Shown here piece by piece: positions 1 to 64,000 of a stretch of 64,000 nucleotides of DNA (positions within the stretch are counted from its first letter, which is position 1; every line of letters starts with the position of its first letter). The position numbers and the translations under genes were made by a program. Origin of the DNA: Limisphaerales bacterium. Lineage in GTDB: Bacteria > Verrucomicrobiota > Verrucomicrobiia > Limisphaerales > SIBE01. The stretch spans positions 1 through 64,000 of the forward strand of contig JBGAIN010000008.1 in the NCBI GenBank assembly GCA_044225505.1, written 5' to 3'. The notes under the pieces were generated by a model. It saw nothing but the letters and a program-made list of their open reading frames with translations, was not told the DNA's origin and did no database searches.

Positions 1-168
1 CGAACAACCAAGCATCTCTCCCTCAACCGTTTGCTCAAATCCGACCCCGATCGGTCTTAACGTCCTTGGCGCCAGGATTAATGAAGTTGGTGCCAAAACG
101 TCAAAATGTCACCACGCGAGGTCGCGATACTGCAGATAAGCCGTTCGAGATCGGACGCCGTAGAAGGT

Positions 169-333
169 GTCCAATGCCCACGCTCCAAAAGGCTGGAGCA
201 CTGCAAGACGCTGCCGCGCAGAGACTCAGCTGCGGCACTCCGACAGGTTTTGGAGTGCGGCGGCCGTCCGCCGCTGTTCTGGAAAGCGCAACCAATACGT
301 CGCCCAGGCGGAGGAGTAAGACCAAGAGCACGA
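169..333. repeat. REP-like dispersed intergenic repeat, copy A (homologous to 30784-30940)
   Basis: GTCCAATGCC, ACTGCAAGACGCTGCCGCGCA (200-220; 20/21 identical to 30815-30835), TTGGAG-GCGGC..CCGC and CGGAGGAG..GAGCAC occur in the same order in both places. Confidence 0.7.
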
Positions 334-539
334 TCAGCAGCAAGATCCAGAACGCCACCCATGCGCCCGTTCCGTGGTATGGAGGCCTGTGTCGCCACGG
401 CAAGTGGTTGTGGCAAAGCAAGAGGCCAATTTGGTAACGTTACAGAAAGCTTTTAGAGAGGATTTCCGGTCCCCATATTTGCCGCGACCAACGGTCGTCA
501 GCTCCGCGAGGTGATTCCTGGATTCGACCCACCAACGAA

Positions 540-560
540 TTGGGAACGGACCGTTCCCAA
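540..560. repeat. Perfect 10-bp inverted repeat TTGGGAACGG-A-CCGTTCCCAA; related copy at 31251-31273
   Basis: Palindrome read directly; CGGACCGTTCCCAAA is identical at 547-561 and 31259-31273. Confidence 0.6.
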
Positions 561-600
561 ACTATGCTTTGAAGGGGAGGAATTGCCGCACATCCTGTCC

Positions 601-3600
601 TCAATCCGCGCGTAAGCGGTAGTACCGTTGGGCCGTCGTGAGTGGTTCCGAATCCGTGAATTCAAAGGTGTGCTCTGACGCCGTCGCGCGCAGAATAACG
701 TCCCACGTTTCAAGATTCATCGACCGCTCCAGCGTGTAGGGTTGTCCTGTCGGCGCGCGCACACGCAGACGCACCACGCCCGTTCCTTTGTCAGCGACGT
801 CCAAGTCATCGATCCGAAGTATATCCCAACGCGCGCCTGTCTCGTCGACTTCCACTAACCCGGACGCGGGCAAGCCATCATAGAATCCAAAGTCGCCCGC
901 GATTAGAATGCGGCCGTCCTTTTTCATGACGAGAGCGGTGATCTCCACAGGATTCAGGGCCGAATACCGCATCAAGCCGTTACTCGTCGGCAGACTGTCG
1001 TAAAGAACTCGGCGCTGTCCGAGCGTCGCGCTTAACGCGGTCACCTTCTCGCGATTGTAGGAGCCGTCTGCTTCGATGGCAACAAGGCGTTCTTTCGCGC
1101 CGAGCCAAACACGTCCATCCCGAGTTTCAAGGACTGCATTGCCGCCGGTTGGTAGAAACGGATCCCTCCATTCCCACGGATTATTGCCAACCGGGCCTAT
1201 GTTTGCGGCGAACGTCGGATCTGGGCTACCGTCGGCATTCAGGAGGACCAGGGGTGGATCATAGGAGGCTCCATCCGGTGCGGAAAGGACGAGGATTTGT
1301 CCGTTTCGCTTCACGCACAAGGACTGCACAGGAAACGGGATGTATCCGCCCCAGACCCAATTGCGGGCGAGGTTGCTCTTGAACTCCCGATCGAGTCCGC
1401 CGTCCGGTTCCAATCGCACCACGGTGCTCTGATAGACATTGCGAAACGTCGTCGCCCGGCCGCCCATTAAGATATTGCCGTCGGGGAGTAACGCGAGGGC
1501 GGTAGCGTAAGCCGTTGCCACGGCTGGTTCGTTTAGAAATGTGCCGTGACCGAAAGAGCGATCTACACTGCCATCTGGGTTCAAACGCGCGATCCCAACT
1601 CGGACCAAGCCGTTCACACTGGTGAAGTGGCCACCGACCAAGATCCGGCCGTCGGGCAGCGGAAGAAGCGACTGCACGGGAGGGATTGACCATCCGGAAC
1701 TTGGGTAAGATGGGTAGTCCCGGGCAACGAACGCTGGGCTAATAAAGGTTGGATCGAATTGTCCGTCCGCATTTAACCGCAGGAGGCCCGGGAGAGAAAC
1801 GCCTTGGAGATTGGTGAATACGCCGGTGACCAGCACTTTCCCGTCCGCCTGGACTGCGACGCGTTCGACGGATGTTCCAGACTGGAACGGCGCGGTAAAG
1901 GTCGTATCAAGCTGCAGATCGGACATTAAACGGGCGACCGAAGTCCGTGGCTGACCATTGACTCTCGTAAATTGGCCGGCCAACAGAATGCGACCGTTAT
2001 CCTCGACAGCCAGGCTTTTGATGATCCCATCGACGCCCACGCCCGGTCGCTGAGACGTGTCGTTGTCGGTAATGGTTACGGTGGCGACCGTGGTTCGGTC
2101 CAAAACGGCACCACGCGTAGGATTTGACAGAACGACCTCAAAATTTCGGTCGCCATTGGCGACGCCGTCATCCAGAAGGCGAATGAAAATTGGGACTGGA
2201 GATGACCCCCAGTAAGTGAAGTCAGCCCTGCCGGCGAAGGAAACATAGTGTTCTCCTCCCTTGGCGGTCACGTCGCGTGTCGTGTAATCGACAGTTACCG
2301 GTGTCGCTTTCGTGCCGGTGAGCCGCACGTATAAGACCGCGACCCCTTCCGCTTCGCTAAATCGATAGGTGGATGATTCAAATTCAATTCCGTTCTCATC
2401 GTTGACGATCGTTCCCTCGATGTCGGCCTCGCCGGAGAGCGTCGCCCCTTGGGGCTCTGAAAGAATCAAGTCGAAGACTTCGTCCGGCTCGACTGTGGCG
2501 TCGTCGACGAGAGGAACATGGATTTGCTTCTGCCGCTCGCCGGGCAGAAACCGCAATTCTCCCGTTTGGGAAAGATAATCATCGGGCGATTTGGCGGTTC
2601 GAGGAGCTGTCCGATACTGAATCGATGCTGGGTCCGTCGCCGCACCGGTGCGATAAACATCAAAGACAATTTCACCGCCGGCCTCAGAAACCGGATTCGG
2701 GGCAATCGCGGGCAATTGAATGGTGGAAGGTTCGTTCGAAGGCTCGAGTTGAATTTCCTCCAATCGCCAGAATTGGAACCGGTCCGTGACTTCCAGAGCG
2801 TCGTAGCCGAAGTTAATCCAGAGAGAGTTCGCGTCGACTTTAACAAACTGCCGTACGGTCCGCCGATAGGGGATTTCATTCTCCACTAGGGTTGGTAAGT
2901 CTACTGTGAATCCGACATCTAAGTTGCCGTTCGGAAGCAAACGAACAAGCGACGGACGCCGGAGCCCACCCACAAATCCGAACTGGCCTCCGACCAGCAC
3001 GGAGCCGTCCGGGAGAGGGACGACATCAGTTAGCCAAACTCCTGAAGACCAACCGTTGGTCAATGGTTCAGGCCGGATTTCCGGGACGACGAAGCTCGGA
3101 TCGCGGGTACCATCAGGATTGAGTCGAACCAGGGCCGGATTCTCTGGCGTCGATTTTCCATCGACGCTCCGAATGGCCAGAATCTTGCCATCGGGCAACA
3201 GGCGGATGGGCCGGGCATAGAAAAGGGCGGCGGCGTTGAATTGGAAGGTGGGATCCCGCGACCCATCGGGAAACACGCGATAAAAGTCGTACCGATAGGT
3301 CCCGCCTTCCAGCGTGCTCACGGAAGCGAGGATTCTACCGTCCGGGTAAATCAAATGAATTTCGACTGATTGCGTCGACTCAAGCCCTACTTCCAAAGCA
3401 AACGACGATTCGACTTTGCCGTCGACTCCAAGCACGACGGCGTTCCTGTAGATTTGATCGGCGGCTTCGACGACAAAGCGTCCCGAAACGATTACACGGT
3501 TTCCAGGTAGCAGCTGGATGCTCGACAACCCAGCCACAGAGTTTGTATCTCGCCGTTGAAAAATCGGACGATGAAAGGTCAGATCGACGGTGCCATCGAG

Positions 3601-5607
3601 GTTCAAACGGTCCAACAAGATCGCATAGCTCCCGTCGGAGCTGCTGTATCCATCCCAAACGAAGATACGTCCATCCTCCATAAACCCGCCAATGAAAATG
3701 CACCGATCAGACCGAGGGGCCATGTTGAACGAGGGATCAATTGTGAAATCTGGGTTCAGCCGTTGGATAGTGGCGGTGTAGGTTCGTGGAGGTTCCCAAA
3801 GGCACCGCGTCTGATACCAGCGACCGTCCGGCGCCAGAGTCAGGCCGGTCGAGTAATCATCAGGAATATTCGGTTTGAACGCGGGGTTTTGGACGGCGAG
3901 AGTTTCCACGCCTGCGCTAGCCTGGATTCGAATCTGCATGACGTTCGGCTCGACCAGCGGCTCGCCGCCCGTGGCATCCCGCAGCATGGCCTCCAGAACG
4001 CGTTCACCCTCGTTCGAAGTGCGGGAGGTAAAAACCAGAGGCACGGCGACGGTCTGCGTCAACTCGCCGGGCTTAAAGACGACTCGAGTCGAGACTGGCT
4101 GGTAATCAATTCCAGCCTGAGCGGTCCCCTCCCGTGTCTCGAACCCAATGGAAGCTTCGGCGTTCCCGCTGCCCGTCCTTATGACGGTTACTTGAGCAAT
4201 CCCTGCATCCTGTCGCACAGAAACAGCGCGGGCAGCAAATGCCACCGTCCCGGGGAGACAACTTTCTTCCAATATCAATAGAGCAATCCCAGCCCGTGCC
4301 AATCCATTGACGGTTGTAAAGTTTCCAACAAGCAAGACCTTCGTCTGCGTTTCATTGAGTTGCAGGTCATAGACTGTTGTTGGTTCCTGAGATAAGCGCC
4401 CGGTAATCTGCAAATCCACCGGATAGCACACGTCCAGGTCGCGGTTCGCCAGCAACCGCGCGATGTGCGACCGGTCTTTTCCAAGCAGCTCGGTAAAGCC
4501 GCCACCGAGCATCCAGCGTCCGTCCGGCAATGACTGGACGGCGCCAATGGAGGATTCTGTTCCTAGAGCTAGGGAAGCCACGCGAGTTCCGTCAGACCTC
4601 AACTCATCAAGGAAAGAGCGCTCGGGTGCGTAGTCCTGGATATTGGCATCGTAGAGTGCCGTCACTAACACGTTTCCGTTGGAATTGAGCTTGCCGACAG
4701 TGTAGGTCCGACCCACGGGCAGCCGTTGTTCGAATTCTTTGTCCCGTTGCCCTGTCGGACTGAGTTTGCGCAGGGCACTATAGGGCAACAATTCATAAGG
4801 CTCCGGGAACGAAAAGTTGCCAAACGTTCCTCCCACAACATAGTGACCTGTTGGCAAAGGGAGGATCCATTCGACCGTATCATCGTAGCCCATCTGGCCG
4901 CGCGTATCGAAAGATTCGTCCAACGAGCTGTCTGTGTTCAAACGAGCGAACCGGAAGCCGGTCACTCCATTGACCTTGCCGAAGCGGCCCCCCACCAGGA
5001 TTTTGCCGTCTGACTGCAGGGAGAGAGCGTGGACCGTCTCCGGGGATCCTTCGTATTCGGGTTCGACGCTGGCGACGAACTCGGTATCGACACTGCCGTC
5101 ACTGTTTAACCGCGCCAAGTGGCGACAAGGCACGCCGTCGAAACTGGTGAAATCGCCCCCGATCACGATCTTGCCATCGCTTTGGAGAACGACTGCGCGA
5201 ACAGTCGGAGTTAAGGCCCACCATACCGTAGGCCCGTCGGAACCGGTGCCTGGATCGAACGAGGGGTCGATAGCGCCGTTCTCCTGCAAGCGCGCAATCC
5301 CTCGACGGGATATTCCATTAAAATTGGTGAAAGCTCCCACTACGATCAGTTTGCCATCCGGCTGAAATACCGCCTTGAATACGGGCCCATCGGCGCCCGT
5401 TCCAGGATCGAAGGAGAGATCAAGTGAACCGTTCGTTTCGCCCCGCCCCCTGAATAGCCAACATGCCAAAACGACAAGGCGGATGGATCTCCAAACGACA
5501 GCGTGGGATTTCACGCCTGAAGCAATAGCAGAGTCGGTGCCAACTGTCTTTGTCGTCCGCCTGCCTTCCTGGATGGGATCGGATGTCGGTGAGGTCGACC
5601 GACCCAC
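601..5607 (-). CDS. Large exported protein with delta-60 (DUF5122-like) beta-propeller repeats and three Calx-beta domains; start may be GTG at 5514
   Basis: 1668-aa ORF with many 'LQxDGKIxxGGxFTxxNGxxRxxxARLNxDGSxDxxF' repeats; Calx-beta-like segments (TAQAGIDY...FKPGE, TAKSPDDY...FLPGE, TAKGGEHY); C-terminal YTLERSMNLETW...RYYRL module. Confidence 0.85.
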   Translation of the reverse strand: MGRSTSPTSDPIQEGRRTTKTVGTDSAIASGVKSHAVVWRSIRLVVLACWLFRGRGETNGSLDLSFDPGTGADGPVFKAVFQPDGKLIVVGAFTNFNGISRRGIARLQENGAIDPSFDPGTGSDGPTVWWALTPTVRAVVLQSDGKIVIGGDFTSFDGVPCRHLARLNSDGSVDTEFVASVEPEYEGSPETVHALSLQSDGKILVGGRFGKVNGVTGFRFARLNTDSSLDESFDTRGQMGYDDTVEWILPLPTGHYVVGGTFGNFSFPEPYELLPYSALRKLSPTGQRDKEFEQRLPVGRTYTVGKLNSNGNVLVTALYDANIQDYAPERSFLDELRSDGTRVASLALGTESSIGAVQSLPDGRWMLGGGFTELLGKDRSHIARLLANRDLDVCYPVDLQITGRLSQEPTTVYDLQLNETQTKVLLVGNFTTVNGLARAGIALLILEESCLPGTVAFAARAVSVRQDAGIAQVTVIRTGSGNAEASIGFETREGTAQAGIDYQPVSTRVVFKPGELTQTVAVPLVFTSRTSNEGERVLEAMLRDATGGEPLVEPNVMQIRIQASAGVETLAVQNPAFKPNIPDDYSTGLTLAPDGRWYQTRCLWEPPRTYTATIQRLNPDFTIDPSFNMAPRSDRCIFIGGFMEDGRIFVWDGYSSSDGSYAILLDRLNLDGTVDLTFHRPIFQRRDTNSVAGLSSIQLLPGNRVIVSGRFVVEAADQIYRNAVVLGVDGKVESSFALEVGLESTQSVEIHLIYPDGRILASVSTLEGGTYRYDFYRVFPDGSRDPTFQFNAAALFYARPIRLLPDGKILAIRSVDGKSTPENPALVRLNPDGTRDPSFVVPEIRPEPLTNGWSSGVWLTDVVPLPDGSVLVGGQFGFVGGLRRPSLVRLLPNGNLDVGFTVDLPTLVENEIPYRRTVRQFVKVDANSLWINFGYDALEVTDRFQFWRLEEIQLEPSNEPSTIQLPAIAPNPVSEAGGEIVFDVYRTGAATDPASIQYRTAPRTAKSPDDYLSQTGELRFLPGERQKQIHVPLVDDATVEPDEVFDLILSEPQGATLSGEADIEGTIVNDENGIEFESSTYRFSEAEGVAVLYVRLTGTKATPVTVDYTTRDVTAKGGEHYVSFAGRADFTYWGSSPVPIFIRLLDDGVANGDRNFEVVLSNPTRGAVLDRTTVATVTITDNDTSQRPGVGVDGIIKSLAVEDNGRILLAGQFTRVNGQPRTSVARLMSDLQLDTTFTAPFQSGTSVERVAVQADGKVLVTGVFTNLQGVSLPGLLRLNADGQFDPTFISPAFVARDYPSYPSSGWSIPPVQSLLPLPDGRILVGGHFTSVNGLVRVGIARLNPDGSVDRSFGHGTFLNEPAVATAYATALALLPDGNILMGGRATTFRNVYQSTVVRLEPDGGLDREFKSNLARNWVWGGYIPFPVQSLCVKRNGQILVLSAPDGASYDPPLVLLNADGSPDPTFAANIGPVGNNPWEWRDPFLPTGGNAVLETRDGRVWLGAKERLVAIEADGSYNREKVTALSATLGQRRVLYDSLPTSNGLMRYSALNPVEITALVMKKDGRILIAGDFGFYDGLPASGLVEVDETGARWDILRIDDLDVADKGTGVVRLRVRAPTGQPYTLERSMNLETWDVILRATASEHTFEFTDSEPLTTAQRYYRLRAD

Positions 5608-5705
5608 CTGCCGCGGAGCGCGGCTATAGCGAGTCCGACGAGTCTAGCCGCCCGAACCAAGGGCGGTAAATTGGTTTCGGGCCCAGCTGGAACCCCGGCT
5701 ATTCA

Positions 5706-8429
5706 TCACGGCTTGCCTGTCTCTTTGCCACCTTGCTTCAAAATGCTCTCCATCTCGTCGTCGTCGTCCATGGGAATCGACGGAAGCATCCTGGCTTTGC
5801 CATAGTCCGGGTCTTTGGGGTCCTTGGCTTTCTCCGGGTCAAACAGGCGCGGGTCGATCGGGCGGGCGGTGAACGGGGTAAAGTCCGGAGTCGTTGTAAA
5901 ACAGTCCGAGAAATCGTTGGCGAGCGCGTCGAACAGGTTCAGGCTGGGTAAGCCGAAGATCTGGTAGAAAGTTCGGTGCACGCTGACGATGGTGGTGTGG
6001 CGATGCGAAACGTAACCGCGTTTTACCCAAGGACCGATGGCCAGGAGCACGCTTCGTTGGGCATCGACATGATCGGGCTCTCCGCCAGAGTCGTCCTCCG
6101 TCACGAAAATGGCCATGTTCTTCCAGTAAGGCGTGTGCGAGAGGAACTCCACAATGCGGCCGAGCGCGAGGTCATTGTCGGCCATCCAGGAAGCCACGTA
6201 CGGATAACCGCGTTCTGGCTTAGGCCCGGTGCCGTGGTCGTTGCAGATCGCGATATTGATAAACGCCGGGAACGGTTGCTTTCCTTTGATGAACTTCTCC
6301 TCCACATCTTTCATGAACCAATGAGCGCGGTATTGGTCGGGGATATTCATGTTGAAAATGGGGAATTCAAAGCAGGTGTTGTCGTAAAGCGCCTTTGGCA
6401 TCGGAACATTGACCACCTCGCGGGCGCCCGTGGGAGCTTCGTCCTTCTCTTCCAGGACACCTGGAAACTCGAAACCCTCGCCGTAATTTCGGAAGGAAAT
6501 GCCAAAGCGGGCCAGGTGTTCCCACATCGAACCGGCTTCGGGATAATCTTCGGGAATGAGCGAACCGTTGGAGCCCATGGAGTAGCGGCGGCCTGGGGCG
6601 GTGCTGTTCAGTTTAAAGGACCAACCGACACTATAGGTCAGTTGCATGAGATTATTCGGTTGCACCCCGACCAACCAACGATGGCCTACGCCCGATGCCT
6701 CCGGTTCGACGTAGAAGTTGTCGCTGACCGTCCACTGCCTGGCGAGGGCATTGTGATTCACCATCACACCGACGTCTTCCAAGGTGGGCTGTCCTTCCTG
6801 CTGCAAGCGCTGGTGCAATCCCCAGCGCAAGAGGGACGGGTCGTGCTTGGCTCCGGGGATACGGTCGAAGATCGTGTCATAGGTATGGTTTTCTTTGGTA
6901 ATGAAAACCACATTCTTAATCTGCTTTGAAACTTCGCCGGGCACGGTCGGGATCACGGGCGAGGCCATGGCTGCGCGGTCTTCCGAGCGATCTTCAATGC
7001 CATTATCGTGCAAGACCCGGTCCGTGAGCTTGGACAACGTTTCGCCCGACGGCACATCCAAAATCGACAGCGAACCCCGCATTCCCAAGAACGGACTCTT
7101 CGGAATATCCTTGCCGGCATTCGGACCATTGCCGAAACCGCGCAGGCAAATGCAGGCGAGCTTCCGGCCATCTTTGGAAACGGCTACACGATAGGGATAC
7201 CAGGCGGTTGGGATATGGCCGAGGATCTCGAGCGAATCGGCATCGAGAACCCCGATCGCGTTGATGCCAAGTTCCGCGACGTAAAGACGGTCGCTATCGG
7301 GCGAGAGCGCCATGCCTGACGGGCTGACTCCGCGCAAGGCTCCCACCAACGGCGAGGGGGTAAGGCGCTGCCATTCAGCGATATTGCCGCTGCCGAGGTC
7401 GATCCTCTCGACAAGGTCATTGTTGCCATTCGAGACAAAGAGGCTCTCGCCCGACGCGGTAAGAAAGTTGGGGGCGCTTCCGCCCACCGTTTTGCCATTG
7501 TCGCTCGGGGCGCCGACGAGCAACCCGGTCTTCAAACGGCTCCGCACCCGAGGCTGAAGTGGGTCGCTCACGTCGACGGTCCATACGGAGAAGGATTCCG
7601 GAACGTTTGGTTCCCCAAGGCCTGGGATTCGCCGGCCCTCAAACTCCACGCCATCCCGCGCTTCGTTGGAGGGATAGCCAAAGGGCGGGCGAGTGAGACC
7701 TCGTTTGTCAAAATCGCCCTTGGGCGGCGGTACGGGTTGATATTCGAACAAGCCTATATTGGCGACATGCACGCGCTGCCCCGTGACACAGAGGCCATAC
7801 GGATAACGTCCGACCGGGACACTGCCGATGACCTTGCGTTCGACGACGTCGATGATCGCGAGGCGAAAGTTCGTAACGTCCGCGCAGTAGAGATACCGAC
7901 CGTCATCGCTGATCTGAAGGTCATTGATGTAGCTGTCCTCGAACTTTCTCCCGCTGATCTCCGTGTTGAGTGAGATCTGGGTCTCCACTTTAACGGCTGA
8001 GATGGAAATGACCCGAACTTCGCCCGATTCACCGGCGCTCCAGTAAAGAGTCTGCCCATCCGGAGAGAACGCGGCGGCGGCTGTCGTGGAGCGTTGCTTG
8101 CCAGTTTCGAACCCAAGCTTCAACTCTTCCACGGTCGGGTTCGGGCCGGTCCAATCCTTCACGATCTGGCCAACGCGATCACTCGCGATAAAAAGCGTTT
8201 TCCCGTCGCGTGATTGAATGAGGCCGTACGGCCAGCGAGCGAGCGGCCAGTGGCGCCCTTCGGGTTGAAGATAGCGGCCGTTGGAAAGAATGGTCCGGCC
8301 GGCAGGGTCGTGCCGAGCGTAAGTATCGACCGAGGGAGCATGCAGGTAGGGGGCAGCAGCGATAGCCGGAATCCAAGCGAGAGCGGCCCAACTGCTCAAC
8401 CGGAGGAGGAGATACGTCATGAACTTCAT
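5706..8429 (-). CDS. Secreted YncE-type beta-propeller / phosphoesterase (alkaline phosphatase superfamily) fusion
   Basis: Signal peptide; YVTN-like repeats (VPVGRYPYGL, IPTAWYPY); phosphoesterase motifs KENHTYD, SDNFY, CNDH, ADNDLALG, EDD...DHVDAQRS. Confidence 0.85.
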   Translation of the reverse strand: MKFMTYLLLRLSSWAALAWIPAIAAAPYLHAPSVDTYARHDPAGRTILSNGRYLQPEGRHWPLARWPYGLIQSRDGKTLFIASDRVGQIVKDWTGPNPTVEELKLGFETGKQRSTTAAAAFSPDGQTLYWSAGESGEVRVISISAVKVETQISLNTEISGRKFEDSYINDLQISDDGRYLYCADVTNFRLAIIDVVERKVIGSVPVGRYPYGLCVTGQRVHVANIGLFEYQPVPPPKGDFDKRGLTRPPFGYPSNEARDGVEFEGRRIPGLGEPNVPESFSVWTVDVSDPLQPRVRSRLKTGLLVGAPSDNGKTVGGSAPNFLTASGESLFVSNGNNDLVERIDLGSGNIAEWQRLTPSPLVGALRGVSPSGMALSPDSDRLYVAELGINAIGVLDADSLEILGHIPTAWYPYRVAVSKDGRKLACICLRGFGNGPNAGKDIPKSPFLGMRGSLSILDVPSGETLSKLTDRVLHDNGIEDRSEDRAAMASPVIPTVPGEVSKQIKNVVFITKENHTYDTIFDRIPGAKHDPSLLRWGLHQRLQQEGQPTLEDVGVMVNHNALARQWTVSDNFYVEPEASGVGHRWLVGVQPNNLMQLTYSVGWSFKLNSTAPGRRYSMGSNGSLIPEDYPEAGSMWEHLARFGISFRNYGEGFEFPGVLEEKDEAPTGAREVVNVPMPKALYDNTCFEFPIFNMNIPDQYRAHWFMKDVEEKFIKGKQPFPAFINIAICNDHGTGPKPERGYPYVASWMADNDLALGRIVEFLSHTPYWKNMAIFVTEDDSGGEPDHVDAQRSVLLAIGPWVKRGYVSHRHTTIVSVHRTFYQIFGLPSLNLFDALANDFSDCFTTTPDFTPFTARPIDPRLFDPEKAKDPKDPDYGKARMLPSIPMDDDDEMESILKQGGKETGKP

Positions 8430-8758
8430 AAGACCTGGACGGAGTTAACACTATTCTCGGCCATCATGCACGTTACGTCTTCGTGGCTCGGCTGGAGTCG
8501 CAGATATTAAGGCATACGGCACTCTTGACCGCTGCCCGCACTTACCTGCGGAATAATGACCTTCGAATCGTTATTCGGCTCAAGGAACGCGGACTTCCAG
8601 TCCGCCGGAGCCACGAAGGCTGGAAGGTGTTTCGAAAAACCGATGCTTGCTCGCCACCCGACCGTTCCGGCAGCTTCAGCCGCGCCGTCGTTCTAGAAAC
8701 ACTCCAAACGCCGGAGGTCAGCATTGTCTGTCCGTCAGGTAAACGCCATATTCCAAAG

Positions 8759-9895
8759 ATGCGAAACGCGGATGTGGCGGTCATCGGTGCGGGAATTGTG
8801 GGACTGGCTTTCGCCTATGCTTACGCCAAGCGCGGGAAAAGAGTGGTCCTGCTGGAACGGAGCGATATGGCGGTGGGTGCCTCGGTCCGTAACTTCGGAC
8901 TCGTTTGGCCGATCGGCCAAAAGGCTGGCCCAGTTGCGGAACGCGCGATGCGTTCCGCGGCCTTGTGGCAAGAAGTGATTGACCGGGCACGCTTGTGGCA
9001 TTCTCCCACGGGATCCTTGCACCTCGCCTATGCGGATGACGAGTTCGCTGTCCTGAACGAGTATCTCGATTCGCAGACTGAGAAATACGGGCGGCAGCTC
9101 CTTACCCCGGAACAGGTCCGGGCGCGCAGTTCCTACGCGTCCATCAAAGGCCTGGTGGGCGGGCTCTGGAGTCCCACCGAGAGAATGGTCGATTCGCGCC
9201 AGGCGATTCGTGCGATTCCCGGAATGCTGCGCGAACAATTCCAGGTCGAGCTTTGCTTTGGGGCCACCGTGCTGGAGATCGATTTGCCCCAGATCCGCAC
9301 CACGGACGGAACGGTGTGGCGCGTCGCGGAAGCGGTCGTGTGTTCTGGGACCGATTTCGAAACGCTCTATCCAGGATGGTTTCGGGCAAGCGGTCTTGCC
9401 CGTTGCAAGCTGCAGATGATGCGAACGACTCCGGTCGCCGGAAAGATTCTGCTAGAACCGGCGCTTTGCAGTGGATTAACGCTGCAGCATTACGATTGCT
9501 TCGCCGAATGCCCTTCCCTTCCTGCGTTGCGTCGCCGGCTGCAAGTCGAGTTGCCGTTTCATTGCGAGCACGGGATTCACGTCTTGATCTCGCAGACACC
9601 GCGCGGGGAATTCACGGTTGGCGATTCCCACACCTACGGGCCGACGCCGGAGCCGTTTGACCGCGAGGATATCTATGTGGCCATCTTGGAGTATCTGCAG
9701 CGGTTCACGAACTTGCCCCCGTCGTCGATCGCGGAACGATGGCATGGCGTTTACGCCAAGCGCCCGGGTGGCACGGAATGGATGGTGCAACCGGCCGAAG
9801 GCGTTCGCGTGGTGACGGGACTGGGAGGATCTGGCATGACACTCGCCTTCGGGCTGGCGGAAGAAGTGGTCAGCGGCACGTATTCGGAGCGTTGA
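8759..9895 (+). CDS. FAD-dependent oxidoreductase, TIGR03364 (phosphonate catabolism-associated)-like
   Basis: GAGIVG Rossmann motif, GASVRNFGLVWPIGQ, CKLQMMR, HGIHVL, GDSH, WHGVY, GLGGSGMT; ATG at 8759 chosen as start. Confidence 0.85.
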   Translation: MRNADVAVIGAGIVGLAFAYAYAKRGKRVVLLERSDMAVGASVRNFGLVWPIGQKAGPVAERAMRSAALWQEVIDRARLWHSPTGSLHLAYADDEFAVLNEYLDSQTEKYGRQLLTPEQVRARSSYASIKGLVGGLWSPTERMVDSRQAIRAIPGMLREQFQVELCFGATVLEIDLPQIRTTDGTVWRVAEAVVCSGTDFETLYPGWFRASGLARCKLQMMRTTPVAGKILLEPALCSGLTLQHYDCFAECPSLPALRRRLQVELPFHCEHGIHVLISQTPRGEFTVGDSHTYGPTPEPFDREDIYVAILEYLQRFTNLPPSSIAERWHGVYAKRPGGTEWMVQPAEGVRVVTGLGGSGMTLAFGLAEEVVSGTYSER

Positions 9896-9976
9896 ACCGG
9901 CGGGGCGCGGGTAGGAATCTGGATCGAACTCAGGCTTACTGCCGCGGCGCTGAGCGACTGTTTGAACAGCGACGGC

Positions 9977-10384
9977 TCAGGGATGAACTGGCGGGTCCCC
10001 GGCCGGTGCGGGAGGGGACAGTGCAGGGATTGGATAACGGTCCAGGAAAGCCTCAAAACCTGCCCGTTGCTCTGGAGTGAGCACGGCGGAGATTTCCTGT
10101 CGAGCGCGATTGATAATCGCCTGGGCACGCGGTTGGGAATCCCGTCGCAAATCCATAAGTTCCGTCCGAGTTCGGATCAAGACGCGACGTAATTCTGCCT
10201 GCTGGTGGGGGTCTAACCGGAGAGAGCGGGTCAGACGTCGTTCGATCTGAGGTTGGAGCCGTTCGGGGTGGGTGAGGACGGTTCGCACGATCTGGCGTGT
10301 GATCACACGCGTGACAAAAGCGCCGCTAGCAAAGCCGGCGATGAACACGAGAGCAATGGCGAGGCAGGCCTTCCACGATTTCAT
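9977..10384 (-). CDS. Membrane-anchored periplasmic helical protein (Spy/ZraP/CnrX-like heavy-metal-sensor fold)
   Basis: N-terminal TM helix (LVFIAGFASG), LRLDPHQ and LTPEQ motifs; last gene of the ECF operon. Confidence 0.65.
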   Translation of the reverse strand: MKSWKACLAIALVFIAGFASGAFVTRVITRQIVRTVLTHPERLQPQIERRLTRSLRLDPHQQAELRRVLIRTRTELMDLRRDSQPRAQAIINRARQEISAVLTPEQRAGFEAFLDRYPIPALSPPAPAGDPPVHP

Positions 10385-10385
10385 A

Positions 10386-10685
10386 CTAGAGGTTAATTTC
10401 GGAAGGGAACCATTGATTCGAGATTTGGAGTACCCCCGCGCTGATTTCGGGCCCGTGCAGGTTCGTCAGCATCAGGTCGCCGGCAAAACAAAGGACGACG
10501 ATGAACCCTGTGCCCCATGCGACTTTGGGGAAGAACTGATTCAATTGCTCGAAGAGTCCAGGCAGCTCCGTGCGAGATTCACGCTGCAGTTGCTGAAGGA
10601 TTTTCTGCTCCAAATTCCCGGAGACCGCGGCTGGCGGCTGGGCGCGCGCGGCCGCGAAGAGTTTATTAAGTTTCTGATCGTCCAT
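10386..10685 (-). CDS. Putative single-TM anti-sigma factor
   Basis: Overlaps the 3' end of the ECF gene; short N-terminal domain (LNKLFAAAR) followed by one hydrophobic helix. Confidence 0.65.
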   Translation of the reverse strand: MDDQKLNKLFAAARAQPPAAVSGNLEQKILQQLQRESRTELPGLFEQLNQFFPKVAWGTGFIVVLCFAGDLMLTNLHGPEISAGVLQISNQWFPSEINL

Positions 10686-11247
10686 GGGTTTGCTGTTCCA
10701 AGGCAAGAAGCGCCTTTTTGAGTTTACTCCGAGCGCGCATGGCCCGGACGCGGACGGCGACGCTCGAAGATCCGGTTAGTGCACAAATCTCCTTGATGCT
10801 GCGGCCCTCCAGTTCCTGAAGCGTGATCACGAGACGTTCTTGTGGAGACAACCGACCCAGGGCGTAGTCCAGCAACTCGCGCGCGCCGCTCGCGGCGAGC
10901 TCAGATCCAGAACCGTCCGGGCGCAGCCAGTCGAGCGCGTCCTCGCCCAATTCTGGGAACCCGACTTCGTGACGCTGCCGCTTGGCGCGGCGCAAGTGGT
11001 CCAAGGCGACATGAACGGCGATGCGGCTGATCCAATGTTGCAGGGGCGCCCGGCCGTCAAAGCGATCGAGCGCCCGCCAGACTTTGACGAACGTTTCCTG
11101 AGCAAGGTCTTCGAGGCGGTGCGCGTCTTTCTCATACCGGGAGAGCAAAGCGACGACAAACGATTGGTGCTGCCGGACGATTTCAGCGAACTCGTCCGGC
11201 GCACCGTTTCGAATACGTTCCACCAATTCGGCATCACTGCCTTTCAT
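10666..11247 (-). CDS. ECF (sigma-70 group 4) RNA polymerase sigma factor
   Basis: SDAELV, EDLAQETFVKVWRALDRF, WISRIA (region 2); LSPQERLVITLQELEGRSIKEI...VRVRAMRARSKL (region 4). Confidence 0.92.
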   Translation of the reverse strand: MKGSDAELVERIRNGAPDEFAEIVRQHQSFVVALLSRYEKDAHRLEDLAQETFVKVWRALDRFDGRAPLQHWISRIAVHVALDHLRRAKRQRHEVGFPELGEDALDWLRPDGSGSELAASGARELLDYALGRLSPQERLVITLQELEGRSIKEICALTGSSSVAVRVRAMRARSKLKKALLALEQQTHGRSET

Positions 11248-11322
11248 TCGGTGCTGGCCCGTGGATCATTTCAGCGTTTGGCGCGGGCACTTGCGCGGAG
11301 GCGCGGCCCACTCTAGCGCGTG

Positions 11323-11796
11323 TTAGTCAGCCGGCCAATCGCCAATTTGGCGGATTACATGGTCGATCCAGTCATCCAGGCATTGCAGAAGGCGCTGCAC
11401 TTCTTCGCGTTGGTCAGGCGTCAGGATCGGGCTGATCTTTTGATAGAGATGCCATCGTTCCACGGCAATGTCCGCTTCCGCCGCGGCGACCTCCGCAGAC
11501 GCTGCGCGGACCGAGGTTTCTGTTGCTTCGGGACTTTGGATCGTTTCCCGAAGATCGATTCGAGTGTCGTGTAATCGGTCGAGCAGTTTGATCAAGATCT
11601 CTTTGTCGGCGGTGATTACAGCCTTGATCCCGTTGATCTGCGAGGGCGTGAGCCCCAGATGTTCTTTGGCACGTTGCACGAGAAAGCCACGGAGAGGGCG
11701 TTTGCCAGGGTCTGCAGCCTGAACGTGAACGGTGAATGCGGCTCCCACAGTTAGCGCGAAAGCAAGCATGTAACTGACAGATTTTAGTTTCTTCAT
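11323..11796 (-). CDS. Spy/CpxP family periplasmic chaperone
   Basis: Signal peptide ending VQA; LGLTPSQ and ILTPDQ LTXXQ motifs. Confidence 0.8.
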   Translation of the reverse strand: MKKLKSVSYMLAFALTVGAAFTVHVQAADPGKRPLRGFLVQRAKEHLGLTPSQINGIKAVITADKEILIKLLDRLHDTRIDLRETIQSPEATETSVRAASAEVAAAEADIAVERWHLYQKISPILTPDQREEVQRLLQCLDDWIDHVIRQIGDWPAD

Positions 11797-11807
11797 AGCA
11801 CCTTCTC

Positions 11808-11837
11808 ATACGAAAGGAGCCGCAAGGATGTTACAAC
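11808..11837 (-). promoter_or_regulatory. ECF-type promoter (-35 TGTAAC, 17-nt spacer, -10 CGTAT) for the Spy-ECF operon
   Basis: Minus strand reads GTTGTAACATCCTTGCGGCTCCTTTCGTATG just upstream of the Spy start; matches the generic ECF AAC/CGT pattern. Confidence 0.65.
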
Positions 11838-11977
11838 GGTCTGAAGCGAGGTGCTGGCAGGAATCAAAAACGTAGTCAACGGCAGTCCAGGACCTCGCTA
11901 CGCAGTTGCGTCCTACTGGGGGATCAGCGTATTCTTTGCGGACCGAGTATTCGGATTCCGTTGGCATGAGGTATTCT

Positions 11978-12859
11978 ATGAAGAGGATTGTTCTTGCGGT
12001 CGTTGCGGCGCTGCTCTGCCTCCAAGTTTGCTTTGCGGCCAGTGCATTCACGGGGACTTTCAAGAGCAAGGAGGGAACTATCGTCTTAAATGAGGTTGCC
12101 CCTGGCAAATTCACCGGCCAGTTCGTCGCGAACGGCCAGACCCTGGCGTTTACGGCCCAGGAAAAAGGAGGGGCGTTGAGCGGTGCCTTGAACTTGGCGG
12201 ACGAAAATCTTGACTTCCGTATGACTTTGAAGGGGCGCCAGTTGACTCTGGTCTTGGAAGATGAATCGAGTGTGTTCACAAAGGACGAGAGCCCGTCGAG
12301 CTCTGCCTCCACCGCGCCCGAGGCTCGCAGCAGCGATGTCAAAGCGACTTCGACATCACGCGCCGAGAAGGCGCACACCCTTCGCGTCAACGGCGTCGAC
12401 ATTGACGATAAGACCGTGCGGAAGTTCGAGCGTGAGAATCGGGTCAAGTTGCCTCAAGGCGACTTTTGGTATGACAAGGGCTCGGGCGCATGGGGCGTGA
12501 GTGGCGGCCCCACGATAGGTTTCACTGCCCCAGGGATAGTGTTGGGAGGACCTCTGGCGGCGGACGCTTCTCGCGGAGATACCGGAGTCTTTATAAACAA
12601 TCGCGAGTTGCCTCAGCAAGATGTTGCGGGTCTGCAACAACTGGGCGTGCCCGTCCAACGAGGCCGCTGGTGGGTTGATAATCGCGGGAATTTCGGAGTT
12701 GAGGGCAACCCCGCCACCGTTGGTAATCTGTTCCAGTTCAGCCAGAGCAAAGGGGGTGCCTACCAACGGGCGACCGCGGGTGGTTATATCGGCGGCGACG
12801 GCCGCACGAGTTATTTCTTCGATCCCAAGTCCGGTAGCAGCGTGATGGTGGGGAACTGA
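11978..12859 (+). CDS. Secreted hypothetical protein; C-terminal domain resembles the plant XLG/EDR4 domain
   Basis: Signal peptide MKRIVLAVVAALLCLQVCFA; Ser/Thr linker; VNG...GDFWYD..SGAWG..GGP...ASRGDTGVFINNREL motif series. Confidence 0.75.
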   Translation: MKRIVLAVVAALLCLQVCFAASAFTGTFKSKEGTIVLNEVAPGKFTGQFVANGQTLAFTAQEKGGALSGALNLADENLDFRMTLKGRQLTLVLEDESSVFTKDESPSSSASTAPEARSSDVKATSTSRAEKAHTLRVNGVDIDDKTVRKFERENRVKLPQGDFWYDKGSGAWGVSGGPTIGFTAPGIVLGGPLAADASRGDTGVFINNRELPQQDVAGLQQLGVPVQRGRWWVDNRGNFGVEGNPATVGNLFQFSQSKGGAYQRATAGGYIGGDGRTSYFFDPKSGSSVMVGN

Positions 12860-12979
12860 GCGGGCGATCCTGTCCGGTTTGTTCGGCCGATCCGCCATTG
12901 GGGGGAAGTTCCTGGTGGCTCTTCATGACGGCTTAATGGGGGGCGTGCGAAGGTGGCGTCGGTCAAACGACCATGACGC

Positions 12980-15304
12980 ATGAACCTTTACAGACGATTG
13001 CTTAACTTGGGTGCCGTTTGCTTACCGATAGCGATCCAGTGCTTGGGCGCAGACGCCGAAATTCGAGTGGCTAACTCTGGATCGAGCCCATCGATCCTCG
13101 TTCAGGGTGCCGAAGATGACGAATGGAGATTTCAGGTTTCGGACGATCTGATCCTTTGGACCAACGCCCCGGCCTACGGAACGGTGTTTTCGTCCAAGAC
13201 CCCGACTCAATCATTGAGCTTTTCAACCGAGGCGAAGCCATTCCAGTTCCTGCGCGCCGTCAAAGCGAAAGGATTGTTCGACGTCAATTTGCTCCGGACA
13301 GTCAGCCTTACCTTTTCCAACGCAAATTGGGCCACCCTTTTGGCAAATGGTCGCACGACTGGCTCCAATGTCCCGGCGGTGCTTCAGCTGGACAATGGGG
13401 TGTCAGTGACCAATGTCGGGGCGCGATATAAAGGGAATACTTCTTACACTCAAGGCGGAGCGAAGAAGTCGGTCAACCTGGACATTAACTGGACCGATCC
13501 CGATGCGCGGGTGTTAGGGTATCGTGCGGTCAATCTCAACAATGCGGCGGGTGACGAGACGATCATGAGAGAGCCGCTGTATTTCGAGGTGATGCGCGAA
13601 TACGCGCCCTCCCCGCACGGATCGTTAGCCCGGTTGATGATCAACGGCGAGTATTGGGGCGTTTACTCAATGGTCGACCAGATCAACAACGACCTGGTCG
13701 ATCAATGGTTTCCCAGTCATGAGGGTGACCGATGGCGCGCGCCCAACACCGGTGGGGGAACGGCAGGCGGCACTGCGACTGGGACGGGCGGGCCAGGTAG
13801 AGGGATTCCAGGGGGAGGTGGTGGTGTTCCGGGCGGCGGCGGTGGCTTTGCCAGCGCGGCTTCGGCATTCAGTTACTTGGGAGCGTCGGTGGCGAGTTAC
13901 ACGAATAACTACGAACTGAAGTCGGATAACTCCACAAATGCGTGGGAACACTTGGTGCATGCAATTGACGTTCTGAATAACACCGCGACCACGGAGCTCA
14001 GGGATAAAGTCGAGGACGTATTCGCGGTGGATCGTTGGCTGTGGTTCCTCGCCGTTGAGAACGTATTTGTCGATGACGACAGTTATTGGAACAAAGGGGC
14101 GGACTACGCTTTCTACTACGAACCGGAAACGGGCCGCATTCACCCGGTTGAGCACGATGGGAACGAGTCATTCACCGCCGCCGCGGGCGAGAACTACAGC
14201 CTGTCACCGGTCGAAGGGGCCACCGGCACGAATCGGCCGTTGCTCTACAAGTTCTTGCCGATCACCGAACTCCGGCAGCGTTATCTCGCTCATATGCGGA
14301 CCGTTCTCGAAGAAAAGTTTCAACCCGCCCAGCTGACGCCGATCATCGACGGTTTCCATCATTTATCGGTGGCGGCGATTGTAGCGGACCCAAAGAAAAG
14401 CTACACGATGGCGAGCTATACGAACGACCTTGTGGCTCTGAAAACTTATGTGACGAACCGTTACAACTTTCTCATCAGCCACGCTGAACTGACCCCCAAA
14501 CCGCCAACAATCACCGCTGTGCATGGGCCGGCAACGAATCCTGCTCCCTCCGACGTTCCAACAATTACCGCTGAGGTGAAGGCGAATGACGGCGCTGGCT
14601 TGGACTCGGTTTGGCTATACTGGCGCGAAAAGAACTACGGCCGGTTTGATCGGGCGCAGATGTGGGACGATGGCGCTCACGGCGACGGCCTGGCCAATGA
14701 TGGGATTTACGGAGGAACCACAGCCGCGTTCCCGGGCGGACACAAGGTGCACTATTACGTGGAAGCGCGCGCCGCCAACGCGGCCAAGGCAGCTGCCTTC
14801 TCGCCAGCGCGGGCCGAGGAGGAGACGTTCAGCTATGAAGTCAGCCTGGCTTACGCCAGCAGTTCGCCCGTGGTGATCAACGAAATCTTGGCACAAAATG
14901 GTAAGACGCTGGCCGATTCTCAGGGAGAGTTTGATGACTGGATTGAGCTGCGGAACCTCACCGCCGCGGACATCGACTTGACGGGCTACTACCTGTCGGA
15001 TGACCCAGACAAACCGCGAAAGTGGCAGTTCCCAGAGGGGACTCGAATTTCAGCCAATAGTTACCTGCTCGTTTGGGCTGACGAAGACGTAGCGGATACC
15101 CCTGGGCTGCACGCTAACTTCAAGTTGTCGGCTGATGGAGAGCAAGTTCTGTTGGTCAGTCCCGATAGCACAGCCAACATCGTTCTGGACTCCGTGACGT
15201 TTGGCGTGCAAACAACGGATCGGTCGTACGGCCGGCTGCCTTCGGACACGAGCCGCTTCGGGACCATGTTGCCGACGCCACGGACCGCCAACGTCGAGCC
15301 TTAG
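12980..15304 (+). CDS. CotH kinase family protein with a DDG..D..A.DG.Y motif and C-terminal lamin-tail (LTD) domain
   Basis: RYKGNTS, NLNN, MREPL, INGEYWGVY, DDDSY, HDGNESF; MWDDGAHGDGLANDGIY; VVINEILAQN...DWIELRN...DLTGYYLSD...NFKLS...TPRTAN. Confidence 0.9.
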   Translation: MNLYRRLLNLGAVCLPIAIQCLGADAEIRVANSGSSPSILVQGAEDDEWRFQVSDDLILWTNAPAYGTVFSSKTPTQSLSFSTEAKPFQFLRAVKAKGLFDVNLLRTVSLTFSNANWATLLANGRTTGSNVPAVLQLDNGVSVTNVGARYKGNTSYTQGGAKKSVNLDINWTDPDARVLGYRAVNLNNAAGDETIMREPLYFEVMREYAPSPHGSLARLMINGEYWGVYSMVDQINNDLVDQWFPSHEGDRWRAPNTGGGTAGGTATGTGGPGRGIPGGGGGVPGGGGGFASAASAFSYLGASVASYTNNYELKSDNSTNAWEHLVHAIDVLNNTATTELRDKVEDVFAVDRWLWFLAVENVFVDDDSYWNKGADYAFYYEPETGRIHPVEHDGNESFTAAAGENYSLSPVEGATGTNRPLLYKFLPITELRQRYLAHMRTVLEEKFQPAQLTPIIDGFHHLSVAAIVADPKKSYTMASYTNDLVALKTYVTNRYNFLISHAELTPKPPTITAVHGPATNPAPSDVPTITAEVKANDGAGLDSVWLYWREKNYGRFDRAQMWDDGAHGDGLANDGIYGGTTAAFPGGHKVHYYVEARAANAAKAAAFSPARAEEETFSYEVSLAYASSSPVVINEILAQNGKTLADSQGEFDDWIELRNLTAADIDLTGYYLSDDPDKPRKWQFPEGTRISANSYLLVWADEDVADTPGLHANFKLSADGEQVLLVSPDSTANIVLDSVTFGVQTTDRSYGRLPSDTSRFGTMLPTPRTANVEP

Positions 15305-15390
15305 CGATTCGATTGGTAAGGCCGGAACGGTCCGGCAAAAACGGGTGGTATCGCGGTGTCGTCTGAGAGCCCACCTATCTGAGCTCGGAA

Positions 15391-16764
15391 GTGGCGCTAG
15401 GGCAACCGAGTTTTCCTTATCTTGCCACCCAGCGGAATTTCTGGCACAACGGTCGAGTGAGTTGTCAGCGTCAGCGTCACCTGGTCTCGTCGTCCTTGGC
15501 CTTTGGGCACCGTGCTTGCACCTTGGCATGCGTCATTGCCGCTTTGGTTGCCTGGGCGCGTCTCGCGTCCGGGGCTGTCGGGCAAACCACGGATGTCTTT
15601 GACGAAGAACTGAGTGGGTATCACCGCACGACTGCCACCGGGGCTGTCGCTGCGCTGGAAAAGCGACTGGATGCGGGCACCGCTTCTCTGGAGACCGATG
15701 CGACGCACGGTTACCTCATGGCTCTACTCCGCGAGCTGAACATCTCGCCATCGTCGCAACTGCTCGTGGCATCAAAAACGTCGCCGAACCGGCATCTGAT
15801 CTCGCCTAAGAATCCCCGCGCGCTCTATTTCAGCGATCAGGCGGCGGTGGCTTACGTGCCGGGCGCTCCGTTGCTGGAAGTTGCTGCCACCGACGCTAAG
15901 TTGGGAGTTGTCTTTTACACGCTCGACCAGAAAGCCGTTCCGCGACCTCGTCCAGTGCGAGACGATCGGTGTCTCGAATGCCATGCTTCGGCCAAGACCT
16001 TGGATATCCCCGGTTTCCTGGTGCGCTCGTTTCGAACGGACGATGATGGCGAAGTGGATCTCTTAAGTGGGCGCATGATTAACCACCGCACGCCCATCGC
16101 GCTGCGTTGGGGCGGATACTACGTGACGGGAACCCATGGAACCCAGGTGCATTTGGGGAATCTTTTTGGGGCGGAGGCGCGGACGCGCCACGATCTGAAC
16201 CCCGGCGTGAATGGCAATGTGACGAACCTGACCTCGTTCCTTGATGTCAGCAAGTTTCCGGAGCCTGGAAGTGACATTGTGGCGCTCCTCGTTCTCGATC
16301 ACCAGGTCCATATGCTGAACCTGTTGACGCGCCTAAGTTACGAGACGGTGGCGGCCACGCGCCGTGGGGATGATCTAAAACCGATTTACCCAGCGACGGA
16401 AGCGGTGCTCAAATACATGCTATTTACGGATGAAGTCCCACTGGGGTCGCCAGTGCGGGGCACTTCTCGTTTCGCACAGTGGTTTGAAAGTGCCGGTCTG
16501 AAAGATAAGCAAGGTCGATCTCTGCGTCAGTTCGATCTGCAAACGCGGCTCTTTAAGTATCCGTGCAGCTACATCCTTCAAAGTCCCGGATTTGAAAGCC
16601 TGCCGGCCGCGGCCAAGAAACATCTTTGGCGTCGTCTTTGGCAGATTCTCACGAACGAAGATTTAACTCCGGAATACCAACGTCTTCCTCTCGAGATGAA
16701 ACGGGCCATCCAGGAAATTCTGATTGCGACACAGCCAGACCTTCCTGCGTATTGGCGACTTTGA
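15391..16764 (+). CDS. Exported hypothetical protein with one CxxCH motif (PVC-type cytochrome c-like); start may be GTG at 15457
   Basis: 457-aa ORF; SQLLVASKTS, NPRALYF, CLECH, RWGGYYVTG, SDIVALLVLDHQ, GRSLRQFDLQTRLFKYPCSY. Confidence 0.7.
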   Translation: MALGQPSFPYLATQRNFWHNGRVSCQRQRHLVSSSLAFGHRACTLACVIAALVAWARLASGAVGQTTDVFDEELSGYHRTTATGAVAALEKRLDAGTASLETDATHGYLMALLRELNISPSSQLLVASKTSPNRHLISPKNPRALYFSDQAAVAYVPGAPLLEVAATDAKLGVVFYTLDQKAVPRPRPVRDDRCLECHASAKTLDIPGFLVRSFRTDDDGEVDLLSGRMINHRTPIALRWGGYYVTGTHGTQVHLGNLFGAEARTRHDLNPGVNGNVTNLTSFLDVSKFPEPGSDIVALLVLDHQVHMLNLLTRLSYETVAATRRGDDLKPIYPATEAVLKYMLFTDEVPLGSPVRGTSRFAQWFESAGLKDKQGRSLRQFDLQTRLFKYPCSYILQSPGFESLPAAAKKHLWRRLWQILTNEDLTPEYQRLPLEMKRAIQEILIATQPDLPAYWRL

Positions 16765-16773
16765 AGGATCGTA

Positions 16774-16804
16774 GTTGTAACAGAGCCGTAGTCATGGGCG
16801 TATG
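16774..16804 (+). promoter_or_regulatory. Second copy of the ECF-type promoter GTTGTAACA-N16-CGTATG
   Basis: Same 9-nt and 6-nt boxes with the same spacing as the promoter at 11807-11837. Confidence 0.55.
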
Positions 16805-17767
16805 CGTGAAATCCTCTGTAGCCGCGCTTTGCGGCTAACCTCCGTTTGGCGGATTCTTGGGATACTGATGTTTGCGCCCATCTGGGCGGCGGCGGCAGTC
16901 TCCGGCACGGGGGCGGTCCCAGCCAATGACCAAATATTCCACTGGTACCCGTTCCTCGCTCCGTTCCATGCGGTTGTGTTACACCTGCCGATCGGGTTCT
17001 TAACCATCGCCTTCATCCTCGAGATTTACCGGATGATACGACCGAGCGAAGAGTTGAACCGAGTGGTTCGGTTGGTGATCTGGGTCAGTTTGTTGAGCGG
17101 CATCGTGACGGCAAGTCTCGGTATCCTACGGGCTCAGGGAGGTGGCTACGAAGCGCATGCGGTCGAGTGGCATCGCTGGAGCGGCATCGCGGTCCCGGCA
17201 TGCACGTTGCTGACCTTGGTCGTGCAGGGACGCGCTTATCGCGGTCGCAGCGGTCTGACGACTTTTGCCTATCGCCTATCGCTTCTGGGAACGCTCTTTC
17301 TCCTCGTTGTGGCAGGGCATTTGGGAGGTAATCTAACCCATGGCGCAGGATATCTGGTGGAAAATGCACCTGCGTTCCTTCGCGACTTGCTCGAACGGAC
17401 CCGCCCGGCTGTCCCGGTGCAAGCGGCAGCCCCCCAGCCTCAGGGCGGGGTCTATGCGGAAAAGGTCGCTCCGGTATTAAAAGCCAAGTGCTACCAGTGC
17501 CACGGTCCGGAAAAGCAAAAGGGAGGTTACCGCCTGGACCAGCCGGAACTCGCCATGAAAGGCGGTGAGAGCGGAAAACCCGGCATCGTTCCTGGGGATG
17601 TGTTAGGCAGCAACCTGGCCCGAATGATCCTTTTACCCCCTGACCACGACGACGTCATGCCCCCCAGCGGCAAGGAATCACTCAAGTCTGAAGAGCTGAT
17701 AAGTGTCATTGAGTGGATACGCGGAGGTGCGGTGTTTGGTCCCGAACCCAAGCCATCACCTCGGTAG
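16802..17767 (+). CDS. DUF2231-like membrane domain fused to a planctomycete-type cytochrome c domain; true start possibly 16829 or 16868
   Basis: FHAVVLHLPIG, EWHRWSG, AGHLGGNLTHG (His-containing TM helices); VAPVLKAKCYQCHG...GGYRLD...MPP...WIRGGA. Confidence 0.85.
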   Translation: MREILCSRALRLTSVWRILGILMFAPIWAAAAVSGTGAVPANDQIFHWYPFLAPFHAVVLHLPIGFLTIAFILEIYRMIRPSEELNRVVRLVIWVSLLSGIVTASLGILRAQGGGYEAHAVEWHRWSGIAVPACTLLTLVVQGRAYRGRSGLTTFAYRLSLLGTLFLLVVAGHLGGNLTHGAGYLVENAPAFLRDLLERTRPAVPVQAAAPQPQGGVYAEKVAPVLKAKCYQCHGPEKQKGGYRLDQPELAMKGGESGKPGIVPGDVLGSNLARMILLPPDHDDVMPPSGKESLKSEELISVIEWIRGGAVFGPEPKPSPR

Positions 17768-17971
17768 GTTCCGAAGAGTAATCCGCTCGGTCGGAGTTTC
17801 TCCCAGAAGTGAGCTAATCACCAAGGGTTCCCCCTAGTCGGAAATCCGAAAGCACCTCAATTGCGGCATCAGAGGCAGCGGGTATTCTGTCGCAACCTGT
17901 TGACCGGGGCTCTTGGGAGGGCTTAGTCCGCTCGAGGTTGGCTCAATAGGTGGTCCGCCGCGAAAAACCCT

Positions 17972-20059
17972 ATGACAACACAGACCATTGAATTGCCGAC
18001 GTCGTCCACCACTTATCAGGCCGGATCGCCTGTGCCTCAAGGCGCGACATGGGACGGCACTGGGACGAACTTTGCCTTGTTCGCTGAAGCAGCCGAGGGC
18101 GTAGAGATTTGTTTGTTCGAGAATCCCGCGGAGAAAGCCGAGGCACAACGGATCCGGGTTCGCGAGCGGACCAATGGGGTCTGGCATATTCATCTGCCGG
18201 ACGTTCATCCAGGTCAGCTCTATGGCTACCGCGTTTACGGCGCGTATCAGCCAGAGAAAGGGTTGCGCTTCAATCCGAATAAGCTCCTGCTGGATCCGTA
18301 CACACGCGCTGTGGGACGAGAGTTGAAATGGGATGATGCTCTGTTTGGTTATAGTATTGGCCACGAAGCGGGCGATCTTTCGTTCGACGAGCGCGATAGC
18401 GCCGCCTTTGCGCCGCTGGGGATCGTTACGAATCCGGAATTCGACTGGGAAAACGACAAACCACCGGGGATTCCCTGGCACGATACCGTAATCTACGAAG
18501 CCCATGTGAAAGGCTTAACCGCGAAGCATCCGAAGATTCCGGAAGATCTTCGCGGCACATATGCAGGCGTGGGGACCGAACCGATCATCCAGCACTTGAA
18601 ACAACTGGGCATTACCGCGATCGAACTGATGCCGATCCATTATTTCTTGGATGACCGCCACCTGGTGGAGAAGGGCCTTCGTAATTATTGGGGATACAAC
18701 ACCCTCGGTTTCTTTGCGCCACATCATCGTTACGCCGCGAGCCGGGCTCATCCCGCCGACGTCGTGCGTGAGTTTAAACAGATGGTCAAAGCGCTTCATC
18801 AAGCGGGCATCGAAGTGATCCTCGACGTTGTTTACAATCATACCGCCGAGGGCAATGAACGAGGGCCTACGCTGTCATTCCGCGGGATCGATAACCAGGC
18901 TTACTACCGCTTGGTCGGAGATCAAGCCCGTTACTACATGGACTACACCGGGTGTGGCAACACCCTCAATCTGGTTCATCCCCAATCGTTGAAAATCCTG
19001 ATGGATAGTCTCCGTTACTGGGTGACAGAAATGCACGTCGACGGGTTCCGTTTCGACCTCGCGGCCGCTTTAGCCCGTGAGCTTCATGAAGTGGATCAAC
19101 TCGGCGCCTTCTTCGACACAATCTACCAGGATCCCACACTGGCCACGGTTAAGCTGATCGCCGAACCGTGGGATTTGGGAAGCGGCGGGTATCAGGTCGG
19201 CAATTTCCCCATCAACTGGACCGAATGGAACGGCAAGTATCGGGACAATGTCCGGAAGTTCTGGAAAGGAGACATGGGCTTGCATTCGGAGATCGCGACC
19301 CGTCTCAGCGGTAGTGCAGATCTTTACGAACGCAGCCGGCGCGCACCGTCGGCCAGTATCAATTTCATCACAGCGCACGATGGGTTCACTCTGCACGATC
19401 TAGTCAGCTACAACGAGAAACACAACGAGGCTAACCAGGACGAGAACAAGGACGGTGCGAACGATAACGATTCCTGGAACTGCGGCGCGGAAGGCGAAAC
19501 CGAGGATGGGGGAATCCGCGAATTGCGTGAACGGCAGAAGCGGAATTTCCTGGTCACGCTGATGCTTTCGCAAGGCGTCCCGATGATCTGCGGCGGCGAC
19601 GAGATTGGGCGCACGCAGAAAGGCAACAACAATAGTTACTGCCAGGATACGGAGCTTTCGTGGCACGACTGGAATCTGAACGACGCCCGGAGATCGTTGC
19701 TGGACTTTACTTCGCGAGTTGTTCATTACCGCAGACAACATCCGAACTTCCATCGACGTAGCTTTTACGAGCAAGACCCCAGCGTTGCTGCTGAGCCTGC
19801 GCATGTCGGGTGGTTCCGCGCCGACGGGCAAGCAATGAAGGACGAAGATTGGAACGAAGGCGGTTGGATGCGCACGATTGGCATGTTCCTGGCCGGCAAC
19901 GCCCCTGAGATTCGTAATCGCGAAGGGCAGCAGGTGACCGACGATGACTTTCTTCTTCTGCTTAACTCCCACCACGAGAGTGTTGCCTTCCGTATGCCAG
20001 AGTCGCTTAATCCCTCAGAGTGGTCGGTGGAATTTCCAACGGGCAAACCTGACCTTTAG
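17972..20059 (+). CDS. glgX: Glycogen debranching enzyme (isoamylase, GH13); ends at a TAG 32 codons before the apparent natural C-terminus (TGA at 20156-20158)
   Basis: GATWDG, NYWGYNT, DVVYNHTAEG, DGFRFDLA, KLIAEPWD, INFITAHDGFTL, GDEIGRTQKGNNNSYCQD. Confidence 0.93.
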   Translation: MTTQTIELPTSSTTYQAGSPVPQGATWDGTGTNFALFAEAAEGVEICLFENPAEKAEAQRIRVRERTNGVWHIHLPDVHPGQLYGYRVYGAYQPEKGLRFNPNKLLLDPYTRAVGRELKWDDALFGYSIGHEAGDLSFDERDSAAFAPLGIVTNPEFDWENDKPPGIPWHDTVIYEAHVKGLTAKHPKIPEDLRGTYAGVGTEPIIQHLKQLGITAIELMPIHYFLDDRHLVEKGLRNYWGYNTLGFFAPHHRYAASRAHPADVVREFKQMVKALHQAGIEVILDVVYNHTAEGNERGPTLSFRGIDNQAYYRLVGDQARYYMDYTGCGNTLNLVHPQSLKILMDSLRYWVTEMHVDGFRFDLAAALARELHEVDQLGAFFDTIYQDPTLATVKLIAEPWDLGSGGYQVGNFPINWTEWNGKYRDNVRKFWKGDMGLHSEIATRLSGSADLYERSRRAPSASINFITAHDGFTLHDLVSYNEKHNEANQDENKDGANDNDSWNCGAEGETEDGGIRELRERQKRNFLVTLMLSQGVPMICGGDEIGRTQKGNNNSYCQDTELSWHDWNLNDARRSLLDFTSRVVHYRRQHPNFHRRSFYEQDPSVAAEPAHVGWFRADGQAMKDEDWNEGGWMRTIGMFLAGNAPEIRNREGQQVTDDDFLLLLNSHHESVAFRMPESLNPSEWSVEFPTGKPDL

Positions 20060-20218
20060 GACGTTCTAGAACGTCCCGGTCCGGACGGCAAGGTCGATCT
20101 GCCCGGGCGAACTATGCTTCTCCTGCACCGCAAACGTGAGCCGGGCGCCCCGACCTGATCGGAGCATTACGAATTCGGGTAAGGTCGGGGCGATTCTGGC
20201 GCTGTGCCTGGTGGATGT

Positions 20219-22525
20219 CTAAGCCTCAGGTGGAGCTTCTCTCCGAGTTAACCAAGTTTCAAACTCCAAGATTTGCCGGGGAGTGCCTAGAACGAGCAGT
20301 TCGTCCTGAGCTTGGATCGTGTCTCGGCCATTGGGCGTAAGGATTCGGTCAGCGCCTCGTTGGATGCCGGCGATTTGCACCGCTAGCTTACGGAATAGAT
20401 CGAGTTCAACCAGGGATTTGCCAGCGGCCGGGCTTTGCTCCGGGACGTTTAGGGTCTCGAGACTTAAGTCCTCCAATTCAGCGGGTGCGGACTGATCTTT
20501 TGGCGCGCCTAGATCAGCGATTGCGTCGTCGATTTGCGCGGCGCTGCCGAGGAGTAGCAGCTTGTCGTGCGGATAAAGAACGACGTCCGCCGACGGGGTT
20601 ACGATCATAATTCCGTGCCGGTCAATGCTGGCAATGGAACAGCCCAGGCGCTGGCGCAGGGCGATTTCACGGATTGGCCGGCCAGCGCGGGCTGAGAAAT
20701 CCGGCAGGATGTATTCTTCGGCTTGCAGCTGCCAGCTATCCTTCTTCTCTTCTAAGAGCTGCTTCAAGTCATGCGACCCCTTATCGCCCATGGCGCTCTG
20801 TAATTGGTCTCGCAACTCGATCTCCAACTTGCTTTGCCAAAAGACGAGGCGCCGCCAAAGAAGTGTGGCCATCAGAATCATAACGCCAAGAACCACCACG
20901 AAAGCCGATAAAACCGATCGTCCGAACGGCATCAAAGCTAAGAGCCATAGCACCAGCAGCACGGCGGACGCGCCGCGGAGTGCCCGTTCGATCAACGGCT
21001 GCAGCGCGGCGCGGCGGCGAGACTCTTTCGTGACCCACTCGGAAATGATTAGGCTCACGGTCTCGATGTTACGCCAGATCGCGACGAGCGGCGCCAGGAC
21101 CAAAACGCCGAACACGGCCCAAAAGAGGATCGATGTGCCATTCGGAAAGATCCAATCGTCTCCGAGTTGTGCTTGAATTCGGGTGTAGGCCGGGCGCACA
21201 AAGAGGATCAAGGCGGAGATCAGGAACATACCGGCGGAGATTTGCACCAGCCGGCGGGCGGAGAGTCGCCAGATCAAGCTGCGCTGTTGGCGGCTGATCA
21301 TTTGTTCGAGCCATCTTTGGTAAAAAGCGATCCATTCTCGCAGCATCAGCGGGAGGTGGTTGTCGACCCAGGCGCTGATGGGGTCTGAGCGGCGCATGAG
21401 AAAGGGCGATGCCAAGGTCGTGAGCAAAGAAGCGCCGACTGCCATCGGGAAGAATGCCGGCGGGATGACAGTCGCGGCCACGCCCATCTGGGCGGCGATG
21501 AATGAAAATTCGCCCAACGGTGTCAGAGCCAGGCCGGCGCGGATGGACTCCCGGATTTCATTGCCGCCGACAACCAGACCAATCGTGGTCGCGACGGTCC
21601 GGAGGACGAGGGCGAAGGCAGCGACGGCCAGCACGAGTGGCCAAGCCGAGACGAGCAAGCGAAAGTCGACTAACATCCCCATGGCTACGAAAAAGACCGC
21701 GCCGAACATGTCACGCAGGCCTTCAAAGCCGCGTTCAATCTCCACCTTTTGCGGTGTGCTAGCCACCACGACGCCGAGTAGAAAAGCGCCCAGCGCCATC
21801 GAATAACCGGCCTTTTGCGCCAACCACGCGAGCGACAAGAGAAGCCCAAGGACGAGAATCATGCGAACCTCCGCACGGCCTGTCTGTGACAGACGAAGCA
21901 GCAAGCGCGGAACGAAGAACAGGGCACTCAACACAAGAAAGACGATGAACGCCGTGAGGCTACCGACAATCTGCGGCAGAGAGGGACTTTGCTGGCCGCC
22001 CAGTTGCACGAGCGTAGAAAGGACCGTGAGCATGACGACCGCGACCGTGTCCTCCATGACGGTGATACCGAGAGCCAACTGTCCGTCCCGGCGATGGGCA
22101 GCGTTCAATTCTTGGAGCACTTTACTGATGATCGCGGAACTGGAAACCATCAGCATGCCAGCTAGAAACAAGCTTTGGGTATGAGTCCAACCTGCCATGG
22201 CGCCGAACAGCCGGCAGCCATTGAAGACAATCACCGCCCCTACGACCGTAGCAAAAATCACAGAGAAGCCCATTCGTCGCAACCGTGCGAAGCTCAAATC
22301 CAAGCCGATTGAGAAGATGAGGAATACCAATCCGACCTGGGCTAGGACTTGGACTCGGTCCAAATCCGTGACGAACTGAAACGGAGGAGTAAACGGACCA
22401 ATAATCGCTCCGGCGGCAAGATATCCGACAACGAGGGAAAGTCCGATTCGCTGGCAGAGCCAGCCCACCACCCCGGCGACGCCAAGGACCACCGCCAAGT
22501 CTCTAATGAAATCAATTCCCGTCAT
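20219..22525 (-). CDS. Cation:proton antiporter (CPA2) with C-terminal RCK_C/TrkA-C domains
   Basis: Many TM helices; SSSAIISKVL, VMEDTVAV, ALGAFLLG, LRDMFGAVFFV, GEFSFI; two RCK_C-like repeats. Confidence 0.88.
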   Translation of the reverse strand: MTGIDFIRDLAVVLGVAGVVGWLCQRIGLSLVVGYLAAGAIIGPFTPPFQFVTDLDRVQVLAQVGLVFLIFSIGLDLSFARLRRMGFSVIFATVVGAVIVFNGCRLFGAMAGWTHTQSLFLAGMLMVSSSAIISKVLQELNAAHRRDGQLALGITVMEDTVAVVMLTVLSTLVQLGGQQSPSLPQIVGSLTAFIVFLVLSALFFVPRLLLRLSQTGRAEVRMILVLGLLLSLAWLAQKAGYSMALGAFLLGVVVASTPQKVEIERGFEGLRDMFGAVFFVAMGMLVDFRLLVSAWPLVLAVAAFALVLRTVATTIGLVVGGNEIRESIRAGLALTPLGEFSFIAAQMGVAATVIPPAFFPMAVGASLLTTLASPFLMRRSDPISAWVDNHLPLMLREWIAFYQRWLEQMISRQQRSLIWRLSARRLVQISAGMFLISALILFVRPAYTRIQAQLGDDWIFPNGTSILFWAVFGVLVLAPLVAIWRNIETVSLIISEWVTKESRRRAALQPLIERALRGASAVLLVLWLLALMPFGRSVLSAFVVVLGVMILMATLLWRRLVFWQSKLEIELRDQLQSAMGDKGSHDLKQLLEEKKDSWQLQAEEYILPDFSARAGRPIREIALRQRLGCSIASIDRHGIMIVTPSADVVLYPHDKLLLLGSAAQIDDAIADLGAPKDQSAPAELEDLSLETLNVPEQSPAAGKSLVELDLFRKLAVQIAGIQRGADRILTPNGRDTIQAQDELLVLGTPRQILEFETWLTRREAPPEA

Positions 22526-22724
22526 ACCATCAAGGCTCGTGGACGCGCAAAAATTATTTTGCCAGGGAACCTTCTGGCGCCTACGTTTCGTTTGAGTAGC
22601 GCCAGCGCATACTACTTCACCTTTGGGAACTTGCCATGATCGTTGTTTGCATTTTGCGGTTTGCCGGGCGTCGCCTCTTCGTGCGCGCCTCTCGACCGCT
22701 CGCTAGATCTGCGGAGGACGCGTT

Positions 22725-22967
22725 ATGACCCGGCTCTGCGCCTGGTGTGGTCGCCGAATTCGTGGCCGGGGACGGGAAGTTAGCCATAGTATCTGCGATC
22801 GCTGCTATGCGGCTGCTTTCCAATGTCAGTTTGCCTTTTTAGAGGAAGTCGCTGCGGCGCCGGCCCCCACGCGACTTCAGCCAGCGGAGGTGCGCGCAGG
22901 TCATTCTGCCGGTAAATCTCGATCTCAGACCGATTTCACATTCGCGTTAGCCGAAGTCTCGAGTTGA
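22725..22967 (+). CDS. Small putative zinc-ribbon protein (CAWC...SHSICDRC)
   Basis: GGAGG 7 nt upstream of the ATG; CxxC...HxxCxxC motif. Confidence 0.55.
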   Translation: MTRLCAWCGRRIRGRGREVSHSICDRCYAAAFQCQFAFLEEVAAAPAPTRLQPAEVRAGHSAGKSRSQTDFTFALAEVSS

Positions 22968-22987
22968 TAGAAACGGGTTCGGCGGCT

Positions 22988-23389
22988 ATGATAGCGTCTG
23001 TGCGACTCGGCAAGACAGGGTTGATCTGGTTTCTAGTGCTCGTTTGGGCACCTCTGGTCGCGCATTGCCAATTTGAGGCCATCTCCGGCGCGGCTCTGTT
23101 TCAGTGTGTGCCGTCCAGTTCGGAATCGGCTCCACACGGCACCCATTGCGACGTCTCGGATTGCTGTTCCCTCGAGGCTGGGCACTACCAATTGCCTTCC
23201 AGTCAGGTGCTGCTTGTCCTGGAGAGCCAGTCGTATGATGCACCCGCAGTTTCGATACTGCTGGTCGAGCGCTCCTCGGACCTTGGCGAGGTCCATTCTG
23301 CCTGTTTTGCGCCGCCTGAATTGCCGCAATCCTGGCAATTTGCTTTACGGACAGCGCTTCCTATCCGCGCGCCTTCGCACGCTTCGTAG
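22988..23389 (+). CDS. Cys/His-rich exported leader protein (CzcI/DUF2946-like) ending in a Pro-rich RAPS motif
   Basis: Hydrophobic N-terminus, HCQFE, HGTHCDVSDCC, C-terminal RTALPIRAPS; directly upstream of the TolC gene. Confidence 0.7.
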   Translation: MIASVRLGKTGLIWFLVLVWAPLVAHCQFEAISGAALFQCVPSSSESAPHGTHCDVSDCCSLEAGHYQLPSSQVLLVLESQSYDAPAVSILLVERSSDLGEVHSACFAPPELPQSWQFALRTALPIRAPSHAS

Positions 23390-23485
23390 CTTCTCTTGAG
23401 TCGGACAAGTGACCGCCCCAAGCGGCCTTGTGGATATTCCCAAATCTTGGTCTGCCCTTTTTTCTGGGCAGCATTTCCGTGTGCT

Positions 23486-24793
23486 ATGAAGCGACGTAAG
23501 TATTTACGGTTCAGAATCAGGCTATTCTGGTGGGGGGCGATTACCAGCGTTGTTGTCGGTCCGCTCGCGAGCGAGCTTGTCGTTAGTCCAAAACCCGAAG
23601 CGCGATCGGCCGTGGGGAGCGAGGCGCTTACGCTGAGTCGAGCCGTCCAGATCGCGCTCGAAAACAACCCGGATGCGCTCGCCGCCAGGGCCAGCGTGGA
23701 GGCAGCTTCTGGCCGAGCGCGCCAGTCCCGGGCATGGCCAAACCCGTCTTTGGAACTCGCTACCGAAGACGGCCCCACGCGTGACCGCCGGGTTCTATCG
23801 GGCGCCAAACAGACGGTGGGCGTGTCCCAGACCATTCCGTTTCCAGGGAAAAAGAAGCTGGATCGCGCGATTGGGGTCCGGGAAGTCAGCGCGAGCCAGG
23901 CGTTGCGCCGTTGGAACCAGCATTCCCTCGCTCGGGAGGTGAAAGTTGCTTTTTTCCAAGTGCTTGCCGCGGAGCGATCCGTCAGCGTCGGTCGCGAATT
24001 GGCGGTTGTGGCGGAAAGGTTCGCGTTAACCGCCCGGCGGCGAATGGAAGCAGGGGCTGCTGGTGATCCTGAACCTTTACGAGCGGAGCTCCAGTTAGAG
24101 CAGGCGAAAGCCGAACTCGCCGAGCTCAAGCTTGGTGCAACCGCGGCGCGCGAAACGCTGCTGGCCTTCTTGGGACAAGAAAAATGGCGCTGGGCGACTC
24201 TCTCGGGCGAACTTGCCGAAACCATCGATTTGGCCCAGGTCGATCGGACCTCGAGCGAGTGGCTCACGCATCATCCCCAAGTTCAGGCGGCGACAGCTCA
24301 TCGCGACCAACTGCAGTTCCAATGGCGGCGGGCTAAGCTGGAACCATATCCGGATTTTAATGTGGGAGTGGCGGGTGGGCGTGACGGAGGGCCCGATCGT
24401 GAATCCATTGTCGAGTTCCGGGTTTCCGTGCCCGTGCCAATCTTCGACCGTGCGCGAGGCAAGGAAGAAGAAGCTCGCGCTGAGTTAGCTGGTGCGGAGG
24501 CGCAACGGGCAGCGGTCCAACAGCGGTTGGAGCGCGATTGGGCGCTCGTCCGCCATCGCTTGCACGTCGTTGTGGAGCAAGTCGCATCGTATCGGGACCG
24601 CATTTTACCGAAATCGCAACGGGCTTTGGAGTTGGTCCAAACGGGGTTTGATGAAGGTAAATTTGGTTTTATCGATCTGCTAGACATTCAGCGAACCTCT
24701 GCCGAAGCGCGGTTGGCTTACCTCCGCAAGTTATTAGAATTGAATATTACTCTGGCCGAACGCGACGCGTTGGTCGGGCCCTTTCCCGAATAA
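23486..24793 (+). CDS. czcC: TolC-family outer membrane efflux protein (CzcC-like)
   Basis: LTLSRAVQIALENNP, AWPNPSL, SQTIPFPGKK, VPIFDRARG, GKFGFIDLLDIQR. Confidence 0.85.
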   Translation: MKRRKYLRFRIRLFWWGAITSVVVGPLASELVVSPKPEARSAVGSEALTLSRAVQIALENNPDALAARASVEAASGRARQSRAWPNPSLELATEDGPTRDRRVLSGAKQTVGVSQTIPFPGKKKLDRAIGVREVSASQALRRWNQHSLAREVKVAFFQVLAAERSVSVGRELAVVAERFALTARRRMEAGAAGDPEPLRAELQLEQAKAELAELKLGATAARETLLAFLGQEKWRWATLSGELAETIDLAQVDRTSSEWLTHHPQVQAATAHRDQLQFQWRRAKLEPYPDFNVGVAGGRDGGPDRESIVEFRVSVPVPIFDRARGKEEEARAELAGAEAQRAAVQQRLERDWALVRHRLHVVVEQVASYRDRILPKSQRALELVQTGFDEGKFGFIDLLDIQRTSAEARLAYLRKLLELNITLAERDALVGPFPE

Positions 24794-24800
24794 TGGTCTT

Positions 24801-26354
24801 ATGCAAAACGCTTTGAATTTTCTGATCGCGCTGTCCCTTGGGTTGGCGGGTTGTTCCAAGGCAAATCTCCCGCACTCACACTCGGGCGAGGATGGCCATC
24901 AGCATGGGCCAACCTCTGCCAAGTCAATCGCCGCGTCGGGGCAAGCCGGACGCAAAGCTGAGGACCGTTCCGTGCCTCAGGAATCGCTCTGCGCGGCCCA
25001 TCGTGTTTCCAAGGCGCTCTGTTTTATTTGCGATGCAGTTCTGCGCGATCGGAATCGTCTCTGGTGCAACGAACACGCCCGATATGAAGACCGCTGTTGG
25101 AAGTGCCATCCCGACTCGCGTGACAAAGCGCGACTTTACTGCGAGGAACACGGTCTGTACGAAGACGAGTGTTTCCTCTGTCACCCGGAACTGAACCCGG
25201 CCGCGGCGCGAGGCGCCGCCTCCATTGGCGCTCCGGGATTGAAGTGCCAGGAACACGGCGTCCCAGAGGCTGAATGCGGAATCTGCCATCCGGAGCTGAT
25301 GAAAAACCTCAAGGCGGGGAGTGGCGTCAAGGTCCGACTCCCGTCCGGGCAATCCGCCCGCCGGGCCGGGGTCGAGATGGGCCAGCCTTCCGTCGGAGCG
25401 ATCGCTGACGTGGTGGAATGTTACGCGGAGATTGCCTTCAATCAGAACAAGCTGGCGCAGATTGTCGCTCCGGTCGGAGGGATCTTGCAGGAGGTAGCGG
25501 TGGATCTTGGCGATATCGTCGAGGAGAAACAAAGCGTGGCGCGACTTTGGTCCGCGAGTATCGCCGAGGCCGTCGCAAAGGCGGTGTTGACTCACCAAAC
25601 TCTCGATCGTGAGAAGCGCTTGCGCGCCCAGCGGGTGACCTCGGAGCAAGCCCTCCAGGAAGCAGAAGCGGCGCATCGCGCAGCTTGCCAGCAATTGCGG
25701 ACGCAGGGATTCACCGAAGAGCAGATCGAGACGCTCGGGACTCAACCTCAGGATCAGGTGCTCTTGGAAATGCGCGCGCCGTTTGCCGGTGAGATCGTCG
25801 AGCGCAACGCCGTGCGCGGAGCCCTGGTCGAATTGGGCAAGCCCCTGTTTACGCTCTCGGACCGATCTGTGATGTGGGGGATGCTCAATCTCCCCGAGTC
25901 AGCACTCGACCGTATTCGAACGGACCTGGAGGTGGAATTGACGCTGGATGCGATTCCCAATCGAACCTTTGTCGGGAAGCTCACCTGGATCAGTTCCCAA
26001 GTCGATGGACGAACTCGAATGACCCATGCCCGTGCGGAAATCCCTAATCCGAACGGATTGTTGAAGGCTGGCATGTTCGCCCGTGCCAAGGTTCTGCTGC
26101 GCGGTCGGGAGGGGGCCTTTCTCTTGCCGAGTTCGGCGATTCAATATGTGGATGGCACCCCGATGGTATTCGTGCAGCTTGCGGACGATCTTTTTGAGGC
26201 TCGAGTCGTGCAAGTCGGTGCTTCCTCTGGAGATCGACGCGAGATCGTTGCCGGCCTGACTGGACAGGAGGCGGTCGCGATGGCGCATGCATTTCCTCTC
26301 AAATCCCAGTTGCTCGTCTCGCGTTTAGGAGCGGGTTGCGCTCACGAAAAATAG
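24801..26354 (+). CDS. czcB: RND periplasmic adaptor (CzcB-like) lipoprotein with a His-rich stretch and four N-terminal Cys/His repeats
   Basis: Lipobox LAGC; HSHSGEDGHQH; RAPFAGEIVER, TRMTHARAEIPNPNGLLKAGMF. Confidence 0.88.
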   Translation: MQNALNFLIALSLGLAGCSKANLPHSHSGEDGHQHGPTSAKSIAASGQAGRKAEDRSVPQESLCAAHRVSKALCFICDAVLRDRNRLWCNEHARYEDRCWKCHPDSRDKARLYCEEHGLYEDECFLCHPELNPAAARGAASIGAPGLKCQEHGVPEAECGICHPELMKNLKAGSGVKVRLPSGQSARRAGVEMGQPSVGAIADVVECYAEIAFNQNKLAQIVAPVGGILQEVAVDLGDIVEEKQSVARLWSASIAEAVAKAVLTHQTLDREKRLRAQRVTSEQALQEAEAAHRAACQQLRTQGFTEEQIETLGTQPQDQVLLEMRAPFAGEIVERNAVRGALVELGKPLFTLSDRSVMWGMLNLPESALDRIRTDLEVELTLDAIPNRTFVGKLTWISSQVDGRTRMTHARAEIPNPNGLLKAGMFARAKVLLRGREGAFLLPSSAIQYVDGTPMVFVQLADDLFEARVVQVGASSGDRREIVAGLTGQEAVAMAHAFPLKSQLLVSRLGAGCAHEK

Positions 26355-26378
26355 CGTTTGCGCTGAAAGGGCTCCTTT

Positions 26379-29300
26379 ATGCTTCGCTGGTTGATTACCT
26401 TTTCGCTGCAGAATCGTGTTTTAGTTTGTCTATTCGCCGTTGCGTTAAGTTTCCTGGGGGGAAGATCCCTTCTCAACCTGCCGGTGGACGCATTTCCTGA
26501 CACCACACCAGTCCAGGTGCAAATCAACGTGGCTGTGCCGTCGCTCATTCCGGAAGAAGCGGAACAGCAAGTGACCGCTCCGATTGAACTAGCCATCGGC
26601 GGGTTGCCCGGACTGGATAACGTCCGCTCCGTGTCGAAGTTTGGGCTTTCCCAGGTCGTGGCGACTTTTAACGATCGCACGGGCGTGTATCTTGCCCGGC
26701 AGCTCGTGATGGAGCGCCTGCAAAGCGTTGAACTGCCCGAGGGCGTAGCGCGGCCCGAGCTCGGTCCGATTTCCACCGGGCTGGGAGAGGTGTTCCACTA
26801 TATGGTCCGAGCGACCAATGGCCAATACAGTCTCACAGATCTTCGTGAGCTTCACGATTGGGTGATCAAACCCCAACTGCGCCAGGTTCGAGGCGTTGCT
26901 GAAGTGAACTCTTGGGGTGGTTTTGAGAAACAGTACCAGGTCGTGGCGCTGCCGCCGCAGTTGGTGAAGTATGGCGTAACGCTGGAACGGCTGATCGAGG
27001 CGCTCCAAGAGAACAATCAAAATGTCGGGGGCGGGCAAATTACCCGGAGCGGTGAATCGTTGCTGGTCCATGGCACGGGATTGACCACTGACCTGGAGCA
27101 GATTGGCGACATTGTGATCACCGTTCACGACGGCGTGCCCGTGCGTGTGCGCGATGTCGCCCGAGTGCAATTGGGACATGAGACACGCCACGGAGCCGTC
27201 ACGGCCGAGGGACAAGGCGAGGCGGTGCTGGGCCTTGGATTCATGCTCATGGGCGAGAACAGCGCGGTGGTAGCGCGCGCGCTCCAGGAGAAGCTCAATC
27301 AAGTCCGCCAAAGCCTCCCTGCCGGCGTGCACGTCGAGGTCCTTTATGATCGCACCGAACTGGTCGATCAAGTGATCCGAACGGTCCGCAATAATCTCCT
27401 CATCGGCGCGCTTTTGGTGGTGGCGGTCCTCTTCGCTTTCCTGGGGAACGTCCGCGCCGGGCTGATCGTGGCGGCGGCCATTCCCCTGTCGATGCTCATT
27501 GCGGGGGAACTTATGCTGCAAGCGGGCGTGACTGCGAGCCTGCTCAGCTTGGGGGCAATTGACTTCGGGATCATCGTCGATGGGTCTGTCGTAATGGTGG
27601 AAAACACGTTGCGCCGTTTGGCGGCCCGCCAGCGCGAACTGGGACGGCGCCTGACCGAGGCTGAACGCCAAGAGATCCTGATTGCGGCGCCGGTGGAAAT
27701 GGCCCGCCCGGTGGCGTTTGGTGTTGGAATCATTCTGATCGTATTTCTGCCCATCCTCTCGTTGGAAGGCATCGAGGGAAAGCTGTTCAAGCCGATGGCG
27801 CTGACGATGATCTTTGCGTTGTTAGGCTCGCTTTTGCTGGCGCTCACGCTTATTCCCGTCCTCTCCACGCTGCTCTTGCCGAAAGATCTCAAGTCCCATG
27901 AGCCACGGCTCATGCAAGGGCTTCGCGCTGCCTACGCGCCGCTGCTCGATCGGGCGTTGCGTTGGCGTTGGGCCACACTCCTGGGAGCCTTGACGCTGGG
28001 CGCTGTCACCTTCCTGCTGGCGACTCGGATGGGGGGGGAGTTCCTGCCGAAGTTGGGTGAACAAGCTCTGGCCGTCAGCGTGGTGCGCCTAGCCGGGATT
28101 TCCGTGGACGAAGCCGTGGCTTGGAATACCCGCATCGAGAGAGAGCTACAGGAGAAGTTTCCTGACGAGATTGCCCATGTCTGGACGCGCTTGGGCGCTC
28201 CGGAAGTAGCGACCGATCCCATGGGAATCGAACTCTCCGACTTCTTCATTACTTTGAAACCTCGGCGTGAATGGACCAAAGCGAGCACTCAGCCGGAGCT
28301 CGTTGAGGCCATGCGACCGATATTTGCGGATCAACCCGGGATGAGCGCCGCCTTTAGCCAACCTATAGAAATGCGGATGAACGAGCTCGTCGCGGGCGCT
28401 CGGGGCGATCTCGCGATCAAAATCTTTGGTGACGATTTGTCAACATTGCTCCGCCTTTCCGATGCCGTGCAAGGTGTGCTGACCAAGATCCGGGGCGCCA
28501 CCGAAATCAGCGGCGAACAACTCACGGGACAGCCTTTGCTCGAGGTGCAAATTGATCCGCAAGCTATCTCCCGCTACGGCGTGCCACGGCGCCACGTGCT
28601 CAATGTGGTCGAAGCGGTCGGCAACAAGCGCGTTGGGGAAATCCGAGAGGGTCAGCGGCGTTTTCCACTCGTTGTCCGATTGCCCGACGAGCAGCGCACC
28701 GATCCCAAAGCGCTCGCCGCTACGTTGGTTCCAACTATTGCCGGTTCGGTGCTGCCGTTGGATCGTGTCGCTCATATCCGAGAGACGGAAGGCCCAGCCA
28801 CAATCAACCGCGAATGGGGTCAGCGCCGCGTCACGGTCCAAGCGAACGTTCGCGGGCGCGACATCGCCAGTTTCGTCGCCGAAGCCAAGGGTAAGATCGC
28901 CGCGGGTGTGCCTTTGCCCGCCGGGTATGTCATCAGTTGGGGCGGCCAGTTTGAAAATATGGAGCGTGCCAACCGGAAGTTATGGTTCCTGGTTCCCGTG
29001 GCGCTCGGATCCGTATTAGCGCTGCTCTATCTTGGCTTGAAAAACCTTCGGGACACCGTGGTTGTCGCGTCGGGCATCCCTTTGGGAGCGGTGGGCGGCG
29101 TCTTGGCGCTGTGGCTTCGCCAGATGCCGTTTACTGTCAGCTCTGGCATCGGATTTGTGGCTCTGAGCGGCGTGGCGATCCTCAACGGGCTCGTGTTGGT
29201 GACCTTTATCCGACCACGACTGCGTGAAGGTGTGCCTGTGGAAGCCGCTGTGCGCGAAGGATGCCTGGTGCGCTTACGGCCCGTGCTCATGACCGCGTTG

Positions 29301-29483
29301 GTGGCGGCGATTGGATTCGTCCCGATGGCTTTGAATTCGGGTGTCGGCGGGGAAGTGCAGCGTCCGCTCGCGACCGTGGTCATCGGAGGCATTCTGACCA
29401 ACACATTCCTCACTTTGTTTGTGCTTCCGGCGCTTTATGCGACCTCTCGATCCCGTGCGCGTTTAAAGCACGCAGGAGTATAA
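26379..29483 (+). CDS. czcA: Heavy-metal efflux RND permease (CzcA type)
   Basis: DAFPDTTPVQVQI, GPISTGLGE, SLGAIDFGIIVDG, GIEGKLFKPMA, QPIEMRMNE, RLRPVLMTA, GGEVQRPLATVVIGG. Confidence 0.95.
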   Translation: MLRWLITFSLQNRVLVCLFAVALSFLGGRSLLNLPVDAFPDTTPVQVQINVAVPSLIPEEAEQQVTAPIELAIGGLPGLDNVRSVSKFGLSQVVATFNDRTGVYLARQLVMERLQSVELPEGVARPELGPISTGLGEVFHYMVRATNGQYSLTDLRELHDWVIKPQLRQVRGVAEVNSWGGFEKQYQVVALPPQLVKYGVTLERLIEALQENNQNVGGGQITRSGESLLVHGTGLTTDLEQIGDIVITVHDGVPVRVRDVARVQLGHETRHGAVTAEGQGEAVLGLGFMLMGENSAVVARALQEKLNQVRQSLPAGVHVEVLYDRTELVDQVIRTVRNNLLIGALLVVAVLFAFLGNVRAGLIVAAAIPLSMLIAGELMLQAGVTASLLSLGAIDFGIIVDGSVVMVENTLRRLAARQRELGRRLTEAERQEILIAAPVEMARPVAFGVGIILIVFLPILSLEGIEGKLFKPMALTMIFALLGSLLLALTLIPVLSTLLLPKDLKSHEPRLMQGLRAAYAPLLDRALRWRWATLLGALTLGAVTFLLATRMGGEFLPKLGEQALAVSVVRLAGISVDEAVAWNTRIERELQEKFPDEIAHVWTRLGAPEVATDPMGIELSDFFITLKPRREWTKASTQPELVEAMRPIFADQPGMSAAFSQPIEMRMNELVAGARGDLAIKIFGDDLSTLLRLSDAVQGVLTKIRGATEISGEQLTGQPLLEVQIDPQAISRYGVPRRHVLNVVEAVGNKRVGEIREGQRRFPLVVRLPDEQRTDPKALAATLVPTIAGSVLPLDRVAHIRETEGPATINREWGQRRVTVQANVRGRDIASFVAEAKGKIAAGVPLPAGYVISWGGQFENMERANRKLWFLVPVALGSVLALLYLGLKNLRDTVVVASGIPLGAVGGVLALWLRQMPFTVSSGIGFVALSGVAILNGLVLVTFIRPRLREGVPVEAAVREGCLVRLRPVLMTALVAAIGFVPMALNSGVGGEVQRPLATVVIGGILTNTFLTLFVLPALYATSRSRARLKHAGV

Positions 29484-29645
29484 GGATTAGTCCGGTGTTA
29501 GGGCATGCAATGGACCCGAATGTTCGTCCGCAGCGGCGCCTGGCTCGGCGGCGACCGCGTCCTTGGGAGCGCACAGCCTGATTCCAAATGCTCGCACCTT
29601 TCCCTCGAAAGATATCGCGCTCCGGCTTAGGATTGCCTCAAGACC

Positions 29646-30416
29646 ATGAGGATCTTTTGCTGCCAACTCGACATCGTCTGGGAAGATAAACAGGCAAACT
29701 TTCGCAAAGTCCGGCGGTTACTCGAAGAAACGGTCCCGCCCAAACGAAGCCTGGTCGTGCTCCCCGAGATGTTTGCCACCGGATTCACCATGAATCCGGA
29801 GGCGAACTGCGATCTGCCTGGAGGAGAGACCGATCGGTTCCTGCAGGGACTCGCTCGCCAACACGAGATCACCGTAATCGCGGGCCAAGCCGTCCGCGAC
29901 GCGGACGGGCGGGCTCGCAACCAAGCGGTGGTTGTCTCGCCCGCGGGGGTCCTGGTGGGACGGTATAACAAAGTGCACCCGTTTTCGTTGGGTGGTGAAG
30001 CGGAACACTACGCGGCGGGGCATGAAGTGGTTATTTTCCAGTGGGAAGGTTGCACAGTCGCGCCGCTCATTTGTTACGACTTACGGTTTCCAGAGCTCTT
30101 CCGGACCGCGGTGCGGCGAGGAACGCAGGTGTTTACGGTGATCGCCAATTGGCCCGTCAAGCGGGAGATGCATTGGGTGACTCTGCTCCAGGCCCGGGCC
30201 ATTGAAAACCAAGCCTATGTCGTGGGCGTGAACCGTTCCGGGACGGACCCGAAGTATACGTATTCGGGAAGAAGTATGATCGTTGACCCGCATGGGACGA
30301 TTCTCTGTGAGATTGGTAACGAAGAGGGAATCATCTCCGCGGCCGCGGATCTGGCAGGGCTTGAAACCTGGCGGAAAGACTTCCCCGCATTGCAAGACAT
30401 GCACTGGAACGGGTGA
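29646..30416 (+). CDS. Carbon-nitrogen hydrolase (nitrilase superfamily, omega-amidase/YafV-like)
   Basis: Catalytic triad contexts LPEMF, YNKVH, ICYDLRFPE; ARAIENQ. Confidence 0.9.
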   Translation: MRIFCCQLDIVWEDKQANFRKVRRLLEETVPPKRSLVVLPEMFATGFTMNPEANCDLPGGETDRFLQGLARQHEITVIAGQAVRDADGRARNQAVVVSPAGVLVGRYNKVHPFSLGGEAEHYAAGHEVVIFQWEGCTVAPLICYDLRFPELFRTAVRRGTQVFTVIANWPVKREMHWVTLLQARAIENQAYVVGVNRSGTDPKYTYSGRSMIVDPHGTILCEIGNEEGIISAAADLAGLETWRKDFPALQDMHWNG

Positions 30417-30559
30417 AGCCGAGGTTTGGCAGGGGCGTGGGAGACGGGATTGGCTTCTTAGCACTGGTTGAAGGGAGCCAGGGCTCGACACTTCTGGTTT
30501 GAGACAACCCCCGGCAAAGCCACCGTCCGTGTGGCCGCGCCATTCCCGGACGGTCCGAT

Positions 30560-30603
30560 GATCCTCTAGTGATCCTCCAGTGATCCTCCAGTGATCCTCC
30601 AGT
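30560..30603. repeat. Tandem repeat, 4 x 11 bp GATCCTC(T/C)AGT
   Basis: GATCCTCTAGT followed by three perfect GATCCTCCAGT units. Confidence 0.9.
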
Positions 30604-30783
30604 GGCCGAGGGGTGCACCGACCGGCATGCAACGACTCACTCCCGACCCTCGCCGAACCGTGCACCTGGGTTCTGGCAATGCAACGCGGCGCCGCGCAGG
30701 CATTCAGGCATCTTGTTCCGCCTGGTTTTGGAGTGTTGTTGCCCTCGCTCAACCTTACCGGCATCTTGCTGCGCTGAGTATCC

Positions 30784-30940
30784 GTCCAATGCCAAAGATC
30801 CACGGGGCTGGGATACTGCAAGATGCTGCCGCGCAAATACTAAGCTACTATGCTTCGCCAGATCTTGGAGGGTGGCGGCCCCCCGCTGCTGTGCCGGCGA
30901 GCGCCCACCGAGACGGGAGCAAACGGAGGAGCACGAGCAC
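30784..30940. repeat. REP-like dispersed repeat, copy B (degenerate homolog of 169-333)
   Basis: Collinear blocks shared with 169-333. Confidence 0.65.
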
Positions 30941-30941
30941 A

Positions 30942-31217
30942 CTAGTGTGATGACCGCTAAGTCCTTATACTTTCGTTGCGCTCAAAATGGGTCCTGGCGA
31001 GGCGCGACGACGGAGGATAGCCGCCGCGCTCTCTGACCGAGGAGCAACGAAGCCAGGACCCATTTTCAGCGCAACCCTTTGGGCGGCGGTTCTTTCGCGC
31101 GCCCGCCGCGTTCCTCGCTCGTTGCAGACCGCTACGGGTCTGCGCCTCGCTCGCGCCTTGCGGGCGCGCAAAAACCCTCGCCGCGAAAGTGCAAGGACTT
31201 AGCGGTCACCACACTAG
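30942..31217. mobile_element. 276-bp MITE-like element with 34-bp terminal inverted repeats starting and ending in CTAG, plus two internal hairpins
   Basis: 30942-30975 CTAGTGTGATGACCGCTAAGTCCTTATACTTTCG vs reverse complement of 31184-31217: 31/34 identical; internal 24-bp IR at 30975-30998 / 31052-31075 (1 mismatch); no transposase ORF. Confidence 0.85.
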
Positions 31218-31600
31218 GTCTGGTGACATTTTGTCACCGACCATCGAACGTTTGGGGCCGGACCGTTCCCAAAAAGGCGCCCATGCCGCGATTTGTCGCC
31301 CATGCGGTTCACAATTTGCGGACGGACGCTGCGATTTCCTAGGGCTGATGGCTTTTCGCTCGTTTAGGGGCGCAAGGTGACTACGGGGGACAGATTGGTT
31401 AGCCGTCGGAAGAACCGTTTAAACCGCCGGCGACCGGTAAGGTTGCCGATCTGGCGTTTCTACCCCCAGCATTTGCATTGACCGGGCCGGTCGCAGTGCC
31501 AACATGGTTGCGAGAAGTTGAATCGTCGCTAGACTCCCGGCCACTGTCGGTCGGGAGGCGTGGCGAGAGGCAAGATGGTAAACCATTATCCGCAAGGCGT

Positions 31601-31972
31601 ATGGAACACTCACCAGGTTTCTTAAAAATCGTCAACGAAACGAAGCCACGCGTCAAAGAGATCACCGTGCAACAGGCACGGGAGCGGTTGGCGCAGAACC
31701 CCAAAGCCATCCTCGCGGATGTCCGGGAAGACATGGAATGGCAGAACGGCCATGCCGAGGAGGCGATTCATCTGGGCAAAGGCATCCTGGAGCGAGACAT
31801 CGAGAAGGCGGTGCCAGATCCGACAGCCGAGTTGATCTTGTATTGCGGAGGTGGGTATCGATCGATTTTGGCGGCCGAAGTGGCGCATCGAATGGGCTAC
31901 AAGAATGTCTATTCGCTCGCCGGTGGTTATAAAGGGATGGTCGCAGCGCAATGGCCAATGCGCCGGGGTTGA
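31601..31972 (+). CDS. Rhodanese-like domain protein
   Basis: DVREDMEWQNGH, HLGKGILERDIE, active-site loop LYCGGGYRS, SLAGG. Confidence 0.92.
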   Translation: MEHSPGFLKIVNETKPRVKEITVQQARERLAQNPKAILADVREDMEWQNGHAEEAIHLGKGILERDIEKAVPDPTAELILYCGGGYRSILAAEVAHRMGYKNVYSLAGGYKGMVAAQWPMRRG

Positions 31973-32102
31973 TTAAAGGTGGGTCAAGCTCACGGACGGT
32001 GGATGCCGCCGCCCTTCGATACGCCAGACCGGCGCCTGCTGTCGCCGCGACAAAGACGCCGGCCGGCTGACTCTCCAATCCAGTCCTGGGCGTCTGGGGC
32101 AA

Positions 32103-32975
32103 TTATCCGTTAATAACTTCTCCGCCGTTGGGATGCAGCACTTGACCGGACATATACGAGGAGTCCGCTGAGGCCAAAAAAAGATACGACGGCGCGACTT
32201 CTGCGGGCTCTCCCGCACGTTTCATGGGAACGTCCGAGCCAAACTTCGCAACTTTCTCTGCTGGGAACGTGGAGGGGATTAGGGGGGTCCAGATGGGACC
32301 AGGCGCAACTGCATTGACACGGATTCCGCGATCAGCCAGGGCCTGGGACAACGATCTCGTGAAGGTGACAATTGCGCCTTTGGTAGCCGAGTAATCCAGA
32401 AGGTGGGGGCTGCCGCGGTAGGCGGTGACTGAGGTGGTATTGATGATGGAAGCGCCACTTTTAAGATGTTTGAGGGCTGCTTTGACCACAAAAAAGTAGG
32501 AAAAGATATTGGTTCGGAACGTGCGTTCGAGTTGTTCCGAATTGATCTTCTCGATCGCACCTTGCGGATGCTGTTCGGCGGCATTATTCACCACAATATC
32601 GAGCCTTCCGAACCGATCGATCGTCTGTTGGATGAGGCGCTCACACGACCGCTCATACCCAATGTCGCCTGGGAGCAGTAAACACTCGCGCCCTTCTGCT
32701 TCGACCTGGTGCTTGGTTTCCTGGGCATCCTGATGTTCGAGCAGATACGAGATCGCCACGTGCGCCCCTTCTTTCGCAAACAGAATGGCCACGGCTCGAC
32801 CGATGCCGGAATCGCCGCCCGTGATAAAGGCGACTTGGTCAGCCAATTTACCTGTTCCCTTGTGTTCCGGGCGCTCGGCCTGGGGGCGAGGCTTCATCAT
32901 GGATTCTCGCCCGGGTTGTTCGACCTGGTGTTGTGGTGGACGAATGCTTTTCGATGGTTGAGTCTTTTTTGCCAT
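32103..32975 (-). CDS. Classical SDR oxidoreductase (general stress protein 39/YghA-like)
   Basis: TGGDSGIG, NNAAEQH, YSATK, VAPGPIWTPLIP. Confidence 0.93.
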   Translation of the reverse strand: MAKKTQPSKSIRPPQHQVEQPGRESMMKPRPQAERPEHKGTGKLADQVAFITGGDSGIGRAVAILFAKEGAHVAISYLLEHQDAQETKHQVEAEGRECLLLPGDIGYERSCERLIQQTIDRFGRLDIVVNNAAEQHPQGAIEKINSEQLERTFRTNIFSYFFVVKAALKHLKSGASIINTTSVTAYRGSPHLLDYSATKGAIVTFTRSLSQALADRGIRVNAVAPGPIWTPLIPSTFPAEKVAKFGSDVPMKRAGEPAEVAPSYLFLASADSSYMSGQVLHPNGGEVING

Positions 32976-33143
32976 GGGCGATCTTCTCCCTGTTTGGTCA
33001 CTGAAGTCCTGCCAGCAAAGCGGCTCAGCCTCGTGAACCTTTTTAAATTTCCATAGTGAAACAAGCTCGCAAGCCTGGTTCTACGGGCGGAGAACCTCTG
33101 AAACCCCTTGCCGCGGTTGCCGCTCTCCTGACAAATTGAGGGC

Positions 33144-33827
33144 ATGTCTTGTTTGGGTTTGTTGAAGCGACGAGAAGTCTGGGTCCCCACCTTGCGAGGA
33201 TGGGTCCTGCTGGGCGTTCTCGCGATCGCACTCGTGACAGGTTTCGTGGTGGCGATCGTTCCATTTCTGGCGCCCGAGCAGCCCGAGCATCAGGGCATTC
33301 TGGTTGTGGAGGGGTGGGTGCCCGATTACACGTTTGAACAGGCCAAGCGGCTCTTCGAGAGCCATCCCTATCGGCTGATTGTCGTGACGGGGAGCGTGGT
33401 CGAGGAAGGCTTACACGTGAGCAAGTACACCAACTATGCTCAACTCGGCACGGAAACGTTGCGGGCGTTGGGGGTAAAGGATCAATCGGTGGTGGCGGTA
33501 GCCAATCCTGAGCGTCCGAGGAATCGGACATTTGCCACCGCGCAACGAGTGCGTGCTTGGTTGGACGCCCGGCAGGATACGGACCGACTCGACGTTCTGA
33601 CCTTGGGCGTGCACGCCCGCAGGACGTGGTTGCTTTATCGGTTGGCGCTTGGGACCAAGTATCGTGTGGGGATTATTGCTGGAGACGACCGACGCTTTGA
33701 CCCGGCAAAATGGTGGTCGACCAGCAGCGGGTTTCGCGCGGTGACGAGCGAAATGCTGGCGCTCATTTACGCCAAATTACTCTTTTATCCGCAACTTGCG
33801 GACGGGGCCGAGACCGCCTCGCAGTAG
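33144..33827 (+). CDS. YdcF/DUF218 (ElyC/SanA-like) membrane-anchored protein
   Basis: N-terminal TM; LVVEGW, RTFATA, HARRT, WWSTSSGFR. Confidence 0.75.
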   Translation: MSCLGLLKRREVWVPTLRGWVLLGVLAIALVTGFVVAIVPFLAPEQPEHQGILVVEGWVPDYTFEQAKRLFESHPYRLIVVTGSVVEEGLHVSKYTNYAQLGTETLRALGVKDQSVVAVANPERPRNRTFATAQRVRAWLDARQDTDRLDVLTLGVHARRTWLLYRLALGTKYRVGIIAGDDRRFDPAKWWSTSSGFRAVTSEMLALIYAKLLFYPQLADGAETASQ

Positions 33828-33856
33828 GAGTCCGTAGCTCTAGGTCCACTGACTTC

Positions 33857-35539
33857 TTAGCGCACCTGAGGCAGGACACTCTGCCACATAAACGCATTGA
33901 GCGGATTGCGACACCAGAAGGCCTCGCCCAACTCAATGGACGGTTCGCTCGGGGTCCACGTTCCGCCATCGCGCGTATAAGCGGTATACTTGCCGTCGCG
34001 CATCGTGAAGACCTGGCCGCCGTCGCCAAACGGGACGCAATCCAACACCTTGGAAAGAAGCCCGGAACGTGGAATAGACGAACTACGGATGGAGAGTTGC
34101 GTGGGAACCCGGTTAAAGAGTGCGTTGTTGACTTCGCCGACAAAGCGCAACTCGAAGGGCTCTGGGGTCGGATTGCGCAGGAAAGCCCCTTCGCCAGGGT
34201 GGAGTGTCATGGCGGGGTCTTCCCATTCTCCAAAGGAGAAGATGTTGACCGTCCACCGCTGCAATCCTTCCCCCCATTTGTAGAGTTCGGTTCCTTCGGG
34301 CATCTCCGGGAAAAGCGCAGCCAGGGTGTTGTCGGAGCCCTCCAGAGGATTGGCAACGAGCGAGAAGCCAGGCGGAATGGCGCGTTTGACGTAGCCCAAA
34401 ACCGCGGGACCTGAAGCCCGCCCGGAACGAATCCGGTAAAAGCGATGAGCGTCGACGAGATTCGAATCGGTGATCCAAACGTTTTCCGCTGGCAGATACT
34501 CCTTTTGGAGGGTGGTCCAGGTCTCGTGGTCTGTCGTGTATTCCACGGTGTAGATCCCGGCCTCGGTGTTCGCGACTCGGAAGCTGAACTGCAGAGCAGT
34601 TCCGTCGAGCGACGGCGAGTCGAGCACAGTGACTCGTGGATATCGATTGTATGCGGCTGTGGGAATCGTGCGATTGAGCACGGAAACGTTGTCGGCGGAG
34701 TCGGGATTGCCGTTCGAGTCCCGGTGACCTTCCGGGATGCCGGTGGGAGCGCCGAGAAAGTATTTTAGCGGATTGGAGAACTGCTGAATTTGACTGCCGA
34801 CGTAGGACATGATGTCTCCGTACGCGTCGCTTTTGTTGGGAGGTAAAAAACTATAGCCGAAATTGCATGCGTCCAATTGGTAACTTGGCGACGCGTTCGC
34901 TCGGTCATGGTTGCAGCCAAGATTATGTCCACACTCGTGCGTGAAAACGAAAGGGTTTCCATTGTAAATGGAATAAACTCCTGGGAGATAAGCCAAACCG
35001 CCGGTGGGCAAACCATCGCGGACAAGGAGGCTCACCAGGTCGGCACCGACCGCGTCGCGCAGTTCGGCGACTTTGGTGTCAGAGGATAACCAGTAGAGCT
35101 CATCTTTGGCCTTCGGTGTCTCCTGGTGCCAGGTGGTTTCAGCTTGATGAATCAGGCGAAAGCGAGCATGGACGCCACTTCGGTTGCACGCTTCGTTCAT
35201 GTAAGCGATAGAAAGGGCGATTCTCCGATCGATGTCCGCTTGCCCATAGGCAGCTTTCGCCTTTCCCGTGAAGAGGATCATGACATCAATCTGGGCGCGA
35301 ACTTTAGACGGTCCGCTTGGGTCCGGCTGGGACAGTGGATCAAGCGTGGAGGTTTGCCAGGGGGGGGATTCGGGTCCTGGTCGGACGCAGTCGTTGTCGG
35401 AAAAGAGATCGACAACGGCTTCAGCGTGGGCTGATTTGTTGTTCGGACTGTAGGCACCAACCAGGCAGCTCAGCGCTACCCACCCTAGTAATGTTCTGAC
35501 CAACTGCACCTTCCTGCCGAGCGGTCTGCGGAAAAGCAT
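33857..35539 (-). CDS. Exported metzincin (M12/reprolysin-like) metalloprotease with two accessory C-terminal modules
   Basis: HECGHNLGCNH zinc motif, Met-turn DIMSY, LRDAVGADLV, FSNP. Confidence 0.88.
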   Translation of the reverse strand: MLFRRPLGRKVQLVRTLLGWVALSCLVGAYSPNNKSAHAEAVVDLFSDNDCVRPGPESPPWQTSTLDPLSQPDPSGPSKVRAQIDVMILFTGKAKAAYGQADIDRRIALSIAYMNEACNRSGVHARFRLIHQAETTWHQETPKAKDELYWLSSDTKVAELRDAVGADLVSLLVRDGLPTGGLAYLPGVYSIYNGNPFVFTHECGHNLGCNHDRANASPSYQLDACNFGYSFLPPNKSDAYGDIMSYVGSQIQQFSNPLKYFLGAPTGIPEGHRDSNGNPDSADNVSVLNRTIPTAAYNRYPRVTVLDSPSLDGTALQFSFRVANTEAGIYTVEYTTDHETWTTLQKEYLPAENVWITDSNLVDAHRFYRIRSGRASGPAVLGYVKRAIPPGFSLVANPLEGSDNTLAALFPEMPEGTELYKWGEGLQRWTVNIFSFGEWEDPAMTLHPGEGAFLRNPTPEPFELRFVGEVNNALFNRVPTQLSIRSSSIPRSGLLSKVLDCVPFGDGGQVFTMRDGKYTAYTRDGGTWTPSEPSIELGEAFWCRNPLNAFMWQSVLPQVR

Positions 35540-35963
35540 CTGCTGCGCACGTTCCTGGGTGAGTCCGTGGCTACCGACGCTGCAACACGCAAACGCTCGA
35601 CTCCAGCTTTCAACGACTCACGCGATGAGCTGCTGTAAACCTAAACAAACTAATGCAGAAGAGATGCCAGAACAGTGAGGGTTATGAAAACACGACGGAG
35701 AGTATCGAGTTTTCCCGACAAAGACCTTTCTGGTTCTTAATGATCCCTCGCGCTTAGGAGGGCCTGAGGGCAGCAGCACTCCTCCACCTCGTGGAGGCCA
35801 AGTTGGAAACGGAGCGGTTGTGAGCGTTACGCTGTCGCAGATGCGTGAAAAAGGCGCAGAATTCTCCTCCCTAGGAGATCAGAAGGGATCAGGATGTACG
35901 GAGACAGAGACTTTAATCGCTTGGATGCTTTACAGGGGGTAAGGCCCTGACTAGAGTGCCGTT

Positions 35964-36626
35964 ATGGCGTCGCAGTTTGACGAGTCAGATTTCATTGACC
36001 GTGATTATCAGAGCACCAACTACTCTGCGGCGACCAGCAACGGAGGAGGGGGAACTCCCCGTCCACCGACTCGAGCCGAACTGGATTCGAGAGTAGGGGC
36101 TGCTCAACTAAAGCTTGCTGAACTGCGACGAGCGCAGGAAGCGCTTGAGCGCGAACGTTCGGCGCTCGAAGAATCGCGCCGCAGGCGGGTCGAATTCCAG
36201 AGTGGCCGGGAGGAGATGCTCCAAAGCCTCACTCGCGGGGTGTCTTTAATGGAGCAGGCGGAGTTTGCCGCCCGGCGTGATGCCGAGCAAATGGGTAAAA
36301 CCTTGACTGGTTTGCGGGAGGCTCTGGCTGCGGTGGAGGGCATCCATGAAGAAACGTGGACAGAGGAAAACTGGAACGTGGAGTTGACGCGGGCGTTGGC
36401 GAGTATTGAGAATGCGCGCCTGGAGTGGAACAAAGCCCGCCTCGGTTGGAGTCTGCTTAACGGAACGCCCGAAGAAAGGGCAAAGACCGAAACGGGCCCG
36501 GGTTTAGCGGCGACTGAAGGGCGACCCTTTCTGGAGCTTTGCCGTTTGGGCTTGGCGCTGACTTGGCCAGTGGCAGTGGTATGCCTCATTGGGTTTGTTC
36601 TGCTGCTGGTGTTTCGCCTGCGGTAA
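35964..36626 (+). CDS. Hypothetical coiled-coil protein with C-terminal TM anchor
   Basis: Long E/R/L-rich helical region; C-terminal ALTWPVAVVCLIGFVLLLVF. Confidence 0.75.
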   Translation: MASQFDESDFIDRDYQSTNYSAATSNGGGGTPRPPTRAELDSRVGAAQLKLAELRRAQEALERERSALEESRRRRVEFQSGREEMLQSLTRGVSLMEQAEFAARRDAEQMGKTLTGLREALAAVEGIHEETWTEENWNVELTRALASIENARLEWNKARLGWSLLNGTPEERAKTETGPGLAATEGRPFLELCRLGLALTWPVAVVCLIGFVLLLVFRLR

Positions 36627-36641
36627 TGCCGCGTCGTCGTT

Positions 36642-37157
36642 ATGGGGTTTTTCAAGAAAAAAGCTGATCCCATATCGAGTCGTAGCCGAGCTCTGAATGC
36701 TCAAATCGCCTCTTTGGAGGCGGAAATCAAGAAGTTGGACGCGAAACTGCAGCAGGGGACGGAGCCGGAGCGCCCACCGCCTGCCATGCCATCGGTCCGC
36801 TCGACGGCCGTTCCAGCGCGATCAACGGCCGCCGCGGTACGCGAGCCGGTATTTGAACCGGTCGATCATCGGCGACTGGCGACCGCGAGTGAACCTGAGG
36901 ACACAGCGGCGCACTACAACGATCTGGGGGTCCGAAAGTACGATTTGGCGGCGGCTTGGCAACGGTTTCGCAACCAGTTCCGTGGCCCGCCCGCGAGCAA
37001 TCCAAAGCTCGTGACCTATCTGGCAGCGGGGAGTATTCGGGGACTCCGCCCGTTACGTTACGAGAAGCGGGTGGCGAGGAACCGGTTTATCGCTTTGTTT
37101 ATCATTCTGGTGTGCCTTTTGTGGGGGATAATTTCAGTATTCATTCGATCTCGTTAG
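36642..37157 (+). CDS. Hypothetical protein with N-terminal coiled coil and C-terminal TM anchor
   Basis: LNAQIASLEAEIKKL; YLAAGSIRGLRPLRYEKRVARNRF followed by a hydrophobic tail. Confidence 0.75.
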   Translation: MGFFKKKADPISSRSRALNAQIASLEAEIKKLDAKLQQGTEPERPPPAMPSVRSTAVPARSTAAAVREPVFEPVDHRRLATASEPEDTAAHYNDLGVRKYDLAAAWQRFRNQFRGPPASNPKLVTYLAAGSIRGLRPLRYEKRVARNRFIALFIILVCLLWGIISVFIRSR

Positions 37158-37217
37158 TTGTCTCCTTCGCATCGCCTAAATCAGGGGCCTGGTGAATCCA
37201 AATTCGGAAGACTTTCT

Positions 37218-37703
37218 ATGCAGCGCGCTTCGATTGAAACTTTGGACGGTCTATTCCGAGTGTCTTTCTCGGACACAGGATTGGCTCGACTTGATTTCCC
37301 GAGCAACTCATCCAAGCCGCTGTCAGAGCCGGAAGACGGACCGTGGCGTGCTTGGCTCGACTTGACACGCCGCGCATTGCAGGCTGCATTGTCTGGAATG
37401 CGCGTTCCCGAATTGCCGCCGCTGGACTTAAGCGTCGGTAGCGGTTTCCAAAGAGAAGTCTGGGGGATCCTCGGTCGCATTAAACCTGGTTGCACCATGA
37501 CTTACCAGCAGGTCGCGATGGCATTGCATAAACCGGGCGCGGCCCGAGCGGTGGGAAGCGCGTGCGGTGCGAATCCTGTCCCAGTGCTCATCCCGTGCCA
37601 TCGAGTGATCGCTACAGGGGGTGGCTTGGGAGGCTTCTCGGGCGGTCTCGACTGGAAACGGAAGTTGCTCGACCGGGAACGAAAACCGACCGGCTGGTTT
37701 TGA
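37218..37703 (+). CDS. ogt: Methylated-DNA-protein-cysteine methyltransferase
   Basis: FQREVW, ARAVGSACGANP, active site IPCHRV, GGFSGG. Confidence 0.92.
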   Translation: MQRASIETLDGLFRVSFSDTGLARLDFPSNSSKPLSEPEDGPWRAWLDLTRRALQAALSGMRVPELPPLDLSVGSGFQREVWGILGRIKPGCTMTYQQVAMALHKPGAARAVGSACGANPVPVLIPCHRVIATGGGLGGFSGGLDWKRKLLDRERKPTGWF

Positions 37704-37729
37704 GCTGGTGGCAAGTGCAGGCGCTTTGT

Positions 37730-39283
37730 ATGGCTACTCAACCCTTTGATCAATTTGCCCTGAGGCTGCGTCAGGATGACGACGTGGCTGTTCTCAAGAA
37801 AACTGTAAAAGCGGGGACGGACCTCCTGGATCGGAGCGGGTTGATCACTACCACCGAGACCATTGCGGCGGGTCACAAGCTCGCCTTGCGGCCTTTATCC
37901 GTAGGCGAACCGGTCCGAAAGTACGGTCAGGTCATCGGATTCGCATCGCAGCTGATCGTTCCTGGCAACCATGTGCATACCCATAATCTCGTGATGCGCG
38001 ACTTTGAGCGTCGCTACGAGATTGGCGCCGAGACGCCTTCCATTCAGTACCATCCAACGGAACAAATGCGGTATTTTCAGGGATTTGCTCGTTCGGCCGG
38101 ACGGGTCGGGACACGGAATTATGTGGCGGTGATTTCGAGTGTGAATTGCTCGGCCTCAGTTTCGCAGTATGTGGCCGATCATTTCCGGAGCGCGGAGTTT
38201 CAGCGCGAGTTTCCGAATGTCGATGGGGTGGCGGCGTTCACCCACAAGAGCGGTTGCGCTCTTCAACCTGGTGAACCCCATGCCTTGCTGCAGCGAGTAC
38301 TGGCAGGACTCGCGCGGCATCCGAACATTGCCGCTTACGTGCTGATTGGTCTGGGCTGCGAAGTGGCGCAGGTTCATCTTTTGGTCGAAAAGTTCCGGCT
38401 GAACGAGGTCAAGGAAGGAGAGATTGCGCCTACCTTTATGACGATTCAAACCACGGGAGGTGTGCGCAAGAGCGTGGATGCGGGGATCAAGGCGGTGGTG
38501 GAACTCTTGCCGGCAGTGAACGCGCAGAAGCGCTCCCGCCAACCTCTCCGCAAGTTGATCTTAGCGGAAAACTGCGGAGGGTCCGACGGGAATAGCGGCA
38601 TTACAGCGAACCCGGCGCTGGGCGTGGCCTCGGACGAATTAGTGCGTTATGGCGGAACGTCGGTCCTGGCCGAGACACCGGAGATCTACGGTGCCGAGCA
38701 TTTGTTAGTCAGGCGAGCGGTGAACCAGGAAGTCGGCGAAAAGTTGCTTTCGTTGATTCGGTGGTGGGAAGACCACGCGCGACAACACGGTGCGACCATC
38801 GACAACAATCCTTCGTTCGGCAATCGCGAAGGCGGCTTGACCACGATTTACGAGAAGAGCTTGGGCGCGGTAGCAAAAGGGGGTCAGTCTCCCCTCGCTG
38901 CAGTCTACAACTATGCAGAGCCTATTACAGCGCCCGGTCTTTGTTTCATGGATACTCCCGGATTCGATCCCGTCAGCATGACCGGTCTGGTTTGTGGCGG
39001 GTGCAATATCGGCGTCTTTACCACTGGCCGTGGCAGTGTCTATGGATGCAAACCGGCACCTTGTCTCAAGGTGGCGACCAACACCGCGCTCTATAATTGG
39101 ATGATCGATGATATGGATCTAAACGCCGGAACCATTCTCGACGGCACCGAGACCGTTGAGGGGGTCGGGGCGAGAATCTTCGAAAAGATGATCTCGGTAG
39201 CGAGTGGAGAAAAGACGAAGAGCGAGCTCGCTGGGATTGGGGACGAAGAATTTGCCCCATGGATTCTGGGGCCGACATTCTGA
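37730..39283 (+). CDS. UxaA/GarD family sugar-acid dehydratase (altronate dehydratase-like)
   Basis: SAF domain GHKLAL...KYGQVIG...HVHTHN; GTRNY, SVNCS, GLGCE, CGGSDG, ETPE, GGLTTIYEKSLG, FTTGRG. Confidence 0.9.
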   Translation: MATQPFDQFALRLRQDDDVAVLKKTVKAGTDLLDRSGLITTTETIAAGHKLALRPLSVGEPVRKYGQVIGFASQLIVPGNHVHTHNLVMRDFERRYEIGAETPSIQYHPTEQMRYFQGFARSAGRVGTRNYVAVISSVNCSASVSQYVADHFRSAEFQREFPNVDGVAAFTHKSGCALQPGEPHALLQRVLAGLARHPNIAAYVLIGLGCEVAQVHLLVEKFRLNEVKEGEIAPTFMTIQTTGGVRKSVDAGIKAVVELLPAVNAQKRSRQPLRKLILAENCGGSDGNSGITANPALGVASDELVRYGGTSVLAETPEIYGAEHLLVRRAVNQEVGEKLLSLIRWWEDHARQHGATIDNNPSFGNREGGLTTIYEKSLGAVAKGGQSPLAAVYNYAEPITAPGLCFMDTPGFDPVSMTGLVCGGCNIGVFTTGRGSVYGCKPAPCLKVATNTALYNWMIDDMDLNAGTILDGTETVEGVGARIFEKMISVASGEKTKSELAGIGDEEFAPWILGPTF

Positions 39284-39326
39284 CAGCGAGACTTGTGGAT
39301 TAGTCTGGGCTGTGTTCAATAGGAGG

Positions 39327-40370
39327 ATGCGTGCTGTTCAACTTATTGCCCATGGAACCCCTGGCCAGTTTCGCGTAAGCGAATTACCAGACCCTCAGCC
39401 TGGACCCGACGAAGTGGTCGTGCGGGTGAGAGCGTGCGGTCTGAACCGGCTCGACCTTTGGCTTGAAGAAGGAACCTTGCCGATTCCACTGGAGCTGCCA
39501 CGGGTTCCCGGTGGCGAAGTTTCCGGAGAAATCGAACAACTCGGGGCTGAAGTCGACCGCGGAACGTGGAAAGAAGGCGACCGCGTGGCGGTGCAGTCGA
39601 ATTTGTTTTGCGGACGTTGCGAGTTCTGCCTGGCGGGTGACGAATCCCTTTGTTTACAGGGAAAGCTTTTGGGCGTGCAACGAGATGGAGGGTTCGCCGA
39701 AAAACTCAAGGTGCCTGCCCGTGCGCTCGTGCGCTTGCCGGACGGCGCACCCTTTGAGGCGTCCGCGGCGCTAACCTTGGCCGGAAGCACAGCGATGCAT
39801 ATGCTGACCAATCGCGCCCAAGTGCAAACGGGTGATTGGGTGTTGGTGATCGCGGGTGCGAGCGGGGTCGGATCGGCTGCCATTCAGATTGCCCAACAAC
39901 TGGGAGGGTATGTCATCGCGACAGGTTCCAGCGCGGCTAAACGGGACTTGGCCTTGTCGCTCGGCGCAAAAGCGGTGGTGGACTCAACGCTGGATGATTG
40001 GCCCGCGGAGGTGCGTCGCTTGACGGACAAACGCGGTGTGGACCTCGTCGTCGAACATGTCGGTGGCCTTGTCTTGGAACAATCGTTTCACTGTTTGGCT
40101 CGAGGCGGAACGATCGTGACCTGCGGCGCGACCGCAGGGCGGCAAGTCCAGATGAATTTATGGCCTTTCTTCGTCAAACAACAACGCCTGGTTGGCAGTT
40201 ATGGTCGAACGCGCGCCGACATGCTCACCACGCTCGATTGGGTGGCGCATGGCAAGTTGCGACCCGTAATCCACGAAGTCTATTCGTTGGCCCGGACCGC
40301 GGAGGCATTTGCGGCTTTGCGGCGACGGTCGGTTCTGGGCAAGGCGCTCGTCCGGCCAACCGACTCGTGA
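39327..40370 (+). CDS. MDR-superfamily (zinc-binding dehydrogenase-like) oxidoreductase
   Basis: AGGAGG directly before the ATG; CGRCEFCLAGDESLC structural Zn site; GASGVG; catalytic-Zn GHE replaced by GGE. Confidence 0.9.
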   Translation: MRAVQLIAHGTPGQFRVSELPDPQPGPDEVVVRVRACGLNRLDLWLEEGTLPIPLELPRVPGGEVSGEIEQLGAEVDRGTWKEGDRVAVQSNLFCGRCEFCLAGDESLCLQGKLLGVQRDGGFAEKLKVPARALVRLPDGAPFEASAALTLAGSTAMHMLTNRAQVQTGDWVLVIAGASGVGSAAIQIAQQLGGYVIATGSSAAKRDLALSLGAKAVVDSTLDDWPAEVRRLTDKRGVDLVVEHVGGLVLEQSFHCLARGGTIVTCGATAGRQVQMNLWPFFVKQQRLVGSYGRTRADMLTTLDWVAHGKLRPVIHEVYSLARTAEAFAALRRRSVLGKALVRPTDS

Positions 40371-40528
40371 TTCAGCACGAAGCTTGCGTGCCCTTTAGCG
40401 ACGCGTGACGAGCGGCCCGACTCTGTCCAGTTCCACTTTGAGCAGACTGTAAACGAGGCAATGGCGCGTCGCTTGAGGTGAGATCCAGGGTGGAGCCTTT
40501 TCTCGTTTAGAGATTCACTTTCAACGCC

Positions 40529-40855
40529 TTGGAGGAGCTTTCCTCGTTTGGCACGGTTCAGGCTCAGAGGTCGTTGGATCGGACCGCCAGGATCTTCCTG
40601 GAGATGGCTTGGACCGATCCAACATTCATGGGCACGCGAGAGAATTGCTTTAATCTGCTCCAGCGGTGCTTTTCCAGAGAAGAATGGAATTGGCTGACGC
40701 AAGAAGCCGAGTTCCAAAACGCTCTCGAGAATGTGCGCGGACTGGATCAGACCGAAGACCTCATCAAACTTGGCCTCCGTCTGATTTACCTCGCGCGGAA
40801 AGGTGCGCTTCCCAGCGGCCGATCTGCGCCGGCATTACTTCGGAGTTGGCGTTAA
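40529..40855 (+). CDS. Hypothetical protein (start uncertain)
   Basis: 108-aa ORF filling the gap between co-oriented genes; no motif recognised. Confidence 0.35.
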   Translation: MEELSSFGTVQAQRSLDRTARIFLEMAWTDPTFMGTRENCFNLLQRCFSREEWNWLTQEAEFQNALENVRGLDQTEDLIKLGLRLIYLARKGALPSGRSAPALLRSWR

Positions 40856-40898
40856 GTCGGTTGCCTTAGAACCTGCGACGCGATACCGTGCGTCGCAT

Positions 40899-41405
40899 AT
40901 GGCTTCTAACGGAAAAGATTCGTCCACGTCGAGCACAGGTGGGGCTTCCCCAGAAACGCGCGTCGTTCAGCTCAAATTGGAATTGCCTCCAGCGCCGAAA
41001 GCGATGGGCGTCTATAAACCCGTCGTGGTTGCGGGCAATATGGCCTATGTCTCTGGCCACGGCCCCTTGAACTCCGATGGTTCGCTGATCACCGGTCGGG
41101 TCGGGGCGAATTTGGATTTGGCCGCGGGCAAGGCGGCCGCCCGACAGACAGGCCTGGCGATATTAGCGACGCTTCGTCAAGGGCTCGGCAGTCTGGACCG
41201 CGTGCAACGAGTAATCAAAGTCCTCGGAATGGTAAACTCCTCCGCCGACTTCGCAGATCATCCAAAAGTGATCAATGGCTGCAGTGAGCTGTTCGCGGAA
41301 GTCTTCGGGCCAGATAACGGAGTTGGAGCCCGCAGCGCCGTCGGAATGGGGTCTTTGCCGGGCAACATTGCCGTTGAGATTGAAGCCATTTTTGAGCTGC
41401 GCTAG
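40899..41405 (+). CDS. RidA/YjgF family protein
   Basis: YVSGHGP, KVLGMVN, VINGCSELF, GARSAVG, LPGNIAVEIE. Confidence 0.9.
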   Translation: MASNGKDSSTSSTGGASPETRVVQLKLELPPAPKAMGVYKPVVVAGNMAYVSGHGPLNSDGSLITGRVGANLDLAAGKAAARQTGLAILATLRQGLGSLDRVQRVIKVLGMVNSSADFADHPKVINGCSELFAEVFGPDNGVGARSAVGMGSLPGNIAVEIEAIFELR

Positions 41406-41491
41406 CCGCGCGGTCGAGATTGTTCAACACACCGTCTGGGCCGACCGGCCTCGCGCTGGAGTGGCGGCCTGCATTAACTTGCGAATTTCGC

Positions 41492-42610
41492 ATGAGTGAA
41501 GTCCTACCGCTTTGGTATCGAGTAGCCAATGTGCCCGAAGTGCCATCGCCCGCCCTTTTGATCTACCCGGACCGGGTCGAAGAGAACGTGCGTCGGATGA
41601 TCCAGCTGGCCGGTGGAGCAGGCAAACTACGTCCTCATCTCAAGACCCATAAACTTGCGGAGGTGGTGCGCCTGCAAATGGCCGAGGGTATTTCCAAGTT
41701 CAAAACAGCCACCATCGCGGAAACTGAAATGGCGGCGGAATGCGGCGCGACGGACCTGCTGCTGGCTTATCAGCCGGTAGGACCGAACGTGGGTCGATTG
41801 GTTGAGTTAACGAAGCGTTATCCGAAAGTCCGGATTGGGGCAATCGTCGACGACGAAGGTGCAGCCAAGGCGTTGTCCAAAGCGTTTTCGCACGCCAAGC
41901 TGACGCTTGAGGTTTGGCTCGATTTGGATTGCGGCATGCATCGCACGGGCATCCCGCCCAATGATGCGGCGGTGACGCTTTATCAGACATTCAGCCGAAT
42001 GCCAGGCTTGCAGATGGCCGGACTGCACGCTTACGACGGCCATCTCCATGACAAAGATCCGGACTTGCGGCGCCGACGATGCGACGAGGCATTTGCCGCG
42101 GTGGCGCAGCTTCAGCAACGCGTGCTAAGCGCCGGTTGCAACGTGCCCAGAATCGTGGCGGGAGGAACTCCCACCTTTCCCTTTCACGCTCAGCGGCCTG
42201 GGGTCGAATGCAGTCCCGGAACTTGCCTGCTTTGGGACGCAGGATATTCGAGCAAAATGCCAGATCTGGATTTTCTCGTCGCTGCGGTGGTGTTGACTCG
42301 AGTGGTGAGCCGGCCCGCGGCGAATCGCCTTTGCCTGGATCTTGGGCACAAAGCGATCGCTTCGGAAAACCCGCCTCCCCGGGTCGAACTATTGGGCATA
42401 CCCGATGTCCAGGCCGTCATGCATAGTGAGGAGCATCTCGTGGTGGAATTCCCCGGAGCCCATCGTTTCTCCGTCGGAGATTGTCTCTACGGCGTTCCGT
42501 GGCACATTTGTCCGACCGTGGCGTTGCATGCCGAAGCGACGGTCATTCGCCAGGGTCGAGCGGAAGGCCGCTGGCTTGTGCGAGCACGCCAGCGTATTTT
42601 GAGCGTGTAA
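41492..42610 (+). CDS. Fold-type III PLP enzyme (D-threonine aldolase/DSD1-like)
   Basis: LRPHLKTHK (PLP lysine), GMHRTG, HAYDGH, GGTPTF, DLGHKAIASE, SEEH, PWHICPTV. Confidence 0.9.
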   Translation: MSEVLPLWYRVANVPEVPSPALLIYPDRVEENVRRMIQLAGGAGKLRPHLKTHKLAEVVRLQMAEGISKFKTATIAETEMAAECGATDLLLAYQPVGPNVGRLVELTKRYPKVRIGAIVDDEGAAKALSKAFSHAKLTLEVWLDLDCGMHRTGIPPNDAAVTLYQTFSRMPGLQMAGLHAYDGHLHDKDPDLRRRRCDEAFAAVAQLQQRVLSAGCNVPRIVAGGTPTFPFHAQRPGVECSPGTCLLWDAGYSSKMPDLDFLVAAVVLTRVVSRPAANRLCLDLGHKAIASENPPPRVELLGIPDVQAVMHSEEHLVVEFPGAHRFSVGDCLYGVPWHICPTVALHAEATVIRQGRAEGRWLVRARQRILSV

Positions 42611-42692
42611 AGGGGCCGGGAAGTCGGAGTTGTGGTCTCCTGAATCGGATCCATGGCAAAGGCGTCTAAGGCTCGGATTGCGAACCTCTACT

Positions 42693-43940
42693 ATGAAAAC
42701 GTTGACCTATACTTGCTTGCTGGTGGCTGCGTCGTGCCTTTGGGTAACTCCCTGCCGCGCGGCGGGAATAGCAGATTGGCCACAATGGCGAGGAGTGAAT
42801 CGCGATGGCGTTTGCGCGGAAACCGGGTTGCTCCAGACTTGGCCAGCGGAGGGCCCCGCCTTAGCTTGGAAAACAAAGGGTCTAGGCGCTGGCTACTCCG
42901 GCGTTTCCGTGGTGGGCAGCACTCTTTTCACCATGGGTGACGGTGCGGACGCGAGCTTCATCTACGCTCTTCGCGAGAGCGATGGCCAACAACTATGGGC
43001 AGCCAAGGTTGGCAAAACGGGCGGTGGTGACGGGTATCCCGGACCGCGCTGCACTCCGACCGTCGATGGAGATCTGGTTTTTGCAATCGGGCAGTTTGGA
43101 GACCTCGTCTGCGTCGAGACTGCGACTGGGAAAGAGCGGTGGCGAAAGAACCTCGTTAAAGACTTTGCGGGTGCCATGCCAAATTGGGGATACGCGGAGT
43201 CTCCTTTAGTCGATGGCGGCAAAGTGATCTGCACTCCAGGTGGGCCTCAGGGAACGGTCGTGGCGCTCGATAGATCGAGCGGGAAAGAGCTTTGGCGCAC
43301 GAGCCAAGTCAAAGATGCTTCGGCCTATAGCTCCGCAATCGTGGCGGAAATCGGGGGTAAACGACAGTTTGTGGTTTTGACGGACGCCAGCGTTTTGGGG
43401 ATTGGCGCAGAGGATGGCCAGGTTCTCTGGCGAGCGCCTCGCAAGGGCCAAGTGGCCGTAATTCCAACACCCGTTTTCTACAATGACTCTGTGTTTGTTT
43501 CCTCGGGCTATGGGGTCGGTTGCAACCTCTTCAAGATCTCCCTTGCCAATGATCAATTCAAACCCGAGCAAGTCTACGCGAATAAAGTCATGGTCAATCA
43601 CCATGGCGGAGTAATTCGAATCGGCGAGCATCTTTACGGCTATTCCGACGGCAAAGGCTGGGTCTGCCAGAACTTCAAGACAGGAAAGATGGTCTGGGAA
43701 GAGAAAGGCAAGCTGGGCAAAGGCGCGATCACCTATGCGGACGGACGATTTTACCTGCGCGGCGAGAGTAAAGGGACCATGGTCCTGATTGAGGCGACAC
43801 CCGACGGATACAAAGAGACAGGACGATTCGAGCAACCCGATCGAAGCAACAAAATGAGCTGGCCCCATCCTGTCGTGGCTCATGGTAAGCTGTACCTGCG
43901 CGACCAAGACGTCTTGCTCTGCTACACCATCACAAAGTAG
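42693..43940 (+). CDS. Secreted PQQ-binding-like beta-propeller repeat protein
   Basis: Signal peptide; DWPQWRG..RDG, GAGYS, SPLVDG, TGKxxW repeats, WPHPVVAHGKLYLRD. Confidence 0.9.
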   Translation: MKTLTYTCLLVAASCLWVTPCRAAGIADWPQWRGVNRDGVCAETGLLQTWPAEGPALAWKTKGLGAGYSGVSVVGSTLFTMGDGADASFIYALRESDGQQLWAAKVGKTGGGDGYPGPRCTPTVDGDLVFAIGQFGDLVCVETATGKERWRKNLVKDFAGAMPNWGYAESPLVDGGKVICTPGGPQGTVVALDRSSGKELWRTSQVKDASAYSSAIVAEIGGKRQFVVLTDASVLGIGAEDGQVLWRAPRKGQVAVIPTPVFYNDSVFVSSGYGVGCNLFKISLANDQFKPEQVYANKVMVNHHGGVIRIGEHLYGYSDGKGWVCQNFKTGKMVWEEKGKLGKGAITYADGRFYLRGESKGTMVLIEATPDGYKETGRFEQPDRSNKMSWPHPVVAHGKLYLRDQDVLLCYTITK

Positions 43941-43984
43941 TGGAGCCACTGGTCCCGGGACGCAAAGCGAAGCTCAATTCCTAT

Positions 43985-44374
43985 ATGTGGACTGCAGCAG
44001 TTGACAGAGAATTGAATCTCCTTGAGATCCGGTTTTCCGACAAGGTCACCGTGACAGAAGCAGAAGCCTGCGCGTTGCGAATCCGAGCGTTACTGCCGGA
44101 TCTCAGGCCAGACTTTACCCTTTTGACGGATCTGAGCCAGCTGGGAGAAATGGACTTAAGCTGCGAGCGATATATCGACGAGATGATGGATCAGTTTAAC
44201 CGGGCGAGCGTCAGGAAGGTGGTCCGGGTCGTGCCAGATCCACGAAAGGACATCGGTCTCGGCATAATGTCTGCGTTTCACTACAGCCGTGACGTGCGTG
44301 TCGTGACGTGCGAAGCTTTGACCGAGGCACAGGAACATCTCCCACAAGCGATTCCGAGAGATTCTACCGGTTAA
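43985..44374 (+). CDS. Small hypothetical protein, STAS/SpoIIAA-like alpha/beta pattern
   Basis: LLEIRFSDKV, FTLLTDLSQL, VRKVVRVVPDP, EALTEA. Confidence 0.6.
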   Translation: MWTAAVDRELNLLEIRFSDKVTVTEAEACALRIRALLPDLRPDFTLLTDLSQLGEMDLSCERYIDEMMDQFNRASVRKVVRVVPDPRKDIGLGIMSAFHYSRDVRVVTCEALTEAQEHLPQAIPRDSTG

Positions 44375-44379
44375 TCAAT

Positions 44380-45273
44380 TCAGGGCTGCGCAGCCGGGAC
44401 CACAAACTCATCCGCGTGATAGGAACTGCGGACCATTGGGCCGCTCGCAACATGCACAAATCCCATGGATCTTGCGACTTCCCCGTAGGCCTCAAACTTC
44501 GCCGGCGACACAAATTCCGACACCGGCAAATGTTCTTTCGTGGGCTGGAGATATTGTCCCATGGTCACGATGTCGCAACCGACGCTCCTCAAATCCCGCA
44601 GCGCGGCAAGTAATTCGTCCTCCGTTTCGCCGAGTCCCAGCATCAGGCCAGACTTGGTATAGAGGGATTGGCCCTGCCACGCTTTCACTTTTCGGAGCAC
44701 GGAGAGGGATCGGTCATAGGTGGCGCGCGATCGGACGTGCGGAGTTAATCGCCGCACCGTTTCCAGGTTATGGTTAAAAATGTGAGGCTTGGCTGCCAAC
44801 ACTGTTTGGATCGATAGATCCCGGTCATTGAAGTCGGGCACGAGGATCTCGATGACAATGCCAGGATTGCTGGCCCGCACAGCTTCGACCGTTTTGCGAA
44901 AGTGTTCGGCACCTCCATCGCCAAGGTCATCGCGAGCGACGGCGGTGACCACCACATGCTTGAGTCGCATTCGCCGAGAAGCTTCCGCAACGCGCGCGGG
45001 CTCATCTTCCTCCAGCGGCAATGGCTTCGCGGTGTTCACCGCGCAAAAGCCGCAGGCGCGCGTGCAGCGGTCACCCGCAATCATAAAAGTAGCCGTCCCT
45101 TGGCTCCAACATTCCCAATGATTTGGGCATTTCGCGCTCTCACACACCGTGTGCAGTCGCAGGTCCTGGAGCAGATGCCGGGTTGCAGCGAACTTATCTG
45201 TGGTCGGAAGGCGAATGCGAAGCCACTCCGGCAGGCGGGGCCGTGGCGAAACAAGGCTAAACGACGTGCTCAT
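44380..45273 (-). CDS. lipA: Lipoyl synthase
   Basis: CESAKCPNHWEC (CX4CX5C), CTRACGFC radical SAM motif, HNLETV, GQYLQP, VRSSYHA. Confidence 0.97.
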   Translation of the reverse strand: MSTSFSLVSPRPRLPEWLRIRLPTTDKFAATRHLLQDLRLHTVCESAKCPNHWECWSQGTATFMIAGDRCTRACGFCAVNTAKPLPLEEDEPARVAEASRRMRLKHVVVTAVARDDLGDGGAEHFRKTVEAVRASNPGIVIEILVPDFNDRDLSIQTVLAAKPHIFNHNLETVRRLTPHVRSRATYDRSLSVLRKVKAWQGQSLYTKSGLMLGLGETEDELLAALRDLRSVGCDIVTMGQYLQPTKEHLPVSEFVSPAKFEAYGEVARSMGFVHVASGPMVRSSYHADEFVVPAAQP

Positions 45274-45293
45274 GTACAGGGCAAGACTTTGCC

Positions 45294-45551
45294 TCAACCA
45301 GGAGTTTGTTCCAACTTTTTCCAGAATACCGCTAATTGGTCGGTGTCAAAGTCAGCCAGGACCTCACCGTCCACGTCGATCACTGGAGCAAGGGTTTGAC
45401 CGGACAGATGCACCATTTCCCGGCGTGCGGTGGCGTCAGAAATGACATCGAGTGTCTCAAACGGAATACCCCGTTCTTCCAGCCACTCCTGGGCTTCATG
45501 GCACCAACCACAATAGGGTTTAATGAACAGGCGAACGTGTCGCGACTTCAT
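45294..45551 (-). CDS. Glutaredoxin-like (NrdH/YruB type) protein
   Basis: KPYCGWC, SGQTLAPVIDVDG. Confidence 0.88.
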   Translation of the reverse strand: MKSRHVRLFIKPYCGWCHEAQEWLEERGIPFETLDVISDATARREMVHLSGQTLAPVIDVDGEVLADFDTDQLAVFWKKLEQTPG

Positions 45552-45580
45552 AAACGAATGTAAGGCCAAGCTGAGAACTT

Positions 45581-45946
45581 TCAAACTTCGGTGATAAATG
45601 TGTCCGCGTGTTCGTAAGCCGGCGCGCAACAGCACAGGAGCGTGAGCACTTCTGCCCCGGTATTCCAGAGCTTGTGTTTCTGGCCTGGTGGAATTGCAAT
45701 AGCGTCTCCCGCGGTGATGTCGCGCGTCTCTTGCTCGATCCGAATCCGGCCTGTTCCCGAGGTGATGTAATAAATCTCTTCTGTTACCGCGTGATAATGC
45801 TCTTGAGTGCTGGCGCCCACCGGCAGGCGGGCTTCCGCCAGGCTCTGCTGTCGAATCCTCGAATTTCGATAGGCCAGGAGTTCTCGAATCTCCGAGCCGT
45901 CTTTGGTGATGAATGCCGGCACTTGACCGAGCTGTCGAACCTCCAT
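45581..45946 (-). CDS. Cupin domain protein
   Basis: HYHAVTEEIYYITSG, GDAIAIPPGQKH. Confidence 0.88.
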   Translation of the reverse strand: MEVRQLGQVPAFITKDGSEIRELLAYRNSRIRQQSLAEARLPVGASTQEHYHAVTEEIYYITSGTGRIRIEQETRDITAGDAIAIPPGQKHKLWNTGAEVLTLLCCCAPAYEHADTFITEV

Positions 45947-45948
45947 AT

Positions 45949-47169
45949 TTACGAGAGCTGGAATTGGGGGATCTTGAGCAATTCGCCGTCTTTTTGAGCC
46001 GATTGATGCGCGACGATTCCTGCCACCGTCATGTTCAGAGCCCAAGAAATGTCGACGAGGGGGTTTCGGTCTTGAAGGACGGCGGTGACAAACTCATTCA
46101 TCAGGTGTCCGTGGGACCCGCCATGCCCGCCGGCGTCCACGCCCGGTGGAAGGGGTGGGCGCTTGAGGCTTTCGCTGACGCGGTTCAAACCCTCGAACTT
46201 GCCGTAGTAGGTTCCTTTTTGTCCGCGCACACGGCCCATTTCGCCGGAATACCCCGGGGTGTCCCAGCTGACGGCCATTCGGGCACTCCCGCCCTCGCTC
46301 GTTCGGAATAAGGCAATTTCAGTCCCAAACGCGTTTTTGTAGATGTTACTGCTGGGTTGCAGGTGAGGAATGACGCTGGGCATCCCCATGCAGGACACCG
46401 CCGTAAAGGCTTTTCCGGTAACTCCAACGTAATAGGCATTGGAATGGGTTGGATACCATTGTGGAGGCAGGCCCACCCGCCAATCGCGGTAAGAGGCGAT
46501 GGGTTCACTCATGTAGTGATAGTACTCTCCTTCTGCGTAAACCATCGCGCCGAACCCACCGGCCCGATAGATCTGTCGCATGGCAAAAAGATCTTCGTGA
46601 AAGCAAGACGTCTCGAACATCATGTAGCGACGTCCGCTCTTCTTCACTGCCTCGAACAGGTCAGCAGCATCCTCGAGAGACCCAAACACGGCGGGCACAG
46701 CGCAGGCCACGTGCTTGCCGTGCCGGAGAACCTCTCGACAATGCCGCGCATGACTGGGAGCGTCCGTAGCGACAAAAACCGCTTCAATTCGATCGTCTTG
46801 GACAAGTTCTTCGAGGGACGGATAGGTGCGGGCGCATCGACACGCTTTGGCAAGCCCTTGGCAGCGCTCGGGAATTAAGTCACTCACTGCGACGACCTCG
46901 ACGTTTGGATGGTCCTGAAACCCAAACTGCGCGCCAAATTGACAAACCCCATAACCAACAATTCCCACTCGGAGCTTGCGATCGGACACAGGTTGCCAAC
47001 CTTTGGCCGCGGCAGGATCGGTCGGAGCTTTCTCGAAGCCTTGGATCGGCACGGTTTGCGCCGATCCGTTACGCGCCAGCGTTGCCCCTGCCAGAACCAA
47101 ACCGGTGGACCGAAGGAAAGACCGGCGGGTCGTTCCAGATCGAGCGAGTTTTTCGATGGGTTTCATCAA
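45949..47169 (-). CDS. Tat-exported Gfo/Idh/MocA family oxidoreductase
   Basis: TRRSFL twin-arginine signal; VGIVGYG, ATDAPSH, YAEGEYYH, GGHGGSH. Confidence 0.9.
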   Translation of the reverse strand: MMKPIEKLARSGTTRRSFLRSTGLVLAGATLARNGSAQTVPIQGFEKAPTDPAAAKGWQPVSDRKLRVGIVGYGVCQFGAQFGFQDHPNVEVVAVSDLIPERCQGLAKACRCARTYPSLEELVQDDRIEAVFVATDAPSHARHCREVLRHGKHVACAVPAVFGSLEDAADLFEAVKKSGRRYMMFETSCFHEDLFAMRQIYRAGGFGAMVYAEGEYYHYMSEPIASYRDWRVGLPPQWYPTHSNAYYVGVTGKAFTAVSCMGMPSVIPHLQPSSNIYKNAFGTEIALFRTSEGGSARMAVSWDTPGYSGEMGRVRGQKGTYYGKFEGLNRVSESLKRPPLPPGVDAGGHGGSHGHLMNEFVTAVLQDRNPLVDISWALNMTVAGIVAHQSAQKDGELLKIPQFQLS

Positions 47170-47984
47170 TTCTTTAGGGTTGGCAAGTTGAGCACCTGCC
47201 CAGCCTTGAGCTTCCGTGAGTCCACACTGGGATTGATATTCTGCAAGGTGCTCAGCTTGATGTTGTACTTCTTGGAGATGGTGGCCAAGGTTTCGCCTTG
47301 TTTGACTACATGGAGCCGCGGCGTCGGGGTTGCCGTCGCCGCCGGACGTGAAGGCGTTGCCCGTGCGGTTGGCGGCGGTGACGACCGTTCGACGGTGGGG
47401 GTGCGGCGTTCCGAATCGTGGAAAGAGGCTTGCGTTGACGGAACTGGGGCGGGGGCCGCGGCTTGGACGGCTAAAGCGAGCTTATTGCTGTAAAAGGTCG
47501 CTTGTTCTACCAGTTGTGTTTTCAAGAGAGCGACCTGCTCGTAAAGCGCGGCGTTCGTCACGGAAAGGCGGCGAATTTCGTCTTGGACCTGGCGGCTTAC
47601 CAAAGCAAACGAGACCGTCTTGGCCAATTCAAGTTTGCAGGTGTAAATCCGCTGCTTCACTGTTTCCGCCATATTGGAATCCGGCTTCAAAGAGAGATGG
47701 CGTTCGAAATGGTAAATCGCTGCCGCATAGTCGGATCTTTTCTCTTCGTAAAGCAGGCCCAGTTCAAGGTGCGCCGCGGCCGACTTTGGGTTGGCCATGA
47801 GGGCGTCTTCGAAGGCTCCAATCGCGCCGTCGTAATCCATGCCGTTCAAGTGATTCTTTCCAGCCAGATAGTGCGGGTCCTTTTCCTCCTCGACAGGAGT
47901 ATCTCCCATCGGGAAACAGCCGCTCAGCGGGAGAGCAAGGAGCGCGCAGAATATCAGTCGCGTCAAGACGCTGAACAGAGTCAT
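47166..47984 (-). CDS. Lipoprotein with TPR repeats, coiled coil and C-terminal LysM domain
   Basis: Lipobox LSGC; AHLELGLLYE...AIYHF TPR; HVVKQGETLATISKKY...LKAGQVLNLP. Confidence 0.9.
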   Translation of the reverse strand: MTLFSVLTRLIFCALLALPLSGCFPMGDTPVEEEKDPHYLAGKNHLNGMDYDGAIGAFEDALMANPKSAAAHLELGLLYEEKRSDYAAAIYHFERHLSLKPDSNMAETVKQRIYTCKLELAKTVSFALVSRQVQDEIRRLSVTNAALYEQVALLKTQLVEQATFYSNKLALAVQAAAPAPVPSTQASFHDSERRTPTVERSSPPPTARATPSRPAATATPTPRLHVVKQGETLATISKKYNIKLSTLQNINPSVDSRKLKAGQVLNLPTLKN

Positions 47985-48137
47985 TGCGCGAAACTAAACG
48001 AACTGTTAGCGCGGCGCAATGTCCGGTTGTTCTCATTTCTACCGTGAGCCCAAGCCCGCCGCTCGCCCGTGGAAAGAAGTTGACGGAGCGGCACGCAGCA
48101 CCGACTTTCAGGACGTTGGGTGTGACCCCGTATTCCC

Positions 48138-49700
48138 ATGGATCAGGCTGAACATTTGGATGAATTACTCGTCTGTCGACTCGATGAAAGGCGGCGGACT
48201 CTCCAACCAGGAACCATTGTCATCTTTGGCGCCAGTGGCGATTTGACAGCGCGGAAGCTGATTCCGGCTCTCTATCATCTGTATGCTGAAAAACAACTGC
48301 CGCAGCCCTTTCGAATCATTGGAGTCGCGCGGCGTCCCAAGACGTCGGAATCCTGGCGGCAGGAGCTTTTGGAAGCGCTGCAACGTTTTTCCCGCACCCA
48401 ACCAGTGGACGTGGGGATTTGGGAGGCTTTTGCCAAAAACGTTGTTTATTGCGAGGGTGACATTAGCCAATCCGCGACCTATGTAACGCTGCGCGGGCAG
48501 TTGGAGAGTTTTGGCGATGAAGCGCTGCGCAACAATCTGCTTTTCTATTTGGCGATTCAGCCCAGCCAGTTTGCCGAGGTGGGAGAATTTCTTCACCAAG
48601 CTGGCTTGTTGAATCGAGAAGGTCGCGGCGGATTCGTTCATCGAATCGTGGTCGAGAAACCGTTTGGCCACGACCTGCTCTCGGCCCAGAAGCTCAACGC
48701 GGAACTCACCCGCTTTGCCCAGGAAAAGCAGATCTTTCGTATCGATCACTACCTGGGGAAGGAAACAGTTCAGAACATCTTGATGTTTCGGTTTTCCAAC
48801 GCGATTTTTGAACAGCTCTGGGCTCGGCAATCAATTGATCACGTCCAGATTACAGTCAGTGAAAAGCTCGGAGTCGGCTCGCGTGGTGGCTATTACGAAG
48901 AAGCGGGGGCCTTGCGCGACATGGTCCAGAATCACTTGCTTCAGGTCTTGGCTCTGGTTGCCATGGAGCCTCCGGTTTCGTTGGAATCGGAATCGATCCG
49001 TGACGAAAAGGTGAAGCTGCTCCGATCCATCCGCCTGCTTCAACCGAGCCAAGTTTCCTCCCAAGTCGTGCGTGGGCAGTATACTGCCGGCGCGGTCGAC
49101 GGCCAACCAAGGCCTGCTTACCGTCAGGAAGCGAAGGTGAATCCTTTGTCCGATGTCGAGACCTTCGTCGCGGCCAAACTGTGGATTGACAACTGGCGCT
49201 GGTCCGGTGTGCCGTTCTATTTGCGAACAGGCAAGAACCTTCCTCTCAGTGCTAGCGAAGTCCGCGTGCAGTTCCGGCCGACTCCGAACGTCCTTTTCGC
49301 GGCCCAGTGCGGACCCAAGCTCGATGCGAATTCACTCACGCTCCGTTTGCAGCCTAATGAAGGGATCACCCTTCGATTCAACGGCAAGATTCCAGGCCCG
49401 AACCTGCAAATTCGGCCGGTCCGAATGCATTTCAGTTATGACTCCGAATTCGGCGCTTACACGCCAGAGGCCTACGAACGCCTCCTGGTCGAGGCCCTGG
49501 CTGGCGATGCAACGTTGTTTATTCGGCGCGACGAAGTCGAGGCTGCCTGGGCGATTGTCGATTCGATTCGCAGTGGCTGGGATGGGCAACCGCTTGCAGA
49601 TTCGGAGTTTTACGCGAGCGGCACTTGGGGGCCGAACGCCGCCTCGGATTTACTCGCAGCTCGCGGTCACGCTTGGCGGAACCCGCAACCTATTGTCTGA
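48138..49700 (+). CDS. zwf: Glucose-6-phosphate 1-dehydrogenase
   Basis: IFGASGDL, EKPFG, RIDHYLGKE, RDMVQNH, RWSGVPFYLRTGK. Confidence 0.97.
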   Translation: MDQAEHLDELLVCRLDERRRTLQPGTIVIFGASGDLTARKLIPALYHLYAEKQLPQPFRIIGVARRPKTSESWRQELLEALQRFSRTQPVDVGIWEAFAKNVVYCEGDISQSATYVTLRGQLESFGDEALRNNLLFYLAIQPSQFAEVGEFLHQAGLLNREGRGGFVHRIVVEKPFGHDLLSAQKLNAELTRFAQEKQIFRIDHYLGKETVQNILMFRFSNAIFEQLWARQSIDHVQITVSEKLGVGSRGGYYEEAGALRDMVQNHLLQVLALVAMEPPVSLESESIRDEKVKLLRSIRLLQPSQVSSQVVRGQYTAGAVDGQPRPAYRQEAKVNPLSDVETFVAAKLWIDNWRWSGVPFYLRTGKNLPLSASEVRVQFRPTPNVLFAAQCGPKLDANSLTLRLQPNEGITLRFNGKIPGPNLQIRPVRMHFSYDSEFGAYTPEAYERLLVEALAGDATLFIRRDEVEAAWAIVDSIRSGWDGQPLADSEFYASGTWGPNAASDLLAARGHAWRNPQPIV

Positions 49701-49755
49701 CGCCTAGCCTGTCCTGGCCCAGCGCTGGACTGGCTTCGCTCTGAATTCAGGAGTC

Positions 49756-50511
49756 ATGTATCCGCCCGAGCTATTTCAATATCCGGACGAGGGGACTCTC
49801 GCCAACGATGTCGCTCGCCGGTGGCGGACGGAACTGACGGTGGCATCGGAAAGACCATTTTGTGTGGCGCTTTCTGGCGGACGGATCGCCCGTCGCTTTT
49901 TTTCTTCGGCCGCTACGGCGTTGTTGGAGACGGGCGCGAATCGAGGCGCTCTGGAGTTTTTTTGGGCGGACGAACGCTGCGTGCCCCCGAACGATCCTGA
50001 GAGCAATTTTGCGCTGGCGCGGCAATCCCTCTTGGAGCCCTTGCGTGTTCCCGAAGCGAACATTCATCGCATTCCAGGGGAACTGGCCTCTGAACTGGCC
50101 AGCGAAGCGGCCGAGACCGAGATTCGGCGCATAGTTGCCCCAGGAGCGACCGGTCAACCCAGGTTGCATTTAATCTTCTTGGGGATGGGCGAAGACGGAC
50201 ATATCGCGTCGCTTTTCCCAGGCGAACTTGAGAATGCCGCGCCGTCTACGCGCACGTATCGGGCTGTGGTGGGTCCTAAGCCTCCTCCCCAGCGCGTGAC
50301 GCTGAGCTACGAAGCGATCTGCGCGGCAAAAGCGGTTTGGGTGCTGGCCTCTGGGGCTGGAAAGGAGAAGGCACTGCGGGACTCTCTATCCGTTCCCACA
50401 AGCACCCCTCTTGGCCGGCTCCTGGCAATGCGCGAGAATGTGATCGTTTTTACGGACATCGCGCTCAAGGCGTCGGTAGGGAGACCACCACGCCTCGGAG
50501 CGGACGCCTAG
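49756..50511 (+). CDS. pgl: 6-phosphogluconolactonase
   Basis: ALSGG, WADERCVP...SN, LGMGEDGHIASLFP, PKPPPQRVTL; follows zwf. Confidence 0.93.
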   Translation: MYPPELFQYPDEGTLANDVARRWRTELTVASERPFCVALSGGRIARRFFSSAATALLETGANRGALEFFWADERCVPPNDPESNFALARQSLLEPLRVPEANIHRIPGELASELASEAAETEIRRIVAPGATGQPRLHLIFLGMGEDGHIASLFPGELENAAPSTRTYRAVVGPKPPPQRVTLSYEAICAAKAVWVLASGAGKEKALRDSLSVPTSTPLGRLLAMRENVIVFTDIALKASVGRPPRLGADA

Positions 50512-50544
50512 GACGATCGCGCGGGGTAAGGTGTTTTCGGTCCC

Positions 50545-50940
50545 CTACTTCGAACCTCCTGCAGCGCCTGAACGGGCCGGGTTGGTTTCGCCACCGTCGA
50601 GCACATTTCGGACGGCCTTGCGCAGATCGCCCGCGGAGAATGGCTTTAGGATGACGAGGTTGCACTCTGGGCAAGGTCCCATGGGCGGCGAGCCGCTAAA
50701 GAGGATGATCCGCTGTTGCGAATCCCGTTTTCGAATCTCGCGCCCTAATTCCAGTCCAGACATCCCAGGCATGCGATTGTCGGTCAGCAGCAAGTCGTAG
50801 CGCGCCTTTTCGTAGCGTTCCAGAGCGGCCGGGCCGCTCGGGGCCATTTCCAAAACGTAGCCGTCCGGCTCGAGCATATAAGAAATGGACTCCTGTACCA
50901 TCGGATCGTCATCGACGACCAATATCCGTTTTGCTGGCAT
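50545..50940 (-). CDS. Single-domain response regulator (REC)
   Basis: ILVVDDD, LLTDNRMPGMSG, FSG, KPF. Confidence 0.9.
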   Translation of the reverse strand: MPAKRILVVDDDPMVQESISYMLEPDGYVLEMAPSGPAALERYEKARYDLLLTDNRMPGMSGLELGREIRKRDSQQRIILFSGSPPMGPCPECNLVILKPFSAGDLRKAVRNVLDGGETNPARSGAAGGSK

Positions 50941-51132
50941 AAGCGCAAAGTTGACCGCAAATTCTCAACGCCGCCAGGGTAGATCACGGAAGTAATGCAC
51001 TCAGGAGTTTAATCCGTGCGCACGACCCTACCAGGCCTTCGGTCAACCTCAGCAACGCTAAACCGATTATTGCCGCATCGCGCCGACTTTGTCGATAGAG
51101 CGTTATGCTTCCGCGAGAAGCGCTAGCTCTCC

Positions 51133-52416
51133 CTACACCACGGCTTTGACGACGGCTTCGATGAGTTCCAGGCCTTCGTCCGCTTCGGTTCGCCTCAGGT
51201 TAAGTGCGGGAAGTAAGCGAATCACTTGGGTTCCAGACGGAACGGCTAACAGCCCAGCTTGGTGAAGCCGGTTGACAAACTGCAGTGACGCCGCTTTGGC
51301 TTGTCCTGCAAACGCTGGGATATTTGCCGCCAGCTCGAAACCCAGCATCAGGCCAGCTCCGCGAACCGCTGTAATCACTCCGGGATATTTCTGGGAAAGG
51401 GCGAGGAGCCTGTCGGTAAAGTGCTGGCCGAGCTGGCGAGCGTTATCCGCCAGCCGTTCGCGTTCGATCACTTCCAGGATCTTGAGCGCGACGGCGCACC
51501 CGGGCGGGTTCCCACCAAAGGTGGAAGCGTGCGTCCCTGGACTTAGCAAATCCGCGTACGGGGCTCTCACCCAGAATGCTCCCATGGGAAAGCCGCCGCC
51601 CAGCGACTTCGCCATCGAGAGAGCATCCGGGAGAAAGTCACCACCGCTCTTCGTTCCTTCCAACAAACGTTGAAAGCTTTGAAACCGGCCCGTGCGAAAG
51701 TGTCCGTCCTGGACCGCGTCCATGAGCAGGAGGAGATTCTTTTCGTTACAGAGTGCGCGGAGGCCTAGGAGATAGTCTACTGTGGCGGGGGTAATGCCTC
51801 CTTCGCCTTGGATGCCTTCAATTAAGATCGCGACCGTCGCAGGGGAAAGGTTTTCCCGAATGGCTTTGAGGTCATTGAACGGCACGTGCCGAAAGCCCGG
51901 GACGAGCGGCTCAAACCCTTTTTTGACTTTATCTTGACCGGTCGCCGAAATGCCCGCCAGGGTCCGTCCGTGGAACGAATGAATGGCGGTGAGGATTTCA
52001 AAGCGCCCTTCCTCGTGGCCGAACTTCCGCGCTAATTTGAAAAGGCCTTCGTTCGCTTCGGCCCCGCTGTTCGAAAAGAAGACCTTACCAGGGGCCAGAT
52101 GCTGGACGATCTGCTGTGCCAGGCGCCCTTGGGGCTCATGATAGTACAGGTTCGATGTGTGCCCGAGGCGTTGCGATTGCTCGATCAACGCTTGAGTAAT
52201 CTCGGCGTTCGAGTGCCCCAGGACGTTGACGGCAATGCCGCCACCGAGGTCGAGATAGCGCTTGCCCGCGACATCCCAGAGGTAGCTTCCCGTGCCTCGT
52301 TGGAAAGCGAGGTCAAAGCGTCCGTAGCTCGGAACGACGTAGCGATTGAACAGCTCTTTTACGGTTTCAAACTGGTTGTGGACAATGGCTGGAAGCGGAG
52401 CGGTGACTTCTTTCAC
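51133..52416 (-). CDS. argD: Acetylornithine aminotransferase
   Basis: GIAVNVLGH, NSGAEANE, SFHGRT, IQGEGG, AKSLGGGFP; within the arg operon. Confidence 0.92.
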   Translation of the reverse strand: MKEVTAPLPAIVHNQFETVKELFNRYVVPSYGRFDLAFQRGTGSYLWDVAGKRYLDLGGGIAVNVLGHSNAEITQALIEQSQRLGHTSNLYYHEPQGRLAQQIVQHLAPGKVFFSNSGAEANEGLFKLARKFGHEEGRFEILTAIHSFHGRTLAGISATGQDKVKKGFEPLVPGFRHVPFNDLKAIRENLSPATVAILIEGIQGEGGITPATVDYLLGLRALCNEKNLLLLMDAVQDGHFRTGRFQSFQRLLEGTKSGGDFLPDALSMAKSLGGGFPMGAFWVRAPYADLLSPGTHASTFGGNPPGCAVALKILEVIERERLADNARQLGQHFTDRLLALSQKYPGVITAVRGAGLMLGFELAANIPAFAGQAKAASLQFVNRLHQAGLLAVPSGTQVIRLLPALNLRRTEADEGLELIEAVVKAVV

Positions 52417-52477
52417 GTTGGCTAGGGGCTAATTGGAGGAAACAACTACATTTGGAGAATGGGAACTGAATTCGATT

Positions 52478-53362
52478 TCATAGGACGACTTCCGTCCCAG
52501 TTCCTTCGTCCGTAAAGATCTCCAGCAGCAAGGCGTGGGGGACACGCCCATCGATGAAGGAGACCTTTTCAACGCCCGACTGGATGGCACGGACAGCACT
52601 TTCGACTTTTGGGATCATACCCTTGTCGATAATGCCTTGCGACCTGAGAGCTGCCACTTCGGCAATGCGGAGGTGGGTCATGAGCGAGTTGGGATCGCGC
52701 GGATCGCGCATCAGTCCCGGGACATCGCTCATGAAGACGAGACGCCTCGCTCGCAGCGCGATCGCGGCCTGGGCAGCCGCCACATCCGCGTTGCAATTAT
52801 ACACTTGGCCGTCCTCCCCGCGCGCCGTTGGGCTGATCACCGGGGTGATCCCTTGCTCGATGCAATCTTGCAGGACCGCGGTATTGACTCCCGTGACCTC
52901 ACCGACATATCCAAGATCCAGGCGAGTGCCGTCCGGATGTCCTGCCCACAATTTGCGGCAGGTGAAGATGTCCGTTCCGGCAAACCCCCGGGCCGCGCCG
53001 CCTAACGCGTTGATGGCGCCCACGACTTCGGGATTAATCTCGCGCGAAAGCACCTGGTCGACGACTCCCACGGTCTCGAGGTCCGTGACCCGCTGACCTT
53101 GAATAAACCGGGCTTGAAGCCCAGCTTTCTCCATGGCGCGGGTAATGGCCTTTCCGCCTCCGTGGACCACCACCGGATTGATCTCCACCGCCTCGAGGAA
53201 GACAATGTCCCGGGCGACGCCGTTGCGGACCGCGGCGTCCGGCGAATCCATGAAGCTGCCCCCATATTTTACAACAAACGTGGCACCACTGAAGCGTTGG
53301 ATGTAGGGCAGCGCTTCAAGCAGCGTGGTCGCTTTCGAGATCAGTTGATCCATCGTGCTCAT
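52478..53362 (-). CDS. argB: Acetylglutamate kinase
   Basis: LLEALPYI, VKYGG, VHGGGK, YNCNAD, GMIPK, LLEIFTDEGTGT. Confidence 0.96.
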   Translation of the reverse strand: MSTMDQLISKATTLLEALPYIQRFSGATFVVKYGGSFMDSPDAAVRNGVARDIVFLEAVEINPVVVHGGGKAITRAMEKAGLQARFIQGQRVTDLETVGVVDQVLSREINPEVVGAINALGGAARGFAGTDIFTCRKLWAGHPDGTRLDLGYVGEVTGVNTAVLQDCIEQGITPVISPTARGEDGQVYNCNADVAAAQAAIALRARRLVFMSDVPGLMRDPRDPNSLMTHLRIAEVAALRSQGIIDKGMIPKVESAVRAIQSGVEKVSFIDGRVPHALLLEIFTDEGTGTEVVL

Positions 53363-53364
53363 CG

Positions 53365-54735
53365 TTACCCTCCAAGAGTGGTGGGATCGGTGACGTCACC
53401 TTTGTTGAAATCAACGTATTCTTCGGTTAGGTCCGCGGCGTAGATCAAGCTCGCGCCTGGCCCGAGGTTCAAATCAATATGCAGATCGAACTCCTTGGCT
53501 GCCACTGCGTGACAGAGCGATTTGAACGTCGCGGCCGTCGGTTGACCACGTTTCAAGCTCCAAAGGACCCGCGGCGAGCCAGGGGCGCTATAGCCGATAT
53601 CCACTTTCTCCTCCACAACGGTGGCGGCGCTGTAGCCGAGCGCGTCGATGATTCGGCCCCAATTCGGGTCGCCTCCATGCCAGCTCGTTTTGACCAAAGC
53701 GCTATTGGCGACGGCCCGCGCGGCCAGATCCGCTTCGGCGGTTGATTTCGCTCCCTGGACGCGAACGGTAACGAAGCGTGAAACTCCTTCGCCATCGCGC
53801 ACAATCTTCTTCGCCAGCTCTAAACAAACGTGATCCAGAGCCGATTGAAACATCGCCGCGTCCCCGAGCTTCGCTGGCACAGGGCCATTCTTGGCCGCCT
53901 TCGCCAGCTGGCGCAAATCGGCCGCGCGCAGCGAGGCGTTTTCCGCCAAACCGTTGGCCAGGACCAGGACCGTATCGTTGGTGCTCATGTCGCCGTCTAC
54001 GGTAATCCGGTTGAAACTGCGGGCGACGGCGTGCTCCAAGGCGACCTGCAGCGCTTCTGAGCGGATCGCTGCGTCTGTGGTGATAAAGCAGAGCATGGTC
54101 GCGTGCAGAGCGGCTGGGCGTTTTCCCGTGCTGCTCATGCCTGGTTGGATCATGCCCGCGCCCTTGCAGATCCCTCCCATACGAACGGTCTTTCCGCCCA
54201 ATCGGAATTCGATCGCGACCTGTTTTGGCTGGGTGTCGCTCGTCATGATCGATTCCACAACATCCTCCGCGGCGTCCGCGCTATTCGTCAATAAGGCCGC
54301 GGCTTCCTCAATGCCGCTTTTGACATTGAGCATCGGCAACTGCACCCCGATGCGTCCCGTCGAGGCCACCAAGACATGTTCGGCTGGCATGCTCAAGTGG
54401 CGCGAGACCAATTCGGTCATGAGAAGTGCATCTTTCATCCCTTGACGTCCGGTGCAAGCGTTGGCGTTTCCTGAATTCACCACGATAGCCTGGGCGACGC
54501 CCGATCGCGTGCGATCGAGACAGACCTTGACCGGAGCAGCGCATACCTGGTTGGTGGTGAACATTCCAGCCACGGCCGCTGGGATCTCGGAAACAATCAA
54601 GGCCAGATCGCGTTTCTTCCCCTTTTGCGAACCTTTGCCCGTTCCGAGGCGTTTAATGTCGCAGAAGACACCGCTTCCGAGGAAGCCTTGCGGCGCCACA
54701 ATGCCGCCAGGGATGGTTTTGAGGCGTTTTGCCAT
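53365..54735 (-). CDS. argJ: Ornithine acetyltransferase / N-acetylglutamate synthase
   Basis: NSGNANACTG, STGRIG, KGAGMI, ATML, DGDMSTND, DGEG, DPNWGR. Confidence 0.96.
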   Translation of the reverse strand: MAKRLKTIPGGIVAPQGFLGSGVFCDIKRLGTGKGSQKGKKRDLALIVSEIPAAVAGMFTTNQVCAAPVKVCLDRTRSGVAQAIVVNSGNANACTGRQGMKDALLMTELVSRHLSMPAEHVLVASTGRIGVQLPMLNVKSGIEEAAALLTNSADAAEDVVESIMTSDTQPKQVAIEFRLGGKTVRMGGICKGAGMIQPGMSSTGKRPAALHATMLCFITTDAAIRSEALQVALEHAVARSFNRITVDGDMSTNDTVLVLANGLAENASLRAADLRQLAKAAKNGPVPAKLGDAAMFQSALDHVCLELAKKIVRDGEGVSRFVTVRVQGAKSTAEADLAARAVANSALVKTSWHGGDPNWGRIIDALGYSAATVVEEKVDIGYSAPGSPRVLWSLKRGQPTAATFKSLCHAVAAKEFDLHIDLNLGPGASLIYAADLTEEYVDFNKGDVTDPTTLGG

Positions 54736-54794
54736 AAAGAGTTAACCGTCGTGCCCTTGCCCGGAGATTCTTCCGAGGCGAAAGGCGCGTTTTT

Positions 54795-55865
54795 TCAGAG
54801 GAGTCCAGTGGTTTCTGGAAATCCGCACATCAAGTTCATGCTTTGCACCGCCTGGCCGCTCGCTCCTTTGACCAGGTTATCTTCCGCACTCATCACAATG
54901 AGCCGCCCGGTGCGGGGATCAAGGCGCCACGCCAATTCGAGGACATTGGTCCCGACCACATTCTTGGTGTCCGGCAGTGCCTTTCCCTCCAGCAGCCGCA
55001 CGAACGGCTCCGCACCGAGTGCTGCTTGGTAACATGCTCGGACTTTTTCACCCAAGCGCGCGGCTCCGGCTGTGTCCGAGAAGTGTTCTGCGGGAGCGAG
55101 GTAAAGGGTAGTCAGGATGCCGCGATTGACCGGAATAAGGTGCGGTGTGAATTGGATTGTGACAGATTCTCCAGCGGCGGCTGACAGTTGCTCTTCGATT
55201 TCAGAGAGGTGCCTATGCTTGGGCAGCCCATAAGGGCGAACGCTCTCGTTGCACTCCACAAATAGATAGTCCACCTCGGCTTTTCGGCCGGCGCCGCTGA
55301 CACCGCTCATGGAATCGGCAATCATCCCTGTAGGCTTAATCAACCCGGCTCGCAGCAGCGGAATGATCGGCAGCAAAATGCTCGTTGGATAACACCCTGG
55401 AGAGGCCACGAGCGAGGCGCCTTTGATTTGCTCGCGATAGACCTCGGGCAAGCCGTAGACGGCCCGGGTCAAGAGCTCGGGCGCGGGGTGTTCGTGATCA
55501 TAGAACTCGCGATAGACCTGCGCACTTCTCAGACGAAAGTCCGCGCTCAAATCGATCACTCGACAGCCCAGCTCGAGTAATGGAATCGCGAACTCCGCGG
55601 CGACCCCGTGCGGCAAGGCCAGAAAGACCACATCGCTTTGGGTGGCGATCAAGTCGGGCTTTGGCTCCGCAAATCGAACCGCGCGCGATTGAGGATGACT
55701 CGCAAATTTCGGGAAGATCTGCGCAATCGTCTGCCCGGCATTCTGTCGCGAGGTCACCGTCGTCAACTCGACCTTGGGATGCTGAAGCAGCAAGCGCACG
55801 AGCTCTTCGCCGGAATACCCGGAGGCACCCACAATTCCAATTCTCACGCGGGAATGATCATGCAT
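54795..55865 (-). CDS. argC: N-acetyl-gamma-glutamyl-phosphate reductase
   Basis: GASGYSG, LALPHG, DLSADFRL, SPGCYPT, SGVSGAG, HRHLSEI, DNLVKGASGQA. Confidence 0.97.
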   Translation of the reverse strand: MHDHSRVRIGIVGASGYSGEELVRLLLQHPKVELTTVTSRQNAGQTIAQIFPKFASHPQSRAVRFAEPKPDLIATQSDVVFLALPHGVAAEFAIPLLELGCRVIDLSADFRLRSAQVYREFYDHEHPAPELLTRAVYGLPEVYREQIKGASLVASPGCYPTSILLPIIPLLRAGLIKPTGMIADSMSGVSGAGRKAEVDYLFVECNESVRPYGLPKHRHLSEIEEQLSAAAGESVTIQFTPHLIPVNRGILTTLYLAPAEHFSDTAGAARLGEKVRACYQAALGAEPFVRLLEGKALPDTKNVVGTNVLELAWRLDPRTGRLIVMSAEDNLVKGASGQAVQSMNLMCGFPETTGLL

Positions 55866-55937
55866 ATTTCGACAGCACGGTAAACGGTGTCCATGGCGGT
55901 TTCACAACCTTGGTAATCCAACCAGCGGATCCGATAC

Positions 55938-55970
55938 AAAAAAACCCCGCAGGCAGGTGCCAGCGGGGCT
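55938..55970 (-). terminator. Intrinsic terminator after rpsI
   Basis: Minus strand CCCCGC..GCGGGG stem followed by T7. Confidence 0.75.
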
Positions 55971-55995
55971 TCTCAAGATTGTTTGAGTGACGCAA

Positions 55996-56391
55996 TTAAC
56001 GCTTGCTATACTGGAAGCGCTTGCGTGCCCCGGGTTGGCCATATTTCTTTCGTTCTCGCATACGGGGATCGCGAGTAAGAAACCCAGCCGCTTTCAAAGT
56101 CGGCCGGTAGCTCAAGTCGGCACGCAATAGCGCACGGGCAATCCCGTGCCGCACTGCGCCCGCTTGCCCGTTAGGGCCGCCGCCGGAAACACTGACCCGA
56201 ATGTCAAACTTGGCAGCGGTTTCCGTGGCCGCTAAAGGTTGCGCCACCTGTAACCGTTGCGCGTCGACCACGAAGTAACTCTCCATGGGGCGCCCGTTCA
56301 CGGTGATTTTGCCGGAACCCGCGGCCAAGCGCACGCGCGCCACGGCTGTTTTGCGGCGTCCCGTTCCAAGAAACTCTGTCGTCTCTGCCAT
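55996..56391 (-). CDS. rpsI: 30S ribosomal protein S9
   Basis: [42 protein letters not shown]. Confidence 0.98.
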
Positions 56392-56403
56392 AGGGATCGG
56401 AAA

Positions 56404-56838
56404 TTAGTCTTTTACGGTCAATGGGGTGGGTTGCTGCGCGGCGTGGGGATGATCACTGCCGCGATACACTTTGAGCTTGGTCAGGAGCACTCGCCCTAGG
56501 CGATTCTTTGGCATCATGCCTTTCACCGCGTGGGTGATCAGCTTCTCTGGATGCCGCTCACGGATCTGGCCGACGGTCCGATACTTCTCGCCGCCTTTCC
56601 AGCCCGAATAGGTCATAAATTGCTTATCCGTTTCTTTCTTGCCGGTCACAACGACTTTCTCCGCGTTGATCACGACAACAAAATCCCCGGCATCCAGGTG
56701 ACTGGTGTAAACGGGTTTATTTCTTCCCCGCAAAACATTGGCCACGCGCACCGCAAGGCGGCCCAAGACGGCCCCTTCGGCATCGACCAGATGCCACTTG
56801 CGCTGGCCTAAATCCACTTTCGGCAGATACGTTTTCAT
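56404..56838 (-). CDS. rplM: 50S ribosomal protein L13
   Basis: WHLVDA, LGRLA, LRGRNKP, GDFVVVINA, VKGMMPK, HPHAAQQP. Confidence 0.98.
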   Translation of the reverse strand: MKTYLPKVDLGQRKWHLVDAEGAVLGRLAVRVANVLRGRNKPVYTSHLDAGDFVVVINAEKVVVTGKKETDKQFMTYSGWKGGEKYRTVGQIRERHPEKLITHAVKGMMPKNRLGRVLLTKLKVYRGSDHPHAAQQPTPLTVKD

Positions 56839-56864
56839 CGAAACACTCGTAATAAAGAGGGCAG

Positions 56865-56892
56865 AAACTATCAAACGCGCTGCTTAAGTCAA
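56865..56892 (-). promoter_or_regulatory. Sigma-70-type promoter for rplM (TTGACT-16-TAGTTT with extended -10 TG)
   Basis: Minus strand reads TTGACTTAAGCAGCGCGTTTGATAGTTT, 26 nt upstream of the rplM ATG. Confidence 0.55.
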
Positions 56893-57270
56893 TAGGGTTT
56901 TGTGACCGAAAGTGGAATCCCCCTGCACGGGGCATGACCGATCTCGCCCTGAGCCCATTCTTAAAGGTGGTTTCGCACTCTCCGACGGAGCTTGGCAAAG
57001 GGGCGCATGCGTGTGGGAGGGCGAACTCTGGTTCGGGCCGGTCAGGAGAACCTGGAAACGGCGGAAAAAAGCCGCACGACCGCGCTTCTTCCGAAGATAC
57101 ACTAAGAGTGCACTATGGGTTCACTATGTTTACAGTAAGAAGACATAGTAAGAGAATAGCAAATACTTATCGAAACTTCTCTGCAGTAGTGAAGGAAGAG
57201 GGTTCGGCAGATGCAGTCGCGGCGTGTGTTCGGCGACGCGTCGCCCAGCGTCCTGCCTCGCCATTCGGGT

Positions 57271-57750
57271 TCAAAAGACTGGAGCTTGTTCCTGAAATAT
57301 CGGCTCCAGATCGCTCTTGGGCACCGCGACCAGGTGGTAAGGAGCTGTCAGGGCTTGGATCGACATGCGCCCTTTGACAGGCTTCGTCGTCGTCACCGTG
57401 ATCGAAAGTTTGGCATGCGAGGGTTTCACCTCGGTGATCTCGACACTGTAGCCCCCAGAACGCTGTTTGCCCAAGGTCACGGCGATCACCATCTCTTTGG
57501 AGAAATCGACTTCCGGGCAACGTTTGGGATCCCTGGTTCTGACCGTATGCGCTGCCCAAAACTTCTCCCAGGAAGCTTGATCTTTGACCACTTCCTGCCG
57601 AGGATCCTGGATGCTGCTAAATGCCCCCTTCGCTAGCGATCGGATAGGGAGAGATTCTGCAGGACCTGCCTCTGCATATCCGATGCAGACCAGTGCAAGA
57701 ACCGCGAGGAGGCAGGGCAAGCTTGAGCTCATGGGGAAAGTTCGGCGCAT
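57271..57750 (-). CDS. PrcB C-terminal domain family exported protein (start may be 57732)
   Basis: Signal peptide; PEVDFSKEMVIAVTLG...SGGYSVEI...QALTAPYHLV. Confidence 0.8.
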   Translation of the reverse strand: MRRTFPMSSSLPCLLAVLALVCIGYAEAGPAESLPIRSLAKGAFSSIQDPRQEVVKDQASWEKFWAAHTVRTRDPKRCPEVDFSKEMVIAVTLGKQRSGGYSVEITEVKPSHAKLSITVTTTKPVKGRMSIQALTAPYHLVAVPKSDLEPIFQEQAPVF

Positions 57751-57842
57751 ATTTTGCTTTTTTCAAATCGTAGCTCGGGTTTACAAAGGAGACGCCCATT
57801 GAGCAACTTGGAAGACCCATCCATACCGTCGATGTCAAAGTC

Positions 57843-60042
57843 ATGATCTTAACACCTGAGGAAGTCACCAGCCTGGTTCAGGCGATTCATCGCGCGCCGC
57901 ATCAACTGCTCGGCATGCACCCGCTGGGAGACGGCTCTGGGGTGGTGGCTCGGGCCTTGTTGCCGCGCGCCGCTCGGGTCAAGCTCGTGCCGACGCACGA
58001 GAAGCTTCAGCCGACGATCGAACTCAAGCGCGTCCATCCTCACGGGCTTTTCGAGGGCGTTTCGAAGGCGGCGAAAAGGGTCTACGCCTATGATCTGGTG
58101 ATCACGGATCATGAGGGACGAATGCATCAGACGCGGGATCCATTCTCGTTCTGCCAGCTTACTGGGAGAAACGGATCTCTACCTCTTTGGACAAGGTAAC
58201 GAATTACGGATTTATGAGAAGTTAGGGGCTCAGTTGCGCGTCATCGATGGGGTGGCTGGGACCAGTTTTGCCGTCTGGGCACCAAATGCGCAGCGCGTCA
58301 GCGTGGTGGGAGATTTTAATGCCTGGGATGGAAGGTGTCACCCCATGCGACTCTTGGGATCGTCCGGTGTTTGGGAAATCTTCATTCCTGGCGTGCACGA
58401 AGGAGCGCTCTACAAGTTTGAGGTTCGAGATATCCATGGCGCCATCGGGCTCAAGACGGACCCTTACGGGTTTTTCTACGAAGCGCCGCCCAAGTCCGCC
58501 TCGATCGTCTGGAATAACCAGAAATTCGCTTGGACGGATGGTGCCTGGCTGGAAAAGCGGAGAAATGCGAACCCGTTTCGTGCTCCGCTGAGCGTTTATG
58601 AAGTGCACTTGGGTTCCTGGAGTAAGAAGTCCATGGCCGAATCGTATGGCTACCGGGAATTGGCCGGGCGCCTTGTGGATTACCTGCGCGAGATGAGCTT
58701 TACCCACGTGGAGTTCTTGCCCGTGGCCGAACACGCGTATTACCCATCCTGGGGCTACCAGGTCACAGGGTTTTATGCGCCAACAAGCCGTTACGGCACC
58801 CCGGAAGACTTCCAATTCTTGGTCAACGCACTGCACGAAGCGGGCATCGGCGTAATCGTCGATTGGGTTCCAGCGCATTTTCCGAAGGACGATTGGGCCC
58901 TGGCGCGGTTTGATGGGACGTCCCTTTACGAACACGAAGACCCGCGGAAAGGAGCTCACCAGGATTGGGGTACGCTGATCTTCAACTACGGGCGGCACGA
59001 AGTCCGTAACTTCCTGGCGGCGAATGCGTTGTTCTGGTGTGAGCGCTTCCATATCGACGGTTTGAGAGTCGACGCCGTGGCCTCGATGCTCTACCTGGAT
59101 TACTCCCGTAAAGAAGGGGAATGGGTTCCTAACCAGTACGGAGGGCGCGAGAACCTTGAAGCCGTCGATTTCCTGAGACACTTCAACCACGTCGTGCACA
59201 CGGAGATCCCAGGCGCAATTACGATCGCGGAAGAATCGACCGCTTGGCCGTTAGTGACACGCCCACCGTATTTGGGGGGATTAGGTTTCACGTTCAAGTG
59301 GAACATGGGTTGGATGCACGACACATTGCGATACTTCGGTCGCGATCCCATCTATCGAAAGTACCATCAGAACGATCTCACCTTCGCGATGCTCTACCAT
59401 CACAATGAAAACTTCATTTTGCCTCTATCGCACGATGAAGTCGTGCATGGGAAGAGATCGCTGATCGGCCGGATGCCCGGGGACGACTGGCAAGGGTTCG
59501 CGAACCTCCGCGCGTTGCTCGCGTACCAGTGGCTATTCCCTGGAAAGAAGCTGCTGTTTATGGGAGATGAATTGGGACAGCGCGCGGAGTGGAACGCCAA
59601 TGGCGAGGTGGATTGGTGGTTGCGCGAACAAGGCCCGTATCACATTGGCCTCCAGCGTTTTGTTCGCGACCTAAACCGCCTCTACCTGGCGGAACGCGCG
59701 TTGTGGGAGACGGACTACGATGTGGAAGGCTTTTTCTGGATCGATTGCTCGGATCACGAGAGCAGCATTTACTCCTTCATTCGACAAAGTCTGGACCGTT
59801 CGAGCCGGGTTGCTGTGGTGCTCAATCTGACCCCGGCGCCTCGGATCAATTATCGGATCGGGTTACCGGTCGGAGGCGCTTGGCAAGAAATCCTGAATAG
59901 CGATGCACAAGCCTACGGCGGCAGCAATATGGGCAATCTAGGACAGGTGGTCGCCGAAGGGTACCAGGTCCATAACCAGCCATTCTCAGCGCCGTTTACA
60001 TTGCCTCCCTTAAGCGTGATCGCATTCCGGGCCGTCCATTGA
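57843..60042 (+). pseudogene. glgB: 1,4-alpha-glucan branching enzyme split by a frameshift near 58145-58165 (real lesion or assembly error)
   Basis: The N-terminal part (PHQLLGMH...RDPFSF) is in frame 57843; LGETDLYLF onward (FAVWAPNA, YEVHLGSW, SWGYQ, DGLRVDAVASMLY, AEEST, LSHDEVVHGK) is in frame 58111. Confidence 0.85.
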
Positions 60043-60113
60043 CCATTCCCACAGGCTGAGCCCATATTGTCTGCGGGCCTGGCTCAGTTGGGCTCGGAGT
60101 TGCCAATCAATCT

Positions 60114-61688
60114 ATGTCACTTTTTGTTCAGAGTGGGCCCCCGAGCCCAGAGGATTTCCAGAGGCAAGTCACCGATTTCATGCGTCAGCAGGTCAATCAG
60201 TGGCGCCATGCGAGTTCCAAGAATGAGCCCAACGCTGGCTCCGCCGAACCCCCGCTGGAGAGTGCGAACCCCTCGTTTCAATTCGATAAGAAGCCGAAGG
60301 ACGTAAAGGCCTACCTCGACCGTTTCGTCATCCAGCAGGATGAGGCGAAGAAGGTGCTCAGCGTCGCCCTCTGCGATCACTATCAGCACGTCCGCTTGGC
60401 GCAAGAGGGCAAGGACCAGCCGAACTATACAAAGCAGAATATCATTCTCGTGGGGCCAACGGGCGTGGGCAAAACCTACCTCATCCGAAGCATCGCCGAT
60501 CTAATTGGCGTGCCCTTCGTGAAAGGGGACGCCACCAAATTCTCGGAAACAGGCTATGTCGGCGGTGATGTGGAGGACCTGGTTCGCGAGTTGGTCCGCC
60601 GAAGTGATGGCGACGTGAAACGAGCCCAATACGGCATCATTTACATTGACGAAATCGACAAGATTGCGGCCGCCCCAACCGAGACTGGCCGCGACGTTAG
60701 TGGCCGAGGCGTGCAGACGAATTTACTGAAGTTGATGGAAGAAACGGACGTGCCGACTCGTTCGCCTCAGGATATTGCCGGCCAGGTCCAGGCGCTGATG
60801 GAAATGAGCCAGTTCGGAAAGAAGACACCGAATGTCATTAACACGAAACACATCCTGTTTATCGTGAGCGGCGCTTTCGGCGGACTGGAAAAAATAGTGC
60901 GGCGTCGGCTGCGCGAGGCGACGATCGGCTTTGGCGTCCGCAGCCATTCCGGGGACGAATCTGCGGATTGCCTGGAACAGGCCAACACGCGCGATTTCAT
61001 GGACTTCGGATTCGAGCCGGAGTTTATCGGACGACTTCCTGTGCGCGTCGTCTGCCAGCCGCTAACGAAACAAGACTTGTTTTCTATTCTGAAAAGTTCA
61101 GAAGGCAGCATCATCCGCCAGTACGAACAAACCTTTGCCGCTTACGGGATCGAAGTCTTGTTTCAGGATGATGGTCTCCAGGAAATCGCGGAATTGGCAG
61201 CTCACGAGCAAACTGGCGCACGAGGGTTAATGACGGTTTGTGAACGAGTCTTTCGAGAGTTCAAGTATGAGCTTCCGTCCACGCCGATTCGGCGATTTGT
61301 CGTGAATGCCTCGGTGGTTCAAGATCCGAAAGGGGAATTGGCGAAGCTTTTGGCAAATCAGCAGCGCGAAGAGGACGGAGTGGGGCGGCAACTCATTGAG
61401 GAGTTCGCCAACCGATTTCAGGCAATGCACGAACTGAAAATTGCGTTTACCGACGCTGCGATTCGTCGGTTGGTCAGCTTGGCGGCCGAAACGGCAAAAC
61501 CCGTTCGCGAAGTTTGCGCGGAGCGGTTCAAAGATTATCAGTTCGGCCTGCGACTTATTGCGCAAAACACTGAGCAGCGTGAGTTCACCTTGGATACAGA
61601 CGCTGTGGACAATCCTGACGCCACGCTTAGCCAGTGGGTTGTAAACAGCTATCGCGGAAAAGAGCCTGTCGCGGAACCCTCTTCCTAG
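60114..61688 (+). CDS. ClpX-like AAA+ ATPase lacking the N-terminal zinc finger, with a C-terminal extension
   Basis: [50 protein letters not shown] loop, [14 protein letters not shown]. Confidence 0.9.
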
Positions 61689-61931
61689 GTTTCTCGCTCC
61701 AATAGAATCGCATTCCTGTAGGGAAGGAGTGCTTCGAATCGCGTCGGCGTCCCTGGCCACGTGGTCTCGAGACAGAACACGGGCTTCATGTCTATGCGGC
61801 GAATTCTCGGCTTGAATGCCCGGGCCAAGCAGCCTCTGTGACAACAAGTGGCCTTGCCTGAGCGGTGGGCCGTGATTCTCTCGGGCGGACGATCCTCAAC
61901 GGGCCGTTCTACCAAAAAGCTCTCCTGAAGC

Positions 61932-61961
61932 AAAAAAGGCGCGGATTGAATCCGCGCCTTT
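61932..61961. terminator. Intrinsic terminator between convergent genes (strongest for the minus strand)
   Basis: AAAGGCGCGGATT-G-AATCCGCGCCTTT perfect inverted repeat with A6 on the left. Confidence 0.85.
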
Positions 61962-61978
61962 AAAAAGGACTACGATGA

Positions 61979-62683
61979 TTAAGAACGACGCTTGAAACCG
62001 AGATAACCGAGCCAGCTCAGACCAGCGAGGAACGCCAAGGCGAAGGTCGTCGGTTCAGGCACCGCGGTGACGCGTGCCGAGAAGTTCGCCGTGACTTGTC
62101 CGAGAACCGGATCATTGATCAAGTAGGTGTTCCAGGTCCCGTTGTTCTTCTGCCAGAAATCAGCGAAGCTCGTTCCGACCGTCGGCGGATCGTAGATGCG
62201 CAAGCCCGCGATTTCACCGTTGTCGATACCGGTAAAGGTCACCGTCCAGGTGAAATTGTTCGGAGCCAGGAAAGGAGCGAAGCCAGAAGCATCCGCGACC
62301 TGGAATCCTTTGTCCAACGTGAGCACTGGGCTGGTGTAGAGGACAGTTCCAGGCGTCGGAACGTCGAACGTCGAGCCTTCCACCGTTCGGCTGATCGTGG
62401 GGCCGTCATTGGCTCGCAGAGTCAGCACCGCGGTTTCGTTTCCGCTCGCGTTTTGGCTTAGGAAATATTCAAATTGGAACCCAGTGACGAAGCGATCGCC
62501 CGCCGCGAGGTTGATTTCGTCGCCGAACTCGACGCCATTGGGGTCGCCCGGGGGGATGTAAGTCCGATTTAGGTCGTTCAACGAGTTGTCGTAGACAGTG
62601 CTAGCCAAACCCGAGGTGCAGAACGGCAGCAATGCGGACACGACCGCCAGAGATTTGATTAGTTTAGACGTAGTTCTCATCAT
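61979..62683 (-). CDS. PEP-CTERM sorting-domain surface protein
   Basis: Signal peptide; C-terminal VPEP + TM helix + KRRS. Confidence 0.92.
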   Translation of the reverse strand: MMRTTSKLIKSLAVVSALLPFCTSGLASTVYDNSLNDLNRTYIPPGDPNGVEFGDEINLAAGDRFVTGFQFEYFLSQNASGNETAVLTLRANDGPTISRTVEGSTFDVPTPGTVLYTSPVLTLDKGFQVADASGFAPFLAPNNFTWTVTFTGIDNGEIAGLRIYDPPTVGTSFADFWQKNNGTWNTYLINDPVLGQVTANFSARVTAVPEPTTFALAFLAGLSWLGYLGFKRRS

Positions 62684-62761
62684 AGTCCTTGGGGTTTCAA
62701 AACCGGTTTTTTTGCTGTTCGGTACCACGATTCAAGTCTTTCTCAGTTCAAGCGTGAAGCG

Positions 62762-62790
62762 TTTGTATTAATTTCGGGCACTCGAGTCAA
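62762..62790 (-). promoter_or_regulatory. Possible sigma-70 promoter for the PEP-CTERM gene (TTGACT-17-TACAAA)
   Basis: Good -35 box, imperfect -10 box, in an AT-rich divergent intergenic region. Confidence 0.3.
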
Positions 62791-63149
62791 GCGATTTCTT
62801 TTAAGTATTTGGCAACACGCAGCCGACGCGCTTCGTCAGAAGTTGTTGTAGCTGGTTCCCGATGGAAACTCCAGGACTTTTTAATAATTGATTGCTCGGA
62901 GCCTGCGGCTTGTTCGTGGGGCCAAGGCTGGAAACACCGCCATTCTGCTCCGGTGAGCCCAGTACCGTCGGCTTCGTAACCCAATTAATTCAGGGGTGCG
63001 GAACCCGGTCTGCCGACCCCTTCTCGATTCCAAGCAAAGGTATTGCTCGACAACGCTCCTCGTGACTGGGTAAGAATTTATGTAAGAATTTGAGCACCAT
63101 TGATCCCAATCTGCCTTTTCCATGTTCCAAATCGGCCACCGGGCTGGAT

Positions 63150-64000
63150 ATGCCGGGGACTGTGTCCAGACGCCTCGCTGGCAAAAGCCGTTGGTTGCTG
63201 GCTGGAGAGATTGGAAGCGGTCGTGCCAACCCGCTTTACTGGATATGGGATTGGTTCGCCGGCCGCTGTGGAACCGCCCTGATGGCTATTGCGATTTTCC
63301 TGGCTGGCCCGACCGGCCTCTATGCATTGGATGCCGAGGATCTGCTCGTATACCATAAAGGGCCTTTTACCGCTCGGCCTCAAATGTCGTTTTCGGAAGT
63401 TTACAACGACAACGTTTTTTACCAGGGCAGCGAGCAAGTTCGCGATTTCATTTCGATTCTGAGTCCAGGGATGGAATTTCAGTTGGGCAAACCGGAGCAC
63501 AATATGTTGCTCCTGACCTATGGACTAGATGAGCTGATCTATACCGAGAACCCAGACCTAAATGCCAGCCAGCACACCGTAAAACTCAAAAGCCAATTCG
63601 AAACCCAGCGATTGCGACTGGATGGCGAAGATCGTTTTCAGTTGCTTTCCAGTCCCTTGGGTGGGGTGGTTGAGCGAGTCGTGGGGCCGGACGGCGTGTT
63701 CACCCCAGTGCGACGGAATGTAGAACGCCTCACTTTTGACGACGGCTATACGCTTGCCTATGCCGCAGGAGAGAAAGCAACCATCTATCTTAGGGGATCT
63801 CACTATTCTACAGACTACCGCCAGACCATTGCCCTTTACGACATTGAGACGTTGACGGGCACAGGAGGGTTCGGTTATCGGGCCTTCCCTAAAACCGTGG
63901 TGTTTGGCGAAGTCTACTACAGTAGAACTACCACCGATCCGAACGATCCCCGCCTTGTCCTTAATCCCCGTTTAGACGCGATCGGCGGATATTTCGGGTT
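63150..64000 (+). CDS. Outer-membrane beta-barrel protein (exopolysaccharide/PEP-CTERM-associated type), truncated by the window edge; not in the ORF track
   Basis: Translated by hand: open frame from ATG 63150 to the end, ...LMAIAIFLAGPTGLYA-LDAEDLLVYHKGPFTARPQMSFSEVYNDNVFY...DFISILSPGMEFQLG..., with alternating beta-strand pattern. Confidence 0.75.
   Translation, partial: MPGTVSRRLAGKSRWLLAGEIGSGRANPLYWIWDWFAGRCGTALMAIAIFLAGPTGLYALDAEDLLVYHKGPFTARPQMSFSEVYNDNVFYQGSEQVRDFISILSPGMEFQLGKPEHNMLLLTYGLDELIYTENPDLNASQHTVKLKSQFETQRLRLDGEDRFQLLSSPLGGVVERVVGPDGVFTPVRRNVERLTFDDGYTLAYAAGEKATIYLRGSHYSTDYRQTIALYDIETLTGTGGFGYRAFPKTVVFGEVYYSRTTTDPNDPRLVLNPRLDAIGGYFG

Follow-up and report, generated by a model that had tools for sequence, protein, structure and literature searches.

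The window analysed here, a stretch of 64,000 nucleotides from a Limisphaerales bacterium, encodes a secreted protein (P0001) whose core, as judged from profile and pairwise sequence comparisons, is a true homologue of the stretch of plant extra-large G proteins (XLGs) that lies between their Cys-rich region and their Gα domain. Database searches place this module in a mostly bacterial domain family that has no name and is also found in Mortierellaceae fungi, and the alignment of its two halves shows it to be a tandem duplication of a unit of ~46 amino acids. A joint explanation, in which P0001 would be a Sec-exported protein with an XLG-homologous core (~125 amino acids) playing a non-catalytic binding or adaptor role, bacteria being the older reservoir of the module, is considered reasonably probable.

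In passages of two reviews (PMC13185490 and PMC8584482) XLGs are called unique to plants and are said to act in plant immunity, and they are likewise called plant-unique in passages of a preprint (bioRxiv 10.1101/2025.06.18.660248). In these passages of the three texts the XLG N-terminus is described only as an NLS, a Cys-rich motif and an NES, or as 'uncharacterized'. Proteins with DUF3133 are treated as being of unknown function in passages of a further publication (PMC6428781). No description of the module, or of a prokaryotic counterpart of the XLG N-terminus, was found in the full-text literature, the coverage of which excludes most subscription journals.

The homology to XLGs was established at the profile and the pairwise level. 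A profile (A2) built from P0001, one fungal protein and 28 bacterial relatives was searched against 5.8 billion sequences, among proteins longer than 513 amino acids, a search in which long proteins crowd out relatives. Three of the 8,000 scored candidates passed, all from plants (E = 1.3e-26, 7.7e-25 and 5.6e-24), namely two Aristolochia isoforms annotated as 'extra-large guanine nucleotide-binding protein 1-like' and one unnamed Asparagus protein, each of which carries the Pfam Gα domain. At the pairwise level, P0001 and an XLG (P0212) share 38% identity over 107 amino acids (BLASTP, E = 1e-19), and the aligned residues of the latter (431–533) are located just N-terminal of its Gα domain (572–955). 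Alignment of a second profile, made of 16 domain-level sequences (A1), with another XLG (P0214) using hhalign extended over 124 columns, comprising both units and including the initial (F)VN strand, with a probability of 98.4 and an E value of 4.3e-15. A search from the plant side, with the XLG segment of P0214, retrieved 880 proteins, and the best 120 of these 880 are all XLG-type: Pfam Gα is present in 118 and the other two look like shortened XLGs. All 120 of the listed XLG segments are scored by the core HMM, as well as by a control HMM rebuilt from 98 bacterial rows alone, for which the median was 95.35 bits and the minimum 51.8 bits; the highest score was 4.6 bits among 600 shuffled controls and 4.3 bits among 120 reversed ones. 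As these controls lie far below the real plant segments, the similarity reflects common descent and not composition, and the XLG resemblance first noticed in the preliminary description is confirmed. Both P0212 and P0214 match only Gα in Pfam, so that the module stretch of XLGs is without any Pfam model.

The module is collinear in P0001 and in XLG1–3, in the order VNG, G.YWYD..SG.WG, GG...AS.G.T, (F)IN.RE and W.D..G...EG, while the surrounding parts of the two proteins differ. The C-terminal Gα domain of XLGs (PF00503, as in P0212 and P0214) is absent from P0001 according to Pfam, and so is their Cys-rich zinc-finger-like region, the mature protein having no Cys upstream of the module and the only two Cys residues being situated in the signal peptide. 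Whereas XLGs possess a nuclear localisation signal and are cytoplasmic or nuclear, P0001 lacks such a signal and has a signal peptide for export. On the other hand, P0001 has parts of its own, an N-terminal β domain and a Gly-rich tail. Judged by this domain composition, P0001 is not an XLG, and one module is common to both. The C-terminal parts of plant EDR4-like/DUF3133 proteins presumably carry the same ordered motifs. These proteins differ from P0001 in their N-terminal zinc ribbon (Pfam PF11331, zinc_ribbon_12), for which P0001 gave no match at E ≤ 1; as its sole Pfam match at this threshold is a weak one to DUF5640, P0001 is considered to be without an N-terminal zinc ribbon. The WW proteins of Mortierellaceae share the module and have an N-terminal WW domain where P0001 has a signal peptide and a β domain; since the WW domain takes the place of the signal peptide, these proteins are presumably intracellular. 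The weak likeness of P0001 to DUF5640 and lipocalin-like proteins concerns its accessory N-terminal domain and not the module.

The internal duplication of the module is evident from the hhalign comparison of unit 1 with unit 2 (98 sequences), which gave a probability of 98.65 and an E value of 4.7e-16 over 45 columns. According to the models, each unit consists of two short strands, a helix and an aromatic/Gly β-hairpin, the family forms of the hairpins being G.YWYD..SGAWG..GGP in unit 1 and GR.W.D..GN.G.EG.P in unit 2. The ordered motifs met along the module are N(G), G.(Y/F)WYD..G.WG..G, GG...AS.G.T, N.R and W.D..G...G. At 21 positions the same residue occurs in at least 80% of each of three sets (208 bacterial, 119 plant and 15 fungal sequences), and P0001 carries all 21 of these universal residues: N138, G161, W164, Y165, D166, G170, W172, G173 and G176 in unit 1, G190, G191, A197, S198, G200 and T202 in the connector, and N207, R209, L219, W232, G237 and G243 in unit 2. 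Gly occupies nine of the 21 positions, and Gly or an aromatic residue 13; none of the 21 is a His, Cys, Lys or Glu. One or two extra single units (~50 amino acids) are present in P0068 and P0090, and a protein from Myxococcota (P0109) contains two whole modules; the unit, being multiplied singly or as part of whole modules in these three proteins, behaves as a repeat. An origin of the β-β-α-β-β unit in a cradle-loop or swapped-hairpin (AbrB-like) element, and a PDZ-like character of the 'VNG' motif, are speculative candidates only.

An AlphaFold2 model of the 128-residue core (99 sequences) was obtained with a pLDDT of 95.8 and a pTM of 0.86. Foldseek comparison of this model with the PDB gave a best E value of 2.8, a VIA second look returned 0 of 67, and the best E value against BFVD was 0.2; the profile found no match at E ≤ 10 among PDB sequences. 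Structure prediction combined with Foldseek, one of the checks envisaged in the preliminary description, provided a confident model to which no solved or viral predicted structure was matched. Confident modelling without a detected structural relative makes the predicted fold of the module a candidate new fold.

The features of the gene are collected in Table 1. Including its upstream extension, the open reading frame spans 11906..12859 (+); ATG 11978, with a candidate ribosome-binding site (GAGG) 5–6 nt on its 5′ side, is the likely start, and ATG 11966 is a second possible start codon. The peptide originally quoted was found in the + frame, the translation of which reads ...LRVNGVDIDDKTVRKFERENRVKLPQGDFWYDKGSGAWGVSGGPTIGF...LGGPLAADASRGDTGVFINNRELPQQDVAGLQQLGVPVQRGRWWVDNRGNFGVEGNPATVGNLF, and positions 12380–12733, to which the XLG-like domain had been assigned, are exactly residues L135–F252 counted from ATG 11978. 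The succession of signal peptide, small β domain, Ser/Thr linker and module that had been claimed is present in full in the translation. With 66 close relatives, 1,915 matching clusters and 21 universal positions, the observation goes well beyond chance.

Table 1. Features of the gene for P0001, in window coordinates; residues are counted from ATG 11978
Feature	Position	Strand	Basis
Whole gene, P0001, 293-aa secreted protein	11978..12859, stop codon included	+	ORF reading
Signal peptide MKRIVLAVVAALLCLQVCFAASA, residues 1–23	11978..12046	+	read from sequence
N-terminal β domain, ~80 aa, residues 24–102	12047..12283	+	weak DUF5640/streptavidin similarity, iterative HMM
Ser/Thr/Ala-rich linker, residues 103–134	12284..12379	+	sequence
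Repeat unit 1, residues 135–181: VNG, helix, G.FWYD..SGAWG..GGP hairpin	12380..12520	+	hhalign, models
Connector between units, residues 182–203, GG.L...AS.G.T motif	12521..12586	+	conservation
Repeat unit 2, residues 204–248: VFINNRE, helix, GRWWVD.RGNFGVEGNP	12587..12721	+	hhalign, conservation
Gly-rich C-terminal tail, residues 259–293 (GGAYQRATAGGYIGGDGRTSYFFDPKSGSSVMVGN), 35 aa	12752..12856	+	alignment
Weak terminator-like stem-loop directly 3′ of stop codon	12860..12886	+	consensus match only

The export signal of P0001 is of the ordinary Sec type, its signal peptide ending in a signal-peptidase-I type site between A-S-A and F, without a lipobox. The N-terminal β domain is probably calycin- or lipocalin-like. 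Its match to the Pfam model of DUF5640 (residues 46–98; 12.6 bits) is below the cut-off of 28.5 bits, and that to streptavidin in NCBIfam is weak; a relative (P0107) scores 37.6 bits, above the Pfam threshold for DUF5640, and DUF5640 is found at E ≤ 0.001 in four of 150 family members. With an iteratively built HMM the β domain was recognised in 25 of 149 representatives, as well as in 50 of the proteins P0002–P0062, which are close relatives. The Gly-rich tail is kept in one subfamily, other tails being present elsewhere in the family; it is outside the similarity to plants, the alignments with which stop near residue 258, and it was modelled at lower confidence (pLDDT 67–70). Terminator-like sites number three, where shuffles give an expectation of 1.8. 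As for expression, metatranscriptome contigs of 166–311 nt with at least 99% identity map within the gene in three runs from two studies, which are not proof of transcription since the runs were picked by this gene and DNA carry-over is possible.

The module is widespread in bacteria. A word-indexed search with residues 125–293 yielded 399 candidates, of which 66 were relatives at E ≤ 0.001. Each of the 66 is unnamed or 'hypothetical' and lacks a Pfam domain; those with a named source are from metagenome-assembled genomes of Verrucomicrobiota and Planctomycetes. When A1 was searched against 1.84 billion representatives of clusters at 50% identity, 1,915 clusters were matched at E ≤ 0.001, 1,427 at E ≤ 1e-10 and 627 at E ≤ 1e-30, the 150 best representatives having lengths of 112–445 amino acids. 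Among 395 pattern matches in a collection that represents each of 185,579 species by one genome, 390 were confirmed, and the 80 loci kept out of these belong to 13 named bacterial phyla and mostly to environmental metagenome-assembled genomes: Gemmatimonadota contribute 37 loci, Acidobacteriota nine, Pseudomonadota seven, Planctomycetota and Bacteroidota six each and eight further phyla 13, the phylum of the remaining two not being named. No Pfam model lies over the core in any of the 150 members scanned, and no meaningful match for the module was obtained in NCBIfam, PADLOC or PHROGs. A crude hydropathy test detected an N-terminal hydrophobic segment in 116 of 156 representatives; about a quarter of the representatives are without an obvious export signal, some of them with cytoplasmic-looking N-terminal domains. 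The fusion partners found in the family are WW, GYF_2, SHOCT, TPR, DUF5640 and lipocalin-like domains.

The family also extends to fungi. One A1 cluster is represented by P0197 (E = 1.5e-49), a protein with a WW domain from Linnemannia and Podila, and the cluster sits on megabase-scale fungal contigs of up to 4.3 Mb. Its proteins, of ~228 amino acids, combine the WW domain with the module. The fungal module is much nearer to the bacterial consensus than those of plants (149 versus ~89 bits with the core HMM). Given its presence in these two genera and its wide distribution in bacteria, the domain cannot be called plant-specific, as it is usually regarded according to the preliminary description.

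Phylogenetic trees were calculated from 92 rows with a quick method and from 39 rows with a careful one, both unrooted and with bacteria represented only by the best-scoring sequences, drawn from the 150 best representatives. Plants (14 and seven rows, respectively) and fungi (three rows) each form one tight clade on a long stem among the bacterial rows, the plant and fungal clades being supported by SH-aLRT values of 99 and 100 in the 92-row tree and 100/100 in the 39-row tree. The two were united in none of 200 bootstrap trees, and a single plant-plus-fungus clade was not rejected by the AU test on 39 rows (log-likelihood difference 9.45, p = 0.302). The stem of the plant clade measures 1.15–1.5 changes per site and is not adjacent to the clade of the window protein; in the 39-row tree the sister of plants, with 97/98 support, is P0167, the cluster of which includes a protein from a Nitrospira genome. 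Both P0167 and plants have SGLWG instead of SGAWG, and the P0167 lineage is a lead for the donor lineage of the plant module. A bacterial origin of the module is plausible, and a scenario in which eukaryotes received it from a reservoir in bacteria is the more economical one; we infer that bacteria are the older and larger reservoir, from which the plant and fungal copies are derived.

The genomic surroundings of the gene offer little continuity. It is single-copy in its own genome (9.04 Mb, 342 contigs), absent from 300 other sampled genomes of the phylum and present in one of 40 relatives examined, a genome of the same genus, in which no window neighbour from within 4–5 kb on either side recurs (13 kb fetched, tblastx 1e-8). 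The nearest relatives of the protein, at 70–76% identity, are labelled as Verrucomicrobiota (P0003/L082), Acidobacteria (L001) and Actinomycetota (L002). This spread of labels over three phyla, together with the 300 genomes without the gene and the non-syntenic copy in the same genus, suggests lateral mobility of the gene or binning errors. In a survey of neighbourhoods, with the target gene called in 79 of 80 loci, no neighbour was common across phyla, the recurrent ones (a HEAT-repeat protein in 21 of 79 loci, YceI in 11 and a TonB-dependent receptor in nine) reflecting synteny within Gemmatimonadales. An S9 peptidase (eight of 79) and an ECF sigma factor (four of 79) were rejected as linked genes, being scattered and common in these phyla. 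In the window itself, the gene is flanked on one side by a divergent pair encoding an ECF sigma factor and an LTXXQ/Spy-like protein, and on the other by a gene for a CotH-LTD protein. The pair, at 10666–11247 (-) and 11323–11796 (-), consists of the ECF sigma factor and an adjoining signal-peptide protein whose similarity to Metal_resist/LTXXQ (Spy/CpxP-like) is weak and sub-threshold (26.4 bits); it looks like an envelope-stress pair, divergent from the gene studied here. The downstream gene (12980–15304, +) encodes 774 amino acids; besides a signal-like N-terminus and an insert rich in Gly, its product has domains of the CotH kinase (E = 3.1e-37) and Lamin Tail (E = 1.1e-15) types. The gene for P0001 is regarded as monocistronic, and none of the nearby genes is taken to encode a functional partner for it. 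Its G+C content matches that of its surroundings, and the metagenome runs holding the gene or the organism are from activated sludge, wastewater and bioreactors.

With regard to function, P0001 would be a Sec-exported envelope or extracellular protein, in which the module may serve as a non-catalytic binding or adaptor domain and would work outside the cytoplasm alongside the small calycin-like β domain. Its aromatic hairpins, together with the conserved D, S, T, N and R positions, would bind a conserved partner, which might be a protein, a small polar ligand or a polar headgroup. Such a role is suggested by the nature of the universal positions, mostly Gly or aromatic and devoid of His, Cys, Lys and Glu, by the multiplication of units in some proteins and by the interaction domains found as fusion partners. 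Residues D166, S198, T202, N207 and R209 could constitute the site at which a polar ligand or headgroup binds, and could equally be catalytic.

The latter option corresponds to a module with enzymatic activity towards a substrate in the envelope or outside the cell, such as a glycan or a peptide. The very strong conservation of these five residues across three kingdoms, the invariant AS.G.T loop of the connector and the failure to match any known fold, which leaves room for an unknown catalytic one, would all agree with catalysis; however, the residue types that are missing from the universal set, the structural Gly or aromatic character of most conserved positions, the multiplied modules and single units, the interaction domains as partners and the absence of conserved enzyme or substrate-pathway neighbours speak for a binding or adaptor domain, and an enzymatic function is thus rated as unlikely. 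The likeness to XLGs might itself be ascribed to convergence, or to a composition bias of Gly- and aromatic-rich hairpins, in a module with Gly at nine of its 21 universal positions and with a YWYD..SG.WG hairpin that we take to be like those of unrelated cell-wall-binding and YD repeats. Yet BLASTP with composition-based statistics still gives an E value of 1e-19, shuffled or reversed plant segments do not exceed 4.6 bits against a median of 95 bits for the real ones, and the alignment is collinear across both units and the connector. In addition, P0001 matches no Pfam repeat family at E ≤ 1, and models of cell-wall-binding or YD-type repeats in particular were found neither in P0001 at this threshold nor in 150 family members at E ≤ 0.001. 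Convergence is counted as excluded, and common descent of the bacterial and plant modules is retained.

Common descent leaves the direction of transfer to be considered. That the domain arose in eukaryotes, in plants or in fungi, and then spread to bacteria would be compatible with unrooted trees, in which the sister relationship of P0167 to plants (97/98) can be read in either direction; the diversity within bacteria is nevertheless much the greater (1,915 clusters, and 13 phyla for the 80 kept loci), and bacteria form the backbone of the tree while each eukaryotic group is one tight clade, which makes a eukaryotic origin distinctly improbable. The preliminary description had also raised the possibility of host mimicry; P0001 would then be a mimic of a plant protein, or the product of a recently acquired plant gene, and would disturb plant immune signalling. 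The action of XLGs in plant immunity (PMC13185490 and PMC8584482) and the secretion signal of the bacterial protein are in keeping with this idea, but the runs with the gene carry the labels activated sludge, wastewater or bioreactor, P0001 bears an ordinary Sec signal, and the family occurs in 13 bacterial phyla, mostly in environmental metagenome-assembled genomes. Moreover, the identity to XLG is just 38%, the plant clade stands on its long stem (1.15–1.5 changes per site) apart from the clade of the window protein, and the G+C content of the gene agrees with that of its surroundings. Mimicry or recent derivation from plants is thus very unlikely, and a bacterial reservoir of the module remains the preferred reading.

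XLG proteins have a central place in the immune and developmental signalling of plants, and ~125 amino acids of their N-terminal half can now be seen as a discrete module with an internal duplication, a module whose family comprises ~1,900 bacterial clusters and a branch in fungi. Its domain boundaries and 21 universal residues are available for mutagenesis, and the small secreted bacterial proteins that contain it are fit for structure determination and ligand screening. A concrete hypothesis is also provided for the assembly of XLGs by domain fusion, possibly after gene transfer. We tentatively propose, as a possibility held with low confidence, that a new fold began as a ligand-binding domain of the bacterial envelope, was captured by eukaryotes and gave rise to XLG when, in the land-plant ancestor, it became joined to a zinc finger and a Gα domain. 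If this is true, small soluble secreted bacterial proteins would be tractable stand-ins for finding the ligand of the XLG N-terminus.
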